Assembly: GCA_016188545.1 (NCBI GenBank) | Contig: JACPHO010000002.1 | Coordinates: 13-64,012 of the forward strand | From: Candidatus Shapirobacteria bacterium | GTDB lineage: Bacteria > Patescibacteriota > Microgenomatia > UBA12405 | Direction of reading: 5' to 3' | DNA: 64,000 nt | Part shown: one piece after another, positions 1 to 64,000 of the stretch | How the letters are laid out: every line of letters begins with the position of its first letter | How positions within the stretch are numbered: the stretch's first letter is position 1 | Program-made: the position numbers and the translations under genes | Notes under the pieces: generated by a model | What the model saw: the letters and a program-made list of their open reading frames with translations, nothing else | Databases searched by the model: none | Told to the model about the DNA's origin: nothing

Positions 1-357
1 GGAAGGCAGCTTTGCTCATCTCAAAGACAAAGTACGACTTCATAGAGGTCTAAAAACAAAGAGAAAAATGAAACTAATTAACCAAATTCTGTTGGGGAAA
101 GCACCCGAAAAGTACCATTAAGCCAAATTACAGACCTGACAGCAGGCTATTTGAAAAGTCGAATGAGATAGCTGTCAACTGGGGCTGCTGGTGTTGATGA
201 GTTTGTAGACATGACACTTTTTCCAGATGTTCAGATTTTAGAAAACCCTGAGAGCTCACCTGAAGAAAGAAGTGTAGCAATGGAACGAATTCTTACGGCT
301 GGGTTATTTGAAGAGTCTTTGTTTAAAGACTTTCCTGGACTTAGGCTAAAGTAAATG

Positions 358-429
358 TGCGCCTACCAGGAATCGAACCTGGATCAACGGTTTCGCAAAC
401 CGTCATTCTATCCATTAAACTATGGGCGC
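358..429 (-). tRNA. tRNA-Arg (anticodon GCG)
   Basis: 72 nt cloverleaf on the minus strand. Acceptor GCGCCCA/TAGGCGC (one mismatch). Anticodon stem ACGGU/ACCGU with loop UUGCGAA. T-arm CCAGG-UUCGAUU-CCUGG. No encoded CCA. Confidence 0.75.
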
Positions 430-559
430 AAATATTGCCTATATTTTAACCTAAAGTTTCGAATAACACTTCAAGTTATTCTATCCACTCGCCTCGATTG
501 GACTTCGAGTCGAAGCAGGTTAAACAATGGGCGCTAAAATTTCTTCTGATTATAACAAA

Positions 560-1144
560 TTATGCCTTTTTTTCTTGGGTTTTAGTTTTGACGGCACGAT
601 CCTCGAGCGGGAGTCTCTTGGCAAACCAAGCAGTAAGCTTATCAATGACACTAGGTGGGTTTTCGACTAAGGGGATTTTTTTGATAAGGATGTCTTTTAG
701 TTTTTCCTCATCTTTGTGGAGAATAACAAGTGAAACTAGGTTGGGAAATTTAAGAACTGTACCAAAATGAACCATTTCAGTACTGAGGCTTTTTTTGAAC
801 CAGAATTTTTCTAAAATCTCCCAATAATAGTGAGTTTCCCCGAAGTATATTCCCCGGTTTGTAATACGGTAACGTACATCAGCGGGAGGAACGGTGGAAA
901 GAACATAAAACATGAACATGAGTGACCCAAGAGCGATGATCAGGAAAAATTCTTTAATGAAGATAAAAATGACAGCAACTAAAACTAAAATAGCAACGGC
1001 AGTAATCCAAAAATCTTTTTCGCGGCGTTGGAAAGCACGTTCTGGGGCGATCCATTCGTAGAGAACTTTTTCTTCGTTGATATCTTCGAGCGTTTCTTCT
1101 ATCTTCTTTTCAATGTCGGTAGGATTCTTCTTAGTTTCGCTCAT
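560..1144 (-). CDS. hypothetical membrane protein (two TM helices followed by a soluble domain)
   Basis: 194 aa ORF with a hydrophobic core (AVAILVLVAVIFIFI...IIALGSLMFMF). No recognisable catalytic motif. Confidence 0.45.
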   Translation of the reverse strand: MSETKKNPTDIEKKIEETLEDINEEKVLYEWIAPERAFQRREKDFWITAVAILVLVAVIFIFIKEFFLIIALGSLMFMFYVLSTVPPADVRYRITNRGIYFGETHYYWEILEKFWFKKSLSTEMVHFGTVLKFPNLVSLVILHKDEEKLKDILIKKIPLVENPPSVIDKLTAWFAKRLPLEDRAVKTKTQEKKA

Positions 1145-1281
1145 TTATATCATCTTATCATAATTTTGCAGCCAAATTTGGTATACTCAGACACGAAATA
1201 TTGGGAAATATTTCTAATTACCATGAAATGTAATATCAATGAATTGATAAGCGTTTCTGTCGAAAAGCATGGCTTTTCTCG

Positions 1282-1364
1282 GGAAGGGTGCGGCGAATGG
1301 TAAGCCACGGGTTTGCTAAACCCGCGTCAGAAATGGCATGAGGGTTCGACTCCCTCCCCTTCCG
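1282..1364 (+). tRNA. tRNA-Ser (anticodon GCU), long variable arm
   Basis: Acceptor GGAAGGG/CCCUUCC. D-stem GGC/GCC. Anticodon stem CGGGU/ACCCG with loop UUGCUAA. 16 nt variable arm. T-arm GAGGG-UUCGACU-CCCUC. Confidence 0.8.
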
Positions 1365-1473
1365 CAGCGTAATAAATCGCAAAGCGATTTAAACGCTGCT
1401 AGAGACGTTTAAATTTCTGAGAAATTTATTACGTCTCGCCTACGCATTTTGCACATTGCCGCCTGTTATATAA

Positions 1474-1734
1474 TTGGTTGTGTTCTACTACACATATGTA
1501 TTGGAAAGCCTGAAAGATAATAGTTTGTATATTGGCTATACTTCTGATTTAAAGAAAAGATTCAAAAGACATAACTTAGGATTAAATAAAGCAACAAAAC
1601 CACATATTCCTTACAGACTAATTCATTTTGAAGGATTCTTGAATCGAGTTGACGCAAAAAGTCGTGAAGTTTATTTAAAATCAGGGTGGGGACTAAAGAG
1701 TGTTCATAAAATGTTGGAGAAATATTTTATATGA
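1474..1734 (+). CDS. GIY-YIG nuclease domain protein (YhbQ-like)
   Basis: N-terminal YTYVLES...LYIGYTSDLKKRFKRHN plus ...REVYLK matches the GIY-YIG signature. 86 aa. Confidence 0.7.
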   Translation: MVVFYYTYVLESLKDNSLYIGYTSDLKKRFKRHNLGLNKATKPHIPYRLIHFEGFLNRVDAKSREVYLKSGWGLKSVHKMLEKYFI

Positions 1735-1749
1735 AGTATATAATGAGGC

Positions 1750-2166
1750 ATGGAAGAAGCAGTAAAAACTTGGCATCAAAAACACAAAGAGAGACTGACT
1801 GAGGGGCAAAAAATTGCTGACAGCGTGGCTTCTCTTATGGGGAGTTGGGGATTTATAATCGGACAATCAGTACTGATATTTATTTGGATAGTCGTAAACC
1901 TGACAGCATATTTTTATCATTGGGATCCATATCCTTTTATCCTGCTAAACTTGTTCTTTTCAACCCAGGCGGCTTTTGCAGCTCCGATAATTATGATGTC
2001 GCAAAACAGACAAGGAGAAAGGGATCGAATGCAGGCACGAGATGACTACGAGACTAATGTAATAGCTAAAAGAGAAATTGAAGAACTACAAAAATCACTA
2101 TTACGAATTGAAGCTGAAAAATTGAATAAGATCATAAGCCTGTTGGAAAAACACAAAATACTTTGA
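1750..2166 (+). CDS. DUF1003 family membrane protein
   Basis: Conserved block YPFILLNL..S.QAAFAAPIIMMSQNRQ..RDR..A..DYE.N characteristic of DUF1003. Confidence 0.6.
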   Translation: MEEAVKTWHQKHKERLTEGQKIADSVASLMGSWGFIIGQSVLIFIWIVVNLTAYFYHWDPYPFILLNLFFSTQAAFAAPIIMMSQNRQGERDRMQARDDYETNVIAKREIEELQKSLLRIEAEKLNKIISLLEKHKIL

Positions 2167-2279
2167 TAATTTTGGTATTAGTTTATAAATAACAATCCGG
2201 ACATTGATTTACAAAAGTTTTCTCTAGTTGAGGTGAAACAGATTGAAAGAGAAGTAGTATGGATGCGATATAAAAAGTT

Positions 2280-3259
2280 TTAGAGTTTTGACTTGAAGAA
2301 CTCAACGTCTCTAGATAAGGCGCGGCCAAAATTTTTGGCAATATCGTGATTGTCGCCTTGGTATGAGTAAAATGTGACTGTTTTTCCGGCTTCTTTTAGC
2401 TTTTCATGGAGATAGGTACCCCAAGAAAATGGTACCGACTCATCGGCGGTGGCATGGTGAATATTCAGAGGGACTTTGACTCGAGAAATATTTTCCAGAG
2501 ATGAAATCTGGGATGTGGGGTATTGCTTTATAAATGTTTCGTATTGGGTTTTGAATTTTTCAGCTTGGCCGGGGGTGGGGCGGTTTTTGTTCATAAAATG
2601 GATAACTTGTTCGGGCAAGAGGGCAACCGCAGGTGCCCAGAGAGTGGCAGCAGTTACCCGAGGGGATGTTTCCAGAATCTGAAGGGTGACATCGCCACCC
2701 ATGGAATGACCATACATGAAGATTTTATTGGGATTGGCAGTGGGGATGGAGTCGATAGCGGCTAACAAGCTTAGTACGTCGACAGTATATTCGGATCGGG
2801 ATAGGAGTCGTCCAGAGGACTCCCCTTCAGAGCTATCGTGTCCGCGATAATCGGGTTTGAGGACCAAGAACCCTTGGGAAGCAAAAAGGTTGGAGGTGTT
2901 AATGTAGGAACGGGTAACACTATAGTCTTGTGGGGGATAAAACCATGGTTAACAATAACAACCGGCCAACCGTTGGTGGGAGGAGTACCGGATGGGGTGA
3001 TCATTAGGGCATTGAGGGTAAGATCGTCAGACAGATAGCTAACTACTTGAGTTGATGGTGATATGGTTTTGACCAATTTTAGTTTTTGAAAAGGGAAGCG
3101 ACGCATGGACAAACTTTCAATACTGAGCGGATGAATAGCGGTGCCAGTAACCGACGACGGGGCATTGGGAAGAGGGGTATTGCTCGTCGGCTGAGAGCTG
3201 GGTCGGGATATAAAATAGAAAATTAAACTTACTACTACTGCTATAGTAATTAGTTTCAT
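2280..3259 (-). pseudogene. alpha/beta-hydrolase (S9/dienelactone-hydrolase-like), split into two overlapping ORFs (frameshift)
   Basis: The upstream ORF carries a signal peptide and ...VVIVNHGF. The downstream ORF carries PDYRG...GHSMGG (GxSxG nucleophile). The two overlap at 2771-2867 in different frames. Confidence 0.5.
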
Positions 3260-3361
3260 AAATAATTATACATTAGTCATAAATAAGAGCAAAATGACTG
3301 GTAAAGTGTTGTGTTTTAGTGTACATTTATATTATCTCTTACTGTTTTAGTATCAGTTAGA

Positions 3362-4357
3362 ATGCTAATTGAAGCTTGGAATGTAGACGAAAAAGAATAC
3401 CCTACCAGAGGAGCCTTCGAAGACAAGGCAAAGTTTTTATTAAGATACGCAATATTGGCGCCGTCGGGACATAATAGCCAGCCGTGGAAATTTGAAATAT
3501 CTAAAAATAAAATAATCGTTAGACCAGACTACAACCGAGGCAGGAGTGTGGTGGATAGTGAACATCGGGAATTGTTTATTAGCTTGGGGGCAGTTTCAAA
3601 AATAATCGCCATTGCAGCTGATAGATTTGGAATGAGTTACCGCAGAAAGGTGATTAAGGACAGGGTGGAGTTTATATTTGGTGAGGAAAAGACGGTTAAG
3701 AAAAATTTGGAGTTATTTAAGGCCATAACTAAACGCAGAACTTATCGGGAAAGGTACAAGAAAAAGAAAATCCCGCTGAGACTAGTTGCCAAAATTAAAA
3801 AAATAACCAGTAAGGGACAGAGCATGGTAGCGGTAAACGACCCCGATCTAATTAAGGTGATGGCTGATTTAATCGAAAGAGCCGACTGTGTCTGGTATAA
3901 AAGTAGATCATTAATTCGGGAATTGGAGGAATGGATGAGAGATGACCTTGAGTTAACCAAGGATGGGCTACCAACCGGGATGATTAATATGTACAAAATA
4001 GCGGCAGAAACAAAATACCTATTTTCAAAAGATAGCCGGGTGGCTAAGGAAAAAGCAGAAAGAGACAGAGTTATTGCTAAAAACACTCCCCTGTTTTTAA
4101 TAATTGTTAGTAATGATAACGACATTCATAGTTGGATTGAGGCGGGGGAAATGTATGGAGAAATAATTTTAACAGCTCAAAAACTAGGTCTGGCTAGTGG
4201 GGTGCTGGGGTCGATAACTGAACTTACCGGAATGAAAAACAAAATGACAAAGTTATTCAGTATTGAGGGACACGTGCAGCTAGTACTAAGTGTGGGCTAT
4301 GCCAGAGTAAAAGTTCCAGCGACCCCGCGAAGGCCGCTTGAGGAAATGCTGGCCTGA
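3362..4357 (+). CDS. nitroreductase-family protein (tandem nitroreductase-like domains)
   Basis: APSGHNSQPW motif and nitroreductase-like architecture. 331 aa. Confidence 0.65.
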   Translation: MLIEAWNVDEKEYPTRGAFEDKAKFLLRYAILAPSGHNSQPWKFEISKNKIIVRPDYNRGRSVVDSEHRELFISLGAVSKIIAIAADRFGMSYRRKVIKDRVEFIFGEEKTVKKNLELFKAITKRRTYRERYKKKKIPLRLVAKIKKITSKGQSMVAVNDPDLIKVMADLIERADCVWYKSRSLIRELEEWMRDDLELTKDGLPTGMINMYKIAAETKYLFSKDSRVAKEKAERDRVIAKNTPLFLIIVSNDNDIHSWIEAGEMYGEIILTAQKLGLASGVLGSITELTGMKNKMTKLFSIEGHVQLVLSVGYARVKVPATPRRPLEEMLA

Positions 4358-4358
4358 C

Positions 4359-5771
4359 TTAGACAGTGGTGATTTGAAGGGCATTAGTTAGTCCGGCTTT
4401 TTGCCACTGAGAACCATGGACGACAACAACATTTTCACCTTTTTTAATTAAGCCTTTTTCAACCAATTCTCCGAGGACTTTGTCTGGGGTGGTAAAAAAC
4501 GGTTCGTGATAGTTGGTGACAAATGGGGTAACACCAAAAGAGATGGTTAGTGATTCGGCAACTTTTTTATCTCTAGTGACAGCGATGACCGGGACGCTTT
4601 GGCGATAACGAGAAATAAAACGAACAGTATGTCCGGTTTCAGTAAAGACAATTAGATGGTCGATAGGTGGTTCTATATTTGATTTGGCGATAGATACGGC
4701 TGATTTGGTTATAACTGAGGTGGCGTTATTATCTTGAAAATTAAGTTGTTCGACGGGACGGTTGGACTCGTTCCAGGAAGCGATACGAGTCATGGTCTGC
4801 ACTGTTCGAACTGGATATTTACCACCGGCGGTTTCGGCAGATAGCATGATGGCGTCGGTACCGTCATAAATTGCATTAGCAACATCGGTGGCCTCTGCGC
4901 GGGTAGGACGAGGATTGACAATCATCGATTCCAGCATTTGAGTGGCGGTGATGACTGGCTTGCCGGCGAGGCGACATTTACGGATGATGGTCTCCTGCCA
5001 ATAGGCAAGTTGTTCAATAGCTGTTTCAATACCAAGATCTCCACGGGCGACCATGACTACATCGGTTTCGGCAATTATCTCATCAATATGATTTAGAGCT
5101 ACTTGATTTTCGATCTTGGCGACTATCTGGGCGTCCATCCCCCGCTGCTGCATTTCAAGACGGAGCATGCGAATATCAGCGGCGGTACGGACGAAGGAAA
5201 GACCGACGTAATCGACCTTGTTACGGGCATTTTTCTCAATCTGAGCAATATCATTGTCGATAAGGGATGGGAAATCAATGTCGATACCGGGAAGATTGAC
5301 ACCCTTGCGGTGTTTGATAACCGCATCGTTTTTGACCTTAGTAATGAGATATGTTTCGTGGACAGAGATAATTGAAGTCTCAACAAAACCATCGTCAATG
5401 AAAAGATCATCACCTGGTTTTAGAAGTGAGAAAACTGCGGAATGGGGAATAATGACATCGATATCATCAACAAAGGAGGAACCGATTTTTATCTCCTGAC
5501 CATTTTTGACCTGAACATCGACTTTATCTCGAGTCTCAAGCCGGATTTCCGGACCCTGAAGATCGAGTAGAATACCGATAACAGCACCTTTACTATCGGC
5601 GACTTGCTGGGCTAACTTGATATGTTCATCGTGCCAATCGGGGGTGGAGTGTTTGGTGTTGAATCTGAAAACATTGACACCAGCATCGATGAGTTCGGAC
5701 ATTAAGAGGGTGGTATCAGAAGCGGGGCCGATAGTGGCGACGATTTTGGTTAGTTTAGTTTTTTTGGTCAT
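4359..5771 (-). CDS. pyk: pyruvate kinase
   Basis: MTKKTKLTKIVATIGPASDT..., ...NFSHG-like region, and MVARGDLGIE, all typical of pyruvate kinase. Start trimmed to the internal Met (MTKKTK). Confidence 0.9.
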   Translation of the reverse strand: MTKKTKLTKIVATIGPASDTTLLMSELIDAGVNVFRFNTKHSTPDWHDEHIKLAQQVADSKGAVIGILLDLQGPEIRLETRDKVDVQVKNGQEIKIGSSFVDDIDVIIPHSAVFSLLKPGDDLFIDDGFVETSIISVHETYLITKVKNDAVIKHRKGVNLPGIDIDFPSLIDNDIAQIEKNARNKVDYVGLSFVRTAADIRMLRLEMQQRGMDAQIVAKIENQVALNHIDEIIAETDVVMVARGDLGIETAIEQLAYWQETIIRKCRLAGKPVITATQMLESMIVNPRPTRAEATDVANAIYDGTDAIMLSAETAGGKYPVRTVQTMTRIASWNESNRPVEQLNFQDNNATSVITKSAVSIAKSNIEPPIDHLIVFTETGHTVRFISRYRQSVPVIAVTRDKKVAESLTISFGVTPFVTNYHEPFFTTPDKVLGELVEKGLIKKGENVVVVHGSQWQKAGLTNALQITTV

Positions 5772-5826
5772 AGACGATAGAGGATTATATTCTATATTTT
5801 TTAAGATTAAAGTGGGGAGAGTTTTG

Positions 5827-7284
5827 ATGGTAGAATGGGACATGATTTTGGGTAGGGGCGTAATTTATCGATACAGTAAAGAACCGATCTTTAATGGAGC
5901 GGAATTTTTTGTGGGTAAGGGAGAAAAAGTGGGGTTGGTGGGACAGAACGGCTCGGGTAAATCTACACTATTTAAACTGATAATGGGTGAAGAATACCCA
6001 GATGAGGGGTCGGTCAAGGTTGATGGTACAGTACTGGGGGTACCTCAGGAAGTAAAACACGACGAGCAGATGGAGAAAGCAGCATCGGTTCGGGATTATA
6101 TTGATCCAAAACACCAAAAAGAAGATTATGAACTACGAAGACTACTGGCAAAACTAGAGTTGGGAGAATATGATCTGTCGGATAAACCGGTTAAAATGAG
6201 CGGTGGTCAGAAGACTAAGCTGGCCATAGTGCGGGCGTTAGTCGCCTCCCCTGATGTATTACTTTTGGATGAGCCGACCAACTTTTTGGATACTGCCGGA
6301 AAGCAGTGGGTAATGGATTTTTTGGGTAAATACCCAAAGACACTTCTAATTATTTCCCACGACTTAAATCTTCTGGATAAATCGATTGACAAAATACTGG
6401 AGGTAAATGGTCAGTCAAAAAAACTGGATGAATATAAAGGAAACTATACTGATTACGTCAAGTTGAAAGGTGAAAAAGATGCACTCTTGGTTCGACAAAT
6501 TCATGTCCAGGAACGACATATTGTGCGAATGAAAAAGGGATGGTTAAAAATGTCGCATGTTAAGTCAGAAAAAGGTGTCCGCCAGAAACTACAGTTGGAA
6601 AAGCGTATCGTGGCGATGGAAGAAAGCCTGCCAACCATGCCATCTGAAGCTAAGAAATTCAAAATTAAATTACCAGAACCTTCATGGGTGGGATCAATCC
6701 CCCTGATGATGAGTGGGATTAACAAAGCCTATGGGACTAAAAAAGTACTGACTGGAGTTGATTTTGATATCAAACGGGGTGAGCGAATTGCCCTGGTCGG
6801 GCAAAACGGAGCCGGAAAAAGTACCTTGATCAAAATTATTATGGGGATGCAGGAGGCTGATTCGGGAGAGGTTTATAAAGATGAGAAACTGGTGATCGGA
6901 TACTATTCTCAGGAGTTTGAAACTTTTGATTTTGATAAAACACTTTTGGAGACTATAAAAGATGTGTGTTCGATGCCGGAACAGACCCTACGGGGACATT
7001 TGGGAAGGTTTTTGTTTGGGGCGGATAAAGTCAACCAAAAGGTGAAAACTTTGTCCGGTGGAGAAAAGACAAGACTGGCGATAGCCTTACTTCTGGGACA
7101 GAATTTTAACCTACTGGTACTGGACGAGCCAACAACGTACCTTGATGTACTTTCCCAACGATTAATTCTGGAAGCTTTGAAGGGTTACAGCGGGGCAATG
7201 ATATTGGTGTCACACACACCAGAATTTATTACGGAACTAAAGCCTAATCGCAAATTTTACCTACCGGAAAACCGCTGGGAATAA
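5827..7284 (+). CDS. ABC-F family ATPase (two ABC domains, no TMD)
   Basis: Two Walker A motifs (GQNGSGKST and GQNGAGKST) and two signature motifs (LSGGQKTKLA and LSGGEKTRLA). Start moved to the internal Met to avoid overlapping pyk. Confidence 0.85.
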   Translation: MVEWDMILGRGVIYRYSKEPIFNGAEFFVGKGEKVGLVGQNGSGKSTLFKLIMGEEYPDEGSVKVDGTVLGVPQEVKHDEQMEKAASVRDYIDPKHQKEDYELRRLLAKLELGEYDLSDKPVKMSGGQKTKLAIVRALVASPDVLLLDEPTNFLDTAGKQWVMDFLGKYPKTLLIISHDLNLLDKSIDKILEVNGQSKKLDEYKGNYTDYVKLKGEKDALLVRQIHVQERHIVRMKKGWLKMSHVKSEKGVRQKLQLEKRIVAMEESLPTMPSEAKKFKIKLPEPSWVGSIPLMMSGINKAYGTKKVLTGVDFDIKRGERIALVGQNGAGKSTLIKIIMGMQEADSGEVYKDEKLVIGYYSQEFETFDFDKTLLETIKDVCSMPEQTLRGHLGRFLFGADKVNQKVKTLSGGEKTRLAIALLLGQNFNLLVLDEPTTYLDVLSQRLILEALKGYSGAMILVSHTPEFITELKPNRKFYLPENRWE

Positions 7285-7329
7285 CCTAATTATTGCCAAA
7301 GAGTAGGTTATTTTGTAAAATGTAGACCC

Positions 7330-9063
7330 ATGAAAGTTGTGCGACAGTTCTTACATTTCCTAAAAGACTACAAGCTATCGATGGTCATGTTTATGACGGT
7401 CACTACTTTGTCGGTGCTGGCAGAGTCGATGAGACCATGGTCGCTGAAAATGATCCTCGATAGTGTAGGTGTTAATGATATGAATAGGGTGTACTGGTAC
7501 CTTGGACTTTTGGGGGTATCGACTATCGGGGGAAACATAATTAATTCTCTGGGGTACTTCTACGGTGACGTAGTTAAGATTCCCCTATCAAAACAGATTA
7601 GAGAAGTAGTGTTCAAAAAAGTTCTCGACCTGGATTTTGCTTACCATGTTGATAAAAATACCGGCTCGCTCATTAGCGCATTTCGGCGGGGGGATGGAGC
7701 GGTGAATTCGATATTTGATGCGGTGTTTCAGGAAATTTATTGGACGATTATATACATTGGGGTGGCACTGTGGTTTTTGTTCCAAGCCTCCCCTTCGATT
7801 GGAATGGCACTGGTGGGATTGTTTGCTATCAACATGAGCATGATTTTTTGGCTTATAAAAAAGAATCTAAAGACAAGGGTGGTGTTCAATAAAACAGAAG
7901 ATGAGATTTCGGGGATTATCGCCGATACAATGATCAACTACGACACAGTTAAGTTTTTTGCCGCCGAAAAAAGAGAAGAGAAAAGATTGGCCAACAAGTT
8001 TTCAGAGTGGACGAGAGCAGTATGGGACTATGCCAACACCTTTAGGATGATGGATGTGGGGGTAGGGACGGTATCGGCTAGTGGAATGCTACTGATGCTA
8101 TGGATAGCTGTATCAAAACTCAACAACGGGCTAACTATTGGGGATATTGTGATGATCTCTGGATTTGTGACCAGTTTGCATTTTCAATTCTTCCACTTGT
8201 TTTCACAAATTAGAAATATTGCCAAACATACCGCGGACCTGGAGGCTTATTTTGGAATTCTAGATAACGAAGTGTGTGTCAAGGAAGCCACAAGGCCAAG
8301 AAAAATTAAAAAAATGGCAGGGAAAATTGAATTTCAAAAAGTCGGATTTGTCTATCCAAAAAACAATCAGAAAGTATTGGATGATATTAACTTAGTAATA
8401 AAGTCGGGAACCAAGGTAGCGTTTGTAGGTCGGTCGGGTACCGGGAAAACAACTTTGGTTAAACTGCTTCTACGATTTTACGACCCCAGCAAGGGACGGA
8501 TATTGATCGATGGGGTGGATATTAAAAAAATGACTAAGAGCAACCTGCGGTCGATTATCTCGGTAGTGCCACAAGAACCGGTACTGTTTAATAACTCCAT
8601 CAAATTTAACCTGGCTTACGGCAAGGAAGAAGCCACCATGGAAGAGATATTGACTGTGGCGGAACAGGCCAACATCATTGATTTTATTGACAAGCTCCCC
8701 AAAGGCTGGGATACGATGGTGGGAGAACGGGGAATAAAGCTTAGCGGTGGACAGAAGCAGAGGTTAGCAATTGCCCGAGCCCTACTTACCAACCCTAAAG
8801 TTTTGATCTTTGACGAGGCAACTTCGAACCTCGACTCAGAATCGGAGAGGATGATCCAGACGGCCCTTGAGGAAGTGTCAAAAAGTCGGACAGTAATTAT
8901 TGTGGCGCATAGGTTCTCAACAGTTCGCGATGCAGATAATATTGTGGTACTGGCGGGGGGAACGATAGTCGAAAGTGGGAAGCACCAAGAACTACTGGCC
9001 AAAAAGGGCGTCTACGAAAAGCTGTGGTCGATTCAAACGAAGGGGAAGAGCAAGAAGAAATAA
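7330..9063 (+). CDS. ABC exporter, fused permease/ATPase (MsbA-like)
   Basis: N-terminal 6-TM domain. C-terminal NBD with GRSGTGKTT and LSGGQKQRLAIARAL...IFDEATSNLD. Confidence 0.85.
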   Translation: MKVVRQFLHFLKDYKLSMVMFMTVTTLSVLAESMRPWSLKMILDSVGVNDMNRVYWYLGLLGVSTIGGNIINSLGYFYGDVVKIPLSKQIREVVFKKVLDLDFAYHVDKNTGSLISAFRRGDGAVNSIFDAVFQEIYWTIIYIGVALWFLFQASPSIGMALVGLFAINMSMIFWLIKKNLKTRVVFNKTEDEISGIIADTMINYDTVKFFAAEKREEKRLANKFSEWTRAVWDYANTFRMMDVGVGTVSASGMLLMLWIAVSKLNNGLTIGDIVMISGFVTSLHFQFFHLFSQIRNIAKHTADLEAYFGILDNEVCVKEATRPRKIKKMAGKIEFQKVGFVYPKNNQKVLDDINLVIKSGTKVAFVGRSGTGKTTLVKLLLRFYDPSKGRILIDGVDIKKMTKSNLRSIISVVPQEPVLFNNSIKFNLAYGKEEATMEEILTVAEQANIIDFIDKLPKGWDTMVGERGIKLSGGQKQRLAIARALLTNPKVLIFDEATSNLDSESERMIQTALEEVSKSRTVIIVAHRFSTVRDADNIVVLAGGTIVESGKHQELLAKKGVYEKLWSIQTKGKSKKK

Positions 9064-9098
9064 TTCTTAATACGTAAACAGTAATTGGTAAATTGAGA

Positions 9099-9917
9099 CT
9101 ATGATTTTGATTTTAGATAATTTTTTGGAGATATAACCTTTGTCCCAGATTCTGATTCCAGTTTTACCCTAGCTTGACGAGCGATTTGACCACCTCGATG
9201 ACCAGCGCTGATATTTTCCGGCATTCCAGTGGCGTCAAAAGATTGGGCAATGGTTCGCGTGGAGGCTTCAGCTAAGGCAGTAAAAATTAGTTCTAATTCC
9301 GACATGTGATCACGAAGATTTTGATTTTTTAAGCCTTTAAGTTCTTTATGATTTCTAATGGTCATATCGGACCATTCCTGATGAATAATGTTGGTTAATA
9401 TGGCAAATTCCTGTTCTTTGGTTACCTCATGATTTTTCCAGTAATCGGTCAATTTATTTCGAGTCTCTTGGCCCATCATTCGTTGTTGAATCCATTTGTC
9501 ACTCCGGCCTAACTTTTGCCAGTGACTTCGGGCACGATTAACTGCCTTTTCCGGATCGCCAATTTCTTCGATTCGCTCATAACCGACTTTGGCTAACCAG
9601 CGTTTGAAGGGTTCAGCTTTGGGTGAGGGAATGGATTGGATAATTCTAAATAAACCTTCGATATTGGCACAGTCTGTTTCTCGTTTTTTGCCATCATTAG
9701 CAACTAATTTTAACCGGTGACAATTTGTCACCACTTCACTCCCTTCATCTCTAAGTCTCTGAACCAATTTATTCCAATATTTCCTTGGATCCTCACTATC
9801 TGTCAATACACCAACAACGCCAACTACCGAAAACCACCATTTATCCTTAAACCATATACGGCGAATTTCTTTTTGGTGGAAATTTATTGGTTTTGAGTTA
9901 TTTATTACTTGATTCAT
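9099..9917 (-). CDS. BRO-N (KilA-N-like) domain protein
   Basis: INFHQKEIRRIWFKDKWWFSVVGV...EGLFRII.S..PKAEPFKRWLAKV matches the Bro-N/antirepressor N-domain pattern. The long ORF (to 10139) reads through tRNA-Arg, so it is trimmed to the Met at 9917. Confidence 0.55.
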   Translation of the reverse strand: MNQVINNSKPINFHQKEIRRIWFKDKWWFSVVGVVGVLTDSEDPRKYWNKLVQRLRDEGSEVVTNCHRLKLVANDGKKRETDCANIEGLFRIIQSIPSPKAEPFKRWLAKVGYERIEEIGDPEKAVNRARSHWQKLGRSDKWIQQRMMGQETRNKLTDYWKNHEVTKEQEFAILTNIIHQEWSDMTIRNHKELKGLKNQNLRDHMSELELIFTALAEASTRTIAQSFDATGMPENISAGHRGGQIARQARVKLESESGTKVISPKNYLKSKS

Positions 9918-9985
9918 AGTAAAGAATATACCCGAATAAAACCCAAAGTCAAGATTTATAGTAATTGTGAGGTAAAATTGGACAA

Positions 9986-10057
9986 GTTCCTGTAGTCCAA
10001 TGGATAAGATGATCCCCTCCGAAGGGATTGATCCGGGTTCGACTCCCGGCGGGAACA
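9986..10057 (+). tRNA. tRNA-Arg (anticodon CCG)
   Basis: Acceptor GUUCCUG/CGGGAAC. Anticodon stem AUCCC/GGGAU with loop CUCCGAA. T-arm CCGGG-UUCGACU-CCCGG. Confidence 0.8.
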
Positions 10058-10119
10058 CAGACAAATAAGAAAAGAATTCAGGCACAATATCGTTTGAAGC
10101 TAGTAAGCTATAATAAGAG

Positions 10120-10602
10120 GTGGACCAGGAAACAAACATAACTGATAATTTGTACTACGACGAGCGATCGGCGGGAGGTATCGTGTACAAAAAGGAAGGA
10201 GAAAAAGTATTATTCCTCCTAATCAAAACTTTTGCCAACAAACGAAGGAAGACAGTCTTTAAGTTCCCCAAAGGACATCTGAATAAAGATGAAGTACTAA
10301 AGCAAGCGGCATTACGTGAGGTGGAAGAAGAAGGAAGGATTAAGAGTAAAATAATCACTAAGATAGGCTCAAATGATTATATTATCTGGGACAAATTACA
10401 GAAGAAAAAGATTATCAAGAAAGTGACTTTCTTTTTGATGGAGTATGTCGAGGAAAGCAACCTAAAGTATTTTGACTCGGAAGTGGTCTTGGATCGGATC
10501 TGGGTGAACTACAGCGATGCTCTAGGCAAGCTGGCTTTTGACTCGGAGAAGATACTACTGAAAAAAGCTAAGGTGAGGTTGGACTGGTTGAGTAAGAAAT
10601 AA
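10120..10602 (+). CDS. NUDIX hydrolase
   Basis: Nudix box GHLNKDEVLKQAALREVEEEGRI (Gx5Ex7REUxEExGU). Confidence 0.75.
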   Translation: MDQETNITDNLYYDERSAGGIVYKKEGEKVLFLLIKTFANKRRKTVFKFPKGHLNKDEVLKQAALREVEEEGRIKSKIITKIGSNDYIIWDKLQKKKIIKKVTFFLMEYVEESNLKYFDSEVVLDRIWVNYSDALGKLAFDSEKILLKKAKVRLDWLSKK

Positions 10603-10663
10603 TAATCTAAAGCTTCGTAACGTAGGTAAGTTTGATAAAATAGGAAGAATTTAATGGAGAGTT

Positions 10664-10730
10664 CCTCCTTCGCTTTGCTACGGCGGATAAACCCACCTTC
10701 GCGAAGACAACGCTTCGGCGGGTAAATCGG
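10664..10730. repeat. tandem pair of CC(N)CC...CGGCGG hairpin repeats (family also at 47005, 56886 and 60836)
   Basis: cctccttcgctttgctacggcgg followed by cccaccttcgcgaagacaacgcttcggcgggtaaatcgg. The gcgggtaaatcgg tail is identical to that at 47023-47037. Confidence 0.6.
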
Positions 10731-10786
10731 ACCAGCCTTCACTCCTTAGGAGTTACGGCTTGGCACAGTAGTAGTTTTAACAATAT

Positions 10787-10873
10787 GGAGAGGTCGGATA
10801 GTGGTTCATTCCACAGACCTGGAAAGTCTGCGCCGTAAAAAGCTCGCGGGTTCGAATCCCGCCCTCTCCGCCA
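10787..10873 (+). tRNA. tRNA-Ser (anticodon GGA), CCA encoded
   Basis: Acceptor GGAGAGG/CCUCUCC. Anticodon stem CAGAC/GUCUG with loop CUGGAAA. Long variable arm. T-arm GCGGG-UUCGAAU-CCCGC. 3' GCCA. Confidence 0.8.
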
Positions 10874-11059
10874 ATTTTCAGTTGTTCCCTACAGTTCCAT
10901 GTAATATAGGGAATGCAGCTCTCCAAACCAATAATTCGTTTGTTCCTGTTTAGCTTTTTTACCCGTAGGACGTTTTTTTAGAAATACACGTCTGACTGGT
11001 TAAAATATACCCGTAGGACGTGTATTGACAAATCTACGTCCAACGGGCATAATAGTTTT

Positions 11060-12028
11060 ATGAAGGTATTTTTGTCAAACCAGGGAAACTTAAGAAACTT
11101 TAAGAGTTTTACAGAATCCATAGACTTATCTCATCCAGATAAATTGGAAATAACAACTCACGATAAATGGGTAACAGTTCATCCAGCAAATCTGGTTTTG
11201 GCAGCTGCGTTAGCGATGAAAGTTGGCAAGGATAATACAGAAATTACAGGTAAAGTTCCTGAAACCGGACGATATTTAGACAGAATGGGACTTTATGAGT
11301 TAACTAAGACATCTTCGCCGTTTATATATAGGAAAAAGGAAGAGGCGGGAAGGTTTTTGCCGATTAAAGTGATAAAAGACTCTCAGGGTCAATCTCGTTT
11401 TATTACGGACATGGTACCTCTACTACATCTATCCGAAAAAAATGCCACAGTAGTGAAATATATTATTGGAGAGCTAGTTAGAAATGTTCTTGAACATTCT
11501 TTTGCGGATGATGGGGCAATTGTGGCCGCTCAATACTATAAAAAGACCAACCGGGTGAGTATAGGTATTTGTGACACAGGTATAGGTATCTGGAAGAGTA
11601 TGTGGAAATATTGGAGACCAAAAACTGACATTGATGCAATAAAATTAGCTTTGACTCCGGGAATTACTGGTACTACGCGAAGGGAAGGTGGTACATCCGA
11701 AAATGCAGGGGCTGGATTATTTTTTATAAAATCAATTGCAAAAATATCGCGTAACTATTTTGTAGTTTATAGTGGAAGTGCAGAATATACATTATTAAAA
11801 CATGACAAAAGAGTAAAGAATAAACCCAGGCTTTATGCTGATCCGAACCGAGATCCCCACAGTGAAACAAATACCTCTTCTGATTTTCAAGGTACTTTGG
11901 TAGCAGTAGATATTTCATTGGATGAGACTCCGGAATTTAATGATTTGTTAGCAAGTATTGGCGAGGTATACCACCAAGCAATTCGTGAACGTAAAAAAGA
12001 GAAATATAGAAAGCCAAAGTTTATATGA
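11060..12028 (+). CDS. GHKL-type (histidine-kinase-like) ATPase domain protein
   Basis: N-box ELVRNVLEHS, G1 box DTGIGI and G2 box GAGLFFIKS. There is no HisKA/DHp domain and no TM segment. Confidence 0.6.
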   Translation: MKVFLSNQGNLRNFKSFTESIDLSHPDKLEITTHDKWVTVHPANLVLAAALAMKVGKDNTEITGKVPETGRYLDRMGLYELTKTSSPFIYRKKEEAGRFLPIKVIKDSQGQSRFITDMVPLLHLSEKNATVVKYIIGELVRNVLEHSFADDGAIVAAQYYKKTNRVSIGICDTGIGIWKSMWKYWRPKTDIDAIKLALTPGITGTTRREGGTSENAGAGLFFIKSIAKISRNYFVVYSGSAEYTLLKHDKRVKNKPRLYADPNRDPHSETNTSSDFQGTLVAVDISLDETPEFNDLLASIGEVYHQAIRERKKEKYRKPKFI

Positions 12029-12336
12029 AAAAAATCATTAAAATACTAAAACAAACCGGTGACTTTGCTGAAAACAAAGATGTGGCAAAGGACTTAAGAT
12101 TGAAAAAAATTATGCCGGCTCTATTAAAGAGTAATGGAGTTATTTTGGACTTCAAGGGTGTTAATGGTGCAACACAATCTTTTATTCACGCCTTAATTAG
12201 TGATCCAATTCGTGAATTAAAAGACAGGGCTTTCGATAATCTGTCTTACAAAAACACAAATGATGCTATTCGTGAGATTATTTCCATTGTTTATCGTTAT
12301 ATGCAGGAAAGTTTAGATGGAAATGACGATAAATAA
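12025..12336 (+). CDS. STAS-like (DUF4325-like) small protein, translationally coupled to the GHKL ATPase
   Basis: 103 aa. ILDFKGVNGATQSFIHALI resembles the STAS-like DUF4325 core. Its start overlaps the upstream stop (ATGA). Confidence 0.5.
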   Translation: MKKIIKILKQTGDFAENKDVAKDLRLKKIMPALLKSNGVILDFKGVNGATQSFIHALISDPIRELKDRAFDNLSYKNTNDAIREIISIVYRYMQESLDGNDDK

Positions 12337-12338
12337 AA

Positions 12339-12390
12339 AAATAGGTTCTAACCGCATCAGTGGTTCACCACCAATTTAGAAAAGCGAGTA
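12339..12390. repeat. degenerate copy of the 'ataggttct...atggttcgccgc' intergenic repeat (full copies at 17691 and 18422)
   Basis: aaataggttctaaccgcatcagtggttcaccaccaat versus aataggttctggctgcgcact...atcaatggttcgccgctcaat. In each case a TATAAT box follows ~20-40 nt downstream. Confidence 0.45.
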
Positions 12391-12437
12391 AATCCTGCAA
12401 AAGTCATCGCAATTAGTTTCGAGAGTATAATGTTGAT

Positions 12438-13289
12438 GTGGAATATAAAATAAGACAGGCAACGAGAGAGGAATTGGACATTGCCGTAGGATGGGCTGCA
12501 AAAGAAGGGTGGAATCCGGGACTTGGAGACGCGGAGGTGTTCTGGAAAACAGATCCAGAAGGATTTGTAGCACTGGAAGTGGATGGAGAGATGGTGGGGA
12601 GCGGATCAATTGTGTCATATGGTGGGAAGTTTGGTTTTATGGGATTTTTTATCGTAAAGCCTGAATTCAGAGGTAAAGGTTGGGGGACAAAATTGTGGCA
12701 CTGGAGGCGAGATAAACTGTTGAGTCGATTGAATAAAGGAGCACCAATAGGAATGGATGGAGTTTTTGCTATGCAACCTTTTTATGCCAAAGGCGGCTTT
12801 GTATTGGCTCACCGAGATATGAGAATGGAGGGGGTGGGTAAAATAATGCAATTTAGCGAAAACGTTAAAGCAATTGAGGTTGATGATTTGGATGAAATAA
12901 GCAGCCTTGATGTCAAGTTTTTCGGGTATGAGAGAAGAACCTTTTTGCAAGGCTGGCTATTGATGAATAACAGCCAGGCTTTGAAATATGTTGATGGTGG
13001 GGAGATTAAAGGATATGGAGTAGTAAGAAAATGCCAAACAGGCTATAAGATTGGACCACTATTTGCTGATAATTATGAGGTAGCTGATGAGCTGTTTAGG
13101 GCTATGTCAACTTTTGCTGATGGTGAGCCGATTTATTTGGATGTCCCAGAGATAAATATTGATGGCATGAAACTGGCTAAAAACTACAATATGAAAGAGT
13201 GCTTTGGGTGTGCGCGGATGTATTACAGTCAAGCCCCGGCGTTACCGTACGACAAGATATTTGGGGTAACATCATTTGAGTTGGGCTAG
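12438..13289 (+). CDS. GNAT family N-acetyltransferase with a C-terminal accessory domain
   Basis: The acetyl-CoA binding region (FFIVKPEFRGKGWGTKLW) matches the GNAT Q/RxxGxG/A motif. Confidence 0.7.
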   Translation: MEYKIRQATREELDIAVGWAAKEGWNPGLGDAEVFWKTDPEGFVALEVDGEMVGSGSIVSYGGKFGFMGFFIVKPEFRGKGWGTKLWHWRRDKLLSRLNKGAPIGMDGVFAMQPFYAKGGFVLAHRDMRMEGVGKIMQFSENVKAIEVDDLDEISSLDVKFFGYERRTFLQGWLLMNNSQALKYVDGGEIKGYGVVRKCQTGYKIGPLFADNYEVADELFRAMSTFADGEPIYLDVPEINIDGMKLAKNYNMKECFGCARMYYSQAPALPYDKIFGVTSFELG

Positions 13290-13338
13290 ATCAAAGAATG
13301 CCCAAAAAGTAAACCTCAAATCGGATCAGTTCAGAAAA

Positions 13339-15570
13339 CTATAAATATTTTCCTGTCCACGATCTATCGCATTTTTTAATATCTTGGACTGTCCCCTGTG
13401 CCACTATCTCTCCGCCTTTGTCGCCACCTTCTAGCCCCATATCAATTATCCAATCGGCTTTTTTAATTACCTCTAAATTGTGCTCGATAACAAGTACAGT
13501 ATTGCCACTATCCACCAGTTTGTTTAACAATCTCATTAATTTCTCGACATCGGCAAAATGAAGGCCTGAGGTTGGTTCGTCCAAAATATAAAATTCACCT
13601 TTGTTTTGGAGTCGACTAGCCAACTTTAGTCTCTGACCTTCCCCTCCTGACAAAGTGTCCAGAGTCTGACCAAGTTCCAGATAATCTAGGCCAACATCTA
13701 GAAGCATTTTTAGGCCATCATTTATCGACTTTTGATTAAATAAATCACATGCTTCTATGGCGGTTATATCTAATATTTGGTCAATACTTTTGCTTTCAAA
13801 TTTATAATTCAAGACTTCTGGTTTATACCTTTTGCCATTACATTTATCGCACTTCATTTTGACATCTCCCAAAAAGTTCATATCCATTTCGATGAACCCC
13901 AAACCCTTACACTTGGGGCAACAGCCAGACTTGCTATTGAAACTAAATAGTGATGGGTTAACCTTGTTCTCACGGGCAAACAAATTCCTGACCTCATCAA
14001 ATATTCCCACATACGTAGCAATACATCCCCGCCGATTGTTGCCGATACTATTTTGGCCGACTAAGACTACTTTGTCTTGATGTTGAGCGACAATTTCCTC
14101 GACCAGAGAACTCTTGCCGGCACCTGACACACCAGTCAGGGCCACTAACAATCCTTTTGGGATGTCGACACTTATATTCTTTAAATTATTTCTATTGGTG
14201 GATTCGATTTTTAATAAGCCAGTGGGCTTTCTTGATTGTCTTATTGAGGTTTCTCCATTTGTCTGTCGATTCAAATACTTTGCTGTCAGCGACTTGTCAC
14301 TTTTTAACATTTCATCTTTTGTTCCGGCAAACACTATCTCTCCACCTTTCTGGCCACCACCGGGGCCAACCTCAACAATGTAGTCCGCCGCTCGGATTAC
14401 ACTTTCATCATGTTCGACAACTAAAACGCTATTGCCACTATCTCTCAATCTTTTTAAGTTGCCAACCACAAGTTCTAAATCTCTGGGGTGTAATCCAACT
14501 GTGGGCTCGTCCATGACATAAATCGTCTCTATCAAGTCACAGCCTAATTGTCGGGCTAATTTGACTCGCTGGGCTTCCCCTCCTGACAGAGTGTTGGTTG
14601 AGCGGTTGAGCGACAAATAACCGATACCAGCGTCGACTAAAAACTTTAGTTGTTCTAGTAATCTTGGCTTAATCACAATAGCATTTCGGTGGTCAATGCC
14701 TTTAATAAAATCCAAAGCTTCAGTTATGGGCATATTGGCTACTTGGCCAATATTTTTATTATTTATCAACACGGCTAGCGAATCTTTTTTGAGTCTCCAC
14801 CCCTGACACATCGGACAATCAACATAATTAAAATATTTCATTTCCTCTTCATTAACATGGCGACTAACGCTTGAACCGCGATTATTTAGATGAGTCACTA
14901 TTCCTTGATACATGGGCATGACTACCCCGTCATCATTATTGTTGGCTCTCTGCTTGGGGGCGGACATTAGCTTCTCAAATTCTTCGGGAGTATAGTCTCT
15001 GACCTTTTTATCCATGTCGAAAAAACCGGTCGACTTGATGATCTTCCAATACATCGATTTTACCCGCCAATTACTATACAAAATTGCCCCTTCATTAAGA
15101 CTTTTATTCACATCTATCAGCTTACTGGTATCTATGTCCATGGCTCTACCCAAACCCTTGCACTTGGGACAGGCACCAAGAGGATGGTTGAAAGAATAAT
15201 AGGACGAGTCAAATATCGGCCGACCAGCACGAGAATAGAGAAGACGAAGATAAGTGTAGGTTTCGGTAATGGTACCAACTGTTGACCGCTGGCTTTGATG
15301 CATTCTGTCTTGACTGATAATCACAGTTGATGAGATACCTTTTAAATCTTGCACGTCAGGACGGTTACTTTTTTGAAGATAGCGACGGGCCTGACTACTT
15401 AAACTTTCAAAGTACTGGCGCTGACCCTCGCGGGCAATGACATCAAAAGCAATGGTGGACTTACCACTCCCAGACACGCCAACAAAACAGACAACTTTGT
15501 TGCGTGGTATGGCTAAATCTATATTCTTAAGATTATTCTCTTTGGCGCCTTTGATGACGATGTTATCCAT
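13339..15570 (-). CDS. UvrA-like ABC ATPase (short UvrA paralogue, class II/drug-resistance type)
   Basis: 743 aa with two ABC modules (GVSGSGKST and GVSGAGKSS; signatures LSGGE.QR). Zn-finger CxxC pairs are present. It is shorter than canonical UvrA (~940 aa). Confidence 0.85.
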   Translation of the reverse strand: MDNIVIKGAKENNLKNIDLAIPRNKVVCFVGVSGSGKSTIAFDVIAREGQRQYFESLSSQARRYLQKSNRPDVQDLKGISSTVIISQDRMHQSQRSTVGTITETYTYLRLLYSRAGRPIFDSSYYSFNHPLGACPKCKGLGRAMDIDTSKLIDVNKSLNEGAILYSNWRVKSMYWKIIKSTGFFDMDKKVRDYTPEEFEKLMSAPKQRANNNDDGVVMPMYQGIVTHLNNRGSSVSRHVNEEEMKYFNYVDCPMCQGWRLKKDSLAVLINNKNIGQVANMPITEALDFIKGIDHRNAIVIKPRLLEQLKFLVDAGIGYLSLNRSTNTLSGGEAQRVKLARQLGCDLIETIYVMDEPTVGLHPRDLELVVGNLKRLRDSGNSVLVVEHDESVIRAADYIVEVGPGGGQKGGEIVFAGTKDEMLKSDKSLTAKYLNRQTNGETSIRQSRKPTGLLKIESTNRNNLKNISVDIPKGLLVALTGVSGAGKSSLVEEIVAQHQDKVVLVGQNSIGNNRRGCIATYVGIFDEVRNLFARENKVNPSLFSFNSKSGCCPKCKGLGFIEMDMNFLGDVKMKCDKCNGKRYKPEVLNYKFESKSIDQILDITAIEACDLFNQKSINDGLKMLLDVGLDYLELGQTLDTLSGGEGQRLKLASRLQNKGEFYILDEPTSGLHFADVEKLMRLLNKLVDSGNTVLVIEHNLEVIKKADWIIDMGLEGGDKGGEIVAQGTVQDIKKCDRSWTGKYL

Positions 15571-15614
15571 AGGTGTGATATAATAACCTATTACGTTACG
15601 TTATAGTCAATAAG

Positions 15615-16400
15615 ATGAATAACTACATCACTGCAGGAGAATTAGCCAAGCTCGCTGGCACCACCAAAAGAACTATTCTCTGGTATGACCAACTAGGAAT
15701 CCTTATGCCAGTAGAAGTGTCAACTGAGGGTTATCGTTACTACTCCGAGGCTCAGGTTTTGGAATATCAAATGATCCTTTTATTGACCACACTGGGAGTT
15801 ACCCTAAAGGAGATAAAAGATAAAAATGATTTGAGAAGTTTGTTTGAGGAGAAAAAAGCATCAATTAAATCTCAGATTGATAATCTTCAATTTGGGCTTA
15901 AGAACTTAGAAAAATTTATGCACAACCTCGACCAAAACAAAACTTTAATAAAGCCGGAAATTAAAGTATTAAAGCCGTTTGATGTTTATTATATTGAGAA
16001 GATAGGTTCTTACGTTGGCATTGGAAAGTACTGCCAAGAATTGGCGGGGATGTTTATCAACAAAGGTAAAGAATTTATCACCTTGGCTATCTTCGAGAAT
16101 CCTACATATCAACCCAAGAAGTCGTTGATAAAAATCTCTGTCATGGCTCGATCTGATATGGTTATTGATCCTAAATTTAAAGACTCAATTAAAAAGATTG
16201 AGTACAATCCCGGCAAAGTAATCACTTATACCCATAACGGAGCCGGGGAGCTGTTGTCTTTATTTTGGAAGGAACTCGAGAAATACTGTCGATTGAACAA
16301 AATAGAAGTTCGACATGAGTTACCGGATTTTGAAATATATCGGAAAGTTAATAGTGACCCACGAAAGCAATTCTTTGAAATCTATTTGCCGATTAAATAG
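15615..16400 (+). CDS. MerR-family transcriptional regulator with a GyrI-like effector-binding domain
   Basis: N-terminal MerR HTH (ELAKLAGTTKRTILWYDQLGIL), a coiled-coil linker and a C-terminal GyrI-like domain (BmrR/TipA-type architecture). Confidence 0.7.
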   Translation: MNNYITAGELAKLAGTTKRTILWYDQLGILMPVEVSTEGYRYYSEAQVLEYQMILLLTTLGVTLKEIKDKNDLRSLFEEKKASIKSQIDNLQFGLKNLEKFMHNLDQNKTLIKPEIKVLKPFDVYYIEKIGSYVGIGKYCQELAGMFINKGKEFITLAIFENPTYQPKKSLIKISVMARSDMVIDPKFKDSIKKIEYNPGKVITYTHNGAGELLSLFWKELEKYCRLNKIEVRHELPDFEIYRKVNSDPRKQFFEIYLPIK

Positions 16401-16402
16401 GA

Positions 16403-17689
16403 TTGGCATTGATGGTATATTTTGCCTGCTTTCTGATACAATTTGTTGTGATTTTGGGCAAACATGATCCTGTAAAAGTTTATTCGGCAATTCGATTTGC
16501 CTCGGCATTATTATTCTCGGTAATAGTTACTGTCAACTTGGTGTATCAAGCGACAGTAGTAGGATTAAATCCCCTACAACTGGTATTGGTAGGTACAGTG
16601 TTGGAAACCGTATCGTTTTTGTTTGAAGTGCCAACTGGGATTGTGGCTGACGTTTATAGTAGAAAGTTATCGGTGATTATTGGATTGTTATTGATTGGTT
16701 TGGGGTTTACTGTTGAGGGCCTGTTTCCATCATTTGCAGCCATCCTGGTTGCCCAAGTGATTTGGGGAATTGGGTTTACATTTGTATCAGGTGCACGAGA
16801 AGCATGGATTGCTGACGAGATAGGAGAAGATAAGGCAGGGAAAGCATTTTCAAAAGGTTCTCAGATGAGCCTGGTTGGGTCATTTATTGGAATAGCTATT
16901 AGTATGGCCTTAGCCAACATCAATATTCGACTGCCAATAATTCTTGGTGGGGTGCTTTATAGTTGCCAGTCAATATATTTGTGGCTATTTATGCCTGAGA
17001 ACAACTTTCACCCGACACCAATTGGGAAACGAGAGACTTTTGGAGTAATGAAAGAAACCCTAACTAATGGAATAAAACTAATAAAAGCTAGCCCTGTCTT
17101 ATTAACAATAATCTTAGCTGGTTTAATTTTTGGAATATTCTCAGAAGGGTTTGATAGATTGTGGACACCGTTTATGATTAATAATTTTTCATTTCCGGAG
17201 ATTTGGAATTTGAAACCGGTGATTTGGTTTGGAATTTTGGCAATGATTGCCAACGCCTTGGCAATAGTAGCGGTGAGACTTGCGGAGAAGAAAACAGACA
17301 CCAATAACCACAAGTCGACGGTAACAACTTTGTTAATTGTTAATGGAATTTTGGCGATAGTGGTAATGATCTTTGGTCTATCGGGGAATTTTGTGATGGC
17401 GGCAGTGGCTTATTGGATGGTGTCGATGTTTAGAGAAGCGCGAGGTCCAATCTATGATGCATGGACAAATCAGAATCTAGAACCAAAAGTTAGGGCGACT
17501 GTTTTCTCGATGTGCAGTCAGGCCAATGCTGTAGGACAGATTGTTGGCGGGCCCCTGTTGGGATTTATCGCAACCGCCGTATCACTGAGATTTAGTTTTG
17601 TTTTGGCTGGAATGTTTTTGATTCCATCGTTACTTCTGTATACAAATTCCATTAAAAATCACAAAATGGTTGAACCAGTGATTGTATAA
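16403..17689 (+). CDS. MFS transporter
   Basis: 12 predicted TM segments and an MFS-like loop motif after TM2. Confidence 0.7.
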   Translation: MALMVYFACFLIQFVVILGKHDPVKVYSAIRFASALLFSVIVTVNLVYQATVVGLNPLQLVLVGTVLETVSFLFEVPTGIVADVYSRKLSVIIGLLLIGLGFTVEGLFPSFAAILVAQVIWGIGFTFVSGAREAWIADEIGEDKAGKAFSKGSQMSLVGSFIGIAISMALANINIRLPIILGGVLYSCQSIYLWLFMPENNFHPTPIGKRETFGVMKETLTNGIKLIKASPVLLTIILAGLIFGIFSEGFDRLWTPFMINNFSFPEIWNLKPVIWFGILAMIANALAIVAVRLAEKKTDTNNHKSTVTTLLIVNGILAIVVMIFGLSGNFVMAAVAYWMVSMFREARGPIYDAWTNQNLEPKVRATVFSMCSQANAVGQIVGGPLLGFIATAVSLRFSFVLAGMFLIPSLLLYTNSIKNHKMVEPVIV

Positions 17690-17701
17690 AATAGGTTCTG
17701 G

Positions 17702-17758
17702 CTGCGCACTTCGACAAGCCAACATAAATCAATGGTTCGCCGCTCAATATTGTGACAA
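17702..17758 (+). repeat. 57 bp direct repeat, copy 1 (identical to 18431-18487)
   Basis: ctgcgcacttcgacaagccaacataaatcaatggttcgccgctcaatattgtgacaa, an exact match to copy 2. A TATAAT box follows 3 nt later. Confidence 0.9.
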
Positions 17759-17773
17759 GGTATAATTAGCCAG

Positions 17774-18430
17774 ATGCAAACGGTTAAGTTTGAAATTAAT
17801 CCGGAAAAAGAATACGAATATCACCAGCTTTTTTGTAACACCCGTGGTTTTGAAGGTATGTCCATTTTTTCTTTTACTCCAATCAAAAATAAAACTAAAA
17901 TCACAAAGAAGATTATTGATTTCTGGGATGATGACGATAAAGAACTAACCAAGAAAATTGAAAGCGAATGGAAGTTAATAGAGAAAGGTTGTTTTAAGCT
18001 GTTTGAAGATATTACCGAAACTTCTTGGCTGTATAAAACCTACCATGCCTACTTTTTGGCTTTTAGTCCAATAATTGGTTTTAGTAATCCATTTAATTTA
18101 AGGAGTCAGGAAATAGCATTAACCACTGGGGCAATTATTAACCCCAAGTTTTTAATAGGACATGAGTTATTTCACAGCCACTATTACTACGTGGTCGACA
18201 AAATGAAGATGACGGCGAGATTAAACAGAACTATTTTTACCGAAGGAGTAGCCGCATTGGCATTATTTGAGACAAAAGCCAAGAATTTATTTCCAGAGAC
18301 AGACACAGAAAGTAGTATAAGTTCATATCCGGAAGTACGGGCTAATTGGTCGATATTTTTAGATTATTGGCGCAAAAGACTTAGTTTTGAAGATTTTTTA
18401 ATGAAGATTGCTCAAGATAGTAGGTTCTAA
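17774..18430 (+). CDS. hypothetical protein with an HExxH motif (putative metal-dependent hydrolase)
   Basis: 218 aa carrying IGHELFHSHYYY. The gene is bracketed by perfect 57 bp direct repeats. Confidence 0.4.
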   Translation: MQTVKFEINPEKEYEYHQLFCNTRGFEGMSIFSFTPIKNKTKITKKIIDFWDDDDKELTKKIESEWKLIEKGCFKLFEDITETSWLYKTYHAYFLAFSPIIGFSNPFNLRSQEIALTTGAIINPKFLIGHELFHSHYYYVVDKMKMTARLNRTIFTEGVAALALFETKAKNLFPETDTESSISSYPEVRANWSIFLDYWRKRLSFEDFLMKIAQDSRF

Positions 18431-18487
18431 CTGCGCACTTCGACAAGCCAACATAAATCAATGGTTCGCCGCTCAATATTGTGACAA
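18431..18487 (+). repeat. 57 bp direct repeat, copy 2
   Basis: Exact duplicate of 17702-17758. It again follows ...taggttcta and is followed by gtataat. Confidence 0.9.
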
Positions 18488-18514
18488 TAGAAAGTTGTCG
18501 TATAATTTGCCTTA

Positions 18515-19234
18515 TCAAAGGTGAAAATAAATGGTATCAAAAAACATAACGCATTGCGTGATAATTAGACGATATGATTCAAAACTCATCTGGGGTAATC
18601 CTGTCGCCCTAATTGCCTTTCTGAATCCTGCAGATATGAGTCTTTGTTTCTCGTCCTCGGTAAAGTGCTGATCTGAATGATCGGCCTTATTTCTCAAGAT
18701 GCTTAAGCCATCTTTAAAAAAATTTCTACTATCGGTTTTGAATTTACTTTTTAGTCCTGGGGTATTATTAAGTACGGTGTCTAAGTAGTCGTTAAACGTT
18801 ATGTGATTTGCCCCTAATTTTAATATTTTATTAATCTCCTTTTTGAAGATCACTGCGTCAGGTAATTTTTGGGATATCTCCCCAACAACTATTTCCGCTT
18901 TATTCTTGGTGTTTATAACAGGAAAATGTTTTTTCTTAATGATTTCTCTTAGTTCGCATTCAACTGAAATCTGTATCTCATTTAAAAAAACTTTGTGCAT
19001 AACCACTTGTAGATCTTGAAACACATCTTCGTTAGCTGGTATTAGATATGAGTGTTTCCCGTCAAGATATAGACAGGTGGTGGCCATCATTATGGTTGAG
19101 ATATTAATGGCGGTAAGTAGTTCGGGGTAGACCGGGTTTTTCTTTTCGATAACCCATGACAATTTTTGCAGATCTGAAATTTCCGACTTAAGTTTGAGAT
19201 TATAACTGGCTAAATCTGCTTTAGTAAAATTCAT
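18515..19234 (-). CDS. HEPN-like / abortive-infection (Abi)-like protein
   Basis: 239 aa, predicted alpha-helical, no TM. The C-terminal SILRNKADHS fits the HEPN Rx4-6H motif. Confidence 0.4.
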   Translation of the reverse strand: MNFTKADLASYNLKLKSEISDLQKLSWVIEKKNPVYPELLTAINISTIMMATTCLYLDGKHSYLIPANEDVFQDLQVVMHKVFLNEIQISVECELREIIKKKHFPVINTKNKAEIVVGEISQKLPDAVIFKKEINKILKLGANHITFNDYLDTVLNNTPGLKSKFKTDSRNFFKDGLSILRNKADHSDQHFTEDEKQRLISAGFRKAIRATGLPQMSFESYRLIITQCVMFFDTIYFHL

Positions 19235-19464
19235 TTTGTATCGTTTGCTTGTGCTTATAACCTGGACTGCTTACTGTTGATTATAGCTACATACTTCCAC
19301 TCATCAAAAGCTTTTCTTTTGGATTACTATTAATTGGACACTATTATGCGGAGCGGTTATGTCACTTGTACAAAAGATATTGGGAAAGTAATTTTCTCTC
19401 GTCACAAAACAGACTCCAACTTTATCAATTGTTTGCCGTCAATAGTGTAGCGATATAATTAATA

Positions 19465-19611
19465 ATGGGCAAAATCAATAAAGACTGGTATGAGGCAAAC
19501 AAAATGCCAAAAAATCCAACTCAGGAGCAGAGAACGAAGTGGCACATGGAACACATCGAACACTGCCAATGCTACCCAGTGTCAGCAAAAACTACAAAAA
19601 GAGCTGGATGA
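19465..19611 (+). CDS. small ORF (48 aa) with a WHxEHxxHCxC motif, probably leaderless
   Basis: MGKINKDWYEANKMPKNPTQEQRTKWHMEHIEHCQCYP... A TATAAT box at 19454-19459 lies immediately upstream of the ATG. The ORF is below the track threshold. Confidence 0.3.
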   Translation: MGKINKDWYEANKMPKNPTQEQRTKWHMEHIEHCQCYPVSAKTTKRAG

Positions 19612-19800
19612 ATTCAAAAAATAAGAACACCCAGAAAGTAAACCTCTAGTCAGACAGTGGTCTAAAAAGAGCCCATGGTTTCTACAGTAAGTATGGATTT
19701 GAAACTAAGGCTCAAAGATTTGTAAAAAAGATTAGTCAGTAACTAATTTTTATAGTTGAGAAACACAAAGAAATATTGGGTATGATGCTAGAATTTCATA

Positions 19801-21102
19801 ATGAGATTTATTACTAAATTGGGGTGGATGACGCTGATCGCCACAAACTTGGTAACCGTTTGGCTTTGGTTGGCTTATATGGGGCTATCAGACAGGGTTG
19901 GAAACACTACTCTAGTAATGGTTAATATCGGCCGAATATCAGGGCTTTTGGGGATGGTGATGTTTTCTCAAAGTATAATTCTGAGCACCAGAGTGAAGTG
20001 GATGGAAAAATTTTTTGGAGGGATGGATAAAATATATACGTCTCATCATTTGATTGGCGGGATGTCGTTTATTCTCCTTTTAATACACCCACTGACATTG
20101 GCTTTGTCATATCTACCTGATATAAAAGGGGCGGCAAATTTTTTGATACCACAACCCAGTAATTGGCCGGTATATTTTGGAATAAGCTCACTCATGTTTA
20201 TGATGGCTTTTTTGGTGGTGACTTTCTTTGTAAAACTACCATATCAACTATGGAAACAAACACATAAATTTTTGGGGGTGGCATTTTTTATCGGTGGGAT
20301 ACATTCTTTTTTTATACCAAGCGATATAAGTAGCTACCCACCGCTTTATATTTTTATGGCAATAATAGTTGGAATTGGTCTAATCTGCTGGATATATCGG
20401 AGTGTACTGGGAGCGGTAATGGTTAAAAAGTTTCGATACGAAATAATAAAGACAGAAAAGTTGAATAATTCGGTGATGTCGGTGACAATGAAGCCTGCAG
20501 GATCACCGTTGAAATATAACCCAGGGCAATTTGTATATGTTAGTTTTGAGGATCAGGACCTAACCAAGGAGTATCACCCTTTCTCGCTAGTATCTGCACC
20601 AAAGGATGAAAATATAAGAGTGATGGTCAAATACCTGGGTGATTTTACTAAAAGTCTTGATAAATTGACCGAGGGTACCGGAGCTAAAGTTGAGGGTGCT
20701 TATGGACAATTCTATAAAATTGTTAAACCAGAATTTCCCCAAATATGGATTGCTGGAGGGATAGGCATAGCTCCATTTTTGGGAATTGCCAAAAGTTTTG
20801 ACTTGAGAGACAACACCAAGGTTGACCTGTACTACTGTGCAGCTAAGGAAAACGATCTAGTCGCTCTAAATGAATTTAATATGATTGCCGAAGCCAACCC
20901 AAATTTCCGAATTTTTCCTTTTGTATCGGAAAAGTATGGGAGGATGGATAGTGGACTGGTCGAGAAACTATCGGGGCAATTGGAAAATAAAGAAATATTT
21001 TTATGTGGACCCGGCCCGATGATGAAAGGTTTTAAAAAACAATTTGAGAGTGTGGGAATAAAACCAGAGTTGATACATTCAGAAGAATTTAGCTTTATAT
21101 GA
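19801..21102 (+). CDS. ferric-reductase/NOX-like protein (ferric reductase TM domain + FAD/NAD(P)-binding FNR domain)
   Basis: Multi-TM N-terminus with conserved His residues. YHPFSL FAD-binding motif. GGIGIAPF NAD-binding motif. Confidence 0.75.
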   Translation: MRFITKLGWMTLIATNLVTVWLWLAYMGLSDRVGNTTLVMVNIGRISGLLGMVMFSQSIILSTRVKWMEKFFGGMDKIYTSHHLIGGMSFILLLIHPLTLALSYLPDIKGAANFLIPQPSNWPVYFGISSLMFMMAFLVVTFFVKLPYQLWKQTHKFLGVAFFIGGIHSFFIPSDISSYPPLYIFMAIIVGIGLICWIYRSVLGAVMVKKFRYEIIKTEKLNNSVMSVTMKPAGSPLKYNPGQFVYVSFEDQDLTKEYHPFSLVSAPKDENIRVMVKYLGDFTKSLDKLTEGTGAKVEGAYGQFYKIVKPEFPQIWIAGGIGIAPFLGIAKSFDLRDNTKVDLYYCAAKENDLVALNEFNMIAEANPNFRIFPFVSEKYGRMDSGLVEKLSGQLENKEIFLCGPGPMMKGFKKQFESVGIKPELIHSEEFSFI

Positions 21103-21133
21103 ATAACGCAATTGCTTTGACGTTGATAATTTT

Positions 21134-22480
21134 TTGGACAATTATTATCTGTCTAGTATTTTTTGGACTGCAATGAAAAAAAAGCCAAAAATAGAGTCGA
21201 TGGGAATACAAGTAATTGCCTTGCTTTTCTTGGCAAACCTGGGTGGCTCGTATTATTGGGTAAAGACACGGACTATGGCAGCGTCGTGTATAGACAGGGC
21301 TAGCATAAGTACTGACAGTCGGTGTTTGTATATACTGACGGGAAAAGTTTTTGAAATGGGAAGTCGAAAAAGTCCACACCGGGGGCATCCCTGTGGAATG
21401 GACGTAACTTCAATTCTTCCAAGTAACCATTCGGCAAAAGTTTCTAAATATTTGGATCCTAGGTATAGGGCAGATTTATGCACAGCATCAGCGGCACCGA
21501 CAAACACACCAAGACCAACCAGTATAGCAATACCAAACCCAACGAATACACCAAAACCGACTAATACCACTGCTCCACAGGCGACCAACACTCCAGTGCC
21601 AACTAATACTGCGACACCGACAAATACTCCGATACAGAACAGAACACCGACACCAAAACCGACGATTCCTGGAGCGTCAGTAACCACAGCAACCCCCATA
21701 CCGACCAATACAGCCACCCCAAAACCAACAAGTACCCCAAGGCTAACCAATACAGCAACGCCGACAAGAACGCCAACGCCCACAACAACCCAAGCGACCA
21801 TAATTCCAACAACCACTGAGGTCTTGACGGAAGCGACTCCAACCTCATCAGTTATTGCGGTAGCCGATAAATGCGCGAATACTGATTTAAATAATGACGG
21901 ACTGGTTAATTCAATTGATCGCGTTATCTGTCTTCAGAACCAAGAAACGCCAACACCACCAGAGCCGACAATTGTGCAAGAAGTGGTGACACTAGAACCC
22001 ACAATTACACAGGAGATAGTGACACCAATCCCCACTTCTGCACCTGTAATAGAACAACCACCAAGAGGAGCTTTTGCCGACTTAGGGTTTGCTGCGTGGT
22101 GGGGATTAGTCTTGACAATGGCGTCAGCAGGAACACTGGCATCAACATTACTTTTGGGAATGCTAAGGACAATGTCAACCACAATTACGGCTAATTTGTC
22201 GGCTGGAAAGTATAAGATGACCGTGACACCGACTGAAAATAATCTGGTAATTTCTCGAGGAGATATCGTTGAAAAGCTTTTCTATGTAACCCATTTTGGA
22301 GTGATAGATGACAATACATGTTGGGTAAACCTTTCGGGGAATGAAGGATTGATTCTGGGCAAACTTAACCAACCAAAAGTCACCGAGGGGTTTTATAAGG
22401 TGTCGGGATATACGGTCACTTCCGCAGCCAATCCTTATGTAGCGATTGAAAAGATTACGCCGCTTCAGAAAAACAGCTAA
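21134..22480 (+). CDS. secreted Pro/Thr-rich protein with a dockerin-like Ca-binding repeat
   Basis: Signal peptide. A long (PTNT)n low-complexity linker. DLNNDGLVNSID matches the dockerin/EF-hand-like D.N.DG.VNS.D motif. C-terminal globular domain. Confidence 0.5.
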   Translation: MDNYYLSSIFWTAMKKKPKIESMGIQVIALLFLANLGGSYYWVKTRTMAASCIDRASISTDSRCLYILTGKVFEMGSRKSPHRGHPCGMDVTSILPSNHSAKVSKYLDPRYRADLCTASAAPTNTPRPTSIAIPNPTNTPKPTNTTAPQATNTPVPTNTATPTNTPIQNRTPTPKPTIPGASVTTATPIPTNTATPKPTSTPRLTNTATPTRTPTPTTTQATIIPTTTEVLTEATPTSSVIAVADKCANTDLNNDGLVNSIDRVICLQNQETPTPPEPTIVQEVVTLEPTITQEIVTPIPTSAPVIEQPPRGAFADLGFAAWWGLVLTMASAGTLASTLLLGMLRTMSTTITANLSAGKYKMTVTPTENNLVISRGDIVEKLFYVTHFGVIDDNTCWVNLSGNEGLILGKLNQPKVTEGFYKVSGYTVTSAANPYVAIEKITPLQKNS

Positions 22481-22498
22481 GACTTGTACAGTGTAAGC

Positions 22499-22909
22499 CT
22501 ATTTTGACTCGCAGTACTTTTTGAAATTATCGAGAATTGCTTGCCAACCAGTACGTTGTTGATCGATGGAGTTGGTAGCTTCTGTCTCAAAAGTTTCGGT
22601 AATGATAGTATTCTCATCGTCGACAGACTCGAAACTAACTGTAACCGCGCGGCCATCATCAAGCTTGGTTTCGATAAGCTCATTTGGCACTATTTTTGTA
22701 TACATCCCAGTAAAGTCAAAGCTTTGCTTATCATCGGTTGATGACATGGTGTAACTAAAGCGACCACCAGGAGTGAAGTCATTGCTGGCTTTGGGACAAT
22801 ACCAATCATCACTGGCGTGGTTCCATTTCGTAACAGCAGAGGGGTCGATCCAATTTTGCCAAACTTTTTCGAGGGGTGAACTAATTAGAGTATCGACAGT
22901 GAGCATCAT
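22499..22909 (-). CDS. SRPBCC (AHSA1/polyketide-cyclase-like) domain protein
   Basis: 136 aa beginning MMLTVDTLISSPLEKVWQNWIDPSAVTKW, typical of Activator-of-Hsp90-ATPase-like SRPBCC proteins. Confidence 0.6.
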   Translation of the reverse strand: MMLTVDTLISSPLEKVWQNWIDPSAVTKWNHASDDWYCPKASNDFTPGGRFSYTMSSTDDKQSFDFTGMYTKIVPNELIETKLDDGRAVTVSFESVDDENTIITETFETEATNSIDQQRTGWQAILDNFKKYCESK

Positions 22910-23010
22910 AGACTTTTATAGTGACTAAATAAATTAGTAACAACTTATACTATTTTAATGGGAGTTAAACTAGATTTCAATAACTGAGCAGATGTAATAA
23001 CCTATAATGT

Positions 23011-23044
23011 TGACAGGAAGAATTTCGATGCTATAATCAATCTA
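23011..23044 (+). promoter_or_regulatory. sigma70-like promoter (TTGACA, 16 nt spacer, TATAAT)
   Basis: ttgacaggaagaatttcgatgctataat. It is followed ~105 nt later by an intrinsic terminator. Confidence 0.5.
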
Positions 23045-23147
23045 TTATGATAGCAATGTCACATACCAAAGTTCGGATACGACTAATCGTCGGCCTGGTG
23101 TGTGACGTGTCAAATTTTTTATAAAAACTAATTTTTGATAGTTAACG

Positions 23148-23170
23148 CCCGGCCGAGCCGGGTTTTTTTT
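23148..23170 (+). terminator. rho-independent terminator (or attenuator)
   Basis: cccggccgagccggg followed by T8. Confidence 0.7.
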
Positions 23171-23197
23171 GGTCATCATTATTTTATTTAAATCATT

Positions 23198-24367
23198 ATG
23201 TTCATAAAATTAAAAAAAATCGGTAATGTAAAACTGTTTTCACTGTTTTACGCATTTCACAACTTTAGGCTGTATTCGGTCTTGGCAGTAATATATTTTT
23301 TTCAAATTACCCACTCATACACCTTAGCTTTGAGCATATTTTCAGTGTCTTAAATTTCACAAGGATTATTTGAAATTCCATTGGGATATTACTCGGACAA
23401 GTTCGGAAGGAGCAGCTGCCTACAGGCAGGAGCCGTCAGCAGTTTATCGGCGATAATATTTTTTGCCATAGGCCAAAATTATTGGGTTCTTTTAGTCGGT
23501 TCTGTTTTTGATGGTATTAGTTTTGCGGCGTTTTCGGGAAATAATGATGCATTGTTATTTGAGACTTTGGAAGCTGAAGACAAAAAGGATCAGTATCACC
23601 ATGAATATGGCAAAATGAATTCATGGTTAGAATTAGCCGGCTTTGCTGGAGTGTTTTTGGGAAGTTTCATGGTGACAAAATCGCTGTCGCTATTGTTTTA
23701 CATATCAATAGTCCCCCGCATGATAGCCGCCGTTTTAAGCTTTGGTTTTACTGACCCAAAAATTATTAAAAATGAAACTATAAATGTCAAACACCATTTC
23801 GCTGACTCGTGGTTGATGTATAGAAATAATTTAAAGATCAGATTGTTGAGTATTACCGATATAATTGGTGCGATGGGTGGGGTACTTTGGAATTTTCAGT
23901 CAACTTTTTATAACTTATTTTTGCCAATTTGGACGACAAATATCGTAATGTCACTAAACTTTTTGACTAGTTTTGTTAGTTTTAGACTAAGTGGAAAATT
24001 AATTAATAAGTTTGAGGCAATGAAAGTACTATTTTATTCAGAAGTTTATTGCCGATTATTGGTATTGCCAGCTTATATTTTCCCGACAATTGCCTCACCG
24101 TTTTTGGTGGCGACTGCCTCAGTGTCGTATGGCCCGAGTGTGGTGGCTAAAAGCACAATATTACAAAATGAATTTACCAACGAACAGCGAGCGACAATGA
24201 CTTCGATTAATTCGTTTGTGGGGAATATTATTTATTCAGTATCGGCAGTCTTGGTGGGGATGGCAGCGGACAGGTTTGGAGTGGCCAGATCACTGTTGGT
24301 GGTACAACTGTTGATGGTGTCGGTTTTGGTTATTTATTACAAACTACTAAAAAATAATAAAAGTTAA
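23198..24367 (+). pseudogene. MFS transporter, frameshifted near 23350
   Basis: The N-terminal 51 aa (MFIKLKKIGNV...LALSIFSVS*) in one frame and the main ORF 23381..24367 in another both align to the paralogous MFS genes at 54779 and 34849 (IFEIPTGVFSD... / NEFT..QRATM). Confidence 0.5.
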
Positions 24368-24407
24368 AAAAATAGCAGGACTGATTGTAATCATGTAAGC
24401 TAATGTA

Positions 24408-25331
24408 ATGATTACTCTAATAGTAGTCCTCATAAGTCTGCTGGTACTGGTTAAGTCGGCAGATGTATTTGTTGACCAAGCTTCTTCACTTGCCAAAAAA
24501 CTGAAAGTAAACGACTTTATAATTGGGTTTACAGTGGTGGCTTTTGGGACATCGCTGCCAGAACTGGTATCGACAGTTTTTTCGGCGATTGATGGACACA
24601 ACCAACTGGTAATGTCTAACGTGATCGGGAGTAATATAACCAATCTGTGCTTGATATTTGGAATTATTGCGGTGTTTAACGATTATAAAATCCGGAGGAG
24701 GGATATTGATATCAACATTCCAATAAACTTTGCGGCGATGATGGTGTTTTGGGCATTTTCGGCTTGGTCGGGATTTGTACTGAACTGGGCTTTTGGAATT
24801 TCGCTGATATTGATTTTCTTAATATTGATCTTGTTATCTAAAGACTATAACCACTTTTCTCACGTGAGTAATCGGGTATATGCCACATTTAGACCCTGGC
24901 TATTAATAGGGTCGCTGATATTACTGGTATTTAGTGGAAAAATTTGTATTGAAGAAACTATCTTATTGGCTAAACAACTGAAAATCGCGGAAACGATATT
25001 GGGTTACTTCATACTGTCGATAGGGACTTCGCTTCCAGAACTAGTCACCACCTGGATTGCAGTTAAGAGAAAAGATGGTGAGCTGGGGGTGGGGAATATA
25101 TTGGGATCGAATTTATTTAATTTATTATTTGCTTTGGGAGTCTCCAGCTTTATTCGTCCAGTGGTGGTGACCGGTTTTAGAACCGATTTGTTATTTTTGA
25201 CGATGGCGACTTTGGCTGTTTACGTATTTGCGATACTGGGGAAAAAATATTCTTTTAGCCGAAGGGAAGGGGCGGGGTTACTTTTTATTTACTTACTATT
25301 TGTTGTGTTTCAGGTGATAAGAGTTAATTAA
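24408..25331 (+). CDS. Na+/Ca2+ exchanger (CaCA family, YrbG-like)
   Basis: Two alpha-repeats (GTSLPELV...GSNITN and GTSLPELV...GSNLFN). Confidence 0.8.
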   Translation: MITLIVVLISLLVLVKSADVFVDQASSLAKKLKVNDFIIGFTVVAFGTSLPELVSTVFSAIDGHNQLVMSNVIGSNITNLCLIFGIIAVFNDYKIRRRDIDINIPINFAAMMVFWAFSAWSGFVLNWAFGISLILIFLILILLSKDYNHFSHVSNRVYATFRPWLLIGSLILLVFSGKICIEETILLAKQLKIAETILGYFILSIGTSLPELVTTWIAVKRKDGELGVGNILGSNLFNLLFALGVSSFIRPVVVTGFRTDLLFLTMATLAVYVFAILGKKYSFSRREGAGLLFIYLLFVVFQVIRVN

Positions 25332-25379
25332 TTAACGAAAGAAGTACTCTTTAGGTCTGTTTGGAGGCACAAACAAAAA

Positions 25380-25406
25380 CACCCCCGAAACAGGGGGTGT
25401 TTTTGT
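25380..25406. terminator. bidirectional intrinsic terminator between convergent genes
   Basis: aacacccccgaaacagggggtgtt flanked by A/T runs on both sides. Confidence 0.7.
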
Positions 25407-25417
25407 TTAACATTAAT

Positions 25418-25927
25418 TTAGAATTGTCCGCGCATCATGTTGCCGTGGCCAAAACCTCTGACCCCACGACCACCTCCAAAACCAAATCGGAGGTAACTAA
25501 TATCGATTCCTTGGTCTTTGGCCCAAGTTTCGAGATCAGTTCGACTCTTCTCCATCTGAGATTGTCGTTCGGCGATAGTTTTGGTAGACCAATCGGTAGA
25601 CTCATGAGCTTTTTGAAGTTCGGCATGTTTGGTGAGAATGGTAGTTTTTTGGGCATCAGTGATTTTGCCTTCCTTAACTAAGCCATTGAGATAAGTGGTA
25701 TAAGTTTCGGTCATTTGTTTTTGACGCTCGGAAAGTTCCTGTTGACGATAACCATCGATAGCAGTTTGGACCTTGGATTGGTCCACGCCAAGTTTTTGGG
25801 ATAAATATAAAACAAGTCCACTTTGAGGACTGGTAGAAATTGCCTGAATGAGGCTGACTCTAAACATTGTACCGACACCTAGGGCGGCGACAATGAAGGC
25901 GGGGACGAGAACTTTTTTGGAGATCAT
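25418..25927 (-). CDS. secreted hypothetical protein with a Gly-rich C-terminus
   Basis: Signal peptide, helical middle, FGFGGGRGVRGFGHGNMMRGQF tail. Confidence 0.4.
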   Translation of the reverse strand: MISKKVLVPAFIVAALGVGTMFRVSLIQAISTSPQSGLVLYLSQKLGVDQSKVQTAIDGYRQQELSERQKQMTETYTTYLNGLVKEGKITDAQKTTILTKHAELQKAHESTDWSTKTIAERQSQMEKSRTDLETWAKDQGIDISYLRFGFGGGRGVRGFGHGNMMRGQF

Positions 25928-26023
25928 AGATTTTACTTAATTTTTAATTAGGTGAGTGTACCCGCCTTTTCTGAAGGTTAGCTTAAGGACCGGCAAGGAG
26001 AATGGAGTAAAAAAGGAGTTGAA

Positions 26024-26290
26024 CTAGAATTGGTAGTAGGTGAGAAGTTCGAACATGAGTATGGCTGGCCAGAAAACTGATTTGAAGATACCGATCATCA
26101 CTTCGGAAAACGAACCGGCGGAGGATAAAAAATAGAAGAGAGCACCGATGACTCCAAGACCATAGATCGGATTGGAGTTACCACCTCGGGAGTAGTGTTT
26201 GTGAGCAGGTGAACAACAGTCTTTTAGTAAGATTTCTTCTTTTTTCATAACTGATTCTAACAGAAAATATTTGTAAGGAATGTTCATCAA
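26024..26290 (-). CDS. small hypothetical membrane protein
   Basis: 88 aa with one or two hydrophobic helices. Confidence 0.3.
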   Translation of the reverse strand: MMNIPYKYFLLESVMKKEEILLKDCCSPAHKHYSRGGNSNPIYGLGVIGALFYFLSSAGSFSEVMIGIFKSVFWPAILMFELLTYYQF

Positions 26291-26358
26291 ACAGAATTTA
26301 CTTGTCTGGTAGCTAATTGGACTTGAGGGATGCCGAGCGATAAAAACGTCGGAAGCGT

Positions 26359-27453
26359 CTATACATCATCACGCACCACAACCCTTGGCTCTTCTTCTCC
26401 TCTCCTCCGAATTTCGACAAATTTTTCAAAATCTACTTTTGCACAAATCAGATTAGAAACTTTGTTTTTACCAACACAATCAGGTTCTGTAGTTATTACA
26501 ACAGCCTTTTCGCCATCACCATCTTTAATTGGAAATGTCCCGAGACATACCATATCGGGGTGCTGGGCAAAATCATGAGGTCTGCCACTGTCCATTCTTG
26601 CTTCATACCACTCCACAAAATATCCCCTCAGTTCGTCCATTAACTTATCATCACCATTATCTACACCAAGGATAGTTGATCTGACTAAATTATTTCTAAT
26701 TTTTACAAACTCCTTACCCATGCCATAAAGTTCTTCAATTGTCATATTTGCAATCTCCTCAAAAGGTCTTATCGCCTCAATTTTTTGTGGATCATTTGTT
26801 TTCCATTTTAAATACGATTCCGTGTTCCATTCACCACCAGCTTGTTCTGTAATACTAATTCCTAACTCATCGTCAGCAACTACAGTATTTTCGGTCTTTG
26901 TATCGTCCAAAATAGTCACTAAAGTTTCTTCCCCATCAGCGTTTATTGCCTCAATGACCAACTCCTCATCACAAAACAGTCGGAACGATTCACTTGCATT
27001 ACGAATATCCATTCTGGTTGTTTTACCACCGTCTTTTGAATCATCAGGTTTAATTGTCCACACTGAAACATATTGAACATTGTTGGGGCTATCATCTACA
27101 TCTGCGGTATATCTTTCTTGAAGTTTGAATGGCACTTTTCTGCCAGTTTTTTCTGTATAACTTTTCTTCCAATCAACAAGTCTTTCCTCCATCCATTTTT
27201 GAGAATATACCCCGTTTTCTGGAAATCCGCCATTAAATGCGGATACCATACCGTCTCTAACAAAAACTAGCTCAGCTGTTTGACTTGGGGGGTTAAAATT
27301 ATTTGTCTCTCTTTTTAATTCCTTCCATGTTTTATACATTGAAGTTGTTTTTTCAGCCACAGAAACTCGATTATTATCTTGCTGATTAAATATTTTAGTC
27401 GCTTTGTTGTCTATTACCATATAACGGAAATTATAACACTCACACAATTTCAC
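26359..27453 (-). CDS. hypothetical cytoplasmic protein (orphan, 364 aa)
   Basis: Long ORF with no TM segment and no recognisable motif. Acidic. Confidence 0.4.
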   Translation of the reverse strand: MKLCECYNFRYMVIDNKATKIFNQQDNNRVSVAEKTTSMYKTWKELKRETNNFNPPSQTAELVFVRDGMVSAFNGGFPENGVYSQKWMEERLVDWKKSYTEKTGRKVPFKLQERYTADVDDSPNNVQYVSVWTIKPDDSKDGGKTTRMDIRNASESFRLFCDEELVIEAINADGEETLVTILDDTKTENTVVADDELGISITEQAGGEWNTESYLKWKTNDPQKIEAIRPFEEIANMTIEELYGMGKEFVKIRNNLVRSTILGVDNGDDKLMDELRGYFVEWYEARMDSGRPHDFAQHPDMVCLGTFPIKDGDGEKAVVITTEPDCVGKNKVSNLICAKVDFEKFVEIRRRGEEEPRVVVRDDV

Positions 27454-27482
27454 TTAGATCTCGTTTTGTTTTAAACTAGAAT

Positions 27483-28037
27483 ATGACTAAATATGTTGCA
27501 CTACTTCGGGGGATAAACGTGGGTGGGAAAAGTAAAGTAAAAATGGCGACTCTAAAAGAGTGTTTTGAGTCGCTGGGATACAAGAACGTAGCCACATACA
27601 TAAACAGTGGAAATGTGATTTTTGAGGCGGAAAGGATTGATGAAGAAGAAATGATTAAGGAGATGGAGACTAAGATGAGAGATGTTTTTGGATTTGGAAT
27701 TAGAATCGTAGTTAGAAGCTTTGAGAATATAAAGAACATATGTGAAAAGGTGCCCACGGGGTGGATGAATAATGTAGAACAAAAAACTGATGTGATATTT
27801 TTGTGGCAGGGAGTTGATACTCAGGAAGATATTGAGTCGATTAAGATAAAACCGGAGGTGGATACCCTACTCTATATTGAGAGAGCAGTGGTGTGGCACA
27901 TAGATAGAGTAAATTACTCCAAGAGTGGGATGAATAAATTTATTGGGACAAATATTTATAAAAACATGACGGCTAGAAATATTAATACGGTTAGGAAGTT
28001 GCGACAGTTGATGGAGGGTAAAAATGGCGACCGATAG
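27483..28037 (+). CDS. DUF1697 domain protein
   Basis: MTKYVALLRGINVGGKSKVKMATLKECFESLGYKNVATYINSGNVIF is the DUF1697 hallmark. Confidence 0.65.
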   Translation: MTKYVALLRGINVGGKSKVKMATLKECFESLGYKNVATYINSGNVIFEAERIDEEEMIKEMETKMRDVFGFGIRIVVRSFENIKNICEKVPTGWMNNVEQKTDVIFLWQGVDTQEDIESIKIKPEVDTLLYIERAVVWHIDRVNYSKSGMNKFIGTNIYKNMTARNINTVRKLRQLMEGKNGDR

Positions 28038-28365
28038 TTCGACTGTAGAATTTATACTGGATCAATTAGGTAGAGAAATTGAGTATCGAGCGGTAAAGAT
28101 GTTTGGAGAGTATGCGCTCTACTATGGAAACAAAGTAATAGCCTTGATTTGTGACGATAATTTGTACGTCAAAATTACTGAGCCAGGGAAAAAATATGTG
28201 GGCAAATATTATAAAGAAGGTGTGGCTTACCCGGGAGCGAAACCGTCAATGTTGATCGAGGAAAAGATTGAAGATGGGGAGTGGCTAGATAAGTTGATGA
28301 GAATTACTGCCGAAAATTTACCAGAGCCAACACCAAAGAAACCCAAGAAACTCGTACTAAAATAG
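28024..28365 (+). CDS. TfoX N-terminal domain protein
   Basis: EYRAVKMFGEYALYYGNKVIALICDDNLYVK matches TfoX_N. Confidence 0.55.
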   Translation: MATDSSTVEFILDQLGREIEYRAVKMFGEYALYYGNKVIALICDDNLYVKITEPGKKYVGKYYKEGVAYPGAKPSMLIEEKIEDGEWLDKLMRITAENLPEPTPKKPKKLVLK

Positions 28366-28379
28366 TAGTATAATTTGTT

Positions 28380-28796
28380 ATGAATATAAATTTTGGAGCG
28401 GTACTTTTGGCTACAATACTTCAATTTATATGGGGTGCGGTGTGGTATAGCGCTTTTTTTGGGAAACTCTGGGGAAAAATGCATGGATTTGATAAACTTT
28501 CGAAGGAAGTACAGGAAAAAATGATGAAGGAGATGGGGCCGATTTATGGAGTTCAGTTTTTGGTAACTCTAGTCACTACAGTTGTACTGGCCATATTTAT
28601 CGCCTACCAACCGAGTTGGAATGCTTACGCTATGGCGGGATTTTTCTGGATTGGATTTGTGGTGCCGACACAAGTAAGTGGGGTTATATTTGGAGGAACA
28701 GAAGGAAAATGGGTAACGACTAAGATCGCAATACAGGCAGGGGCTGCGCTTGGTTGCTTGGAAATTGCAGCGGGTGTACTGAAAATGATGGGCTAA
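28380..28796 (+). CDS. DUF1761 family membrane protein
   Basis: N-terminal LQFIWGAVWYSAFFGKLWGK, typical of DUF1761. Confidence 0.5.
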   Translation: MNINFGAVLLATILQFIWGAVWYSAFFGKLWGKMHGFDKLSKEVQEKMMKEMGPIYGVQFLVTLVTTVVLAIFIAYQPSWNAYAMAGFFWIGFVVPTQVSGVIFGGTEGKWVTTKIAIQAGAALGCLEIAAGVLKMMG

Positions 28797-28821
28797 TTTT
28801 CAATTATAAATTTAGCTAAAT

Positions 28822-29712
28822 ATGGACAGACAAAAAATTACAGCTCATTTGTGGTTTGATAAAGAGGCATTAGCGGCGGCAGAGTTTTATTCGAAGACAT
28901 TTAAAAACTCAAAAATACTTAATACTTCAAAACTAGATGACACACCATCTGGTAGTGTGGATATCGCCAATATATTAGTCGATGGTTACGAATTTGGGAT
29001 GATATCGGCCGGTCCCCTTTTTAAAATAAACCCATCAATATCTTTTACGATGAAGTGTGAGACTGAAAATGAAGTCGAGGAATTGTGGAAAAAACTGTCA
29101 CCCGATGGGCAGGCGCTGATGGAACTAGATAAATACCCTTTTGCTGATAAATATGGTTGGATACAGGACAAGTTTGGGGTATCTTGGCAAATTATTTATC
29201 AAGAAAAAGAAAAAATCACCCAAAGAGTAGTTCCGGCACTAATGTATGTGGGAAAAGTATGTGGAAAGGCACGTGAGGCAATTAATCATTACACATCGAT
29301 TTTTCCTAATTCTTCAAATGGAGACATTTCCACATACGAAAAAGGCGAAAGTTCTGATGAACCTGGAACAATAAAACATGCTAGGTTTACTCTGGATAGT
29401 ATGGAATTTACAGCAATGGACAGTGCCTACGATCATAAATTTGGGTTTAGTGAAGGCGTATCTTTGGTGGTTCATTGTGAGAACCAGGAAGAAATTGATG
29501 AATACTGGGAAAAACTATCGGCGGTTCCAGAATCGGAACAGTGCGGATGGCTTAAGGATAAATACGGGGTGTCTTGGCAAATAGTACCAAATGCTATGGA
29601 TAAGATGATGTCTGAAGGAACCCAAAAACAAATTACAGAGGTCACTCAAGCTTTCTTAAAGATGAAAAAATTTGATATTGCCGAGTTAGAGAGGGTCTAC
29701 AACGTGAGCTAA
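28822..29712 (+). CDS. tandem VOC/PhnB-like (glyoxalase-fold) domain protein
   Basis: Two repeats of a ~140 aa module, each ending ...DK(F/Y)GVSWQI(I/V), which is the 3-demethylubiquinone-9 methyltransferase-like / PhnB family pattern. Confidence 0.6.
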   Translation: MDRQKITAHLWFDKEALAAAEFYSKTFKNSKILNTSKLDDTPSGSVDIANILVDGYEFGMISAGPLFKINPSISFTMKCETENEVEELWKKLSPDGQALMELDKYPFADKYGWIQDKFGVSWQIIYQEKEKITQRVVPALMYVGKVCGKAREAINHYTSIFPNSSNGDISTYEKGESSDEPGTIKHARFTLDSMEFTAMDSAYDHKFGFSEGVSLVVHCENQEEIDEYWEKLSAVPESEQCGWLKDKYGVSWQIVPNAMDKMMSEGTQKQITEVTQAFLKMKKFDIAELERVYNVS

Positions 29713-29872
29713 AGGGAACGGAATAAGTTCATCAAAATATTGTAGAGCCAGGTGACTAGATAAATAAAGGTTTTGACAAACCAATCGGTGGCAGCGATAA
29801 AAAGATTCATGACTCGATCTATAACTTAAAGTATTATAGCCCTCGATGAGTCGTCTGTAGGTAAATGGACAA

Positions 29873-30982
29873 GTGTTTGTGATTGGAATAGAATTAGTTA
29901 TGAAAATAATGACAGGAATAGCAGTAATGTTGGTTATTATTTTGTTTGGTCTGCGTGGAAAAATTGTGACAGCCCAAGAGGATAGGCTAATTATGGCTCC
30001 GGAGATTAGATTACCAAAGTTTGAAGTTGGTGAAGATCGGGAAATAACCGAGCCAATAGATGGCGATTTGATTTCAGCGGGAGGACAAGTGAAAGTCTTG
30101 AGTGAAATTACTGGGGATGCTTATATAGCCGGAGGGCAAGTAGAATTTGACGGGGTGATAGACCAGGACTTAATAGTAGCGGGAGGTAACGTGATAATTC
30201 GTGGAAGAATTGGTAAAAATTTGATTGTTGTCGGTGGACAAGTAAAAATTGAAGAAACAGCGATGGTAGGCGGATATGTGCTAGCTGCTGGTGGTGAGGT
30301 AATCATAAATGGGCAAGTGGAGGGTCCAGTCAAAGCGGCAACTTCAAAATTGACTATTGGAGAAATGGCTTATATCGGTGGAAATTTGGAAGCCGATGTA
30401 GAAAAAGTAATGATAGTGGATACAGCACAAATTGCTGGGGAGCGGAGGGTAAATATTCACAAAGTTGAGTCTCCAAGGATGTCAGAAACTGGTAATGAAG
30501 CTATGAGAGGAATAGTTGCGGTTGGGAAAATAGTCTACTTTTTGAGTAAACTAGTTACTCTACTAGTATTGGTGGTTATTGGGGGGAAATTAATGGCACC
30601 TGCTGGAGCACTAATGACCAGGTTTTGGACAACTTTAGGATTGGGTATGGTAGTTACTATAGTCACACCTTTTGTAATGATGATATTGATGATGAGTGTC
30701 CTAGGGATTCCACTATCGATAATTACTTTTGGGGTTTACCTACTAGCATTGTATTTGAGCAGTTTAGTTGTAGCCATGGCACTGGGAAATGTTATTTCTA
30801 AAAACGGGTGGTTACCTATTAAAAATAATTACTTACTATCCATCATTGGATTGATTGTAATTAGTGTAATAACTAATATTCCACTAATTGGTTGGTTGAT
30901 GAGCGTAGTAGTATGCTTTTTAGGAATGGGGATTATTTTCAAATTGGCGACTGAAAGAAAAGTTGTCGCTACTAAGAAATAG
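29873..30982 (+). CDS. membrane protein with bactofilin-like beta-helical repeats
   Basis: Repeated AGGQV..GxV...I.AGG.V motifs (bactofilin/polymer-forming-like). The C-terminal half is polytopic TM. Confidence 0.4.
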   Translation: MFVIGIELVMKIMTGIAVMLVIILFGLRGKIVTAQEDRLIMAPEIRLPKFEVGEDREITEPIDGDLISAGGQVKVLSEITGDAYIAGGQVEFDGVIDQDLIVAGGNVIIRGRIGKNLIVVGGQVKIEETAMVGGYVLAAGGEVIINGQVEGPVKAATSKLTIGEMAYIGGNLEADVEKVMIVDTAQIAGERRVNIHKVESPRMSETGNEAMRGIVAVGKIVYFLSKLVTLLVLVVIGGKLMAPAGALMTRFWTTLGLGMVVTIVTPFVMMILMMSVLGIPLSIITFGVYLLALYLSSLVVAMALGNVISKNGWLPIKNNYLLSIIGLIVISVITNIPLIGWLMSVVVCFLGMGIIFKLATERKVVATKK

Positions 30983-31478
30983 GGTGATTATCTTGATAAT
31001 CACGACCTAGTCGATAAGTAATGTAGGCGAGCATGAGGCCTCCGACGATATCGATGGAATAGTGTCCATGAGAACTAATCAGGGAAGTAATTTCGACTAA
31101 TAAAAGGAAAAAAGAAGTTCGCTGGTAACGAATGTTTGGTTGATGACGGACGAGAAGGTATCCTAGGAAAGCGAAAGCGGTGTGGCCTGAGGGAAACATA
31201 CCTGAGGGCAACTTACCAAAGGAAAATAAATCTCCATACTCGACATTGCCAAAGGAATTGCCAACCGGCGTAAGTAAAATAAGGAGACTTCTGGCAAAAA
31301 GAATGGAGCTAACGGAGTAAACAACAAAGGGAATTTTGTCGGGGTATCGACGATAAGCACTAAAAATCAGTAAAGCTATAAGAATAAGGGTGACATCTGC
31401 GACATAGCCAGTCCAGTGGATACGAGGGATATAGTTGAGAAGAAGATCCCCCACTGGCTCACTGTTTAGGCTAAGCAA
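30972..31478 (-). CDS. PAP2-family phosphatase
   Basis: PSGHTAFAF and SHGHYSIDIVGG motifs (PAP2 motifs 2 and 3). Confidence 0.65.
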   Translation of the reverse strand: MLSLNSEPVGDLLLNYIPRIHWTGYVADVTLILIALLIFSAYRRYPDKIPFVVYSVSSILFARSLLILLTPVGNSFGNVEYGDLFSFGKLPSGMFPSGHTAFAFLGYLLVRHQPNIRYQRTSFFLLLVEITSLISSHGHYSIDIVGGLMLAYITYRLGRDYQDNHPIS

Positions 31479-31612
31479 GGAGAGGAGATAACTACTGATA
31501 AAGTTCGCGAAAACAGAGGAAAGTAGAATAAGGAGGCTAAAACCGATGTTGGTAGCTCTTCTTGAGGCTAGGAATTTGATTATGACCTATTTTATCAGGT
31601 TAAAAAAGTAAA

Positions 31613-32242
31613 CTAGCGTGAATTCAGGAAATCTCCAGGATTTTGCCAAAGAGAAAGAGCCGACTCTGTCGGTACATAACCTTTTAGGTTCAACTTTGAT
31701 CCTTTAATAACAGATAGGTGAAGATGTCGACGCTCACCATCAGTTTCCGGTGAGTATCCCTTACCAAGGACTCCAATTTGTTGACCAGCGACGACGTCGG
31801 TTCCAAGTGGAGCCAGAGAGGAAGGAGATAGATGTCCATAGAGGACAATATAATCTGAATCCTGATACTTTAGACTCTGGGCAACGACGCCGCCATAACC
31901 ACTTACTCTTCCAGAGTAAATTATTTTTCCAGAATGGACGGCACTGACGGAAATCTCCGTTAAAACATCCTCGTATTCGGCGTCAACTCCGGTATGGTAT
32001 CCGGTAAATTTTTCCGGTTTAACCGGAGAAGAATTTGGACTGACATGTATACCGAATGGTTTTTTGGTGACACGAGAGAAAAAATTCTGAGTAGGTAGAG
32101 TGAAGTCTGATTTGGTCAAGGGAACCATGGTGGGTAAATCGGAAACAGGCGGCGGCGGAGATGGAGTATTCAGCTTTGCCGAAGGACTGGATGGACTTAA
32201 TAATCCCAAAAATGTAAGAATGCCAATGAAAAATTCTTTCAC
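31613..32242 (-). CDS. M23 family metallopeptidase
   Basis: HTGVD...YGHLS...HLHLSV motifs (HxxxD and HxH of LytM/M23). Signal peptide. Confidence 0.7.
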   Translation of the reverse strand: MKEFFIGILTFLGLLSPSSPSAKLNTPSPPPPVSDLPTMVPLTKSDFTLPTQNFFSRVTKKPFGIHVSPNSSPVKPEKFTGYHTGVDAEYEDVLTEISVSAVHSGKIIYSGRVSGYGGVVAQSLKYQDSDYIVLYGHLSPSSLAPLGTDVVAGQQIGVLGKGYSPETDGERRHLHLSVIKGSKLNLKGYVPTESALSLWQNPGDFLNSR

Positions 32243-32244
32243 AA

Positions 32245-32559
32245 TTATTTGGTAACCCGATTGGTTTTGCGTGGTAAGACCAGAGAAATAAAAAGACGAT
32301 CAACCAGGTAGCCGATAAAAGCAAAGACAATTAGAGCAAACAGAGAAGAAAATTCGATGATGAATCCCCCCTCAATACGAGGTGAAGGAAAGGCACCGAT
32401 AAAGGGAACTAATAGTGGCTGGGTAGTTTCGTAAACCCAAGTTACAAATGGTGCGGCTGAGGAAGCTCCAAAAAGCTTGAGAATGATTCGAAGACCTAGT
32501 AAGAACTCAACAATTCCGAGAATTGTATTGGCTAAGGTATAGAATAATGGTTGGAACAT
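32245..32559 (-). CDS. YggT-family membrane protein
   Basis: 104 aa with two hydrophobic segments and a YggT-like pattern. Confidence 0.55.
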   Translation of the reverse strand: MFQPLFYTLANTILGIVEFLLGLRIILKLFGASSAAPFVTWVYETTQPLLVPFIGAFPSPRIEGGFIIEFSSLFALIVFAFIGYLVDRLFISLVLPRKTNRVTK

Positions 32560-32623
32560 AATCTATTACTAATATGATAGCAGTTTGAGATATAAAAGTC
32601 AAAAATTTTGCTAAACTTATATA

Positions 32624-33778
32624 ATGAAACCTTGGCATGTTGGACTAATACTAATAATGGTGGCATTGGTATCGACACAAGTGTTCATGGCAGTACTAAG
32701 TGAGGAAGAGCAACAGCGTTTGGGTAATGAGCAGACTTTAAATAGTAAACTATCTGAACTACAAAAATCATTGGAAGAAAAAAATAATTCTTTTGAAGAT
32801 TTTAAAAAGACCGACCAAGTACTACTTAACCAAAAGCTAGAAGCTGACCTCAAAGATATTAAGGTTGGGTACAGTGGACTCATAGGAACTTATGAACATC
32901 TAGTAGATCTACGAGGTGAGAAAAAAATATATGCAAAAGTAGACACAATGTTTGCATTGGCCCTAAATCAGTTATCGGAGAATAATTATGCTTCAGCGGC
33001 GGCAACGATAAAGGGTTTGGAAGATGAAATCAAAAAAGAACAGGAAAAGAGAGCCTTGGCGGCTGCGGCTGCAGTACCGGTGGCAACTGGAAACAGCGGG
33101 GCTACAGGAACTGTTAAAACTGAAAGTGGTGAGTTTAGAACAAATATTATTAGCGCTGATTTACGGTCAGTAAAAGTAGTTGTTGATACCGCCTCGCCAA
33201 GTGATTGTGCTGATAATTGTCCGGTACTACCACTAGCTACTTTTGCCCAAAGATCTGGGGCTTTTGCCGCGATTAATGGACCATATTTTTGTCCAGCTAG
33301 CTACCCTGCCTGTGCCAGTAAGAAAAATTCATTTGATACTTTGATGATGAATAAAAATAAAACATATTTTAATTCGGGGAATAATGTCTACAGCTCCGTA
33401 CCCGCAGCAATTTTTTCGACTAACTCTCGCTTTGTAAGACAATCTTCGGAATGGGGAAGAGATACTGGAATTGACAGTGTTATAGCCGGGCAACCACTAC
33501 TAGTATTTAATGGACAGTCGATGTTTGCTGGAGACGGTGATCCTAAAAAATCAGGAAAAGGTACTAGGGCATTTATCGGTGCGACTGATTCGACAGTTTA
33601 TATTGGGCTAGTTTATAACGTGACAGTGGCGGAAATGGCAAATGTAATCGTGTCTAAGGGAATAAAAAATGCAATTAATTTGGATAGTGGTGGCTCGATT
33701 GCCATGTGGAATAATGGCAGATATGTGGCCGGACCGGGAAGAGATTTACCCTTTGGAATAATGCTGGTTCGCCGATAA
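32624..33778 (+). CDS. secreted phosphodiester-glycosidase-like (DUF2233) protein with an N-terminal coiled coil
   Basis: C-terminal NAINLDSGGSIAMW matches the DUF2233/NAGPA-like N(A/L)DGGGS motif. Confidence 0.5.
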   Translation: MKPWHVGLILIMVALVSTQVFMAVLSEEEQQRLGNEQTLNSKLSELQKSLEEKNNSFEDFKKTDQVLLNQKLEADLKDIKVGYSGLIGTYEHLVDLRGEKKIYAKVDTMFALALNQLSENNYASAAATIKGLEDEIKKEQEKRALAAAAAVPVATGNSGATGTVKTESGEFRTNIISADLRSVKVVVDTASPSDCADNCPVLPLATFAQRSGAFAAINGPYFCPASYPACASKKNSFDTLMMNKNKTYFNSGNNVYSSVPAAIFSTNSRFVRQSSEWGRDTGIDSVIAGQPLLVFNGQSMFAGDGDPKKSGKGTRAFIGATDSTVYIGLVYNVTVAEMANVIVSKGIKNAINLDSGGSIAMWNNGRYVAGPGRDLPFGIMLVRR

Positions 33779-33791
33779 GGTAAAATAATCT

Positions 33792-34631
33792 ATGGAACTA
33801 ACCGTAGCTGATCAAAGAGTATTGATATTTGATGACCAACTAACTCCGGAAGAAGCAGAGGAAAAAGCGTGGGAGAAGAAGGTCGATTCGTTTGGAACAT
33901 TGAATAAGCTAGGGAGTTTTTTATCTAGGCCAAAAGAAGAAGATTTTGAACTAATTTATCAAGAACATCGATATCAACCGTTTTGGCACGTGATTGCCAG
34001 AGCTCACTATGTGTACGATAGAAATACTGAGTATGAAGTAAAAACGGCCGGTCCTGAGGTGAATTCGGTTAACTGCTTCAAGACAGAATTTGAAGTGAAA
34101 AACGGACATATTCACCTACCAGTGCTGGAGCATTGCACCCAGGAAGAATTGGATGAGGTGCTGGTAGATGGAGTAAATGGAAGAAATAACCCTGATCTGA
34201 AAAAATATTTATCACTATCGCCAAAGCAGATAAAGAATATTGATAAAGTGACTAAAAAAGACTCGATCATGATCCCCCCTTCGACTCGGATATCGGCAAT
34301 TATGCGAGATTCGTTGTCAAAAATGATCAAAGGAATTCAGGCTGATGCAATTTTGGAAGAAACCGTAAAAGTGGAATGTGTTGATCTCTACTACCACCCA
34401 ATCTATGCTTTTAAGTTTAGGTGGAAAACAAAAGGGAAGGAAGCCATCGTAGAAGTGGATGGACTGACCGGTGAGGTAAGACCGGGAGAGAGGGTATTTT
34501 CTGAATACTTAGGGAAAATGCTGGATACAAACTTTTTGTTTGACCTGGGGGCTGATGCGGCTGGGATGTTGATACCCGGGGGAAGTATCGCCGTGAAAAT
34601 AACCAAGAAATATTTGGATACTAAAAAATAA
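33792..34631 (+). CDS. hypothetical protein
   Basis: 279 aa, no motif recognised. Confidence 0.35.
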   Translation: MELTVADQRVLIFDDQLTPEEAEEKAWEKKVDSFGTLNKLGSFLSRPKEEDFELIYQEHRYQPFWHVIARAHYVYDRNTEYEVKTAGPEVNSVNCFKTEFEVKNGHIHLPVLEHCTQEELDEVLVDGVNGRNNPDLKKYLSLSPKQIKNIDKVTKKDSIMIPPSTRISAIMRDSLSKMIKGIQADAILEETVKVECVDLYYHPIYAFKFRWKTKGKEAIVEVDGLTGEVRPGERVFSEYLGKMLDTNFLFDLGADAAGMLIPGGSIAVKITKKYLDTKK

Positions 34632-34859
34632 ATGGCTAGTAGCAGTGATTTACTACCAAGAGCTGCCCTAATAAAAGCGTTGGCCGTGGCTTCGGGTGGC
34701 GAGAATATGAGTTTACTAACAAAGGTATTGTTGCAGGATGCGATGAAAGAGAACAGTCAAGTTACTGATGATCAGATGCAGGGCATTTTGAGGCACAAGT
34801 TAGGATTACCACTAAAAACCAAGAAGGTGGAACCGGTAGTAACCGACGATGAAAAATAA
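34632..34859 (+). CDS. small hypothetical protein
   Basis: 75 aa, immediately adjacent to the upstream ORF. Confidence 0.3.
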   Translation: MASSSDLLPRAALIKALAVASGGENMSLLTKVLLQDAMKENSQVTDDQMQGILRHKLGLPLKTKKVEPVVTDDEK

Positions 34860-36048
34860 TATTCGATTGGCATATATTCTTTCTTTTATTAGCGAGTTGT
34901 ATTTTCCAATATCGGTCTGGTTGTTTTATTACCTCCGATACTTGGACTTTTCGCAGATAGGAATATTGACAGCCGTAAAACTACTATCGTCAATTTTGTT
35001 TGAGGTTCCCACTGGAGTATTTGCTGATAAGGCGGGAAGGAAGAGGGCTATAGTAATTTCATTCTTCTTATATGGTCTAGTTATGTTTGGCTTTGCTGGA
35101 GGATCGGTATTTTGGATGTTTATTGTTCTTGATATTTTTAAAGCATTAGCGAACGCATTTTATTCGGGAAGTATGGAAGCACTAGTGTATGATTCTTTGA
35201 AAGAGGATGGTGAAGAAGAAAGCTACGATAAAGTGGTGTCGAATATGGAGAGTATTGCTTGGGTGGGGCTCTTTGTATCCTCCGTACTCGGCGGGTTTTT
35301 GTATTTTTTTTGGTTTAGGTCGCCTTATGTTATCCAAGGTTCGCTTTATATAGTCTCAGGATTCATAGCACTAGGTCTGGTTGAGCCGAAAATTGATTCT
35401 AAAAAATATTCATGGAAAGAAGCGTGGAAGGGAAATACCGCTGGTATTTCTGAGCTATTTGCCAATAATAAGGTCGCCCAAATGACGGTGGTGTTTGTAA
35501 TATTAGGTGCCGGATACTTTATCGCATCTGAGATGATGGGCATTTCACAGGCGCGTGAATATGGGATGGATTCTAGGTGGGCAGGTATATTATTCGGAGT
35601 CGGGTACATTGTGTCGGCGATGTTTTCACAGTTTTATCCAATACTTCGGAAGTTATTTGGGGCGAGAAAGCTACTTTATGTAGTGGCGGCAGTATTAATT
35701 GGATCGTTTTTACTAGCGAGATGGGTGGGGGTAATTGTCGGATCAATTTTAATCGTATCCAGAATATCGAGCTCGACAACTTTTAGAAACACCCGGTCGG
35801 GTGTAATTAACAAACTAATTGGCTCAAAAAGTCGGGCGACTTCAATATCAACTTTAGTATTACTATCACAATTGCCAATGGCTATTATGGCCTATTTTTT
35901 GGGTGATTATATAGATAAACATTCTCCAAATATGTTGGCGTGGCTGGTGGGTTGGGTGATGATCGGGGCACTGATAATACAGTGGGTGTATTTTAGGTCT
36001 AGAATAAAGTATGAACCCAACAATGCAATGGTACGTAACTCTAACTAA
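34849..36048 (+). CDS. MFS transporter (paralogue of 54779 and 23198)
   Basis: Shares EVPTGVFADKAGRK and other motifs with the other two MFS copies. Confidence 0.7.
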   Translation: MKNNIRLAYILSFISELYFPISVWLFYYLRYLDFSQIGILTAVKLLSSILFEVPTGVFADKAGRKRAIVISFFLYGLVMFGFAGGSVFWMFIVLDIFKALANAFYSGSMEALVYDSLKEDGEEESYDKVVSNMESIAWVGLFVSSVLGGFLYFFWFRSPYVIQGSLYIVSGFIALGLVEPKIDSKKYSWKEAWKGNTAGISELFANNKVAQMTVVFVILGAGYFIASEMMGISQAREYGMDSRWAGILFGVGYIVSAMFSQFYPILRKLFGARKLLYVVAAVLIGSFLLARWVGVIVGSILIVSRISSSTTFRNTRSGVINKLIGSKSRATSISTLVLLSQLPMAIMAYFLGDYIDKHSPNMLAWLVGWVMIGALIIQWVYFRSRIKYEPNNAMVRNSN

Positions 36049-36415
36049 ACCTTTTTGGGCACCACCAGCGTATTTGTTTGGACCGGTTTGGACAGTGCTT
36101 TACATTCTAATTGCCATCTCATTTGGGTTTGTTTTCAGACTGGCGTGGAGAAAAAAGTCATACAGAAAACTAGTTCTGCCATTTTTTCTTAACTTGGTTT
36201 TTAACCTGCTATTTACACCCATTCAATTTGGACTTCGAAATAACTGGCTAGCACTACTGGATATATTGTTAGTGCTGGGGACTCTAGTCTGGGCAATGAG
36301 ATCAATTTATCCGAAACAACCATTCGTTGCATATGCCCAAATCCCCTATCTACTGTGGGTTGGCTATGCCACTATACTGCAAATTTCGATAACTTTTATG
36401 AACACTGGTCTATAA
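36011..36415 (+). CDS. TspO/MBR (tryptophan-rich sensory protein) family
   Basis: KPFWAPPAYLFGPVWTVLYILIAISFGFV and a Trp-rich 5-TM pattern. Confidence 0.7.
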   Translation: MNPTMQWYVTLTKPFWAPPAYLFGPVWTVLYILIAISFGFVFRLAWRKKSYRKLVLPFFLNLVFNLLFTPIQFGLRNNWLALLDILLVLGTLVWAMRSIYPKQPFVAYAQIPYLLWVGYATILQISITFMNTGL

Positions 36416-36441
36416 TTAGTAAGTTAATAGTTTTACAAAAC

Positions 36442-36840
36442 ATGCAGGGATACAACGTCAATATTGAGGAAGCAACTATAAAAAATACTAACTTCAGGCA
36501 GGTGCTTTATAGCGGAAAACATAGCCAGTTAGTACTAATGAGCTTGCCACCAAAGGTAGAGATAGGAATGGAGGTGCATGCTGATAATGACCAGTTTTTT
36601 CGATTTGAAAGTGGATTTGGAAAAGTAATTATTGATGGAAATGAATATATTGTGACTAATGGGTCAGCAATAGTAGTGCCCTCTGGCGCCCAGCACAACG
36701 TAATTAATACCTCAGAAACTGAAGATCTAAAACTATATACGATCTATTCACCAGCACATCATAAAGACAAGATAGTTCGAGCAACAAAAGCAGAGGCAGT
36801 AGCCAACGAGGCGGAGTTTGACGGTGTAACCACAGAATAA
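36442..36840 (+). CDS. cupin domain protein
   Basis: G(X)5HxH-like region (EIGMEVHADNDQ) and a ...VPSGAQHNVIN beta-barrel motif. Start set at the internal Met. Confidence 0.5.
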   Translation: MQGYNVNIEEATIKNTNFRQVLYSGKHSQLVLMSLPPKVEIGMEVHADNDQFFRFESGFGKVIIDGNEYIVTNGSAIVVPSGAQHNVINTSETEDLKLYTIYSPAHHKDKIVRATKAEAVANEAEFDGVTTE

Positions 36841-37033
36841 TGGGAGCAATGGAGTTTGTTTATGACGAGAGTCGGTTTGACCCAACCCAGGTAAGGGCGA
36901 TGTTGGGGATTCAAGGTCAGCTGAGGATAAATCTACCCCCTGAGGAACGACTGAGGTTGGCAGACTTACTGTTGCGGACTGGAAATATTAGTACTGAGGA
37001 GCTCGCTAGTTTGCGAATGAGAACAGTAAAAAT

Positions 37034-37402
37034 ATGTCAGAAATAATTAAAAAAATATTATTAGTGGGTGCAACACTGATCTTAATTTTGGCAACAGTGA
37101 GAATGGGACGGTTACTTCAAAAACCAAAGAGAGTGGTAGTGAATAATTTGACGAGGATAATATATGTAGAAGAACTAAAGGGATATGATGGAACAGTGGA
37201 AAATAGACCGATTTATTTGGCTTATGAGGGTTATGTTTACAATGTAACTGATGGTAAAGAGTACTACCAGCCCGGAGGTGTGTATCATTCTTTAGCAGGT
37301 AGAGATGCCACGAAGGAACTTAACATTGCTGGAGGATCAATCATTAAGAGAAAGTATCCAATAGTAGGTAAGCTTAGTCAGAATATTTTAATCAAACCTT
37401 AA
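37034..37402 (+). CDS. cytochrome b5-like heme/steroid-binding (MAPR-type) domain protein, membrane-anchored
   Basis: EELKGYDG....PIYLAYEGYVYNVTDGKEYYQPGGVYHSLAGRDAT matches the MAPR/cyt-b5 family. Confidence 0.6.
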   Translation: MSEIIKKILLVGATLILILATVRMGRLLQKPKRVVVNNLTRIIYVEELKGYDGTVENRPIYLAYEGYVYNVTDGKEYYQPGGVYHSLAGRDATKELNIAGGSIIKRKYPIVGKLSQNILIKP

Positions 37403-37447
37403 TGTAGGTGGTATTAGAATGGAAAGTAATTATTAATTACTTTACAA

Positions 37448-38080
37448 ATGAACGAAACATTTTTGTCTTCAATGGGTTTTAAATTATTACTATTAGTGAC
37501 TGCGGGAGTATCTGTCGCAACTATGGGAGTAGCTGCCTCGAAGGCTACAGAGTCTTTTGGTAAAAGCAAAATTCCTAAAACTGGACTAGAAATTCCTCAA
37601 CCAAATGGAACGGTGGTAACTGAAAGTGGATCAGTTGATTTGAAATTAATTGAAGAAGTAAAAACTAAAAAAACCGAAGGTAAATGTGTGATAACACTAT
37701 TCTCAAAACAGTATGATGTAACCGAGGTAAATAAGACTGGTGGAAGTACAGATATTTTTGACTGCGGAGAAGATATGTCCAGCCAATATTCAGCTAAATA
37801 CGGTAAAGATGTAAGTAGAATGGAAAAATACTTAGTCGGTGCCACAAGTACAAACAATGAGGTAATACCAACCACGATTCCAACTAGCGGAGCCACAGTG
37901 TCGGCTATGCCAACAGCACAGCCAATACAACAGGGTGGAGACGACTCAATGGAGTTTGAAGATGACAACGACGAGAGAGAAGATAGCGAACATACAGATC
38001 GATATGAAAAGAAAGAATCCGAATCTAAGGAAATTGAAGAAAAAAGTGAAAGTCGAGAATTAGAAAGTAAAGACAATTAA
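37448..38080 (+). CDS. secreted cytochrome-b5-like domain protein with an acidic low-complexity tail
   Basis: CVITLFSKQYDVTEV.KTGG.DIFDCGEDMS parallels the b5-like core of the ORF at 39378. It lacks the first His, so heme binding is uncertain. Confidence 0.4.
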   Translation: MNETFLSSMGFKLLLLVTAGVSVATMGVAASKATESFGKSKIPKTGLEIPQPNGTVVTESGSVDLKLIEEVKTKKTEGKCVITLFSKQYDVTEVNKTGGSTDIFDCGEDMSSQYSAKYGKDVSRMEKYLVGATSTNNEVIPTTIPTSGATVSAMPTAQPIQQGGDDSMEFEDDNDEREDSEHTDRYEKKESESKEIEEKSESRELESKDN

Positions 38081-38096
38081 GTAATATAATTTACCT

Positions 38097-39381
38097 ATGA
38101 AATCGACTGGAAACTGGATTCTCTGGGTAATAATACTGATAACACTGGGAATGTTTGTAAGTTCCAAAGCAGACATGACTGAAGTTATGGCTACACCATG
38201 GCTAAGTGCATCTCAAGCATTAGCCTTGGTGGGCACTGCTTTATTGTCAATGAGTTTTGTACTTAGTAGCCGGGCGAGATTCTTAGAAAGCCTTTTTGGA
38301 GGAATGGATAAAGTAATGAAGGTACATCATATAGTAGGTGGCATATCTTTTTTGTTGATTATTAACCACCCACTTTTTTTGGCAATAGATGCGATACCAA
38401 ATTTTCAAATAGCGACTAGGTATTTTTGGTTATCAACCAATTTGAGTTATAGCTTGGGAGTGGGTGCATTATATACACTTGTTATTACTTTATTGCTGAC
38501 ACTAGTAATAAAATTGCCATATGACTTGTGGCTGAAGACACATGATTTTATGGGGCTTGCCCTGCTTCTAGGAAGTCTGCATGTCTATACAATTAGTAGC
38601 GATGTGTCGAGATATGCACCACTACGAATATGGATGTTCGGATTGTTAGGCGTAGGTTTTTTTTTCATTTATATATAAGGTATTTTTATACTCGAGTTTT
38701 GGTCCTAAATATAAATATTCAGTTAGCTCCATCAGGAGACTGAAAGATGTCTATGAGATTACCCTGTTACCGAAAGACAATAAGGTGAGTTTTCTACCGG
38801 GACAATTTGTTTTTATAAATTTTGAGGCATTAGGACTTGAGGAAAAACACCCGTTTACAATCTCCTCTGCACCAACATTTAAGGAGTTAAGAATCTCGGT
38901 TAAGGCTTTGGGCGACTATACAGTCAAGCTGAATCAACTTAAAGATGGAATGATCGCTAACGTATGGGGACCTTATGGACGGTTTTATAAAGGAATGAGT
39001 GATGAGACAAAAGACGTTGTAATGATAGCTGGTGGAATTGGAATTACTCCGTTTTTGAGCATGCTGAATAATGAGTTAACCAAGAACTTAAAAAGAAAGA
39101 TTTGGTTGTATTATGGCGCTAGTTCAACCGAAGATGCGGTATATGATACCGAAATCTCGGCAATTGAAGAAAAATTAACAAACTTAAATTACTTTAGACA
39201 TTTTGGAGGGATAAAACCGAGAGTAAGTGTGAATGTGCTAAAAGAGAAATTGGGTGAACTTTCAAATAAGCTATTTTATATTTGTGGGCCGACTATTATG
39301 ATGGAAAATTTGAGTGAACAACTAATAAAAAATGGTGTCAAAAGAAAAAATATTATTATGGAAGATTTTGCGTTCAAATGA
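38097..39381 (+). pseudogene. ferric-reductase/NOX-like gene (paralogue of 19801..21102) interrupted by a +1 frameshift at a T9 tract
   Basis: The TM domain ORF (38097..38678) and the FNR domain (HPFTISSAP, GGIGITPF; 38785..39381) are both collinear with the 19801 protein. The frame switches at the ttttttttt tract at 38657-38665. The intervening translation aligns in the second frame back to 38656. Confidence 0.6.
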
Positions 39382-39863
39382 AAATAATTAAAACAATATT
39401 TCTAATATCACTTTTTAACTTTTTGGTAGTGGGGTCTATTGTGATGGCGATGCAAAATAAAGAAGCAAAGATACCAATAGCCGTGGGAGCAATTTCCACA
39501 ATAGAACCAGATATACCAACTGTAACACCAACTATTAAACCAAAGAATAAAATTGTTCCGGCAGTAAAAAATAAAACAGTCGATCCATTTGCAATTATTT
39601 TTAGCCAGAAAGATGCGCCAGCGCCCAAAGCTACCTCAAAGCCATCACAAAATAACCAACCCGTAAATACACAAGCGCCACCACAACCAGTAGCTGACAA
39701 TAGGTGCATTATTGCAATTGATGGAGTTAGATATGATGTTAGTGTGTTTAGAAACCAACACTCTGGTGGTGATATTTTTTCTTGTGGGACTGATATGTCA
39801 GCCATTTTTCATGGACAACATCCCAACTCTTTCTTGCAGAGAATGGCGCAATATAAAATTTAG
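39378..39863 (+). CDS. secreted/anchored cytochrome b5-like heme-binding domain protein
   Basis: RCIIAIDGVRYDVSVFRNQHSGGDIFSCGTDMSAIFHGQH fits the cyt b5 pattern (HPGG-like HSGG, with a second His). Confidence 0.5.
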   Translation: MKIIKTIFLISLFNFLVVGSIVMAMQNKEAKIPIAVGAISTIEPDIPTVTPTIKPKNKIVPAVKNKTVDPFAIIFSQKDAPAPKATSKPSQNNQPVNTQAPPQPVADNRCIIAIDGVRYDVSVFRNQHSGGDIFSCGTDMSAIFHGQHPNSFLQRMAQYKI

Positions 39864-39910
39864 ATAAAGAGCTACAACAGTGGTTTTGTTTAATTGTAAT
39901 AAAATACAGT

Positions 39911-40585
39911 ATGAGAATTTTAGTGGTGGAAGATGATGAAATCCTGTTAAAAAACATCTCGATAATTTTGAAACGTGCCAGTTATGCGGTCGACACGGCC
40001 AAAGATGTTGACGAAGCCAGTAATAAGTTGGCTTCGATGGAATATGATCTGGTGCTAATGGACTGGAAACTACCTGATGGTAATGGAATTGATCTATGTA
40101 AAGAAACTCGAAAAAATAACCCTGAAGTAAAAATAATAATGCTGACCGCCAATAGCCAGGTTGAAGATAAAATTGAAGGACTGGATGCTGGAGCAGATGA
40201 TTATATTACCAAGCCGTTTGAAATGGATGAACTTTTGGCCCGAATTAGATCGGCTTTAAGAAGGAGTGGATTGTCAACTTTGAAAATGATAATAATTGAT
40301 GACTTACAGATTGATACAGCTCTGAGAATAGTTAAACGAGGTGGTAAGGAAATAGCTTTATCGACTAAAGAATATGCCTTACTGGAATACTTAGCTTTAA
40401 ATGAGGGAATGGCTGTTTCAAGAGTTGATCTGCTATCGCACGTGTGGGACGAAAATGCGAATATTTTTTCTAATACAGTAGATGTACATATACGTTATCT
40501 AAGGAATAAAATAGACAAGGGAAGAATAACAAAACTTATTAGAACAATTAAAGGAAAAGGCTATGCAATTGCGAGGGTCGATTAA
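39911..40585 (+). CDS. OmpR-family response regulator
   Basis: Receiver domain (DD...D54 in MDWKLPDGNG...K) plus a C-terminal winged-helix domain. Confidence 0.85.
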   Translation: MRILVVEDDEILLKNISIILKRASYAVDTAKDVDEASNKLASMEYDLVLMDWKLPDGNGIDLCKETRKNNPEVKIIMLTANSQVEDKIEGLDAGADDYITKPFEMDELLARIRSALRRSGLSTLKMIIIDDLQIDTALRIVKRGGKEIALSTKEYALLEYLALNEGMAVSRVDLLSHVWDENANIFSNTVDVHIRYLRNKIDKGRITKLIRTIKGKGYAIARVD

Positions 40586-41954
40586 AACTAGAGCCTGGGT
40601 GTACATCCTATCTTATTTGGGGGCGACCCTACTGGTGTCATTAACCTTTTTGGCGGGTAGTTATTTCTGGTTTGCCACTAAAGGAATGAGAAATGATTTG
40701 GATAGTGTGGCGACAGAGATGGTAACTAATAGACTTACTTTTGAGAATAATAATATTAAATTTAAACTAGATAGCGAAGGCAGGACTCTGAGTGGATATC
40801 TTAGGGATGAAAACATGTCAGCAGAGATTATCGACGCGACAGACACAGTTATTGCTGAATATGGTGTTTTTCAAAACGAAGGAGAGTTGGTAAATTATGA
40901 GAGAGATAATCAGAATGAAATATATTCTGAATTGGTGACTAAAGGTGGCGAAAAGTACATGACTTTGACAACTCCGATTCTTTATCAAGGAAATAAGGTC
41001 GGAAGACTAGTATTGGCGATACCAATGTTGATATTGGGACACTTTGGTCAGATTAGCTTATGGATATTATTGGCAGTATTGGTTTTAAGCATGGTTTTAA
41101 GCTGGCCATTATCCCACGAACTAGTAAAAGTAGTATTTAGATCTGTAGATGAATTGGTGAGTGCCATGGAAAAGGTAGAAATTGAAAATCTGAGTGACAA
41201 GATCGAGTACTACGGTAATCAAAATGATGAGGTGGGAGTGTTGGTTAAAACTTACAACAAGCTATTAGACCGACTTGCCGAGGGAGTAGGTAAACAAAAA
41301 TCTTTTATATCAAACGCATCACATGAACTAAAAACTCCTTTGGCACGAATGGTGTCGACCTTGGAAGTGATGAGAATGGATATAAAAGATAAAGAGCAAA
41401 TTAAAAAGATAGAAGAAGTTAGAAATGAGTTGATGCAAATGTCGATAAAGGTTGAGGGACTTCTACTTTTGTCAAAGTATGATCAGGTCGGGAAAAACAT
41501 TAAAAAAGAAAAATTTTCAGCTGAGGAAGTGGTGACTGAGTTAATAAAAAAACATAAAGATGAAATTACTAAGATGAATTTGAAGGTTGAAAACACAGTG
41601 GAATGTGACGGTAAAGTTTATGGAGATAAAATGGGATTTGAGGTAGTAATGTCGAATCTATTGTCAAATGCGATTAAATATAACCGAAATAATGGGACGA
41701 TAAAAATATCGATATTAAAAACAGACGGTACACTGAAGATACAAGTGGCCGATGAAGGAAAAGGTATTGAGAGTAATTACTTTGAAAAAATATTTGAAAG
41801 GTTTTCAAGAGGTGAAAAAAATGAGACGGCTGTTGACGGTTTTGGGGTAGGAATGTCACTGGTTAAACAAATTTGTGATCGAAATAATTGGAGAATAAAA
41901 TACTACCGTGAAGTCACCACGGGAACAAAGGTAGAATTGGCAATTGAAGTATGA
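40563..41954 (+). CDS. sensor histidine kinase
   Basis: Two TM segments flanking an extracytoplasmic domain. H-box SHELKTPL. N box NAIKYN. G boxes DEGKGI and GFGVGMSL. Confidence 0.8.
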   Translation: MQLRGSIKTRAWVYILSYLGATLLVSLTFLAGSYFWFATKGMRNDLDSVATEMVTNRLTFENNNIKFKLDSEGRTLSGYLRDENMSAEIIDATDTVIAEYGVFQNEGELVNYERDNQNEIYSELVTKGGEKYMTLTTPILYQGNKVGRLVLAIPMLILGHFGQISLWILLAVLVLSMVLSWPLSHELVKVVFRSVDELVSAMEKVEIENLSDKIEYYGNQNDEVGVLVKTYNKLLDRLAEGVGKQKSFISNASHELKTPLARMVSTLEVMRMDIKDKEQIKKIEEVRNELMQMSIKVEGLLLLSKYDQVGKNIKKEKFSAEEVVTELIKKHKDEITKMNLKVENTVECDGKVYGDKMGFEVVMSNLLSNAIKYNRNNGTIKISILKTDGTLKIQVADEGKGIESNYFEKIFERFSRGEKNETAVDGFGVGMSLVKQICDRNNWRIKYYREVTTGTKVELAIEV

Positions 41955-42005
41955 TTAAATTGATCAAAGGAGACCGCAAAAATTATTAACATTTGGCGGT
42001 AGAGA

Positions 42006-42174
42006 TATGACACACGGAGGATGCTGTGATTGTTTTGTTTGTAAGATAGGTAAATTTTTGGGATTAGTCGAACCTTGTGGTGACAACTGCTGTAAAACTG
42101 AAAAACCAAAAGCAAAGAAGGCAACAAAGAAAAAGAACCTGAAGAAAAAAACGGTCACTAAAAAGAAAAAATAA
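42006..42174 (+). CDS. small Cys-rich, Lys-tailed protein (56 aa)
   Basis: MTHGGCCDCFVCKIGKFLGLVEPCGDNCCKTEKPKAKKATKKK... Below the ORF-track threshold. Eight Cys in 30 residues. Confidence 0.3.
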
Positions 42175-42432
42175 CTATATTTTTCGCTCGACTTTAATAG
42201 TACATTCAGTTAGTAGCGCGGCAAGGGCACCGATAGCAGCCAATGGCGGGGCCAATACTGTTCCAACAACTCCAATAGTGAGTGGTAAGATCAGAATAGT
42301 CTTTCCGGTTTTGTCTTCTATAGAGATCTGACGGATGTTACCTTCGTGAATAATTTGCTTAACTTTTTTTAAAAGATCCTCGCCACTAACTTTGAAAGTT
42401 TCGGTTTTTGGTTTTTTTATCTTGGTGGCCAT
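42175..42432 (-). CDS. DUF4342 domain protein
   Basis: FKVSGEDLLKKVKQIIHEGNIRQISIEDKTGKTILILPLTIGVVG matches DUF4342. Confidence 0.55.
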   Translation of the reverse strand: MATKIKKPKTETFKVSGEDLLKKVKQIIHEGNIRQISIEDKTGKTILILPLTIGVVGTVLAPPLAAIGALAALLTECTIKVERKI

Positions 42433-42705
42433 GACTGATTATACTGGAGAGGACGTGTAACAGATATATATTATTAGTCGATTATGATACATTTGTGCGG
42501 AGAATACGGAAATTATTTGATAATAATTTATACATTTTGTCATATTGACTTCGGGTATTATTTGGGTATAAATCAAGTGTGAACATTATTACTCAATGGA
42601 AAACATGGGTGGTGGTAGGAGTGCTGGGGATGGACTGGTTGGTGTGGAAAGATATCGTCGCTACAATCAGTAAAATGGCGGGGAACTGATTGTATAATGA
42701 AGTGA

Positions 42706-44640
42706 ATGAATATTAGAAGGATATTGTTGTCGACTCTTGCAATAGTAAGTTTTTTATACATCGGGACGAAGGATTTGTGGGCGGCTAACAGCAAATCTTT
42801 TAAAATTACCTCGGCAAATATTGAGGCCATACTAGATATTGACGGATCCATGGAAGTAAGAGAATCAAGGCAATATAGCTTCAACGGGAGCTACACATTT
42901 GCTTATCAATATATAAATAAACGAGGTGGGAAGGGAATAGAAAACAGGAGAAGCGAAGACTATGAGTTAGATAACTTTTCACTATGCGAGGCAACAACTT
43001 GTTATCGCGGACTCCAGCAGGAGGAAATTAGAGCGGCAGATGATAACCGACCTGAAGGAACGTTTTATGTAATCGAAGAGGCTGATAGATACTATGTTAA
43101 GTGGTTTTACCGGAGTAATAGTGGGGTAAAGAATTTTGAGCTGAGATATCGGGTCGCCAACGCAATTACTCAACAAAAAGATACTGCAGAACTGTATTGG
43201 AAATTGATTGGAGATGGGTGGGAAGTAGCGACGAGTAATATGAATGCGAAAATAAAACTACCTCTAGCGGTCGATGGAAATAAGATTAAGGCTTGGGCAC
43301 ACGGACCAATAGGTGGAGTGGTGTCGATTCCGACAAACAGCCTAGTAACAGCAGCGGTGAATAGATTGCCTACAAAAACATTTTTTGAGATCCGAGTGTT
43401 GATGCCCAAAGAGACTTTTTATAAAGGAGTTAAAGGGACGATAACCACAGGTGAGATAGAGGCACAAGAAAAAAAATACATTGAGGACACAATTGCTGAT
43501 CAGAAAAGGAAAGAGATGGGAGCGCAAGCAGCGGTAGCTGGAGTGGTACTACTGACACTGTGGGCGGTGGTTAGGTTTGTAAGAAGGTTAGGACAATTTT
43601 TGAAAAATGGTTTGGAACTAAAAATGCCTAGAGTGAATCTGGCGGACAGAATTTGGGAACCGCCAAGCAATATTGACCCGGCACAAGTAGAACAGCTACT
43701 AAAAGCGGAAAAGACACTTACTCCGAAATCATTTACGGCGACGATTTTGTCACTAGTGCAACACAGAGTTTACAGGCTAACCAGAAGTGATCAAAAAATA
43801 GGTTTTTTGATATTTAAGAAATATGAATATTATCTGGAAAAACAGGTAAATGAGAAGTATGTACCATCAGGAATTGAACAAAAAACAATTGAATACCTTG
43901 ATAAAGTAGGGACGGGGAAAATTGGACTTTCTGACGTTGTTAAATACGCCAGAACCAGAAGAACAACCAGTTACAACTTCTTTAAATCCTTTGAAAAAAC
44001 GGCGCTAAGAGAGAATCTCGAAGAAGGTTATTTTGACAAGAAAGCTCATTTTTTGGTCAACAATTATGGTGGTGAGGTCGGCAACGGACTGACTTTGTTT
44101 CTAGTATTCATGGCGATACCGTTTACATCTCCGCTGCTAACAAATTCACCATGGTTTTTGATAGCTGAAATAGCATGTGTACCAATAATGGTGGTGATAA
44201 TGGCAATAAGGGGCTACATGAAGAAGTATGGTGAGAAGAGAACTGAGAAAGGGAGTGAAGAGGCAGCAAAATGGATGGCCTTTGAAAAACATATGAGTGA
44301 CTATCGGCAGACCCAAAAGTACCCGATTGATTCGATTGTCCTCTGGGAAAAATATTTGGTATATGGAACAGTGCTGGGAGTATCGATGAAAACGTTGTCA
44401 CAACTACCAGTAAAATTTAGCGCTGAAGACGCCATTTTGGGAACTACTTATTGGGGAGGGGGGCACTTTTCAGGAACCGATGGAGTTTTTGGAGGTGATT
44501 TTGGTTCTTTTTCACAAGCAATGAACTCAATTGCTTCGACTGCGAGTGCCAGTTATGGGGCCAGTGGAACAGGTTCGTCAGGTGGTGCATCGGGTGGAGG
44601 TGGCGGTGGAGGCGGAGGTGGCGGTGGAGGAGCAGGCTAA
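42706..44640 (+). CDS. DUF2207 family membrane protein with a poly-Gly C-terminus
   Basis: Signal peptide, a large extracytoplasmic domain, TM helices, and a C-terminal GGGGGGGGGGGAG tail typical of DUF2207. Confidence 0.6.
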   Translation: MNIRRILLSTLAIVSFLYIGTKDLWAANSKSFKITSANIEAILDIDGSMEVRESRQYSFNGSYTFAYQYINKRGGKGIENRRSEDYELDNFSLCEATTCYRGLQQEEIRAADDNRPEGTFYVIEEADRYYVKWFYRSNSGVKNFELRYRVANAITQQKDTAELYWKLIGDGWEVATSNMNAKIKLPLAVDGNKIKAWAHGPIGGVVSIPTNSLVTAAVNRLPTKTFFEIRVLMPKETFYKGVKGTITTGEIEAQEKKYIEDTIADQKRKEMGAQAAVAGVVLLTLWAVVRFVRRLGQFLKNGLELKMPRVNLADRIWEPPSNIDPAQVEQLLKAEKTLTPKSFTATILSLVQHRVYRLTRSDQKIGFLIFKKYEYYLEKQVNEKYVPSGIEQKTIEYLDKVGTGKIGLSDVVKYARTRRTTSYNFFKSFEKTALRENLEEGYFDKKAHFLVNNYGGEVGNGLTLFLVFMAIPFTSPLLTNSPWFLIAEIACVPIMVVIMAIRGYMKKYGEKRTEKGSEEAAKWMAFEKHMSDYRQTQKYPIDSIVLWEKYLVYGTVLGVSMKTLSQLPVKFSAEDAILGTTYWGGGHFSGTDGVFGGDFGSFSQAMNSIASTASASYGASGTGSSGGASGGGGGGGGGGGGGAG

Positions 44641-44645
44641 AAAAT

Positions 44646-45005
44646 ATGATTAACCTACTTGATATACACCAGAAAAAGATGGAGGTATTCGAGAAAACGG
44701 GTATAGGAAATTGGTGTGATTGGCTGGAAAAGAGAACATGGATACGGCCAAACCATATTACAGTAGTGAACTTGATGGTGGGGTGGGCGGCAACTATGAG
44801 TTTGTTTAATGACGTCGGTCAGACATCAGGACTAATTATACTAATGATGATGCTGGACGGGTTTGATGGATACTACGCGGTGAGAAATAACTTGAAAACA
44901 AAGATGGGTGAGGTATTGGATCATGGGGGGGGATATATGGCGATAGGAGTGGCAATGTTGTTGAAAAGCTATTGGCACTACGGTGAGTGGTGGATAGAAT
45001 ACTGA
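44646..45005 (+). CDS. small membrane protein, CDP-alcohol phosphatidyltransferase-like fragment (uncertain)
   Basis: DGFDGYYAVR...GEVLD partially fits the D-G-x2-A-R...G-x3-D motif. The ORF is only 119 aa. Confidence 0.3.
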   Translation: MINLLDIHQKKMEVFEKTGIGNWCDWLEKRTWIRPNHITVVNLMVGWAATMSLFNDVGQTSGLIILMMMLDGFDGYYAVRNNLKTKMGEVLDHGGGYMAIGVAMLLKSYWHYGEWWIEY

Positions 45006-45186
45006 TACTTAAAAATGGGTGGCAAGAAATTAAATTCCCGGAACGGGATTTTATCTATTTGTACATTTTTGGCTGGTATTGGGAGGGGTTAATAGTCCAA
45101 TTGATATTACAGCCGATGATTTTGGGGTACTTTTTATATAATCGGATGCGTGGTGCTAGAATTAGTAATTAGTTATTTGAAATAAA

Positions 45187-45735
45187 ATGAACAAAAAGTA
45201 TTTGATACTAGCGGCTACCCTACTAATACTGGGCGGATGTACTAAGCAGGGAGTGGTTTCTAATGTGGTTGATAAAGTTGAACAAAAAAAAGAAGAGGCT
45301 AAGAAATCAATTAAGGACCTAGTGGCGTCCGGAGTAAGTCAAAAGTGTTCTTGGAAGTCGGATGTTGATGGTACAACATCAGAAGGACAAATGTGGATAT
45401 CTGGCAAGAAGTTTAAACAAGAAATAACCACAGAATTGGCAGAAACAAATGTTGAAACTAAAGCTACAGTAGTATCCGATGGTAGCTACACATATATGTG
45501 GAACAGCGAAATGGGTAAGAAGGGAATTAAGATGGCCATAAAGGATGATGAAACTCAGGACTATAGTGCTGAAAACGGGAAGGTTGATTGGAACAAAGAG
45601 TTCCAATTTGAATGTAACCCGAGTACAGTCAGCGACAGTGAGTTGGCACCTCCCACCGATGTTGATTTCCAAGACCTGGGGGTGCAACTGGAACAACTCC
45701 AGCAACTACAGGAGAAATACGGGCAAGGCGAGTAA
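45187..45735 (+). CDS. lipoprotein, hypothetical
   Basis: Lipobox LILGGC at the N-terminus. Confidence 0.45.
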   Translation: MNKKYLILAATLLILGGCTKQGVVSNVVDKVEQKKEEAKKSIKDLVASGVSQKCSWKSDVDGTTSEGQMWISGKKFKQEITTELAETNVETKATVVSDGSYTYMWNSEMGKKGIKMAIKDDETQDYSAENGKVDWNKEFQFECNPSTVSDSELAPPTDVDFQDLGVQLEQLQQLQEKYGQGE

Positions 45736-45741
45736 TAAATA

Positions 45742-46320
45742 ATGGACGTTACTAACAGACAGGAAAAGTTGGATAGAGTTATCGGGCAAAGGCGTGAGGG
45801 GGTGATGGTGTTGCAAGATATTCATGACCCACATAATGCGGCTGCTGTGTGGAGGAGCATTGACGCTTTTGGGTGGCAAAAAGTATATTTGATTTTTGAA
45901 CAAGAAGAAGTGTTTAATCCTAAAAAAATGGGACGAGAGTCGTCGGCTTCGGCTAATAAATGGTTGGATTTTAAGGTGTTTAAGTCGACCAGAGAATGCA
46001 TAGAGGAATTACATCGTGAAGGATATGGCCTATGGGCGACAGTGCTTGATAGGGAGGCTAGTGAAATTTATGAGTCAAAATTTGAGGATAAAAAAATTGC
46101 GATAATGTTGGGAAATGAGCATCGGGGGTTAACAGAAGAAGCGGTGAAACTAGCTGATAGGAAGGTGTACATACCAATGAGAGGAATGGTTCAGAGCCTT
46201 AATTTATCGGTAAGTGCAGCGATATGCTTATATGAAGTTGAGAGACAAAGAGAAGAAAGTGACGGGGAGTTTGGACTAAGCGATGTGGAAAAAATAGATC
46301 TGGAAAAAAGGTGGAGATAA
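45742..46320 (+). CDS. SpoU/TrmH-family RNA 2'-O-methyltransferase
   Basis: VLQDIHDPHNAAAVWRSIDAFG..., LGNEHRGL, and SLNLSVSAAICLYE are the SPOUT motifs. Confidence 0.75.
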   Translation: MDVTNRQEKLDRVIGQRREGVMVLQDIHDPHNAAAVWRSIDAFGWQKVYLIFEQEEVFNPKKMGRESSASANKWLDFKVFKSTRECIEELHREGYGLWATVLDREASEIYESKFEDKKIAIMLGNEHRGLTEEAVKLADRKVYIPMRGMVQSLNLSVSAAICLYEVERQREESDGEFGLSDVEKIDLEKRWR

Positions 46321-46321
46321 T

Positions 46322-46948
46322 TCACTTGGCTTTTGAGATGGGGGAGAAGGAAAACCGATGAATGGGACATGGTCCATATTTTTTGATCGCTTCAAGGTGG
46401 GTTTTGGTGCCATAGCCTTTGTGGGCAGAAAAACCATAGTCTGGAAAATCTTTGTCGCACTGATCCATTTGTTGATCCCGGTCGACTTTGGCGACAATAG
46501 AGGCACTGGCAATGCTAAAACATTTTTGGTCACCTTTAATTATTGATTGCGTGTTAATAAGTTTATTAACATTATAGTTGCCATCAATAAGGCAATAATC
46601 AAAATTAGTACGATAGAACTTTAGAGCTTTGGTAATTAAAGAATAGATACAAATAGCTATCCCCTGTTTGTCTATTTCGACTGAGGTAGAAGAAAAAGTT
46701 GTAAATCGGTGACCTGAATTAAGAAAATGTTCGTGGATTTTTTGGCGTTTTTGAGCAGAAAGTAATTTGGAATCACGAACCCCAAGATTGATGAATTCCT
46801 GAGGATCAAATGTATGAAGATCAAGCAGAAAGGCACCGATGGTTACCGATCCAGCAAAAGGTCCCCTACCAACCTCATCGATACCTAGCAGATAGCGACA
46901 GTCAGATGGAAGTTGTGATTTTTCAAACTTAAAATCAGGAAGATTCAC
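46322..46948 (-). CDS. rnhB: ribonuclease HII
   Basis: LLGIDEVGRGPFAGSVTIGA and downstream RNase HII catalytic motifs. Confidence 0.85.
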   Translation of the reverse strand: MNLPDFKFEKSQLPSDCRYLLGIDEVGRGPFAGSVTIGAFLLDLHTFDPQEFINLGVRDSKLLSAQKRQKIHEHFLNSGHRFTTFSSTSVEIDKQGIAICIYSLITKALKFYRTNFDYCLIDGNYNVNKLINTQSIIKGDQKCFSIASASIVAKVDRDQQMDQCDKDFPDYGFSAHKGYGTKTHLEAIKKYGPCPIHRFSFSPISKAK

Positions 46949-47004
46949 GAGTAGAATTAATTAGTTATTAATTCAAATTATATATGGCGGTTACTAAGAC
47001 TGGA

Positions 47005-47037
47005 GCCCGCCGTCGCCATGCTACGGCGGGTAAATCG
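47005..47037. repeat. CCCGCC...GGCGGG hairpin repeat with a gtaaatcgg tail
   Basis: cccgccgtcgccatgctacggcgggtaaatcgg. Related to the elements at 10664-10730, 56886-56927 and 60836-60896. Confidence 0.6.
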
Positions 47038-47089
47038 GTGGTGGAACACTAGTTTGCTGTGGAAAAGAGATGGTACTTAAGGCAGAATA

Positions 47090-47138
47090 GTTGTTTCGCC
47101 CGAAGGCTCATCAGGTCCGATAGATTTCGGACTACAAC
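47090..47138 (-). ncRNA. hammerhead ribozyme, type III (stems I and II closed, stem III open)
   Basis: Minus strand reads GUUGUA|GUCCGA-aaucua-UCGGAC-CUGAUGA-GCC-uucg-GGC-GAAA-CAAC. All core nucleotides are present (CUGAUGA, GAAA, U16.1-A15.1, H17=A). Stem I is 6 bp, stem II 3 bp with a UUCG loop, stem III 5 bp. Confidence 0.65.
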
Positions 47139-47336
47139 ATCTTCTAGGCTCGCGAATGGGGTCAGGCTGCTGCCTGACCCCAGAAGTTTCGCGATACCCA
47201 GAAGGGAATTCAAGGTATATATAAAGCCATACATTTATAACAACTCCGAGTCGGTTTTTTATGTCCACAAGCACTGAGGCTGGACTAGATGGGAGTCGGG
47301 AATGTTCCCCTATGGCGTTGTGGGGAATAGGATAAA

Positions 47337-48098
47337 TTACTTGGCTTCGGAAGTGCCCATGTACTTGGCAACCAAGTCAGAAGCGGAAGGTGTTTCGACT
47401 TCTGTGCCCAAAGCGCGGAGCTTGGCATCTGCACGACGGCGAGCGATCTTGAGATTCGCTTCATCTTCGTAAGTCTTTGCTTCGGCTTCTGCGTTCTGAA
47501 GAATCTCTTCAGCCTTCTGCTGATTGCGCTGACTGCCAGCTTCATCGAGATCGGCGATGATACGGTAGATTTCCTTGCCGGAAGAAGCACTGGCAGCGCG
47601 AGAACGGGCTTCTGCGAGCTTGGACTTGCGGACCTTGATCTCAGTGTCGAGGGCGTCAATGTCAATATCGAGTTTCTTGACACGAGCGTCGGCAGCCTCA
47701 TAACGAGTCCGAATTTCAGCCGAGTCTTCCTGAGCAGTCTGCATCTTTTCAACAGCTTCCTTCACGGATGCTTCGTCACCCAACTTACCGGCACGTTTTG
47801 CGGCGCGGTCCATGGTGGAGATTTCGTCATCGAAGGGTTTCAACTGTTCAAGAGCGAGATTGCGGGCGGTTTTCAGCTCAAGCAGATGGGTTTCCGATCT
47901 GGACTTGGCGAGTTCTGCCGCTGCAACTGCTGCTTCTTGACGGGCGACAGCGGAGTCGAGCTTGCGGATGACGACACTGCGCATGTGAAAAAGACGGACG
48001 CGAATGACATCAGCGAGGGCATCCGGGCTGGCAAAAAGCCAAATGACGAACAGGGCAGCGAGAATGATCTGGACGGTGGGATTCATTAGGTATTGCAT
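47337..48098 (-). CDS. membrane-anchored coiled-coil protein, PspA/IM30-like (or ATP-synthase-b-like); first gene-end of the GC-rich operon
   Basis: N-terminal hydrophobic helix, then ~220 aa of heptad-rich Ala/Glu/Arg/Lys sequence. GC content is clearly higher than the surrounding sequence. Confidence 0.45.
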   Translation of the reverse strand: MQYLMNPTVQIILAALFVIWLFASPDALADVIRVRLFHMRSVVIRKLDSAVARQEAAVAAAELAKSRSETHLLELKTARNLALEQLKPFDDEISTMDRAAKRAGKLGDEASVKEAVEKMQTAQEDSAEIRTRYEAADARVKKLDIDIDALDTEIKVRKSKLAEARSRAASASSGKEIYRIIADLDEAGSQRNQQKAEEILQNAEAEAKTYEDEANLKIARRRADAKLRALGTEVETPSASDLVAKYMGTSEAK

Positions 48099-48170
48099 TT
48101 TTTCATCTCCAAAAGTTAGTTTATTTGACGATATGACATTACGACACAGAGAACTGTTTTGTTGACCTCC

Positions 48171-48788
48171 TTATGATCCGACTCTGAGAATGATGGCAAC
48201 CGCGACGAACTTGACGACGGCAACCAAGATGGCATGCGAGTCATTGTCCTTTTCAACCATCCATTCATTGAACTTGTCGAGACTGCGGATGCCTGAAAGA
48301 TAGGCAATGATGAAGGTGATGATGTCACCAATCATCTCGCCGACGGCGCCGCGAGTCAGGACAGCAAAGATGAACATGTCGGGGGTTGAGGCATCTAACA
48401 CCGTAGCAACTTGCCAGCCGGAAAGCAAAATCCCCGCGAGAATGATCACGTGGGAATTGTTGCGTGCGGCATCGAGCTGACCACGAAGTGTAATGGCACC
48501 CCTTCGGTTCCAGGGCCAGCGAAGCAGCGGGGTATCCATGACATGTTCGAAAGAGATGAAAGTCATGATCAACACATAAGCGACGAAGACCCCACCGCGA
48601 ACCTTGAGACCAATGAGAAATCCTTTGGTCAGGAACGCGAAGAGATCATTGATGGACTGTCCGCTGGGAGCGAAAAAGTACAAACCAGCAGCGAATGCAA
48701 GCGAAAGCAACACAAACTTGAGAAGTAGGTATGCCTTGCCGGAAATTCCGTTTTGTTCCATGGTTTCTCCAAACTTATGCCATAGCAC
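48171..48788 (-). CDS. polytopic membrane protein, hypothetical (GC-rich island)
   Basis: 205 aa with four or more hydrophobic segments. Confidence 0.4.
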   Translation of the reverse strand: MLWHKFGETMEQNGISGKAYLLLKFVLLSLAFAAGLYFFAPSGQSINDLFAFLTKGFLIGLKVRGGVFVAYVLIMTFISFEHVMDTPLLRWPWNRRGAITLRGQLDAARNNSHVIILAGILLSGWQVATVLDASTPDMFIFAVLTRGAVGEMIGDIITFIIAYLSGIRSLDKFNEWMVEKDNDSHAILVAVVKFVAVAIILRVGS

Positions 48789-49554
48789 GGGTCATTTCGC
48801 CAATGAATGGGTCAATCGACTCGCCTAGATAGACTCCTTCGGTCCAGAGATAATCTGTGCCGCTGAAGTGGTTGGTGAATAAGACAGTATTCCCTTGTGG
48901 ATCTTCACCCAAAAGGTACTTGACTTTCATGGCATCTGGGGAGGGTAATGTGCCACCGCGAGTCTCGACTTCAAAGTAGCCGACGTCGACCACAGTGATA
49001 TCAATTCCCAGAGTTTTGAAAGTATAGCTTCGTGCTTCCTGATCGTATGGCGGATGGCTGAATACCTCACCGGCTTTGTTGAAATCTTCGCCTCCTTGCG
49101 GGGAAACGGAGACACGCTTCTTTAGCGTAAAGCCGTAGTAGCCTTCCGGTCGGTGAATGATCATGGTGCCGTTATCAAAAACACGGACAGACCACTCTTC
49201 ACCACGACGGGAATAAATTTGGGTATTGGGGCGGCGATTGAGCCCGTGGAAAATTCCAAACGCGGAGAGAGTCACTTCGATCTTTCGACCTGACTCGCGA
49301 AGCGCAAGTTCCACCATTTCGCCAACACGCAAATCTTCAAAACGATCATTTGCCGGAGCTTCTGCGGGCACACGCTGGTCTTTTAGATCATCACGAAGAT
49401 TTTCCAGTTCTTGTGTTGATTTTGTAGCCGAGCGTATGAATGTCTGCAGGGTATCACGGAAGTTCCGTATTCGTGCAGGATTGGTCAGCAGGAATCCAAT
49501 TCCAATGATGATCAACCCGACGACTCCAGAACCAATACAAAGATTTCCTGACAT
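48775..49554 (-). CDS. membrane-anchored hypothetical protein (GC-rich island)
   Basis: N-terminal TM helix, a short coiled coil, then a ~180 aa globular domain. Confidence 0.4.
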   Translation of the reverse strand: MSGNLCIGSGVVGLIIIGIGFLLTNPARIRNFRDTLQTFIRSATKSTQELENLRDDLKDQRVPAEAPANDRFEDLRVGEMVELALRESGRKIEVTLSAFGIFHGLNRRPNTQIYSRRGEEWSVRVFDNGTMIIHRPEGYYGFTLKKRVSVSPQGGEDFNKAGEVFSHPPYDQEARSYTFKTLGIDITVVDVGYFEVETRGGTLPSPDAMKVKYLLGEDPQGNTVLFTNHFSGTDYLWTEGVYLGESIDPFIGEMTRAMA

Positions 49555-49566
49555 ATTGTTCCTCTC

Positions 49567-50760
49567 TTAGAATCCATCACCAGAATCTTGTGAATCACTT
49601 CCTCCAAAACCATCACCAGAATCTTGTGAATCGTATCCACCGAAGCCATCGTCCGAACTACCGCAACAATCACTTCCACTGTCAGACGAACCGCTATCAC
49701 CTCCATACGACGGTGATCCAGTCGAACTGGTGTCATCATCAGGAGGATCATATGGAACGGCTGTGGGTGGAGGCTCTTGGGCGTCGTCGTAACTCTGGTT
49801 GGCGTAGCTAGTGCAATTTGAAACATGCGTACTGACGCTCGAGAAATCCTGAGCGTAGCAAGCATTGAGCGCAAGCTGTTTTTCGGTCACAGCACTGTCG
49901 TAGTTACTTTGCGCTCCGTACGAATCATAGGCACCTATTAATTCTCCACCTGCTCGGGTTATGGACGCTTGACAGCTAGCAATCTCTAGAGGAGCATTGT
50001 CAGCTTCAGATGATAGATTGTCCGCTGTTGAAGACGCGTTTTGGGCGGTAATACTTGCCTGTTGCGCTTGATCATAAACGAGCGGCTTATCCACAACTCC
50101 TTCAGGGAGGGTGGTTCGGAATGTTACTTTGGCGACATTGTCGAGTTGACTTTGCGCTTGGGTTAGATACGTCATTGCGGAGGCATAAGACAAGGTTCCT
50201 TGACCGCAGAGGCTTTTTGTTGGCATTGCTGCAACGTAGAGAGTCTCTGTATCGATCACTTTCTGAACCTCGCCAATGTACCCACGATCCACAGCCTCAG
50301 ATTTTGCTTGAAGTTGTGAATAATATGACGGTGGACCCAAAATCTGGACTATGATCTGTTCGGCATTTCTTAACTTGATGTCGGCTTCTTCCCAATAGTA
50401 GCGGGCAGAGTCACGATCATCACTATCAAGAGAGCTTTGGGCTTGGGCTTGCAACGCCTGAACAGAACCTTGAAGATTTGACCTCGCTGTGGACAGCTGA
50501 GTATCAAAACCTTCACTCCAATGCCTGGCGTACTTTGGCGACTGCTCGATAAATTCCTTTTCAGCGCTGGGTAGCTGAACGTCTAGTGAGACTCTGCGGG
50601 TTTCGAGTTCGGCGATTTTTGCCGTTAGATCCCGAAGCTCTGCAGCGTCAAAGGCGTTCATAATTAAACCTGACGCGATTAAGAACAAACAGAACAGAGC
50701 GCTGTACAACCAGACACGGTCGTCAACTAGAGGTTGACTTCGTGCTAAGTTGTTTCGCAT
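49567..50760 (-). CDS. membrane-anchored coiled-coil protein with an acidic Ser/Asp/Gly-rich repetitive C-terminus (GC-rich island)
   Basis: N-terminal TM helix. Coiled coil. C-terminal (DSQDSGDGFGG)x2, encoded by a ~36 bp tandem DNA repeat at 49571-49640. Confidence 0.4.
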   Translation of the reverse strand: MRNNLARSQPLVDDRVWLYSALFCLFLIASGLIMNAFDAAELRDLTAKIAELETRRVSLDVQLPSAEKEFIEQSPKYARHWSEGFDTQLSTARSNLQGSVQALQAQAQSSLDSDDRDSARYYWEEADIKLRNAEQIIVQILGPPSYYSQLQAKSEAVDRGYIGEVQKVIDTETLYVAAMPTKSLCGQGTLSYASAMTYLTQAQSQLDNVAKVTFRTTLPEGVVDKPLVYDQAQQASITAQNASSTADNLSSEADNAPLEIASCQASITRAGGELIGAYDSYGAQSNYDSAVTEKQLALNACYAQDFSSVSTHVSNCTSYANQSYDDAQEPPPTAVPYDPPDDDTSSTGSPSYGGDSGSSDSGSDCCGSSDDGFGGYDSQDSGDGFGGSDSQDSGDGF

Positions 50761-50860
50761 ACCTTTCCTTCCTTTCAGATTTATTTTCTTACTTACGATT
50801 TATCGGTAGCACCTCCTGATGCATGGTTTGGTTTTTTTATTTCAACTACTACAAATATTG

Positions 50861-50985
50861 CTGTAGTGCGCTCAAAGCCGAAAATGGTTTCGACACTGGG
50901 TGCACTACAGCGATGTAGACTATATATATACACTTGAATTGTTAAGGTACTGTAAATATGCAAAAAACACACGCGATTGTGTGTT
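50861..50985. promoter_or_regulatory. divergent control region with two inverted repeats (candidate operators)
   Basis: ctgtagtgc-N32-gcactacag at 50861-50910 and aacacac-gcgatt-gtgtgtt at 50966-50985. The region lies between the minus-strand GC-rich operon and the plus-strand pepF-like gene. Confidence 0.4.
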
Positions 50986-51082
50986 TATTGAATTATTTAC
51001 GTTGGCGGATTATAGGATAAGCTACGTTAAAAGTCAACATTATGGGGTATGTTTTATGCTCAAAGATAAGTTACAATAAGAC

Positions 51083-52852
51083 ATGGCTAAAAATGGAGCA
51101 GAAAACTGGAACTTAAGCGAACTTGGAAAAGTGGCCGATTATGACAAATTACTGGCAGAAATAGATTCAAATATTGAAAAAGTAGAAAAATGGTGGAAGA
51201 AACTAAACCCTAAAATGAGCAAGGAGGAGTTTGCTGAATTCATGGAATACGACGAACTTCTCGACGATAAATTCTCCAGACTGATGTACCTACCGGAACT
51301 GATGGAATCGACTAACCAAAAGGATAGTCAGGCTCGTCTCATGAAGAGCAAGGCAAGTGACTTGGCTTTGAAATTTAATAAAACTAGCCGAAAGATAGGG
51401 CATTGGCTGAAGGGACTTGAGGTAGAAAACAAAGAAAAACTGGACGATGAAAACGCTAGAAGATTATTTTCGGCCATACCTGATTTGGAATATGGACTTA
51501 ACTACGGCAGATTGGCGGCGAAATATACCCTCCCCCAGAATGAAGAAGAAATCATCGATAATAAAGATGTAAATGGAATGGGGGCGGTGAGTGACCTTCG
51601 AGGACTGATTGAAGCTGATTTGGTCTACGATATGGACGGAAAAAAGATAAAAAACCAGGCTGATTTGTTGAAATATGTCCATGATGCTAATCCAAAAAAG
51701 CGCGAATCTGCATACAGAGCTTTATTCAAGGAACATCTTAAAAACATTGACAAGTTTTTTGTAATCTATCAGTCAGTAGTCAAAGATTGGGGATACGAAG
51801 CAAAGCTAAGAGGTTATAACTCGGCTATTGAAGTTAGAAACTTTGGTAATCATGTGCCAAACGAAGCCATTGAAACCCTACTACGAGTATGTAAAGAAGA
51901 GAGAAAGGTATTTTGGAGGTATTTTGAAACTAAGGCAAAACTTCTAAAAAAGAAGAAACTTAGCCGGTTTGATGTGTACGCGCCAATAGGTCTAAAATCA
52001 GGCAAAAAAATAAAATATACGGAAGCAAAGGAACTGGTACTAAAAAGTTTTGCGACCTTTTCAAAAAAATTTGCCGATATGGCTGCTAAGGTAATAAATG
52101 AAAACCATATTGATTCTCATCCCAAAACAAACAAACGTAGCGGTGCATTTTGCGCCACAGTCAACCCAAAACTAACCCCTTATGTACTTCTAAATTACAC
52201 TGATAGCCAGAGAGATGTGTCAACACTGGCTCACGAGTTGGGACATGCAGTTCATAGCTTGTATGCTAATCATCACTATTCTTCATCACAGCACGCAAAT
52301 TTACCATTGTCCGAAACAGCTTCGACTTTTGGCGAGCTAGTACTTTTTGAATATATGTTGGCGGGCGAGAAGGATAAGGGTGTCAAAAAACAAATGTTAT
52401 CCGAGAAAATTGGGGATTCATACGCAACAATTCTCCGGCAAAACTATTTTGTAATGTTTGAGCTAAAGGCTCATGAAATGATCAGTAAAGGCACGACCGC
52501 TGAAGAATTGTGCAAGACATATTGGGAAAATCTTAAAGAACAATTTGGACCTTCAGTAAAACTAGATAAGGTCTTCCGATATGAGTGGCTTTATATTAGT
52601 CACATATTTGAATCACCGTTCTATTGTTATGCTTACAACTTTGGTGAACTACTTTCATTGTCTTTGTACGCCAGATATAAAAAGGAAGGTGGGAAGTTTG
52701 CTAGCAAAATTGAAAATGTATTAGCAGATGGTGGATCAAGAGCTCCAGAAAAAGTGCTGGCTGATGTAGGGGTGGATATGAGTGATGAGAATTTTTGGAG
52801 AGGTGGGTTCGAATTGATTCGGGGTTGGCAAAACCAGCTTGAAGGGTTATAA
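51083..52852 (+). CDS. pepF: oligoendopeptidase F (M3B family)
   Basis: HELGHAVH zinc motif and length and architecture typical of PepF. Confidence 0.8.
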   Translation: MAKNGAENWNLSELGKVADYDKLLAEIDSNIEKVEKWWKKLNPKMSKEEFAEFMEYDELLDDKFSRLMYLPELMESTNQKDSQARLMKSKASDLALKFNKTSRKIGHWLKGLEVENKEKLDDENARRLFSAIPDLEYGLNYGRLAAKYTLPQNEEEIIDNKDVNGMGAVSDLRGLIEADLVYDMDGKKIKNQADLLKYVHDANPKKRESAYRALFKEHLKNIDKFFVIYQSVVKDWGYEAKLRGYNSAIEVRNFGNHVPNEAIETLLRVCKEERKVFWRYFETKAKLLKKKKLSRFDVYAPIGLKSGKKIKYTEAKELVLKSFATFSKKFADMAAKVINENHIDSHPKTNKRSGAFCATVNPKLTPYVLLNYTDSQRDVSTLAHELGHAVHSLYANHHYSSSQHANLPLSETASTFGELVLFEYMLAGEKDKGVKKQMLSEKIGDSYATILRQNYFVMFELKAHEMISKGTTAEELCKTYWENLKEQFGPSVKLDKVFRYEWLYISHIFESPFYCYAYNFGELLSLSLYARYKKEGGKFASKIENVLADGGSRAPEKVLADVGVDMSDENFWRGGFELIRGWQNQLEGL

Positions 52853-52873
52853 TAATACTACGACAGCTGTAGT

Positions 52874-53470
52874 ATGAGTATGAGAAAAATAACAAAAAAC
52901 AGTGGCCGTGAAATCATAAGATATAAAAAAGGCCAAAGAATAGTCTCTTTGGGAGACAGCGTTAACTTTATAGCATCTGTTAAATCAGGAGAGGTTAAGC
53001 TATATAAACCATTTGAAGGTCGAGATATTTGTATCCCAAACATGAGGATGTTTAAGGAATGGAGTCAGATGATGGTTTTGACTGGAGAAAAAAGCGATTA
53101 TATGGTTGAGGCAATGGGAATTGTCGAGCTAGAAAAAACCCCGAAAGATAAATTTCTAAAAGAAATCAAGGCTAATTCCCGGAAACAGATGGAGACTTTG
53201 ACTGAGTTTTCAAAACTTTTCTTGAAACAAACGAGAAGATATGTAAATATTACCGGTGCGAGTGCAATCGGGAAGGTAGCAACTGTCATCTTAGATATGT
53301 CTGGAGAGGGATATCCCCTAACTCATAAATTAGTGGCGAGTTTGACCGGTTTGACGCGAGAAACGGTAACTTTACAAATGCTTAAAATGGAAAAAATGAA
53401 ACTAATTGATAATGCGAATAGAAAGATAAAGATATTGAATAGAAAAGGTTTGGAAAAATTTTTGGTATAG
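52874..53470 (+). CDS. Crp/Fnr-family transcriptional regulator
   Basis: cNMP-binding beta-roll plus a C-terminal HTH (LTHKLVASLTGLTRETVTLQMLKME). Confidence 0.7.
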   Translation: MSMRKITKNSGREIIRYKKGQRIVSLGDSVNFIASVKSGEVKLYKPFEGRDICIPNMRMFKEWSQMMVLTGEKSDYMVEAMGIVELEKTPKDKFLKEIKANSRKQMETLTEFSKLFLKQTRRYVNITGASAIGKVATVILDMSGEGYPLTHKLVASLTGLTRETVTLQMLKMEKMKLIDNANRKIKILNRKGLEKFLV

Positions 53471-53475
53471 TAGGT

Positions 53476-54189
53476 ATGATGATTCCAGAAGAAACAATAA
53501 GCCTATTCGAGAGATTGGTGAATGATGCTAGAGAAAAAGCGAAGGATGAACATATTTTGGAGATGATCCAATGGAAGGTTGACCATACTTGGCGAGTGGT
53601 GGAAACGGGTAAAGAAATACTGGAAGGTGAAAAAGGCCAAGACTGGGATGTAGGTCGAGCAATGGGAGCTTTTTTACTTCACGATGTCGGTAGATTTGAG
53701 CAAGCACTTTTAGGAAGCTATTCTGACAAGCAGACTGGAGTGAGCCACGCGTTTTTGGGGGCGGAGATGCTAGTAAAGGCTGGGTACAAAGATAATGAAA
53801 TCATCGAAGCTGTACATGACCATAGTTTGGCGGTCTACGAGGGTTCAAATGTATACACTAAACTTATAAAAGATGCCGATCAACTGACAATTATTGGAGA
53901 AGAATACCTACTAGAGAAACACCCAGAGCAAAAAATAGCCTCAGAAGAAGTAATAAAAACCATCGAGAGAGGGGTCAAACTTGACACCTCAATCAGCGTC
54001 GGACAAATAGACCATTTGTTGTCTTATTGGAATTGGAAGAAGTTTTTATATTTCAGCACCAGTAAAGAGATATTTAGGAATCGGAAATATGATGAGATGC
54101 TATTGGGCAAACTAAGGTTATTTGACAAAAGTGGCAAGACTGAAGAGTGGCTTAGAAAAAGTACTGATTTACTCGCGACAACAGTCTAG
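53476..54189 (+). CDS. HD-domain phosphohydrolase
   Basis: H...LLHDVGR (HD motif) and a downstream His/Asp pattern. Confidence 0.6.
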   Translation: MMIPEETISLFERLVNDAREKAKDEHILEMIQWKVDHTWRVVETGKEILEGEKGQDWDVGRAMGAFLLHDVGRFEQALLGSYSDKQTGVSHAFLGAEMLVKAGYKDNEIIEAVHDHSLAVYEGSNVYTKLIKDADQLTIIGEEYLLEKHPEQKIASEEVIKTIERGVKLDTSISVGQIDHLLSYWNWKKFLYFSTSKEIFRNRKYDEMLLGKLRLFDKSGKTEEWLRKSTDLLATTV

Positions 54190-54717
54190 AATTTTACCCA
54201 TCATTCCACTGAGTTTCCCCATGACCGTGGTTTCCTTGTGAACTTCTGGTTGGGGAAGTGACTTTGCACCTTCACTTTTGTCAGCAGTTATAGCTGTCAA
54301 TTCGCCTTCTTTGACCATTCCTAGATTAATTCCCCAGAAAAGATTGTAGAGATCGTAGGATTTTTTGAACAAATCATAGGCAGTTTTGGTATCACCCTTG
54401 GTCTGATACTTGGTGCCAACTTCCATAACCCGCATGGAGGCGGCCAAAAGATGTTTACTGGTGCACCAGACTTCACCTTCGTACTTAGGTATAAGCATTT
54501 TCATGAGTACTTTACGCATTTCGCGTGCTTCGGTGAGCAGTTCAAAGTATTTGGTCTTGCCGGTTTTATTGGCATTAAAAAACATATGTTCTTCGATGGC
54601 GATGAGGTTCATGACCGCCATACTAAGGTCTTCCCCGGAAGCTAGGTCCATTTCGTGACCAGACTCGGCGCTTTTAACTTTGTCCATGAATTTTTGAAGG
54701 TCATTGTTTTTGTTCAT
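54169..54717 (-). CDS. hypothetical protein
   Basis: 182 aa from the internal Met. No motif recognised. Confidence 0.35.
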   Translation of the reverse strand: MNKNNDLQKFMDKVKSAESGHEMDLASGEDLSMAVMNLIAIEEHMFFNANKTGKTKYFELLTEAREMRKVLMKMLIPKYEGEVWCTSKHLLAASMRVMEVGTKYQTKGDTKTAYDLFKKSYDLYNLFWGINLGMVKEGELTAITADKSEGAKSLPQPEVHKETTVMGKLSGMMGKILDCCRE

Positions 54718-54778
54718 AGCTGATTGTAACAAAGTCACCTGAAAGTTGACTACTACATGTGTAAGTGGTGCTAGAATC

Positions 54779-55963
54779 ATGACAATGGATTTCTCGAGAA
54801 ATATCAGGTTATTAACGTGGCAGGGATTTTTTATTGGCTTTAGTTTGTGGTCGCCAATTGCGGCGATTTATTTTTCTCAAGTCAGTGGATCGTTCGCTTG
54901 GGGGTTGAGTATTTTTTCGGTTGCGAATATTAGTGGGGCAATTTTTGAAATTCCAACTGGTGTTTTTTCTGATTTTTCTGATAAGATAGGTCGAAAATAT
55001 ACTACTATGCTGGGTGGATTAGCTTATACTTTGTCGGGGGTAGCCTATGCGATAGGACTAAATTTTTGGTGGTTAGTATTGGGTGCAATACTGGGAGGAT
55101 TGGGCCGTTCTTTTTATAGTGGAAATAATGATGCCTACTTATATGATAGCCTGAATAAATCAGACAAGAAAGAAGAATTGGCAAAATTTATGGGTAAAAT
55201 TGGGTCAGCAGAACAATGGGCACTAGGAGCGGCGGCGATACTGGGAGGAATGCTGGCGGCAATTTCTTTTAAGTTGGTAATGTGGCTGTCAGTGATTCCC
55301 CTACTTCTGTGCTTTGTCACCAGTTGGTGGCTAATTGATATAAAAAATAAAAAAGGAGAGGAAGGAGGTAATGTTTATTCACATTTAAGCGAAGCTATAA
55401 AAAATTTCCTTGGTAATAAAAAACTACGGTTGTTAAGCTTGTCTTCGATTGTGGGATTTGGAATTGGAGAAGCAGGGTTTCATTTTAGATCGTTGTTTGT
55501 ATTGAGCCTGTGGCCACTTTGGGCTATCGGAGTGGCTAGGATGCTAAGCAATATCGGGGCAGCGATTGGATTTGGATGGAGTGGAAAGATAGTGGAAAAG
55601 TTTAAGGCGGAAAGAGTGTTGATGTTTGAGCAAATATCGTCAAAGTTGATTGATCTAGTAGCTCTATTGTGGCCAACGCCACTATCACCGGTTTTGATGT
55701 CAACAACATCGATAATGTACGGTCCAAGTACTGTAGCAGAAAACTCGATTTTTCAAAATGAATTTACCGATAAGCAAAGAGCAACCATGGGTTCTCTAAA
55801 CTCTCTAGGAAGAAGTATATCGTTGGCAATATTTATTTACGGGTTGGGCTGGGTTGCTGATAAAACAGACCCGCGAATTGCCCTATTGTGCGGGTGGACA
55901 CTAGGACTAGTATCGGTATGGTTGACGTGGAAGTTGATGCAAATGGTGAGAAAAGAAGGTTGA
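54779..55963 (+). CDS. MFS transporter (paralogue of 34849)
   Basis: IFEIPTGVFSDFSDKIGRK, NEFTDKQRATM, and 12 TM segments. Confidence 0.7.
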   Translation: MTMDFSRNIRLLTWQGFFIGFSLWSPIAAIYFSQVSGSFAWGLSIFSVANISGAIFEIPTGVFSDFSDKIGRKYTTMLGGLAYTLSGVAYAIGLNFWWLVLGAILGGLGRSFYSGNNDAYLYDSLNKSDKKEELAKFMGKIGSAEQWALGAAAILGGMLAAISFKLVMWLSVIPLLLCFVTSWWLIDIKNKKGEEGGNVYSHLSEAIKNFLGNKKLRLLSLSSIVGFGIGEAGFHFRSLFVLSLWPLWAIGVARMLSNIGAAIGFGWSGKIVEKFKAERVLMFEQISSKLIDLVALLWPTPLSPVLMSTTSIMYGPSTVAENSIFQNEFTDKQRATMGSLNSLGRSISLAIFIYGLGWVADKTDPRIALLCGWTLGLVSVWLTWKLMQMVRKEG

Positions 55964-56017
55964 GAGGAAAATAATGGTTATATTGACATTCGGGTTATAT
56001 TCGGCTTAATATTGTTT

Positions 56018-56821
56018 ATGAATAAAATTGCAGTGATAAGTAAGGACTTGGAGGGAATTAAGAAAATTAAAAACGATTTGGAATACTGGTCGGCAAGAGA
56101 TTTGATGAAGGTGTTGGGATATGAAAAGTGGCAAAAGTTTGAGATGGTGATTAAAAAGGCTAAAAGTGCTTGCACTGAAAGCAATCATGATGTTATGGGT
56201 CATTTTATCGGCACCGGTAAGAAGATAAGTACCGGAAAGACAGCACAAATGGAGATTCGTGATTTTTTATTAACTAGATACGCCTGTTATCTGATAGCTC
56301 AAAATGGCGATAGTCGAAAACCGGAAATTGCTAGAGCGCAAACATACTTTGCAGTGCAAACTCGAAAACAGGAAATGCAGCAAGATAGGGAGAAACTATT
56401 AAAAAGGATTGAAGCTCGAGAGAGACTAAAAGAAACGGAAAGAAAGATTGAGGGGACAGTTTACAAAAGAGGGATAAAACAACCAAGGGATTTTGCTGAA
56501 TTTAAAGATAAATATATTCGAGGATTGTATGGTGGAATGGGAATTACGACATTGAAGAATAAACGGAAAATACCAAAAGATAGAGCTTTGGCCGACTTTG
56601 ATTCTTTTTTGGAATTGAAAGCAAAGGATTTTGCTCTGGCTATGACAGATCATAATATCAAAGAGAAAAACTTGGTTGGTAAGCCAAAACTAAATCAGGA
56701 AGTTTATGAGAACAGTGTGGCGACTCGGAGAACTCTCCTAAAACGAGGAATATTGCCGGAAAAATTAAAACCGGAAGAAGATGTTGAGAAAGTAAAGGGT
56801 AAGCTAAGCTTAAAAGGCTAA
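56018..56821 (+). CDS. dinD: DNA-damage-inducible protein D homologue (Bro-N-like N-terminal domain)
   Basis: YWSARDLMKVLGY...W.KF..VI.KA..AC......HF...........DFLLTRYACYLIAQNGD..KPEIA.AQTYFAVQTR follows the E. coli DinD pattern closely. Confidence 0.7.
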   Translation: MNKIAVISKDLEGIKKIKNDLEYWSARDLMKVLGYEKWQKFEMVIKKAKSACTESNHDVMGHFIGTGKKISTGKTAQMEIRDFLLTRYACYLIAQNGDSRKPEIARAQTYFAVQTRKQEMQQDREKLLKRIEARERLKETERKIEGTVYKRGIKQPRDFAEFKDKYIRGLYGGMGITTLKNKRKIPKDRALADFDSFLELKAKDFALAMTDHNIKEKNLVGKPKLNQEVYENSVATRRTLLKRGILPEKLKPEEDVEKVKGKLSLKG

Positions 56822-56885
56822 CAAGATTCCAACGAGATTGCCGCGCCTGCCTGCCGGCAGGCAGGTCACTGTGATAACCGTTCCC

Positions 56886-56927
56886 CCATCCTACGCTGAA
56901 GCTTCCACCTTCACTTCGCTATGGTGG
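56886..56927. repeat. tandem hairpin repeat units of the CC(N)CC...GG(N)GG family
   Basis: ccatcctacgctgaagcttccaccttcacttcgctatggtgg. Preceded at 56849-56871 by a perfect palindrome, cctgcctgccggcaggcagg. Confidence 0.5.
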
Positions 56928-56965
56928 ACAAGTCGGACTGTCAAAGCGTAATGACGTGTGAGTTT

Positions 56966-57496
56966 TTATAGCTTAAAAATCAGCTTGAAGATGAGAGTGG
57001 TGAGAATGACGAGACCGACAGGAAAGACAACCTTGGCATATGGGAACAGGGTCTTGCCGTCATTGCGATACTTGGTAAAACCATAAATAAAGTTACCTAG
57101 AAACATCACAAACATACCCAAGGTTTGACCAAAAAGGATCTTGTCAAAGCCAAGAAATTTATTGCCAGTGACGCCAAGTTGGTCGGTGAAGTAAAAGTAG
57201 GATATGGTGGTAGCGAACATGATAAATGAGAATATCCAAGGGTTGTGCAGAAATTTTGGACGAAGGGCCTTATCTTTCATACCTGTGGCCATCCAAAAAG
57301 AAAGAGCGGTATTGAGAGCGCTAATCCAGATGCTGACTAAAAAGTCATCGACACCAAGCTTTTTGGCAATTAACATTCCTCCACCAACAGTAACAACACA
57401 GACAGGGCATTGAGCGGAGACTGGTATGGCGGAAAGTAAAAAGTAAAAAGTAAAAAGTAAAAAACTGATTAACAAATTCATAAAATATTTTAACAA
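56966..57496 (-). CDS. membrane protein with an N-terminal CPVC motif, divergent from the DsbA-like gene
   Basis: Four or five TM segments with CPVC just after TM1. Codons 10-20 are encoded by the (aagtaaa)4 repeat. Confidence 0.4.
   Translation of the reverse strand: MLKYFMNLLISFLLFTFYFLLSAIPVSAQCPVCVVTVGGGMLIAKKLGVDDFLVSIWISALNTALSFWMATGMKDKALRPKFLHNPWIFSFIMFATTISYFYFTDQLGVTGNKFLGFDKILFGQTLGMFVMFLGNFIYGFTKYRNDGKTLFPYAKVVFPVGLVILTTLIFKLIFKL
57434..57461. repeat. heptanucleotide tandem repeat (AAGTAAA)x4 inside the 5' end of a CDS
   Basis: aagtaaaaagtaaaaagtaaaaagtaaa. The unit length is 7 (not a multiple of 3), so unit gain or loss would shift the frame. Confidence 0.85.
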
Positions 57497-57533
57497 AAAT
57501 AATATAATAACTACAAGTGTAGTAAGATGGTGG

Positions 57534-58376
57534 TTGACAGAAATGAACTTGATCGGTAGAGTAATAGATAATATGACAGATAATAAAAAAACAATTGAGG
57601 TATCTCAAAGTGCGGTTTTGTTTGCAGGTGTAGTGATGATGGCAATGATGGGTTTTGGTGGATATTTGTACGGAAAAGTGAAAGGGCTCGAAAAAGCAGG
57701 CACTGCAGCAGCAGCTCCAGCAGCCCAGCAACAACAGCAACCACAAGTGACAGTGACCCGTGACCAACTTGAAGGATTGTTTGATGGAAAAACATTGGCT
57801 TTTGGTAAAAAGGATAGCAAATTGATTTTTGTAGAATTTTCTGATCCTTCATGCCCTTATTGTCATGTAGCTGCGGGTAAAAATGCATCTCTAAACAAAC
57901 AAATGGGGCAACAGTTTATGTTGAAAGCAGATGGTGGGACATACGTAGCTCCAGTACCTGAGATGAAAAAGCTTGTTGATGAAGGTAAGGCATCAATGGT
58001 GTGGGTCTATGCTAATGGACATGGAAATGGAGAACTGGGAACCGAAGCTCTATACTGTGCTAATGAGAAAGGTAAATTCTGGGAAGTTCACGACACTCTA
58101 ATGAGTGCTGAAGGCTATGAGATTCTAAATACCTCAGTCAAGAACGATAGAACACAAGCTGCTAAAATGGCTGACTTCTTGAAAAAAGCTGTTGATTCTA
58201 AATTTATGGAGTCTTGTCTTAAAGATGCCAAGTACAAAGACAGGCTGACTACCGACATGGAAACAGCTACCAAATTTGGATTTAGCGGAACCCCAAGCTT
58301 CTTTGTAAACACGCAGAACTTTGCTGGAGCTTATAGCTATACCGAAATGGAGAAGCTAGTTAATGACTCGATCTAA
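57534..58376 (+). CDS. DsbA-like thiol:disulfide oxidoreductase, membrane-anchored
   Basis: N-terminal TM helix, a Gln/Ala linker, the thioredoxin-fold CxxC active site SCPYCH, and a DsbA-like helical insertion. Confidence 0.7.
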   Translation: MTEMNLIGRVIDNMTDNKKTIEVSQSAVLFAGVVMMAMMGFGGYLYGKVKGLEKAGTAAAAPAAQQQQQPQVTVTRDQLEGLFDGKTLAFGKKDSKLIFVEFSDPSCPYCHVAAGKNASLNKQMGQQFMLKADGGTYVAPVPEMKKLVDEGKASMVWVYANGHGNGELGTEALYCANEKGKFWEVHDTLMSAEGYEILNTSVKNDRTQAAKMADFLKKAVDSKFMESCLKDAKYKDRLTTDMETATKFGFSGTPSFFVNTQNFAGAYSYTEMEKLVNDSI

Positions 58377-58395
58377 TTAAAGAGTTAACTACAAA

Positions 58396-58426
58396 CCGCT
58401 CCGAAAGCTTTCGGAGCGGTTTTTTG
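58396..58426 (+). terminator. rho-independent terminator of the DsbA-like gene
   Basis: ccgctccgaaagctttcggagcgg followed by a T-run. Confidence 0.8.
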
Positions 58427-58466
58427 TTGCTAAAAGCCCACCCGAAGTTGGTGCTATAATCGGGCT

Positions 58467-58700
58467 ATGACACCAACTCTGGACAAGTCGCAAGCTGAGC
58501 TATATGGATTAAAACCGGGTGATAGAGTGTTGGCGGTAACAAGAATGGGGGCGCAATCGTTGAATGATGACATATCGAGATTTAAATCAGGTTTTTGTCG
58601 AATTGAGCAACTCCAAGTATTAAACCCTGACGGAACTCCGGTAAGTGATAAAGCCGCAGTGGTGATTATTGGAAGAGTAAGGGCTGTGCCAACTAAGTAA
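58467..58700 (+). CDS. small hypothetical protein
   Basis: 77 aa ORF. Confidence 0.3.
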   Translation: MTPTLDKSQAELYGLKPGDRVLAVTRMGAQSLNDDISRFKSGFCRIEQLQVLNPDGTPVSDKAAVVIIGRVRAVPTK

Positions 58701-58744
58701 AGAGGACGTAATTGTTGATTGCAATTTAATCCTATAATGTGATA

Positions 58745-58915
58745 GTCTACAAACTATGATACATATTTGTTCGCTTCAATTTAGACAGTCCAAGGACGCC
58801 GTCAATGGCGGAAGCTTTGGTGCCAATTACACCAAACCCGAGGACGCATATGGAGATACTGTCTAAGAATAGGACGAATTGAATTAGATAAGCCTCCGAA
58901 AGGAGGCTTTTTTAG
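58745..58915 (+). ncRNA. candidate small structured RNA with its own promoter (TATAAT at 58733) and intrinsic terminator
   Basis: A closing stem tagacagt...actgtcta (58771/58853). Internal hairpins gccg-tcaat-ggcg and ggtg-ccaatta-cacc. Duplicated GGACGC motifs. Terminator aagcctccgaaaggaggcttttttt at 58890-58913. Confidence 0.35.
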
Positions 58916-59081
58916 TAACTTTTTCCCAATAAAAATACTTGATCCCCTTTTTCGGAGGTTTTTCCAACTCAATCCTGAGTAATCAGGAGACTGTTCTGGG
59001 AAATAGTCAGAGTTGAGAAACGTAAAACCGATGGTTAACGTTTCGTGCGCGTACGTTAAAAATTTGAAAAAGGAGAAAACG

Positions 59082-60239
59082 ATGAACAAAACAACTGAAA
59101 AAGCGTTTGTGGTCGCCAAAATTTTGGAGTCCACTTCTGCTGCCTGGTTTTTTGGAACATACATTTTGTTCCTTCAAGGACTAGGGATCGATCTACTGTC
59201 AGCTAGTCTTCTGAACAGTATCTTCATGGGACTATCATCGGTACTGGACCCTTTCACGGGAAACTTAGGTGACCGGATTGGACAAAAAAGAATCTACCTG
59301 TTTGGTTTACTAATGTGGTCACTGAGCCATATAGTCTACTGGATGTCAGGTGGATTCTGGGGGTGTGCTGTGGCTGAGATAATCGGAGCGGTGGGACTAG
59401 CTTCCCGTTCGGAAGCACTAGAAAGCTGGCTACGTAACCATAGTACCGAGGAGAAAACCCACAAAGCGATGGCTCAAGGGGCTTACTACGGTAGACTAGC
59501 AACAATTCCAACAGCAATACTAGGTGGAATAATCGGGGCTAGATGGGGATTGGAATGGCCTTGGTTGATATCTGGAGTCACTGGAATTATGGCGATGGTG
59601 ATGATTGGTATCTGGTTAAAAGATATTCCGGAAAAGCCAATAGATCACGTAGCCACAAGTTCAGATCTACAAATCTGGAATATTGCCAAGGATGCGTGGA
59701 AAGATCCTATTTTGCGAAGAACATTCATATTCACTGCACTGATGGTGGCCTGTTTTCAGCCATTTAATATGTTTTGGCCGGTGATCTTTCGGGATGCTAC
59801 CGGACAAGCACAGTGGCTGGGATCAATGTGGATTGGAATAGCCCTAGCATCAGCCTTAGGAAGTAAACTCGCCGAAAAATGGGTGATAAATTCTAAAGGA
59901 TTGGCAGTGATTGTCCTAAGTATTGGGATTCCAATGCTTCTTACACCAATTAGAGGCAGCTGGATTATTATGCTACTGATTCCGTTTGTAATTCACGAAA
60001 TTGGACGGAGTATGTGGCTACCAATACTGTGGAGTTATACCAACCGCAGAATCAGCAACCATATCAGGACATCGGTGAACTCTCTTCGGTCTAGTGCCGG
60101 TACAACAGGAGCAGTCTTAGGACTACTGGTGTCCGGAGCCCTAACCAAATTGATAACACCAACCCAAGTATGGGGAGTGTCGGCAGTAGTGCTGATATTA
60201 GTCGCCTATTGGGTTTATGGATGGAATCATGATGTGTAG
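59082..60239 (+). CDS. MFS transporter
   Basis: 12 TM segments and a GDRIGQKR loop motif. Strong SD (aaggag) 8 nt upstream of the ATG. Confidence 0.7.
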   Translation: MNKTTEKAFVVAKILESTSAAWFFGTYILFLQGLGIDLLSASLLNSIFMGLSSVLDPFTGNLGDRIGQKRIYLFGLLMWSLSHIVYWMSGGFWGCAVAEIIGAVGLASRSEALESWLRNHSTEEKTHKAMAQGAYYGRLATIPTAILGGIIGARWGLEWPWLISGVTGIMAMVMIGIWLKDIPEKPIDHVATSSDLQIWNIAKDAWKDPILRRTFIFTALMVACFQPFNMFWPVIFRDATGQAQWLGSMWIGIALASALGSKLAEKWVINSKGLAVIVLSIGIPMLLTPIRGSWIIMLLIPFVIHEIGRSMWLPILWSYTNRRISNHIRTSVNSLRSSAGTTGAVLGLLVSGALTKLITPTQVWGVSAVVLILVAYWVYGWNHDV

Positions 60240-60306
60240 TTACGAGACTGGTATCCCAGTACCAGTCTCGGGTAAGTCAAGATGATTTGTTTCCGGAACC
60301 AAAAAT

Positions 60307-60777
60307 ATGTTAGTATTGCTAAATATGGATACACTTAATAAATTCCCATTTGATGCTGATGCTGTGGCAGATTTTAGTTTTGATTTAACTAAAACTGATG
60401 CTCAGGGTAAGGCTGAGTTTAAAAACTTATTTAATAGCTTGGTTCAGGTTAGTCAAAACAAAACTGTCAGAGTAGAGAGATGGACTCATCCAGCAGGTGA
60501 AGATGGCAAATGGGATCGAGTTGGCGGTGCATACCTAGGTAATCAGGTAGAGGTTGGTCAAAACAATGATCAATTAGCGATAGTTCTACAAGATGACGGT
60601 AGTGTAACTAGAATACCTGCTGGAAGAATGGATGGTGAATCTAACTTTCAAAGCTATGGAAACGATGGTTTGGCCATTGGGTGGAATGAAGATGATGGAT
60701 CGAGAAGTGGACTGACTTTTGTACCAGAGAATTTTGCACCAGACACAAGACCAATACCCGAACCTTCCCAACAATAA
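60307..60777 (+). CDS. hypothetical protein
   Basis: 156 aa ORF followed by an intrinsic terminator. Confidence 0.4.
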   Translation: MLVLLNMDTLNKFPFDADAVADFSFDLTKTDAQGKAEFKNLFNSLVQVSQNKTVRVERWTHPAGEDGKWDRVGGAYLGNQVEVGQNNDQLAIVLQDDGSVTRIPAGRMDGESNFQSYGNDGLAIGWNEDDGSRSGLTFVPENFAPDTRPIPEPSQQ

Positions 60778-60789
60778 TTTTTAAGTTAA

Positions 60790-60818
60790 ACCCGCCGATG
60801 TGGCGGGTTTTTTTTGTT
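60790..60818 (+). terminator. rho-independent terminator
   Basis: cccgccgatgtggcggg followed by T8. Confidence 0.8.
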
Positions 60819-60835
60819 TACGTGTACCTGCTTTT

Positions 60836-60896
60836 CCACCTACGCTTTATAAAAAGACATAAGTGGACCGATCCGCCTACGCTATTGCTACGGCGG
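60836..60896. repeat. tandem hairpin repeat units (ccacctacgct...gtgg and ccgcctacgctattgctacggcgg)
   Basis: Same family as 10664, 47005 and 56886. Confidence 0.55.
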
Positions 60897-60910
60897 ACAT
60901 AGGAGAATAT

Positions 60911-61012
60911 CTATTCATCACCGCAATTGCAGTGACAGTTGCCACCACAGCAACCACCTTCAGTGGATTCTGGAGTTGTAGTGACTTTTTGATCGGTCTT
61001 TTTGTTGGTCAT
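60911..61012 (-). CDS. tiny Cys-rich ORF (33 aa), metallothionein-like or double-Gly-leader-like
   Basis: MTNKKTDQKVTTTPESTEGG|CCGGNCHCNCGDE. Below the ORF-track threshold. Its 3' end abuts the hairpin repeat. Confidence 0.3.
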   Translation of the reverse strand: MTNKKTDQKVTTTPESTEGGCCGGNCHCNCGDE

Positions 61013-61078
61013 GTTTTATTAATTAATAGTTACTACAATTGTAGTAGATATGGAATTAATGTCAAGACTTAAAAAAAA

Positions 61079-61849
61079 CTAAACCTCGTGATAGTACTCA
61101 AAAAGTTGGAAAGAATAGGCAAACCAAAGCGGGAGAAGGCGGGGAACACCGGAGCGGAAAGAATTGAACTGACTGCGATGGGCATAGACTGAACGGATGC
61201 GAGTAATAAAACTAGTATCTATGTAGACTTTTAGATTGGGCGTGGTGCGTTTTTCTAGGAAAGACTGGTCGGTGGCCATATGGGTAGGGAGATTAATCAT
61301 GGATAATAATTTTTGAGGAAGGGTGGTGTACCACAGGGCAGTGGTGGAGTACTTGTCTTTGACAAGAGCAGTAACTATCTCGGAAACAACAACATGATCT
61401 GGGTGTCCATAGAGACCTGAGAGGTCGTAGGTAATGACGAGATCGGGCTGGAGTTCGTTAATTTTATTATCGATAAAATTTGACAAGCGATTACGATCGG
61501 AGGTGAGACTGCCGTCAACAAAATCAGCATTGATAAGATGTTTGATACCGATAATATCAGCAGATTTTTGTAGTTCTTGTTCCCTAATTTGGCGTAGATC
61601 TCCGGCTTGACCACTGGCGTTTTCACCAGCACCACCGTGAGTAAGAGTAAGAAGATAACTTTCGCCCGAAAACTGGTTTAATAGACCGGAAACAGTGAGC
61701 GATTCGTCGTCAGGATGGGGTAAAATTACAAGAATTTTTCTGATGTTTTTTGGGGAGCGGGAAGGTATTGAGAGGTCATTGGCTTTGAAAAAGCCAACGA
61801 GCCAGAGACAAATAAAAAAAATTAAGATGCCGATAGGAAGATAGTTCAC
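61079..61849 (-). CDS. PIG-L/LmbE-family N-acetylglucosaminyl deacetylase, membrane-anchored
   Basis: VILPHPDDESL zinc-binding motif. Confidence 0.7.
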   Translation of the reverse strand: MNYLPIGILIFFICLWLVGFFKANDLSIPSRSPKNIRKILVILPHPDDESLTVSGLLNQFSGESYLLTLTHGGAGENASGQAGDLRQIREQELQKSADIIGIKHLINADFVDGSLTSDRNRLSNFIDNKINELQPDLVITYDLSGLYGHPDHVVVSEIVTALVKDKYSTTALWYTTLPQKLLSMINLPTHMATDQSFLEKRTTPNLKVYIDTSFITRIRSVYAHRSQFNSFRSGVPRLLPLWFAYSFQLFEYYHEV

Positions 61850-61864
61850 TTATCTATTTTAACA

Positions 61865-62458
61865 GTGGTATCTTTGGTAGTGAAGAAAAGTAAGAATAGC
61901 TACAAAGAGTGGTTGAAAAAGGGGGTGCCAGCAATATTGATCCCGGGGATAATATTTGCATCGATGTATGGAGTAAGAAATATTAATAAAATTGGAAATT
62001 ATTACGAAGATGAAAAGATATTTCCTAAAAGTGGAATGGTATTGGAAGTTGAGGATGGGGACACTTTTAGACTAGATAGCGGACAGGTGGTAAGAATGAT
62101 AGGGGTAAATGCACCCGACAGAGGAAAGGATGGCTATGAGACCGCGAAAGATGGACTCAGAAAAATAACTGAAAAACAAAAAATATGGCTGGAATATGAC
62201 AGGTACCAGGATGACAAATATGGACGGATATTGGCGTGGGTGTGGGTGGATTGTGAGACTGATATGGTTAAAATGCCACCGGCTGACTATATGCATCTAA
62301 GCGGCAAACAGTCGAGGGAATATGTGACGACAAACCCGAATGGGTGCAGCAAAGGAAAGATGGTGAACAGAGAAATGGTCAAAAATGGTAACGCTGAGAT
62401 GGTGAGTTATGAAAAAAGAGGAAGGTTGAAGTATGAACTGATATCAGAGAATGAGTAA
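61865..62458 (+). CDS. thermonuclease (SNase-like) family protein
   Basis: GDTFRLD....VRMIGVNAPD...YG and ...DRYGRILAWVW follow the staphylococcal-nuclease fold pattern. Confidence 0.7.
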   Translation: MVSLVVKKSKNSYKEWLKKGVPAILIPGIIFASMYGVRNINKIGNYYEDEKIFPKSGMVLEVEDGDTFRLDSGQVVRMIGVNAPDRGKDGYETAKDGLRKITEKQKIWLEYDRYQDDKYGRILAWVWVDCETDMVKMPPADYMHLSGKQSREYVTTNPNGCSKGKMVNREMVKNGNAEMVSYEKRGRLKYELISENE

Positions 62459-62477
62459 TCAGGGTTAAAATTAACAG

Positions 62478-63188
62478 ATGAAGATAACTGTCGCACAATA
62501 CATACACGACGAGATGGTAAAACTGGAGAACGAAAAAACCAGGGAAAGTAGTAAGCGATTTTTTAAGGAAGCAGTGAAGGTACATGGGGTGTTGTCGAGC
62601 GTGAGTAAAGAAATTTGGAAGACCGTGAAAGAAATGGCCAAGCCTCTTAGTAAGGATGAAGTGTTTGCCAATTGTGAGGAGCTATTTAAATCTGGATTTT
62701 GCGAGGAAGGATGGATGGCGGCAAATTTGGCTTATGAAAAACGAAATGAATATATTGAAAAAGATATGGATGTTTTTGAAAAATGGGTCAGTGAATATGT
62801 GGACGACTTGGCAAAATGTGATACATTGTGCAACCACACGATAGCAAGTCTCGTTGACAAATATCCAAAACTAATTAGTCGATTAAAAAGGTGGGCACAC
62901 TCCCCTAATCGCTGGGTAAAAAGGGCAGCGGCAGTGACTTTGATAATTCCAGCCAGAGAAGGGAGATATCTCTCTGACATTTTTGAAATAGCCGACACTA
63001 TGCTACTGGATAGTGATGATATGGTGCAAAAAGGCTATGGGTGGATGCTAAAAGCTGCCTCACAGTGCCACCAAAAAGAAGTGTTTGACTATGTGATGAA
63101 AAACAAGGCAGTTATGCCTCGAACGGCACTAAGATACGCGATTGAAAAGATGCCAAAGGAATTGAAAACGAAAGCTGTGGGGAAGTAA
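62478..63188 (+). CDS. DNA alkylation repair enzyme (AlkD/AlkC-like HEAT-repeat glycosylase)
   Basis: ...HSPNRWVKRAAAV...QKGYGWMLK... is characteristic of the DNA_alkylation family. Confidence 0.7.
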   Translation: MKITVAQYIHDEMVKLENEKTRESSKRFFKEAVKVHGVLSSVSKEIWKTVKEMAKPLSKDEVFANCEELFKSGFCEEGWMAANLAYEKRNEYIEKDMDVFEKWVSEYVDDLAKCDTLCNHTIASLVDKYPKLISRLKRWAHSPNRWVKRAAAVTLIIPAREGRYLSDIFEIADTMLLDSDDMVQKGYGWMLKAASQCHQKEVFDYVMKNKAVMPRTALRYAIEKMPKELKTKAVGK

Positions 63189-63232
63189 AACTGTTGTAGA
63201 ATTAGGTGACAGATTATTAAACAATAGAATCT

Positions 63233-63499
63233 ATGATAAAACACAGAGTTTTGGCGACTTCAGCATCAATTGTTATGTTCTTCTACTATCTGTTTTGCAG
63301 TGTGGTGACAATATTGCTTCCTGACTTCTCGTTTGGAATGTACGCCCTGTCTTTTCATGGTATTAGGATAAACAATTTACAGGCGTCGGTGCTGACGGTA
63401 CCGGAAATGTTGGTAGGCGCTACTTTTTATGCAGGAATGGTTTGGATACTCGTTTGTTCGGTAGGTTGGGTTTACGAGAGGCTAAGTAGTCGAAAATGA
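63233..63499 (+). CDS. small hypothetical membrane protein
   Basis: 88 aa with two hydrophobic helices. Confidence 0.3.
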   Translation: MIKHRVLATSASIVMFFYYLFCSVVTILLPDFSFGMYALSFHGIRINNLQASVLTVPEMLVGATFYAGMVWILVCSVGWVYERLSSRK

Positions 63500-63503
63500 C
63501 ATT

Positions 63504-64000
63504 GTGAATAATGAAAGATATTGGCAAATTGACGCCTTAAGAGGAGTGGCAATAGCAGGAATGGTAATATATCACTTTTTAGTGGATCTTGAGATGATAT
63601 TTCAAGTCCCAATAGGGGTATATAAATTCCCTGTGGTGATTTTGGCGAGAATTACTGCGATATTATTTATTGCTTTAGCTGGGATATCCGCAAGTGTTAA
63701 GTTTGAAAGGATTAGAAGCGTTGGATCAAGAGCGGTTTGGCTGAGTTATGGTAAAAGGGCATTAGAAATACTGTTTTGGGCTGGGATAGTTAGCGCAGTG
63801 ACTTATATAATGTTTCCTGGAGAGACTGTGGTGATGGGCATACTACATTTTTTGGGATTATCAACGTTGTTGATAGTACCCCTGTTGTATATAAAGAATA
63901 ACTTGTGGATAGGAATAATGGCTTTAGTTACATTTGTTTTGGCAATATTTATCCCAAATATAGTAGCTACACATTATTGGCTAATACCTCTTGGAATAGT
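63504..64000 (+). CDS. DUF1624 (acyltransferase-3-like) family membrane protein, 3'-truncated by the window edge, GTG start
   Basis: VNNERYWQIDALRGVAIAGMVIYHF... matches the DUF1624 N-terminus. The frame is open to the end of the window. Confidence 0.5.
   Translation, partial: MNNERYWQIDALRGVAIAGMVIYHFLVDLEMIFQVPIGVYKFPVVILARITAILFIALAGISASVKFERIRSVGSRAVWLSYGKRALEILFWAGIVSAVTYIMFPGETVVMGILHFLGLSTLLIVPLLYIKNNLWIGIMALVTFVLAIFIPNIVATHYWLIPLGI

Follow-up and report, generated by a model that had tools for sequence, protein, structure and literature searches.

A hairpin and a hammerhead ribozyme between a horizontally acquired PspA-like operon and rnhB in a Candidatus Shapirobacteria genome

The window analysed here, a 64-kb stretch of DNA from a Candidatus Shapirobacteria (CPR) genome, contains an interval of 388 nt (46949-47336) without a credible ORF, which lies between the start of rnhB (46948, minus strand) and the stop codon of a PspA-like gene (47337, minus strand). 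The interval is a composite, best read on the minus strand, that joins the 3' trailer of an operon, an insertion junction and the remnant of a small native gene. Its most likely function is the trimming of read-through transcripts by self-cleavage of a hammerhead ribozyme, which would uncouple the operon mRNA from rnhB. We describe the anatomy of the interval, its junctions and pseudogene, the conservation and covariation of the trailer, and the general coupling of hairpins to hammerheads.

The original prediction proposed a gene-free structured interval at 46985-47340. The interval is gene-free and structured, and it folds better than its shuffles on both strands (z = -6.0 for the minus and -5.2 for the plus strand), but its extent is the 388 nt given above and it is not one RNA gene. 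It is also not the only long gene-free stretch in the window, as had been supposed, since a 322-nt gap (50761-51082) is found at the other end of the inserted island, and a crude ORF map shows other stretches of 450-765 nt in which no ORF reaches 80 aa, some of these stretches containing tRNAs. The interval and the operon next to it are made of the following elements:

46949-46983, minus strand: native rnhB upstream region, conserved in the relatives L002, L004 and L006
46984-47090, plus strand: decayed remnant of a 44-aa Desulfoferrodoxin_N-like zinc-ribbon gene, identified by homology to the intact gene of L002
47006-47034, no strand assigned: 29-nt GC-rich hairpin unit, CCCGCCGTCGCCATGCTACGGCGGG followed by TAAA, inserted within the small gene
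47087/47088, no strand assigned: left island junction, located by blastn against L002 and by a three-way alignment
47140 to 47088, minus strand: type III hammerhead ribozyme, identified by a match to Rfam RF00008, an intact core and homologues
47204 to 47141, minus strand: long composite hairpin of 64 nt and 29 bp, dG = -45.8 kcal/mol, z = -8.3
47207-47223, minus strand: 3' arm of an inverted repeat, TATATATACCTTGAATT, with its partner at 50921-50940 in the operon leader
47327 to 47305, minus strand: hairpin 1, UUCCCC-N11-GGGGAA, identified by MFE folding and conservation in relatives
47337-50760, minus strand: four-gene operon, ORFs for membrane proteins of 397, 259 and 205 aa and for a 253-aa PspA/IM30-like protein

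The inserted island corresponds to window 47088-51071 and has a GC content of 50%, against 40% in the host. Its PspA-like protein matches the PspA_IM30 Pfam model weakly (E = 4e-4) and the other three island proteins have no Pfam match; the order of the four genes is shared with L016 and L017. Homologues of the PspA-like protein form three clusters only, all on short contigs, and no database record corresponds exactly to this protein with the start codon chosen here. The operon is horizontally acquired and of membrane-stress (PspA-like) type, and the genomic neighbourhood of the island differs between genomes. A megablast search of 44000-52000 against a phage collection gave no match.

Relative L002 has an empty site, with pepF, the 44-aa gene and rnhB and no island, which places the insertion junction inside the interval. 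Window 47031-47087 aligns by blastn with L002 1242-1185 and window 51072-51399 with L002 1166-839, and the insertion took the place of about 19 native nt. The left junction (47087/47088) adjoins the 3' end of the hammerhead. An att-like boundary of the GC-rich island had been suggested for the interval; the boundary is there, but att-like repeats are not. The locus resembles an island or attL/attR boundary in its sharp passage from foreign to native composition and in its variability among relatives, and it differs from such boundaries in that flanking direct repeats, an integrase and a tRNA target are lacking and native sequence is replaced instead of duplicated.

These junctions bear on a DNA-level role, in which the repeat arms, the long hairpin or the hammerhead end would be recombination sites or termini of a mobile unit and the RNA folds would be incidental. 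The varied neighbourhoods of the island, its foreign composition here and the coincidence of the insertion junction with the hammerhead 3' end agree with such a role, as does L004, in which an unrelated 478-aa gene takes the place of the island core and the breakpoints of the replacement (AATT/CAAG...CTTG/AATT, with slashes at the breaks) are the two repeat arms. Against it, no direct repeat or target duplication links the junctions at about 47088 and 51071, no integrase, transposase, recombinase or tRNA target is found in the island or next to it within the window, and the four island proteins have no recombinase domain. The conserved unit also runs past the arms, upstream into the promoter and attenuator and downstream into the hairpin and hammerhead, so the arms are not its termini; the core of the hammerhead is perfectly conserved and its stems covary, which indicates selection on the RNA. 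An apparent second boundary in L006, where the sequence diverges past the hammerhead, was rejected as an independent one, since it is this same site after loss of the pseudogene remnant. A DNA-level role is thus improbable. A reading of the inverted repeats as transposon or MITE termini was rejected too, since homologous islands are conserved well beyond both arms and the junctions lie at 47088 and 51071. An integron attC reading of the long hairpin appears unlikely, as RYYYAAC/GTTRRRY core sites and a nearby integrase are lacking.

On the native side of the junction, the intact 44-aa gene of L002 (1173-1307) matches Pfam PF06397 with E = 1.8e-13. In the window its N-terminus (MAVTKTGA) and C-terminus (GGGTLVCCGKEMVLKAE, followed by a stop) are in different frames, and the stop codon comes from the insert. 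The copy has gained 29 nt, lost 46 nt, shifted frame and had its 3' end replaced, so the small native gene is destroyed by the island insertion together with a repeat hairpin and a deletion. The 29-nt insertion is the CCCGCC/GGCGGG hairpin first reported at 47005-47029, which is real and located at 47006-47030; this unit is missing from L002, and L004 has a 31-nt insertion at the identical point. The dispersed repeat family to which this hairpin had been assigned is modest, with units of about 30 nt at 10660-10735, 47006-47034 and 60873-60900; the hairpin at 60791 belongs to a normal terminator with a U-tract. Next to the remnant, a TATAAT box at 46982 to 46977, upstream of rnhB, resembles a -10 element and may be part of its promoter, judging from the sequence.

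The remnant raises the question of whether the whole interval is a decayed protein-coding gene. Matches to a gene that is intact in L002 do cover 46984-47090, and ORFs of 61-72 aa overlap the interval, but the gene-derived part is only the outer 105 nt or so. For the three overlapping ORFs a Pfam search at E <= 1 gave nothing, and homologous trailers differ by indels of 1, 2 and 5 nt and by compensatory stem changes, not codon-wise, which makes decay of a gene over the whole interval very improbable.

The conserved part of the interval (47088-47336) is the 3' trailer of the four-gene operon and probably not a free-standing RNA gene, and it is always found 3' of a PspA-like gene or, in L004, of the gene that replaces it. 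A larger processed ncRNA, as had been suggested for the interval, may or may not be made from it. Hairpin 1 starts 10 nt past the PspA-like stop codon. At about 47305 a GGGAA-CA-UUCCC hairpin had been drawn, whose 2-nt loop is sterically impossible; relatives keep UUCCCC-N11-GGGGAA instead. This stem is kept in L006, is UUUCCC/GGGAAA in L009 (a compensatory change from C-G to U-A) and is UCCCC-N9-GGGGA in L016. The perfect GC hairpin reported at 47166-47189 is likewise real, but it lies at 47158-47181 and is merely the tip of the 64-nt composite hairpin, which ends 4 nt before stem III of the hammerhead. The long hairpin is kept in L004 and L006, and in L009 its tip is altered to GGGUGGGGC/GCCCCACCC with the pairing preserved. 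The GC hairpin has no U-tract after it, whichever strand is read, in agreement with the view that it is an unlikely terminator: the bases after the hairpins of the interval are AUUCGCG, CAUUCCC and CUCCAGU, and a scan of 46000-48500 on both strands found no intrinsic terminator. Canonical U-tract terminators are used elsewhere in this genome (60788-60815).

The hammerhead embedded in the interval had been predicted, and it is found on the minus strand with its core and its GUA cleavage triplet intact. An Rfam scan of the whole window at gathering thresholds yields four tRNAs only, and a permissive scan of 46800-47500 returns only the hammerhead and a meaningless match of a miRNA family to the GC hairpin. 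The hammerhead scores 24.8 bits against RF00008 (E = 0.0076) and does not reach the gathering score of 48.5, and the L006 ribozyme (35.6 bits) also stays below this threshold. This shortfall is due to a short stem II and loop and not to core mismatches, because CUGAUGA, GAAA and the A15.1-U16.1 closing pair are all present and are identical in homologues. Of the three stems, I and II are capped by loops and III is open; they comprise 6 bp, 3 bp (under a UUCG loop) and 5 bp, respectively. The cleavage triplet fits NUH and is followed by a G of stem I, and the predicted cut follows the A of this triplet and separates 47133 from 47132. The sub-threshold score and the 3-bp stem II with its UUCG loop imply that fast cleavage at cellular Mg2+ is not assured.

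Homologues of the hammerhead are present in L004, L006 and L016, and also at five loci from a pattern search. An alignment of seven sequences, in which some columns are fixed by the search pattern, shows pairing in 91.9% of its cells, whereas sliding the pairing leaves 29-44%; double changes are seen in 8 pairs. A covariance-model search of the window finds one hammerhead only; an RNA-mediated origin (retrozyme-like or through a circular RNA) was rejected, since the hammerhead is single and the DNA unit is not permuted at the cleavage site.

The hammerhead and the hairpins could also be an inert relic of phage-derived DNA, with a fold significance that comes only from GC-rich foreign sequence. 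The sub-threshold Rfam score would fit a relic, and bacterial hammerheads are typical of prophage-like regions and have no proven role (PMC3088659). The relatives speak against it. Hairpin 1, the sequence motif that follows it, the long hairpin and the hammerhead keep a constant order in L006, L009 and L016, although the PspA-like protein is only 80% identical in L006 and 55% in L009, and in L016 the identity is 49% for the first island gene, the PspA-like protein being left out of that comparison; neutral DNA would be randomised at 49-55% protein identity. The stem changes are compensatory, and the neighbouring pseudogene, by contrast, decays freely. In L004, whose 478-aa protein shows no relationship to the island proteins, the long hairpin and the hammerhead are retained 3 nt past the stop codon, and in L006 the pseudogene remnant of about 100 nt is deleted precisely to the 3' end of the hammerhead. 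The ribozyme outlasted both the cargo swap and the adjoining deletion, which points to selection on it, and an inert relic deserves little credence.

The association of the two elements extends far beyond this locus. Among 40 type III hammerheads of bacteria and phages, a stable hairpin that adjoins stem III shortly past a stop codon is the rule, and all loci chosen on hammerhead sequence alone have a strong hairpin 0-8 nt before stem III. A specific hammerhead pattern had no match in IMG/VR; a looser one gave 120 loci, in which a covariance model confirmed 30 type III hammerheads, 29 of them analysed. The 60 nt upstream of the ribozyme fold with a mean of -21.8 kcal/mol, against -8.8 kcal/mol for those downstream (10 bacterial and 29 phage cases; Wilcoxon p = 1.6e-8), and they are also more stable than ordinary gene ends (-21.8 against -16.3, p = 1e-4), a control that is biased against the coupling claim. 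In 32 of 39 cases an ORF on the same strand terminates no more than 100 nt upstream, at a median of 41 nt, and several hammerheads punctuate small genes in L010, L012, L013 and many IMG/VR contigs. A limited literature search found no mention of this upstream hairpin for bacterial or phage hammerheads, for which mRNA processing has been proposed and the function left open (PMC3088659, PMC6765202).

The conserved arm in the trailer has its counterpart at the other end of the island, in a leader with the following elements:

50761-51071, minus strand: island leader, from promoter scan, folding and repeat search
51037 to 51009, minus strand: leader promoter TTGACT-17-TATAAT, from a scan with 11/12 matches
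50988 to 50960, minus strand: terminator-like hairpin with a U-run, from folding
50940 to 50921, minus strand: 5' arm of the inverted repeat, from the repeat search
50914 to 50857, minus strand: long leader hairpin, from folding

All these elements are kept across six island homologues and the terminator-like stem covaries. The repeat motif occurs at only two places in the window (47207-47223 and 50921-50940) and is also present downstream of the PspA-like genes in L006, L009 and L016. The core TTCAAG(A/T)G of the arms is conserved in sequence. Cognate arms form duplexes of -26.3 and -27.1 kcal/mol (z = -5.3 and -4.6), and arms from different genomes form duplexes of -20.6 and -11.5 kcal/mol.

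The trailer might accordingly give a discrete regulatory RNA, derived from the 3' UTR or made from a TATA-rich promoter of its own, with a 3' end made by the hammerhead, whose arm at 47207-47223 would pair with the leader at 50921-50940 for feedback or for pairing of the 5' and 3' ends of the mRNA. The two arms are complementary within one transcript, are kept in every homologue whose contig includes that end and match better within a genome than between genomes, and the 5' arm belongs to an elaborate conserved leader, beside an attenuator-like terminator. The covariation of the arms, however, comes from the n = 2 islands with both arms available, the conserved core fits a protein site equally well, and the duplex energies of the trailer segment are similar with other windows of the mRNA. 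A promoter scan of the minus strand of the trailer found none, and the -35/-10 arrangement in front of the long hairpin varies, L009 having a 3-nt indel and L016 lacking a -35. For these reasons (variable -35 spacing, negative scan), and since the copy in the window lacks the invariant final T, a promoter role of the TATATAC-CTTGAA motif was rejected as the main explanation. On balance a discrete regulatory RNA appears rather unlikely.

In the preferred reading, the trimming of read-through transcripts, transcription from the strong island promoter probably continues toward rnhB, because no intrinsic terminator follows the last stop codon. The transcript would probably pass hairpin 1, the repeat arm, the 29-bp hairpin and the hammerhead and run on to rnhB, and in vivo the hammerhead would cleave itself between 47133 and 47132. 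The operon mRNA would then end in a very stable hairpin with an 8-nt tail that carries a 2',3'-cyclic phosphate, and this hairpin may shield it from 3'-exonucleases, while the downstream RNA with rnhB would start with a 5'-OH and the folded ribozyme. The outcome would be a defined 3' end for the cassette and a host rnhB that is insulated from a foreign promoter. A canonical terminator is found 10-40 nt past the hammerhead in L012 (after its second hammerhead) and in L016, and hence the ribozyme is not simply a replacement for an absent terminator. Protection of the 3' end leaves the conservation of the repeat arm and of hairpin 1 unaccounted for, and the downstream fragment, with its 5'-OH end, could be either stable or unstable in these organisms.

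Known systems share parts of this design. RiboJ-type insulators are engineered and combine a hammerhead with a hairpin in a 5' UTR, the hairpin being downstream of the ribozyme. As proposed here for the trailer, a hammerhead and an adjacent hairpin uncouple a transcription unit and leave a defined structured RNA end; unlike RiboJ, the natural trailer has its hairpin upstream, where it would stay on the 3' end of the preceding mRNA. CpxQ, from cpxP, is a 3'-UTR-derived regulatory RNA of an envelope-stress operon. The trailer is similarly the 3' UTR of a membrane-stress operon, is conserved and folded, and in one part is complementary to a different stretch of mRNA, but its proposed target is the leader of its own operon, its 3' end would be made by a ribozyme and a separate RNA species is hypothetical here. 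With 3' stabiliser hairpins and intrinsic terminators it shares a GC-rich hairpin right after the coding region, which would block 3'-exonucleases at the mRNA end; unlike in terminators, there is no U-tract and the 3' end would come from self-cleavage.

The closest relatives are the type III hammerheads of bacteria and phages, which lie beside genes or small groups of genes (Perreault et al. 2011, PMC3088659; Rfam RF00008). The present ribozyme has the same core and three stems with an open stem III, lies on the coding strand of an intergenic region in horizontally acquired DNA, and has the same proposed role, the cutting of long transcripts into gene-length mRNAs. It differs in its CPR host, in its cargo of a PspA-like membrane operon without an obvious prophage, in its single copy at the 3' end of an operon and in its score below the Rfam gathering threshold. 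The strong hairpin that abuts stem III, general here in 40 cases, is a further difference from the literature accounts found.

What the hundreds of bacterial and phage hammerheads do is still debated as an open question (PMC6765202). With this locus a hammerhead is documented for a CPR (Patescibacteria) genome, a subject on which a limited literature search found no paper. It is a natural experiment with four versions of one site: empty, occupied, with the cargo swapped and the hairpin and ribozyme kept, and with an adjoining deletion that reaches exactly to the ribozyme. Combined with the coupling across 40 ribozymes, these versions lead to a specific and testable model of 3' ends that are made by a ribozyme and protected by a hairpin. 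As a tentative generalization, the hairpin and type III hammerhead may be a general, hitherto unremarked mRNA punctuation module of phage and mobile operons, in which the ribozyme exposes a protective upstream 3' hairpin and a structured downstream 5'-OH end, and which in PspA-like operons would be coupled to a leader-trailer complementarity that closes the mRNA or regulates it by feedback. In a very compact genome, the locus illustrates how a housekeeping gene may be insulated from a foreign operon.

The closest database proteins place the source of the window in Candidatus Shapirobacteria, of the CPR/Patescibacteria lineage, and a Logan contig carries an identical 12.6-kb stretch of it. The structured gene-free gap of the original prediction is real: the interval between rnhB and a PspA-like gene (46949-47336) has 388 nt, folds beyond its shuffles (z = -6.0 and -5.2), and all its features of interest are read on the minus strand. 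It is not the longest of its kind, as had been claimed, because several gaps of 450-765 nt have no ORF of at least 80 aa, and a gap of 322 nt lies on the island's other flank. It is not a single larger ncRNA either, being composed of an operon trailer and the wreck of a native gene. The elements around the interval are:

46322-46948, minus strand: rnhB (RNase HII)
46984-47090, plus strand: wreck of a 44-aa Desulfoferrodoxin_N-like gene, on the native side of the junction
47337-48098, minus strand: PspA/IM30-like gene of 253 aa, last of the four island genes
47337-50760, minus strand: four-gene operon, GC 50% vs 40% in the genome

In the empty-site relative L002 (RNase HII 84% identical), pepF, a 44-aa gene and rnhB are packed together without the island. 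By blastn, L002 matches window positions 46348-47005 and 47031-47087 and the match resumes at 51072, so 47088-51071 is an insertion of 3984 nt, which replaced about 19 nt. The island boundary suspected in the interval therefore exists, with a junction at 47088 that is no more than 3-4 nt away from where hammerhead stem III ends, but it does not have the character of an att site. The intact L002 copy of the 44-aa gene matches PF06397 (E = 1.8e-13). In the window copy the reading frame differs between the N- and C-terminal parts, the middle is gone through a 46-nt deletion beside a 29-nt hairpin insertion, and the last codons are replaced by the island insert. The 29-nt insertion is the CCCGCC hairpin reported earlier, present at 47006-47030, and the cargo-swapped relative L004 also has this insertion, in a gene copy that is complete apart from it.

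This hairpin belongs to a small dispersed family of GC-rich units of about 30 nt, CC[G/T]CC...GCTACGGCGG[G/A]TAAA[TCGG]:

10660-10735: dispersed hairpin units
47006-47034: dispersed hairpin unit
60873-60900: dispersed hairpin unit
L004 6160-6190: dispersed hairpin unit

Since one copy lies inside the Desulfoferrodoxin_N-like gene, the unit behaves like a miniature insertion. A similar-looking hairpin at 60791 was rejected as a member, being a plain U-tract terminator. An apparent 33-aa cysteine-rich, metallothionein-like ORF, read by eye at 60911-61012 on the minus strand (MTNKKTDQKVTTTPESTEGGCCGGNCHCNCGDE), is followed by one of the repeat hairpins.

Comparison of window 46949-51082 with the relatives' loci L002, L004/L005, L006 and L020 shows that the stretch between pepF and rnhB is a variable hot spot in the lineage: it is empty in L002 and holds the island in the window, L006 and L020. 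In L004 a scar of the island remains, with a foreign lipoprotein-like gene of 478 aa; an additional gene of 199 aa lies there immediately before rnhB, and a YafQ-like toxin pair follows rnhB. A membrane protein of 644 aa (42706-44640), kept at this length in L002 and L004, has a Ser/Gly-rich tail with a terminal run of about 13 glycines.

Hairpin 1 of the trailer, UUCCCC-N11-GGGGAA (47327->47305), is the conserved structure where a GGGAA-CA-UUCCC hairpin had been proposed; the latter would have a loop of 2 nt and so cannot form. The perfect GC hairpin also exists, 8 nt from where it had been placed (47158-47181), and forms the tip of a composite hairpin of 29 bp (47204->47141, dG = -45.8 kcal/mol). 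The hammerhead is of type III (47140->47088) with an intact core, scoring 24.8 bits, under the Rfam gathering score of 48.5. The original observation is thus largely real with details mis-described, and its interpretation is half right.

The PspA-like protein has few homologues, which fall into three further clusters. Hairpin 1, the motif TATATAC-CTTGA, the long hairpin and the hammerhead (35.6 bits with Rfam) are all present in the island homologue L006 (80% protein identity). L009 (55% identity) keeps the motif, and hairpin 1 with a compensatory change, and its long-hairpin tip is altered to GGGUGGGGC/GCCCCACCC. In L016 the island is complete, lies on a contig of 567 kb and has a first gene 49% identical to that of the window; its elements come in the same order, and its hammerhead is divergent (36 bits, E = 2e-9 with our own covariance model), with a canonical terminator behind it. 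L004 has exchanged the island core for the unrelated, likewise foreign 478-aa gene; leader, long hairpin and hammerhead are retained, and the hairpin begins right after the stop codon of the new gene. L006 has lost the pseudogene remnant precisely up to the hammerhead 3' end. These two natural experiments point to selection on the ribozyme.

The operon neighbourhood differs in each genome among L015-L020 (glutamate dehydrogenase; integrase with DivIC; toxin-antitoxin pair with acetyltransferase; or mraZ), and operon GC equals host GC in some (L015, L016), not in the window or L020, which suggests repeated transfer within CPR bacteria.

With a search pattern built from the hammerhead only, five more loci turned up, in CPR and Dehalococcoidia genomes and in metagenomes. 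Each of these five hammerheads lies a short way downstream of the end of an ORF on its own strand, and 0-8 nt separate its stem III from a preceding, very stable hairpin (dG = -24 to -44 kcal/mol). A covariance model of seven hammerheads has 91.9% of cells paired, vs 29-44% when slid, and finds additional copies beside small genes in the loci L010, L012 and L013; from IMG/VR contigs it recovers 30 type III hammerheads, and 29 of these entered the analysis. Across the hammerheads scored, the mean fold of 60 nt is -21.8 kcal/mol upstream vs -8.8 downstream (p = 1.6e-8), and the upstream windows are more structured than ordinary gene ends (p = 1e-4), although the bias of that control works against the claim. 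For 32 of 39 hammerheads the end of an ORF lies no more than 100 nt upstream (median 41 nt), and the next ORF often begins 20-70 nt downstream. Hammerheads flanking genes have been reported, with transcript processing suggested and function described as open, and the upstream hairpin is not mentioned in this literature, as covered by a limited search (PMC3088659, PMC6155905, PMC6765202).

At some loci type III hammerheads are clustered, with a hairpin before each, between small genes as punctuation:

L010 10-71, 395-457, 1343-1405: clustered hammerheads
L012 4027-4088, 5091-5188: clustered hammerheads
L013 1588-1650, 2299-2361: clustered hammerheads
L024, L068, L086, L092, L112, L123, L130: clustered hammerheads, IMG/VR loci

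In L010 the Shine-Dalgarno of the next gene begins about 10 nt past the ribozyme. In the second L012 hammerhead an insertion enlarges stem II by about 45 nt, and a canonical terminator comes after the ribozyme.

The other end of the island carries a leader with a near-consensus promoter (51037->51009, 11/12 matches):

50761-51071, minus strand: island leader, elaborate, conserved in six homologous islands
50988->50960, minus strand: terminator-like hairpin with U-run, only about 20 nt past the -10 box
50914->50857, minus strand: long leader hairpin GCUGUAGUGC...GCACUACAGC

The terminator-like stems co-vary (ACACAC/GUGUGU, GGCC/GGCC, GGGC/GCCC), and the leader, for which there is no Rfam family, resembles an attenuator or a regulatory leader. 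In the trailer, the motif TATATATACCTTGAATT (47223->47207) is an inverted repeat of a leader motif (50921-50940). No third copy occurs in the 64-kb window, and each homologous island has the core TTCAAG(A/T)G at its matching end. The arms are more alike within a genome than between genomes, in the two genomes with both arms. As the arms are complementary in the mRNA, leader and trailer may pair, or the trailer may give rise to a regulatory RNA. The arms may also be a protein site or a recombination site, the latter agreeing with the L004 replacement breakpoints, which fall at the arms.

Because the island promoter is strong and no terminator was found between the last island gene and rnhB, transcription would read through past this gene into RNA holding the long hairpin and then the hammerhead. 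Self-cleavage between 47133 and 47132 would give an upstream operon mRNA ending in the 29-bp hairpin and a cyclic-phosphate tail, and a downstream rnhB-bearing RNA beginning with a 5'-OH ribozyme fold. We infer transcription through the trailer, cleavage and stabilisation; such a model would account for a hairpin that abuts stem III and for a pair that lies right after stop codons, survives cargo exchange and marks the end of conserved sequence. It leaves unexplained the loci with a terminator after the ribozyme, unless the 3' ends of terminated and read-through RNAs are thereby standardised. The functional core is a further example of a ribozyme class already known, in a host lineage that is new for it and within a conserved hairpin-ribozyme trailer, and the hairpin coupling together with the natural experiments makes the old question on bacterial hammerheads testable.

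Follow-up and report, generated by a model that had tools for sequence, protein, structure and literature searches.

What does a self-cleaving ribozyme do at the boundary between a block of GC-rich genes and a housekeeping gene of a CPR bacterium? The question is raised by a 64,000-nucleotide stretch of a Candidatus Shapirobacteria contig (referred to throughout as the window), in which a sequence-only reading had picked out a type III hammerhead on the minus strand between rnhB and a GC-rich operon. Thousands of genomic hammerheads are known. Hundreds of bacterial examples were described in 2011, often flanking prophage genes and cutting polycistronic transcripts of ~2 kb in vitro (PMC3088659), and their biological purpose is still called unresolved in a review (PMC6765202). 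We have compared the window with related loci, which are designated here by L numbers, and have asked what the ribozyme belongs to, what it is coupled to, and which function best fits its distribution.

Results

A type III hammerhead ribozyme in the window

The minus strand from 47138 to 47090 reads GUUGUA/GUCCGA-AAUCUA-UCGGAC-CUGAUGA-GCC-UUCG-GGC-GAAA-CAAC, where the slash marks the predicted scissile bond. Its parts are as follows.

47090..47138, minus strand: type III hammerhead ribozyme, identified by direct reading, our own descriptor, Rfam alignment, orthologs and a leave-one-out model
47138..47134 (5' strand) and 47093..47090 (3' strand), minus strand: stem III, 5 bp, open end
47133, minus strand: A17, the cleavage-site nucleotide, which is not G
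47132..47127 with 47120..47115, minus strand: stem I, 6 bp, with a 6-nt loop at 47126..47121
47114..47108, minus strand: 5' strand of the core, C3-A9, CUGAUGA
47107..47105 (GCC), 47104..47101 (UUCG) and 47100..47098 (GGC), minus strand: stem II, 3 bp
47097..47094, minus strand: GAAA, with G12-A13-A14 at 47097..47095 and A15.1 at 47094

Cleavage is predicted after GUA, between A17 (47133) and G1.1 (47132). A15.1 (47094) is paired to U16.1 (47134), all pairs are Watson-Crick, and stem II is closed by C(UUCG)G. For a hammerhead to be accepted, Perreault et al. 2011 allow no mispair at 10.1-11.1, 1.1-2.1 or 15.1-16.1 (PMC3088659), and the core-adjacent pairs G10.1-C11.1, G1.1-C2.1 and A15.1-U16.1 are all Watson-Crick here. 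The sequence, core nucleotides, 6/3/5-bp stems, UUCG loop and cut after GUA that the sequence-only reading had given are exactly those we read on the minus strand.

Our own type III descriptor matched a single site, 47138..47090, when both strands of the 64-kb window were scanned. Chance was estimated from 2000 simulated 64-kb sequences with the dinucleotide statistics of the window, which yielded 0.05 matches per window to a loose descriptor and 0.002 per window when stems of at least 6/3/5 bp were demanded. The element has the full sequence and secondary structure of a type III hammerhead, and it falls short only of Rfam's curated score.

That score deserves a closer look, as the sequence-only reading had named a sub-threshold covariance score as grounds for refutation. 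The Rfam Hammerhead_3 model (RF00008) aligns over its full length and gives the site 24.8 bits (E of 0.0044 when 401 nt are scanned and 0.11 for 10 kb), where the gathering score is 48.5; at the gathering threshold Rfam returns only four tRNAs from the whole window. Formally, then, the refutation is triggered. It is not a fair one, however, because every bacterial type III hammerhead found falls below the same line: the orthologs and the other CPR and bacterial examples examined score 26.8-44.4 bits, the ortholog in L002 among them at 35.6 bits. The gathering score is a curation cut-off, not a biological criterion. A family covariance model built from 12 relatives, with the window left out, gives the window site 59.0 bits (E about 1e-16, a rough value), while its runner-up in the 64-kb window reaches 10.1 bits. 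When 44000-54000 was scanned with Rfam at permissive settings, the GC-rich island and its surroundings yielded no second ribozyme.

The window copy is not an ideal folder. By nearest-neighbour energies its hammerhead fold lies at -14.3 kcal/mol versus -15.0 for the minimum-energy competing fold, a gap of 0.7 kcal/mol, and the hammerhead helices account for about 6% of the predicted ensemble in the window versus 42% in L002. The competing fold pairs GUCCGAA with UUCGGGC. We considered it as a conserved switch and rejected the idea, as the pairing is possible in L023 but not in L002 or L027.

Orthologs preserve the core and compensate the stems

The proteins of the locus trace to a Candidatus Shapirobacteria MAG (CPR, Microgenomates; locus tag series HYV64), and an identical copy of the locus is present on Logan contig L001. 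The last gene before the ribozyme, which encodes a PspA-like protein, has three diverged homologs, of which the closest (L002, 80% protein identity) lies on a contig that extends to the ribozyme; orthologs in L023/L024 and L027 were reached through the genomic contexts of RNase HII homologs. The L002 hammerhead has stem I GUCCGG/CCGGAC and stem II GCUC-AUUA-GAGC, that of L023/L024 has GUCCGGU-GUC-ACCGGAC and GCC-UUCG-GGC, and that of L027 has GUCCGG-UAUCCA-CCGGAC and GCUCU-11 nt-AGAGC.

Across these four distinct versions (window, L002, L023 and L027), the core and stem III (GUUGUA...ACAAC) are invariant. The innermost pair of stem I is A-U in the window versus G-C in the other three. Stem II has the pairing GCC/GGC in both the window and L023; L002 has GCUC/GAGC and L027 has GCUCU/AGAGC, with a compensatory change from C-G to U-A plus added pairs. 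The loops of stems I and II differ throughout (AAUCUA/UUCG in the window, (U)GUC(A)/UUCG in L023, UGUCCA/AUUA in L002 and UAUCCA/11 nt in L027), and inspection of the four orthologs reveals no conserved complementarity between loop I and loop II, the site of a tertiary contact on which rapid cutting at physiological Mg2+ depends. With their invariant core, compensated stems and free loops, these alignments bear the mark of selection for the hammerhead fold.

Pattern scans of metagenome and genome collections added complete type III hammerheads from Levyibacteriota, a Patescibacteria-group MAG, Saccharibacteria and a Microgenomates MAG (L009, L012, L013 and L014), from two low-GC MAGs labelled Gammaproteobacteria (L015 and L016), and from two metagenome contigs (L006 and L008). 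Those of L009, L012 and L013 are classic paired ribozymes on either side of one or two genes. The CUGAUGA core is invariant in 12 of 12 aligned relatives. When 12 bacterial type III hammerheads are aligned, 87.7% of cells are paired versus 31-46% in slid controls, and both partners differ in 14 pairs. Part of this set came from a pattern that fixed the outer stem I pairs and was filtered for stem III, which makes those pairs partly circular as evidence. The RNAalifold consensus of five relatives recovers all three hammerhead helices, together with a hairpin that precedes them.

Other matches were discarded. Six of 12 genome pattern matches (L010, L011 and L017-L020) come from high-GC genomes, have no stem III and are attributed to chance, of which roughly 15 cases were estimated for this pattern; the match in L007 was treated as non-homologous and belongs to a viroid-like RNA replicon with hairpin ribozymes. 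The hammerhead pattern had no match in viral contigs, and a protein-guided genome scan with the PspA-like alignment produced 293 pattern matches and 0 relatives.

The ribozyme is the last element of an inserted GC-rich cassette

From ~47000 to 50800 the window has about 50% GC, versus 38-40% in the genome. The genes and boundaries of this island and its host neighbours are listed below.

46322..46948, minus strand: rnhB (RNase HII; Pfam PF01351, E=1e-33), a host gene that is not part of the element
46984..47090, plus strand: frameshifted remnant of a Desulfoferrodoxin-N-like gene, convergent with the cassette, recognised from relatives and by direct reading
47086..47089 (about 47087/47086): right-hand junction, from alignment with the empty site L021, L023 and L027
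47337..50760, minus strand: four ORFan cargo genes, about 50% GC
50760..49567, minus strand: 397-aa cargo protein with an N-terminal TM helix and an acidic/Ser-Gly repeat tail
49554..48775, minus strand: 259-aa cargo protein
48788..48171, minus strand: 205-aa cargo protein, a multi-pass membrane protein
48098..47337, minus strand: 253-aa cargo protein, coiled-coil, weakly PspA/IM30-like
50905..51069, minus strand: cassette 5' module, from a promoter scan and alignment with L023

The rnhB genes of L021 (84% identity to the window) and L025/L026 (79%) lie at loci with neither island nor hammerhead. These empty sites consist of a peptidase M3 gene, a 17-nt spacer, a 44-aa Desulfoferrodoxin-N-like gene and rnhB, the last two divergent across 37 nt, and relatives share the sequence upstream of rnhB whether or not they carry the island. 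The family model, too, finds no hammerhead in loci that lack the island. The alignment of filled and empty sites marks the GC-rich island (about 47087-51069, ~4 kb) as an insertion. Its right junction falls 2-3 nt past stem III, between ...CGAAACAACUA(U/C) and UC(U/A)G..., and its left junction at about 51069/51070, between ...GTCTTATTGTAAC and TTATCTTTGAGC on the minus strand, directly after ...GTCTTATTGTA(A/G)C. At the right junction the small gene on the opposite strand is truncated and takes its new stop codon from a CTA, and the resulting TAG (47088-47090) overlaps the last base of the hammerhead. The small-gene remnant also carries a GC-rich hairpin insert (47006-47030). This hairpin, about 60 nt downstream of the ribozyme (47030..47006), might itself contribute to termination.

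The insertion site is a hotspot with exchangeable contents. At the same site L023 carries one unrelated 478-aa gene, apparently for a secreted protein or lipoprotein, and its hairpin and hammerhead start 7 nt after the stop codon of that gene. The cassette 5' module (about 165 nt) is common to the window and L023 at roughly 89% identity and the cargo beyond it diverges completely; the 3' module of hairpin and hammerhead is 92% identical between the two, versus 73-80% for host genes. Neither end module has another copy in the window. The cargo of other lineages at the hotspot is TPM-phosphatase with LemA, or an IMPDH/NMO-like gene, and no hammerhead occurs in the one for which DNA could be read. 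L028 has other cargo there and no hammerhead. The presence of the island does not track rnhB relatedness. A GC-rich stretch that ends at a hammerhead and gives way to AT-rich host DNA occurs again in L006, L008, L015 and L016, and in L016 a near-consensus promoter stands at the start of the GC-rich gene. In the window, the 5' module contains a near-consensus promoter, TTGACT-17-TATAAT (51037..51009), followed by a short hairpin with a U-run (50993..50958). A search for flanking direct repeats or target-site duplications, and for a structure at the 5' end matching that at the 3' end, gave nothing convincing, only short repeats at chance level and (TA)n tracts.

The cargo has homologs on L002-L005 at 55-80% identity, and the PspA-like family is rare (four proteins in 5.8 billion). 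Searches of all four against PHROGs, PADLOC and NCBIfam returned nothing meaningful; a JetC coiled-coil match (E=0.006) was set aside as a coiled-coil artefact. No PHROGs match was obtained for the four cargo proteins or three analogous cassette proteins, and no Pfam phage domains were found, so that the cassette does not qualify as a prophage. None of nine neighbouring proteins scanned with Pfam has a recombinase domain, and no integrase or transposase is seen in or beside the island.

Taken together, the locus comparisons assign the hammerhead to the island, as its final element, and not to rnhB, because the rnhB loci most similar to that of the window have neither island nor ribozyme. Direct reading and locus comparison agree with the earlier placement of the ribozyme in sense orientation downstream of the GC-rich operon. 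The suggestion that the island is mobile or phage-like DNA is supported in that filled and empty sites mark it as foreign and exchangeable; no phage genes were matched. Ribozyme, operon and rnhB share a strand, but operon and rnhB are not direct neighbours, as the convergent gene remnant (46984-47090) lies between them.

A stable hairpin is coupled to the ribozyme

Two further elements separate the last cargo gene from the hammerhead.

47214..47336, minus strand: conserved 3' UTR from the stop codon of the PspA-like gene to the hairpin, from alignments
47141..47204, minus strand: extended three-part hairpin, 64 nt, ending 2 nt before stem III

The hairpin is built from P1 (CUUCUGGGU/GCCUAGAAG), P2 (UCGCGAA/UUCGCGA) and P3 (UGGGGUCAGGC-AGCA-GCCUGACCCCA), with G-U wobble pairs in P1 and P3 on the sense strand. 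Hairpin and hammerhead together (141 nt) fold at -63.2 kcal/mol (z=-7.8), and the 80 nt upstream of the hammerhead alone at -47.0 kcal/mol (z=-8.6). The hairpin is kept in L002, L023 and L027. In L005, P3 is rebuilt as GGGUGGGGC/GCCCCACCC, a different sequence that is still complementary, and L014 has the same three-part architecture. The coupling extends to the wider family: in the 80-nt flanks of 12 hammerheads, the mean z against shuffles is -5.1 upstream versus -0.8 downstream of stem III (paired Wilcoxon p=0.0024), and a very stable structure ends 0-4 nt from stem III in eight of the 12.

The conserved 3' UTR contains a small hairpin, UUCCCC-11 nt-GGGGAA (47327..47305), and an AT box, GTATGGCUUUAUAUAUACC (47232..47214). 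It is present in the PspA-type cassettes (window, L002, L027 and L005) and missing from the cassette of L023. A promoter scan of 47214..47336 found no consensus sigma-70 promoter, and an internal promoter in this intergenic region, for rnhB or for a small RNA, was kept only as a minor alternative, since the AT box did not pass that scan and L023 lacks it. Nothing resembling an intrinsic terminator was found in the L023 cassette or, in the window, from the last cassette gene to rnhB; downstream of the extended hairpin comes AUGUUGUAGUCC and no U-tract, so the hairpin does not classify as an intrinsic terminator.

Discussion

A proposed 3'-end former and insulator

We propose that the hairpin and hammerhead act together as the 3'-end former and insulator of a self-contained inserted ~4 kb transcription unit, a reading we consider reasonably likely. 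The unit begins with a strong promoter and its leader, continues with GC-rich cargo genes encoding membrane or surface proteins, and closes with the extended hairpin and the hammerhead. Transcription would start at the cassette promoter (51037..51009) and proceed through the four genes with no intrinsic terminator to stop it. The RNA of 47138..47090 would then fold and cut itself after GUA, between 47133 and 47132; that the window copy does cleave itself is highly probable. The 5' product would be the cassette mRNA, ending in the 64-nt hairpin and an 8-nt tail, AUGUUGUA, with a 2',3'-cyclic phosphate, and such a hairpin-capped end should resist 3' exonucleases. The 3' product would be a read-through RNA with a 5'-OH, antisense to the small gene and sense to rnhB, which would probably be degraded, by analogy with glmS. 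In this way the module would substitute for a terminator and insulate the foreign cargo from its host neighbours. The expectations of hairpin protection and of the fate of the 5'-OH end derive from hammerhead chemistry, from the part played by 3' hairpins in bacterial mRNA decay and from the glmS/RNase J precedent, knowledge that does not come from CPR bacteria, and by that analogy we judge the stabilising and insulating consequences of cleavage only a little likelier than their absence. Several observations count against this reading: the minimal stem II, the lack of an evident conserved contact between loops I and II in the orthologs, the competing fold, the sub-threshold Rfam score, the GC-rich hairpin downstream that might contribute to termination, the partly circular covariation of the outer stem I pairs, and the L028 cargo that has no hammerhead.

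Alternative explanations

Among the alternatives, the one that survives best is that the ribozyme processes an operon-rnhB polycistron, so as to give rnhB an mRNA with a defined 5' end for its expression. Strand and order are the same in the window and in L002, where rnhB starts ~38 nt past the ribozyme, and a co-directional gene follows shortly after the ribozyme in L008, L015 and L016, with the ATG of L016 only ~4 nt past stem III. Yet rnhB in the closest relatives does without island and ribozyme behind the same immediate upstream sequence, and in the window 141 nt and the convergent gene remnant intervene between ribozyme and rnhB. In L023 the module follows unrelated cargo, with a further gene before rnhB. 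The gene next downstream of the ribozyme is convergent in L027, L014 and L006, so what these ribozymes have in common cannot be the release of a downstream mRNA, and these convergent genes, together with the islandless rnhB loci that have no ribozyme, lead us to regard a dedicated rnhB role as unlikely. Separation of the operon from rnhB, which the sequence-only reading had put forward, would accordingly stand as a consequence of cleavage but not as its conserved purpose.

We find it less probable again that the region is a separate small-RNA gene, transcribed from an AT-box promoter (47240..47214), with cleavage forming the 3' end of an ~80-nt RNA that is mostly hairpin. A conserved box resembling TTGNTA...TATATA does precede the hairpin by ~10 nt in the window, L002, L027 and L005, and the hairpin is more conserved than the neighbouring genes. 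This box, however, fails the sigma-70 consensus scan and is absent from L023, where the hairpin comes 7 nt after a stop codon and the module is nevertheless intact; nor does the putative RNA match any Rfam family.

Slightly more doubtful still is the idea that the imperfect palindrome at the cassette end is, alone or together with the hammerhead, a DNA recombination or recognition site of the attC or transposon-end kind, with the ribozyme either incidental or linked to mobility. The palindrome sits exactly at the 3' end of the cassette, cassettes with different cargo share both ends and the hotspot, the island comes and goes independently of rnhB relatedness, and the end modules are more conserved than the host genes. 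Against this, no integrase, transposase or flanking direct repeat is seen in or next to the island, and homologous recombination through the flanking M3 and rnhB genes can explain the exchange. Strict core conservation and stem covariation make sense for RNA only, and G-U wobble pairs on the sense strand in P1 and P3 point the same way. The resemblance to integron attC sites lies in an imperfect palindrome of ~60 nt at the 3' end of each exchangeable cassette; the cassettes differ in carrying their own promoter, with no IntI or attI seen, and the conserved ribozyme core and sense-strand G-U pairs indicate an RNA-level role.

A chance match or a decayed, inactive relic, as might be suspected from the Rfam score, the small stem II, the competing fold and the fact that scanning many windows will yield some chance motifs (0.002-0.05 per window), is very improbable given that four orthologs with host genes 72-83% identical keep every core base and compensate their stems, that the family model scores 59 bits, and that L023 retains the same 3-bp/UUCG stem II.

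Relation to known systems

The ribozyme class is well known, and by analogy the cassette resembles a phage 'moron' whose terminator has been replaced by a ribozyme. Morons are self-standing units, each with promoter, gene and terminator, that have been inserted among host genes and have an unusual base composition. The window cassette shares with them its own near-consensus promoter, a GC content of 50% versus 38-40%, a position between formerly adjacent genes and variable cargo; it differs in having a hairpin and a self-cleaving ribozyme for a factor-independent terminator, and in being chromosomal with no recognisable prophage.

For the insulating role we propose, the closest parallels are the glmS ribozyme, whose self-cleavage yields a downstream fragment with a 5'-OH that is an RNase J substrate in Gram-positive bacteria, and the engineered RiboJ-type parts, in which a hammerhead plus a hairpin insulates genes from their transcriptional context. 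As in both, cleavage, which is predicted here, would uncouple a 5'-OH downstream fragment from the upstream sequence. The window ribozyme differs in having no ligand control, and its hairpin lies upstream and would therefore stay on the 5' product.

With the bacterial and prophage hammerheads, the window ribozyme has in common a canonical core, three helices, type III topology, an intergenic position in sense orientation and a setting in horizontally acquired DNA, as well as the proposed cutting of long transcripts into defined mRNAs (PMC3088659). It differs from them in its host, a CPR bacterium (Shapirobacteria/Microgenomates), and in having no phage or integrase genes nearby. It is also a single ribozyme at the very end of a promoter-bearing cassette, and it is coupled to a conserved hairpin 2 nt upstream and has a minimal stem II with a UUCG loop. 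The literature searched contained no paper that links hammerheads with Patescibacteria. Three aspects appear to be new, on the basis of a few loci: the occurrence in CPR bacteria, the tight coupling to an upstream hairpin, and the placement precisely at the 3' end of GC-rich cassettes that are exchangeable and bear a promoter.

Implications

A whole group of CPR type III hammerheads lies below the Rfam Hammerhead_3 threshold, with the result that genome annotations under-count them. The locus itself constitutes an unusually clean natural experiment, with empty and filled sites among close relatives, one end module on unrelated cargo, a conserved, protective-looking hairpin that cleavage would leave as the mRNA 3' end, and no canonical terminator, and it makes the idea of a ribozyme as 3'-end former and insulator directly testable.

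Tentatively, we extend the proposal beyond this locus: a portable unit of a stable hairpin and a type III hammerhead could mark the 3' terminus of exchangeable, promoter-bearing GC-rich cassettes for surface or membrane proteins across CPR/Patescibacteria. With the same reserve, such a unit could be a natural ribozyme replacement for the intrinsic terminator and a transcriptional insulator, and it might possibly also have a part in cassette exchange. If true, this would give bacterial hammerheads a concrete role and would add a cassette architecture that has not been described before.

Leader and 3' untranslated region of the cassette

The GC-rich cassette that ends in the type III hammerhead carries the following elements in and around its cargo genes.

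50958–50993, minus strand: short hairpin AAACACAC-AAUCGC-GUGUGUUU, then a U-run, inside the 5' module (50905–51069)
50857–50914: inverted repeat of 27 nt, 78% complementary, with a 4-nt spacer, in the 5' UTR (~250 nt) of the 397-aa gene
49571–49642: two tandem 36-nt repeats, 83% identical, in the 397-aa cargo gene
47305–47327, minus strand: small hairpin UUCCCC-11 nt-GGGGAA, immediately 3' of the PspA-like stop codon
47214–47232, minus strand: conserved AT box GUAUGGCUUUAUAUAUACC

The leader hairpin lies directly downstream of the cassette promoter (51037..51009) and is kept in L023, an orthologous hammerhead locus, despite the unrelated cargo there. The hairpin with its U-run looks like a terminator or attenuator. 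The inverted repeat falls in the portion of the leader that is not common to L023.

At the other end of the cassette, the UUCCCC/GGGGAA hairpin undergoes a compensatory shift in L005, a relative of the PspA type. Both this hairpin and the AT box are confined to PspA-type cassettes, and the L023 cassette has neither. In the 397-aa protein, the low-complexity C-terminal tail contains a repeated Asp/Ser/Gly-rich unit, which the tandem repeats encode.

Insertion site and cargo hotspot

The ribozyme adjoins the remnant of a small gene that itself contains an insert.

46984–47090, plus strand: frameshifted remnant of a small Desulfoferrodoxin-N-like gene
47006–47030: GC-rich hairpin insert CCCGCCG...CGGCGGG, within the plus-strand remnant

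The small gene encodes 44 aa in L021 and L025, two relatives' sites that lack the island. L023 and L027, the latter another hammerhead locus, have a similar hairpin insert at the equivalent position of the small gene (32 nt in L023), and sites without the island lack it. This insert could represent a second small insertion that accompanies the cassette; alternatively, ~60 nt past the ribozyme, it could act as a hairpin for pausing or termination.

Shapirobacteria have a cargo hotspot between peptidase M3 and this small gene, represented by L023 (4556–5992 and 6396–6995), L028 (5944–6852) and the contig encoding protein P0013. Its contents vary by lineage: a 478-aa, apparently secreted protein, a TPM-phosphatase with LemA, or an IMPDH/NMO-like gene. 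L023 and L029 have an additional 199-aa gene adjoining rnhB.

Ribozymes and other RNA genes

Across the 64-kb window, Rfam at the gathering threshold returned no matches beyond four tRNA genes.

358–429, minus strand: tRNA
1282–1364, plus strand: tRNA
9986–10057, plus strand: tRNA
10787–10870, plus strand: tRNA

Pattern scans recovered hammerheads on other contigs.

L007 (Ga0127502_10575752), 1–64, 449–515 and 752–809: ribozyme matches
L016, 5217–5290, and L015, oriented about 4955–5015: hammerhead, then a glycosyltransferase-like gene
L009, oriented 6733–6807 and 7157–7226: paired type III hammerheads
L012, oriented 2400–2474 and 5192–5259: paired type III hammerheads
L013, 4019–4085 and 4884–4939: paired type III hammerheads

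L007 has no relation to the window. It is a viroid-like or ribozyme-bearing RNA replicon in which a type III hammerhead occurs together with two Hairpin-meta1 matches, each scoring above the gathering threshold (54.6 and 42.2 bits). In L015 and L016, low-GC MAGs labelled Gammaproteobacteria, the glycosyltransferase-like gene starts only ~4–10 nt past hammerhead stem III; the ribozyme body would constitute the whole 5' UTR after cleavage, leaving no room for a Shine-Dalgarno sequence. L009, L012 and L013 (Levyibacteriota, Patescibacteria-group and Saccharibacteria MAGs, respectively) each carry two same-strand hammerheads in GC-rich stretches, with one or two genes between them. The prophage hammerheads described in 2011 share this paired, gene-flanking layout, found here in CPR genomes.

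Follow-up and report, generated by a model that had tools for sequence, protein, structure and literature searches.

The question raised by this locus is whether a short stretch of deviant base composition is imported DNA or a resident part of the genome, and what its genes do. Within the window (the whole 64,000-nt stretch of a Candidatus Shapirobacteria contig that was analysed), GC content is 49.7% between positions 46980 and 50830, compared with 39.8% for the remainder; for non-overlapping 3.85-kb segments the mean is 39.9% (sd 1.7) and the maximum 43.7%. The compositionally distinct GC-rich island described in the first-pass annotation is therefore real, with an excess of about 10 points. 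The climb starts at about 46980, just beyond the RNase HII start and about 300 nt ahead of the border placed earlier at 47285, because the GC-rich 3′ UTR is part of the island. The neighbours are housekeeping genes, namely pepF, rnhB and a SpoU methylase gene.

A conserved four-gene operon

The four co-directional minus-strand genes reported before (here g1 to g4; Table 1) were all recovered in the ORF list, with a corrected start for g3 and corrected junctions. That is, the g3 start is most likely ATG 48761, which has a GGAGA Shine-Dalgarno sequence 5 nt upstream and is kept in relatives, rather than the GTG at 48788 (205 aa) chosen earlier; therefore, the g2/g3 junction is a 13-nt spacer and not an overlap (48775/48788). 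The g1/g2 and g3/g4 spacers are 12 and 72 nt, respectively. In agreement with the first description, all four products are membrane-associated with no recognisable enzyme domain, and hydrophobicity confirms that g1, g2 and g4 each have a single N-terminal anchor and that g3 is polytopic.

At least eight lineages carry the four genes side by side, and wherever the flanking genes could be read the lineage is bacterial. The order of the families is identical in the window (locus W), L003, L008, L010 (Candidatus Gottesmanbacteria), L011, L015, L013/L014 and the P0010 contig, while L012 carries the same families in a different order. The four genes form a real operon, and its gene set and synteny are shown by these loci. 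Carriers are bacterial metagenome contigs and MAGs, the named lineages being Candidatus Shapirobacteria and Gottesmanbacteria (Microgenomates of the ultra-small CPR bacteria). The module is rare, a set of 1.84 billion representatives containing just 30 clusters of it at the 50% identity level, and it is not a set of core genes present in all relatives.

Table 1. Features of the island and its borders (positions in the window)
Feature	Position	Strand	Description or basis
Promoter-like site TTGACT-17-TATAAT	51009..51037	-	~250 nt upstream of g1; 11/12 consensus positions
Structured 5′ leader	50761..51003	-	Two hairpins and Shine-Dalgarno site
g1, 397 aa	49567..50760	-	ORF; predicted N-terminal anchor, helical Cys-containing ectodomain, Pro-rich linker, acidic tail
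g1 acidic-aromatic tail, coding part	49570..49755	-	Tandem Repeats Finder, direct repeat D1, composition
g2, 259 aa	48775..49554	-	ORF; predicted N-terminal TM helix and ~175-aa cytoplasmic beta-rich domain
g3, 196 aa	48171..48761	-	Polytopic, ~5 predicted TM helices
g4, 253 aa	47337..48098	-	ORF; predicted N-terminal TM helix and cytoplasmic PspA/IM30/Vipp1 domain
Long GC-rich hairpin	47142..47204	-	3′ UTR, immediately 5′ of hammerhead
Type III hammerhead motif	47090..47138	-	199 nt downstream of g4 stop; Rfam RF00008, covariance model
Remaining GC-rich spacer to RNase HII start	46949..47089	-	Contains GC hairpin 47006-47030 (inverted repeat I2)

A PspA homologue and three companion proteins

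Sequence comparisons show g4 to be a homologue of the membrane-repair proteins PspA/IM30/Vipp1 (ESCRT-III superfamily), with a predicted N-terminal TM helix. The protein starts at ATG 48098 with a conserved M-x-Y-L sequence, and its TM window (residues 11-29) is followed by three Arg. Its match to PF04012 (E = 4.3e-4) covers positions 36-213 of the 220 in the profile; the score of 20.4 bits is under the gathering score of 33.9, and coiled-coil composition can inflate such matches. The Pfam model is matched by seven of the 11 family members (best E 5.2e-7), and the distant L008 homologue (26% identity) matches in the identical register. When the family profile was compared with the PDB, Vipp1/PspA entries ranked highest, with E values between 3.8e-8 and 6.2e-8 for an alignment of 160 residues, and the best unrelated coiled coil reached 1.5e-3; hhalign against E. 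coli PspA gave E = 0.002 in a consistent register. The agreement of the Pfam, PDB profile, family and hhalign searches upholds the PspA/IM30-like assignment first made for this gene.

The cytoplasmic part of g4 aligns with PspA, IM30, Vipp1 and LiaH (PF04012; structures such as 6zvr and 8qbr) over about 160-190 residues, from alpha1 to alpha5, in a single register in which g4 residue n corresponds to Vipp1 or PspA residue n-25. It differs from these proteins in having what appears to be a true hydrophobic anchor before the alpha0-aligned region; individual g4 sequences score under the Pfam gathering score, and the classical partners PspB, PspC, PspF, LiaI and LiaF are all missing here. Classical PspA/Vipp1 proteins reach the membrane via an amphipathic helix or a partner, and in LiaI-LiaH of Bacillus subtilis a membrane anchor recruits the PspA homologue. 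The present arrangement resembles LiaI-LiaH in that a hydrophobic anchor would keep a PspA-like protein at the membrane, with small membrane proteins encoded beside it. Here, however, the anchor is fused onto the PspA-like protein, no LiaI-LiaF-TM or Toastrack domain is present, and the NCBIfam LiaH model reaches just E = 0.27.

In g3, a conserved N-[DN]-S-H-A motif occurs twice, each time where a helix begins, and there is also a VLDTP motif. Its structural model is confident (pLDDT 93) and had no match among solved structures; searches of Pfam, NCBIfam, PHROG, PADLOC and the PDB found no relatives. The g3 family is undescribed, and its N-D-S-H motifs are predicted to be at the cytoplasmic interface. 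For g2, the TM window comprises residues 5-23, followed by three Arg, and the positive-inside rule predicts an N-out, C-in orientation. Homologues form only two clusters among 5.8 billion proteins; none of nine family members matches Pfam, and there was no PDB sequence match and no NCBIfam, PHROG or PADLOC relative. The AlphaFold2 model failed (pLDDT 33, from an alignment of three sequences). The earlier classing of g2 with coiled-coil proteins does not fit, as beyond the anchor and a short helical linker this low-confidence model is beta-rich. We regard the g2 family as undescribed, with a tentative beta-rich domain. The versions in L011 and L015 are without a TM helix.

The hydrophobic window of g1 spans residues 16-34, and no match was found in Pfam, NCBIfam, PHROG or PADLOC, nor a relative in the PDB. 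As the first-pass annotation had noted, the protein ends in an acidic repeat tail: 62 residues rich in Asp, Ser and Gly with periodic Phe, a net charge of -15 and DGF at the terminus, encoded in a region in which Tandem Repeats Finder detects a 36-nt repeat (2.2 copies, 49570-49650). Homologues in seven other loci retain the tail, with W or F, and it is the sole part of g1 common to all eight family members. Among homologues the stalk measures anything from 0 to about 550 residues, and the L011 (165 aa) and L015 (145 aa) proteins are short forms made up of anchor, linker and tail and nothing else. Two homologues have lipobox-like Cys starts (LTAC in L013, VTGC in L015), which implies an extracytoplasmic location. 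The constant feature of g1 would thus be an acidic tail of Asp, Ser and Gly, interspersed with Phe or Trp and located outside the cytoplasm.

Function, origin and alternative readings

We consider it somewhat probable that the island is a long-resident operon of a few CPR lineages, building a PspA-type (bacterial ESCRT-III) membrane-maintenance machine. The module is most likely lineage-specific and Psp-like, and its physiological function would be envelope maintenance. In such a machine, g4 would have its own TM helix as a permanent tether on the cytoplasmic side of the membrane and would be produced along with three obligate partners: g3, a five-helix integral membrane protein presenting its conserved polar motifs at the cytoplasmic interface; g2, a membrane-anchored, beta-rich cytoplasmic protein; and g1, an extracytoplasmic, membrane-tethered stalk. 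The tail of g1, presumably disordered, strongly acidic and aromatic-studded, may report on or contact the cell envelope or outside cations, and g3 and g2 may couple its signal to an inner PspA-like polymer, which would stabilise or remodel the membrane. This division of labour is conjecture, three of the four proteins having no known relatives.

The same set of roles is found in YjfJ-type operons, which combine PspA with an intracellular beta-rich DUF4178 protein, a YjfL/DUF350 membrane protein and a lipoprotein, and which are defined by a CesT/Tir (YjfI) partner and a spermidine-synthase gene (Ravi et al. 2024, PMC11237479). It is possible, if unlikely, that the module is a highly diverged and trimmed operon of this type, with g2 being DUF4178-like, g3 DUF350-like and g1 filling the lipoprotein slot. 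The roles do match one to one (PspA, intracellular beta-rich, polytopic membrane and extracytoplasmic/lipoprotein), one of 31 g3 relatives matches DUF350 (E = 0.005), and hhalign puts the g3 motif W-x3-DNDSHA on W-x4-NNNTAA of YjfL, yet with E = 0.15. However, the DUF350 support is at noise level and none of the nine g2 relatives matches DUF4178 even at E <= 5; that is, the g2-DUF4178 and g3-DUF350 sequence relationships are undetectable. Comparison of g4 with YjfJ gave E = 0.31, and both the CesT/Tir (YjfI) chaperone partner and the polyamine-synthesis (spermidine-synthase) gene are missing here. The PspA of this module also differs in its TM anchor, and the only carriers found are bacterial metagenome contigs and MAGs, of which the pair with organism names are CPR Microgenomates.

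It is rather improbable that the four genes make up a recent genomic island, i.e. that they came from a GC-richer donor and their composition has not so far adjusted to the host's. The 10-point GC excess with its sharp borders could suggest this, as could the GC3 of g3 and g4 (3-4 sd above same-strand host genes), the rare and patchy occurrence of the module in CPR, and the gene on the g4 side, which is rnhB in W and another in L003. However, in the sibling locus L003 (~80% protein identity) the island adjoins pepF too, and its proteins have diverged from those of W (74, 81, 81 and 55% identity) about as much as PepF (83%). At four-fold sites, W and L003 share the third base at merely 32-48%; a passive foreign signature should have decayed at such near-saturated sites, yet GC there is unchanged in g3 and g4 (0.59-0.65 in W and 0.56-0.63 in L003, compared with 0.33-0.34 for pepF). 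Operon GC is also 2 to 10 points above that of the flanks in each of the seven loci where these are usable (the eighth, L008, was left out, its flank being only 355 nt), and it follows host GC across loci, from 39 to 54%. No att-like or flanking direct repeats, integrase, other mobility genes or tRNA border were found at the island, and no phage, plasmid or IMG/VR relatives. The composition of the operon has thus persisted, and the module looks like long-resident, probably strongly expressed DNA rather than a fresh import. Of the envelope-associated, horizontally acquired module originally proposed, the membrane-protein operon stands and the horizontal acquisition is unsupported. The patchy distribution fits old transfers among CPR lineages equally with loss.

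With a long-resident operon, high GC would be an intrinsic, maintained property with three sources: proteins rich in Ala, Asp, Arg, Gln and Ser and poor in Lys, Ile and Asn; a preference for C-ending codons, strongest in g3 and g4; and structured GC-rich UTRs. Codon use is shifted towards C-ending codons and CGY (TTC, ATC, GTC, CTC) and away from ATA, GTA, AGA and GGG. This shift is partly a strand effect: C3-richness is also seen in host minus-strand genes, and, measured against these, g1 and g2 deviate by about 1.5 sd at most, which leaves g3 and g4 as the outliers. The GC-richness is most simply read as strong expression, at a level we can only infer, or codon selection rather than recent import. 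The sole plausibly well-expressed same-strand host gene, encoding pyruvate kinase, has a GC3 of just 0.43, so that high expression as the cause is unproven.

As for other roles, CPR bacteria are commonly episymbionts, and this, together with the tail being the only universally conserved part of a g1 so variable in stalk length, would suit surface display or adhesion, in which the tail binds cations, the cell wall/S-layer or a host cell and g2-g4 insert or anchor g1. We find this quite improbable: nothing known ties the PspA family to the secretion of one particular client, conservation of g2, g3 and g4 at least equals that of g1, and secretion or sortase-type signals were not identified. Hardly credible are an anti-phage (abortive-infection or exclusion) system and an ATP-synthase/V-ATPase peripheral-stalk-like complex, both in line with earlier suggestions (phage exclusion; ATP-synthase b for g4): g4 matches JetC, LmuB and SMC models weakly (E = 0.006 to 0.09), as is typical of coiled coils, PADLOC yields nothing past this noise and no match for g1, g2 or g3, the neighbours are housekeeping genes, and ATP-synthase families are absent from the Pfam, NCBIfam and PDB searches.

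Predicted transcript ends and a 3′ UTR hammerhead

The flanking elements reported earlier are indeed present, with inverted repeats upstream (50857-50914 and 50958-50993) and a hairpin (47157-47182) and hammerhead downstream. Both hexamers of the promoter-like site are invariant in L003; similar sites are no more frequent in the region than chance would give, so the weight of this one lies in its conservation and position. The leader contains a hairpin with a U-run (the 50958-50993 repeat), a long imperfect hairpin (the 50857-50914 repeat) and a purine-rich Shine-Dalgarno sequence, GAAAGGAAGGAAAGG, immediately ahead of the g1 ATG, and its fold energy is -60.2 kcal/mol (z = -4.2 vs shuffles). 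Between W and L003, the whole g1-pepF intergenic region (50761-51082) has 85% identity, with long invariant runs, compared with 60-76% nucleotide identity in coding regions. As this region is shared with the divergent pepF, its conservation may in part serve pepF or its promoter.

In the 3′ UTR, which folds with z = -4.9 as a whole, the long hairpin has a perfect 11-bp core and about 27 pairs in both MFE and centroid folds. It is kept in L003, with changes confined to the loop and hairpin edge, and a large hairpin ahead of the hammerhead is also seen in L011 and L015 (judged by eye). The hammerhead scores 24.8 bits against RF00008, whose gathering score is 48.5. A covariance model built from the L010, L011 and L015 copies alone detects the L003 copy at 21.3 bits and the W site at 31.9 bits (E = 1.8e-7), with no other match in 149 kb. 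In the alignment 97.4% of cells are paired, double changes occur in 10 of 16 pairs, all three stems have compensatory changes, and the covariation score was equalled in none of 500 shuffles; the cores CUGAUGAG and CGAAA are invariant. These comparisons show a hammerhead structure, putatively an active ribozyme. As in other type III hammerheads, the CUGAUGA and GAAA cores are canonical, stem III is the open one of the three stems, and the cleavage triplet is of the NUH type (GUA, UUA or CUU). All five copies are under the Rfam threshold (24.8-38.8 bits in the four reported by cmscan, the L003 copy being unreported), and standard annotation would therefore miss them.

Five lineages (five of the seven loci with enough sequence) carry the motif on the operon strand, at a distance of 80-215 nt downstream of g4. 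It is absent from L012 and L013 and is thus not obligatory. For most bacterial hammerheads the neighbours described are phage-related ORFs or small ones that are not conserved (PMC6155905), whereas here a conserved operon of the chromosome carries the motif at a fixed place in its 3′ UTR. The predicted cleavage site follows GUA where stems III and I meet, which would put the end of the operon mRNA about 4 nt beyond the long hairpin. Transcription would run from the near-consensus promoter through the structured leader, and self-cleavage after the long hairpin would leave a hairpin-protected mRNA with a 2′,3′-cyclic phosphate end. The spacer beyond the hammerhead is specific to this genome and missing from L003, where another gene follows.

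The four-gene operon and its proteins

The GC-rich block of the window holds a conserved operon that encodes a transmembrane (TM)-anchored PspA homologue and three partner families, and that carries a conserved hammerhead motif and structured untranslated regions (UTRs). Sliding-window composition confirmed the single sharp block reported in the first-pass annotation, with 49.7% GC at positions 46980-50830 versus 39.8% in the remaining 60 kb and at most 43.7% in any other 3.85-kb window of the stretch. The four co-directional minus-strand genes predicted there, named here g1 to g4 (see table), were also found, between pepF and rnhB (RNase HII). The borders had been placed at 47285-50800; the block itself stands, but its start lies near 46980, because a GC-rich UTR of ~390 nt on the 3' side of the last gene is part of the island. 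Similarly, g3 had been given a GTG start at 48788, overlapping g2. We assign the start to the ATG at 48761 instead (196 aa), since a GGAGA site lies 5 nt ahead of this codon and relatives share the start; consequently, none of the gene junctions overlaps. A 155-aa ORF (47285-47752, minus strand) overlapping g4 out of frame was treated as spurious; it is rich in Arg, Ser, Leu and Pro, as expected for a GC-rich gene read out of frame.

Deposited hypothetical proteins of Candidatus Shapirobacteria bacterium (CPR, Microgenomates; HYV64_03570 to HYV64_03580) are 99-100% identical to g2, g3 and g4. Word-indexed searches of 5.8 billion proteins returned 2-4 clusters per island protein, while a g3 profile, run exhaustively with HMMER against 1.84 billion representatives, found 30 clusters, 29 of them with 179-209 aa and one with 144 aa. 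The g3 family is real but rare. A metagenome scan with g2 yielded one close locus only, and a genome scan one locus, in a Gottesmanbacteria MAG. Wherever the contigs of g3 relatives were long enough, the same neighbours were present, and all-against-all BLAST of the loci resolved four protein families; the four genes hence form a conserved module. So far this module has been seen only in bacterial metagenome lineages, and both named members are CPR Microgenomates.

Protein lengths of the four-gene module in the window and in related loci, and positions of the hammerhead copies. L003 is the sibling lineage; the other L and P handles denote further operon-bearing loci.
Locus	Source	g1 (aa)	g2 (aa)	g3 (aa)	g4 (aa)	Gene order	Hammerhead	Hammerhead found by
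Window	Candidatus Shapirobacteria bacterium	397 (49567-50760, -)	259 (48775-49554, -)	196 (48171-48761, -)	253 (47337-48098, -)		47090-47138 (-)	Rfam sub-threshold and covariance model
L003	sibling lineage						6194-6255	covariance model
L010	Candidatus Gottesmanbacteria MAG, 567-kb contig	432	256	~194	262		9629-9679	Rfam sub-threshold
L011	metagenome	165	186	188	181		9222-9272	Rfam sub-threshold
L015	metagenome	145	177	180	182		3783-3833	Rfam sub-threshold
P0010 contig	metagenome	417+	258	184	255
L008	metagenome	434	259	203	282
L013, L014	metagenome	452	238	198	273
L012	metagenome	644	266	183	209	g1-g3-g2-g4

Some loci have additional features beside the operon. In one lineage (L013 10244-11413; L014 5521-6690) a fifth gene of 389 aa follows g4; the C-terminal half of its product is highly basic and rich in Arg, Lys and Glu, there is no Pfam match on record, and the lineage is one without the hammerhead. 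In L003, a 199-aa gene without a Pfam match follows the island in place of rnhB. The L011 contig encodes, beside the operon (9315-9590, minus strand), an RNase P RNA that is matched best by the archaeal Rfam model (105 bits; gathering score 84) and not by the bacterial one; the genes of this contig (RNase Y, HU, RecX) are bacterial.

The suggestion that the last gene is PspA/IM30-like was borne out by profile matches to PspA/Vipp1. That is, g4 of the window aligns with PF04012 over profile positions 36-213 of 220 (20.4 bits, cutoff 33.9; E = 4.3e-4), 7 of 11 family members match at E <= 0.1 (best 5.2e-7), one relative has a precomputed PF04012 match, and the L008 protein, at 26% identity, matches in the same register as the window protein. 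When the g4 family profile was run against all PDB sequences, four Vipp1/PspA sequences ranked first (E = 3.8e-8 to 6.2e-8 over 160 residues), compared with 1.5e-3 for the top unrelated coiled coil. Synechocystis Vipp1 matched the family profile at 8.7e-5 over 190 residues, and E. coli PspA aligned to g4 in the same register (E = 0.002). Given the matches to PF04012, to the PDB sequences and to E. coli PspA, we accept g4 as very likely a divergent PspA/IM30/Vipp1 homologue. Whereas the classical members of the PspA/IM30 family bind membranes peripherally via an N-terminal amphipathic helix (alpha0), g4 has a hydrophobic anchor instead: a stretch of 15-20 residues (11-29 in the window protein, Kyte-Doolittle 2.14), followed by Arg-rich sequence, is kept in all relatives examined except L012, and the sequence behind the stretch aligns with residues 5-30 of Vipp1. 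The anchor and the Arg-rich sequence would imply an N-out, C-in orientation that places the PspA domain at the cytoplasmic side of the membrane.

The N-terminal membrane anchors, the polytopic nature of g3 and the acidic repeat tail of g1 are all present as described earlier. For g3, an AlphaFold2 model built from a 31-sequence alignment is a confident all-helical membrane protein (pLDDT 93.3); the family conserves a VLDTP motif and, where helices three and five begin, an N-[DN]-S-H-A motif each. The nine members of g2 (19-81% identity) gave no Pfam or PDB match. This protein had been taken for a coiled coil; we read it instead as beta-rich past the anchor and a short linker helix, on the basis of a low-confidence AlphaFold2 model (3-sequence alignment, pLDDT 33) that is unusable as a structure. 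No family matches were obtained for g1, in which the C-terminal tail is the sole universal part of the family alignment. This tail abounds in Asp, Ser and Gly, carries Phe or Trp at regular spacing (Tyr also in L013) and ends with D-G-[FW] in most members, and the helical stalk ahead of it ranges from none (L011, L015) to ~550 residues (L012). Two relatives (L013 and L015) have a lipobox-like signal at the start of g1, which suggests that the tail is extracytoplasmic.

The hammerhead motif and the untranslated regions

Both the hairpin and the hammerhead noted downstream of the operon, and the palindromes upstream of it, were recovered. On the operon strand, 199 nt downstream of g4, Rfam gave a sub-threshold match to the type III hammerhead (RF00008), and L015, L010 and L011 each have a further copy on that strand, 80-215 nt past g4. 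The RF00008 scores (24.8, 25.7, 29.2 and 38.8 bits) are all below the gathering threshold of 48.5, and the copies would therefore be missed by standard annotation. A covariance model made from L010, L011 and L015 only recovered the window copy (31.9 bits, E = 1.8e-7) as well as one in L003 (21.3 bits), where the hammerhead is also visible with a long stem II; the same model found no further site in 149 kb. The CUGAUGAG and CGAAA cores, of the CUGAUGA ... GAAA type, are identical in all five copies, with GUA, GUA, UUA, UUA and CUU as NUH cleavage triplets. When the five copies were aligned to the model, 97.4% of the cells in its 16 pairs were standard, both sides had changed in 10 of the 16, and compensatory changes occurred in all three stems; with five sequences only, the covariation score was reached by none of 500 shuffles, and slid controls were 30-54% paired. 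There is little doubt that the hammerhead is a genuine structural motif.

A long GC hairpin (47142-47204) lies immediately 5' of the hammerhead, and the 3' UTR as a whole folds with z = -4.9. A search for an intrinsic terminator behind g4 was negative. Downstream of g4 in L012 and L013 there is no hammerhead, and no other ribozyme was found there or in L008, whose sequence ends too soon for a presence/absence call. Between the hammerhead and the start of RNase HII (46949-47089) there is a further GC-rich hairpin (47006-47030), in a stretch that is absent in L003.

At its 5' end, g1 is preceded at a distance of ~250 nt by a near-consensus promoter-like site (TTGACT-17-TATAAT); between the two lie first a hairpin with a U-run and then a long imperfect hairpin with 27-nt arms, and the g1 leader folds with z = -4.2. 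The first of these hairpins, which comes right behind the promoter-like site, may act as a leader attenuator. The g1-pepF intergenic region (50761-51082) matches no Rfam family and is 85% identical to that of L003, with long invariant runs, compared with 60-76% for coding DNA. We assign it to the operon only tentatively, since the divergent pepF makes use of it as well.

A review (PMC6155905) calls it an open question what hammerheads do in prokaryotes, and links them mostly to phage sequences. A search of a limited literature collection returned no report of hammerheads in CPR. Here, the motif is fixed at the 3' end of an operon in five lineages at only ~30% protein identity, which leads to a testable hypothesis, namely that the ribozyme makes the 3' end of the mRNA.

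Relation to known Psp systems and a possible mechanism

The closest known system to the module is the Psp/Lia/Vipp1 group. The partner domains of the classical Psp (PspABC-F) and Lia (LiaIHF) systems are, however, missing: neither g1, g2 and g3 nor their relatives gave a Pfam or NCBIfam match to PspB, PspC, LiaI-LiaF-TM or Toastrack. A role in phage exclusion, suggested earlier, found no backing in PADLOC, which gave no match for g1, g2 and g3 and, for g4, matches to JetC and LmuB that are weak and of the coiled-coil kind (E = 0.006 to 0.09).

At the operon level, the closest analogue is the YjfJ-type neighbourhood, in which PspA, DUF4178, DUF350 and a lipoprotein make up the same cast of roles (PMC11237479). 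The module could thus be a diverged operon of this type, with g2 being DUF4178-like and g3 DUF350-like. Motif resemblance had given both leads, with g3 taken as a double DUF350; of the 31 g3 relatives scanned against Pfam, one matches DUF350 (E = 0.005). As for g2, none of the nine members matched DUF4178 even at E <= 5, at the sensitivity of HMMER. In hhalign comparisons with the E. coli proteins YjfL, YjfJ and YjfK, E values ranged from 0.13 to 0.31, the g3 family aligning with YjfL at E = 0.15 over 40 columns. Furthermore, the CesT/Tir (YjfI, DUF2170) and polyamine-synthesis genes of YjfJ-type operons are absent from the module: the four operon genes gave no match to them, and the neighbours are pepF and rnhB. 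The YjfJ-type origin is kept only as a rival, and we class the module as a PspA system that is set apart by new partners, by an anchor fused to the PspA homologue and by a ribozyme. CPR are unmentioned in the large comparative survey of PspA (PMC11237479).

In the mechanism that we propose, g1 would face outwards while g2 and g4 would face the cytoplasm, with g3 possibly bridging g1 and g2/g4. The PspA-like domain may polymerise on the inner leaflet, triggered by signals sensed outside the cell, and thereby stabilise or remodel the membrane. Self-cleavage by the hammerhead would place the 3' end of the operon mRNA just beyond a protective hairpin. We lean towards this overall picture, with modest confidence. 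The more novel proposal of a previously undescribed trans-envelope ESCRT-III/PspA machine, in which a TM-anchored polymer would be coupled via g2 and g3, as two new protein families, to an extracellular acidic Phe/Trp-repeat tether (g1) and expression would be set by a self-cleaving hammerhead in the 3' UTR, seems to us unlikely. If it were true, this hammerhead would count among the earliest bacterial examples whose gene partner on the chromosome is fixed and conserved, so that a biological role could be assigned to it.

PspA, Vipp1 and ESCRT-III are universal membrane-repair and remodelling polymers, and to our knowledge little is known about the targeting and regulation of PspA/ESCRT-III proteins outside model bacteria. 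The operon would represent a compact, evolutionarily conserved PspA variant, that is, a polymer with its own anchor and three obligate partners of unknown kind, among which the extracellular acidic-aromatic tail of g1 is unusual. Moreover, the carriers have minimal genomes, in which retained genes are likely to matter.

Cause of the high GC content

The composition of the island is atypical for its host, GC being raised at all three codon positions. The proteins contain more Ala, Asp, Arg, Gln and Ser and little Lys, Ile and Asn, and synonymous codons are shifted towards C-ending and CGY codons and away from ATA, GTA, AGA and GGG. The host genome also shows a very strong strand asymmetry, with a plus-strand GC skew of +0.1 to +0.4 over most of the window and most genes on the plus strand; third codon positions have G 0.25 and C 0.13 in plus-strand genes, and G 0.15 and C 0.25 in minus-strand genes. 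Owing to this asymmetry, codon tests for foreign genes are valid only within one strand. Compared with host minus-strand genes (GC3 0.395 +/- 0.056), only g3 (0.61) and g4 (0.56) are clear outliers, and codon usage was rejected as proof of foreign origin, since much of the C-ending shift is common to host minus-strand genes.

Horizontal acquisition, inferred earlier from this composition, was not upheld. In L003, the one sibling lineage found and examined for the island at this locus, the island lies beside the same pepF; protein identity to the window is 74.5, 81, 81 and 55% for the island and 83% for PepF. Four-fold sites are near saturation, the third base being shared at 32-48%, as in pepF, and the GC content of g3 and g4 at these sites is nevertheless not decaying (0.59-0.65 in the window and 0.56-0.63 in L003, versus 0.33-0.34 for pepF in both). 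In all seven loci with usable flanks, the operon exceeds its flanks by 2 to 10 points of GC, following a host GC of 39 to 54%. The pepF linkage in L003, the unchanged four-fold GC and the excess in seven loci argue against recent import, and the composition therefore looks maintained. Hallmarks of mobility were likewise lacking: no integrase or mobility genes and no tRNA border were found at the island, nor were phage, plasmid or IMG/VR relatives of it, and the candidates for flanking att-type repeats were chance-level 17-mers within neighbouring genes.

Most simply, the composition would result from strong expression of the operon, with C-ending codons being favoured by selection. As a reference for expression, the window contains no host ribosomal genes, and pyruvate kinase, the only candidate, has a GC3 of just 0.43. 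As a methodological caution, an abrupt GC island may reflect a stable trait that selection maintains in an operon, and need not be evidence of horizontal transfer. Bro-N domains (PF02498) are typically from phages and viruses; one is present, according to the precomputed contig annotation, in a 267-aa protein encoded ~5 kb from the island (56018-56821, plus strand), which has no visible link to the island and is of ordinary host GC.
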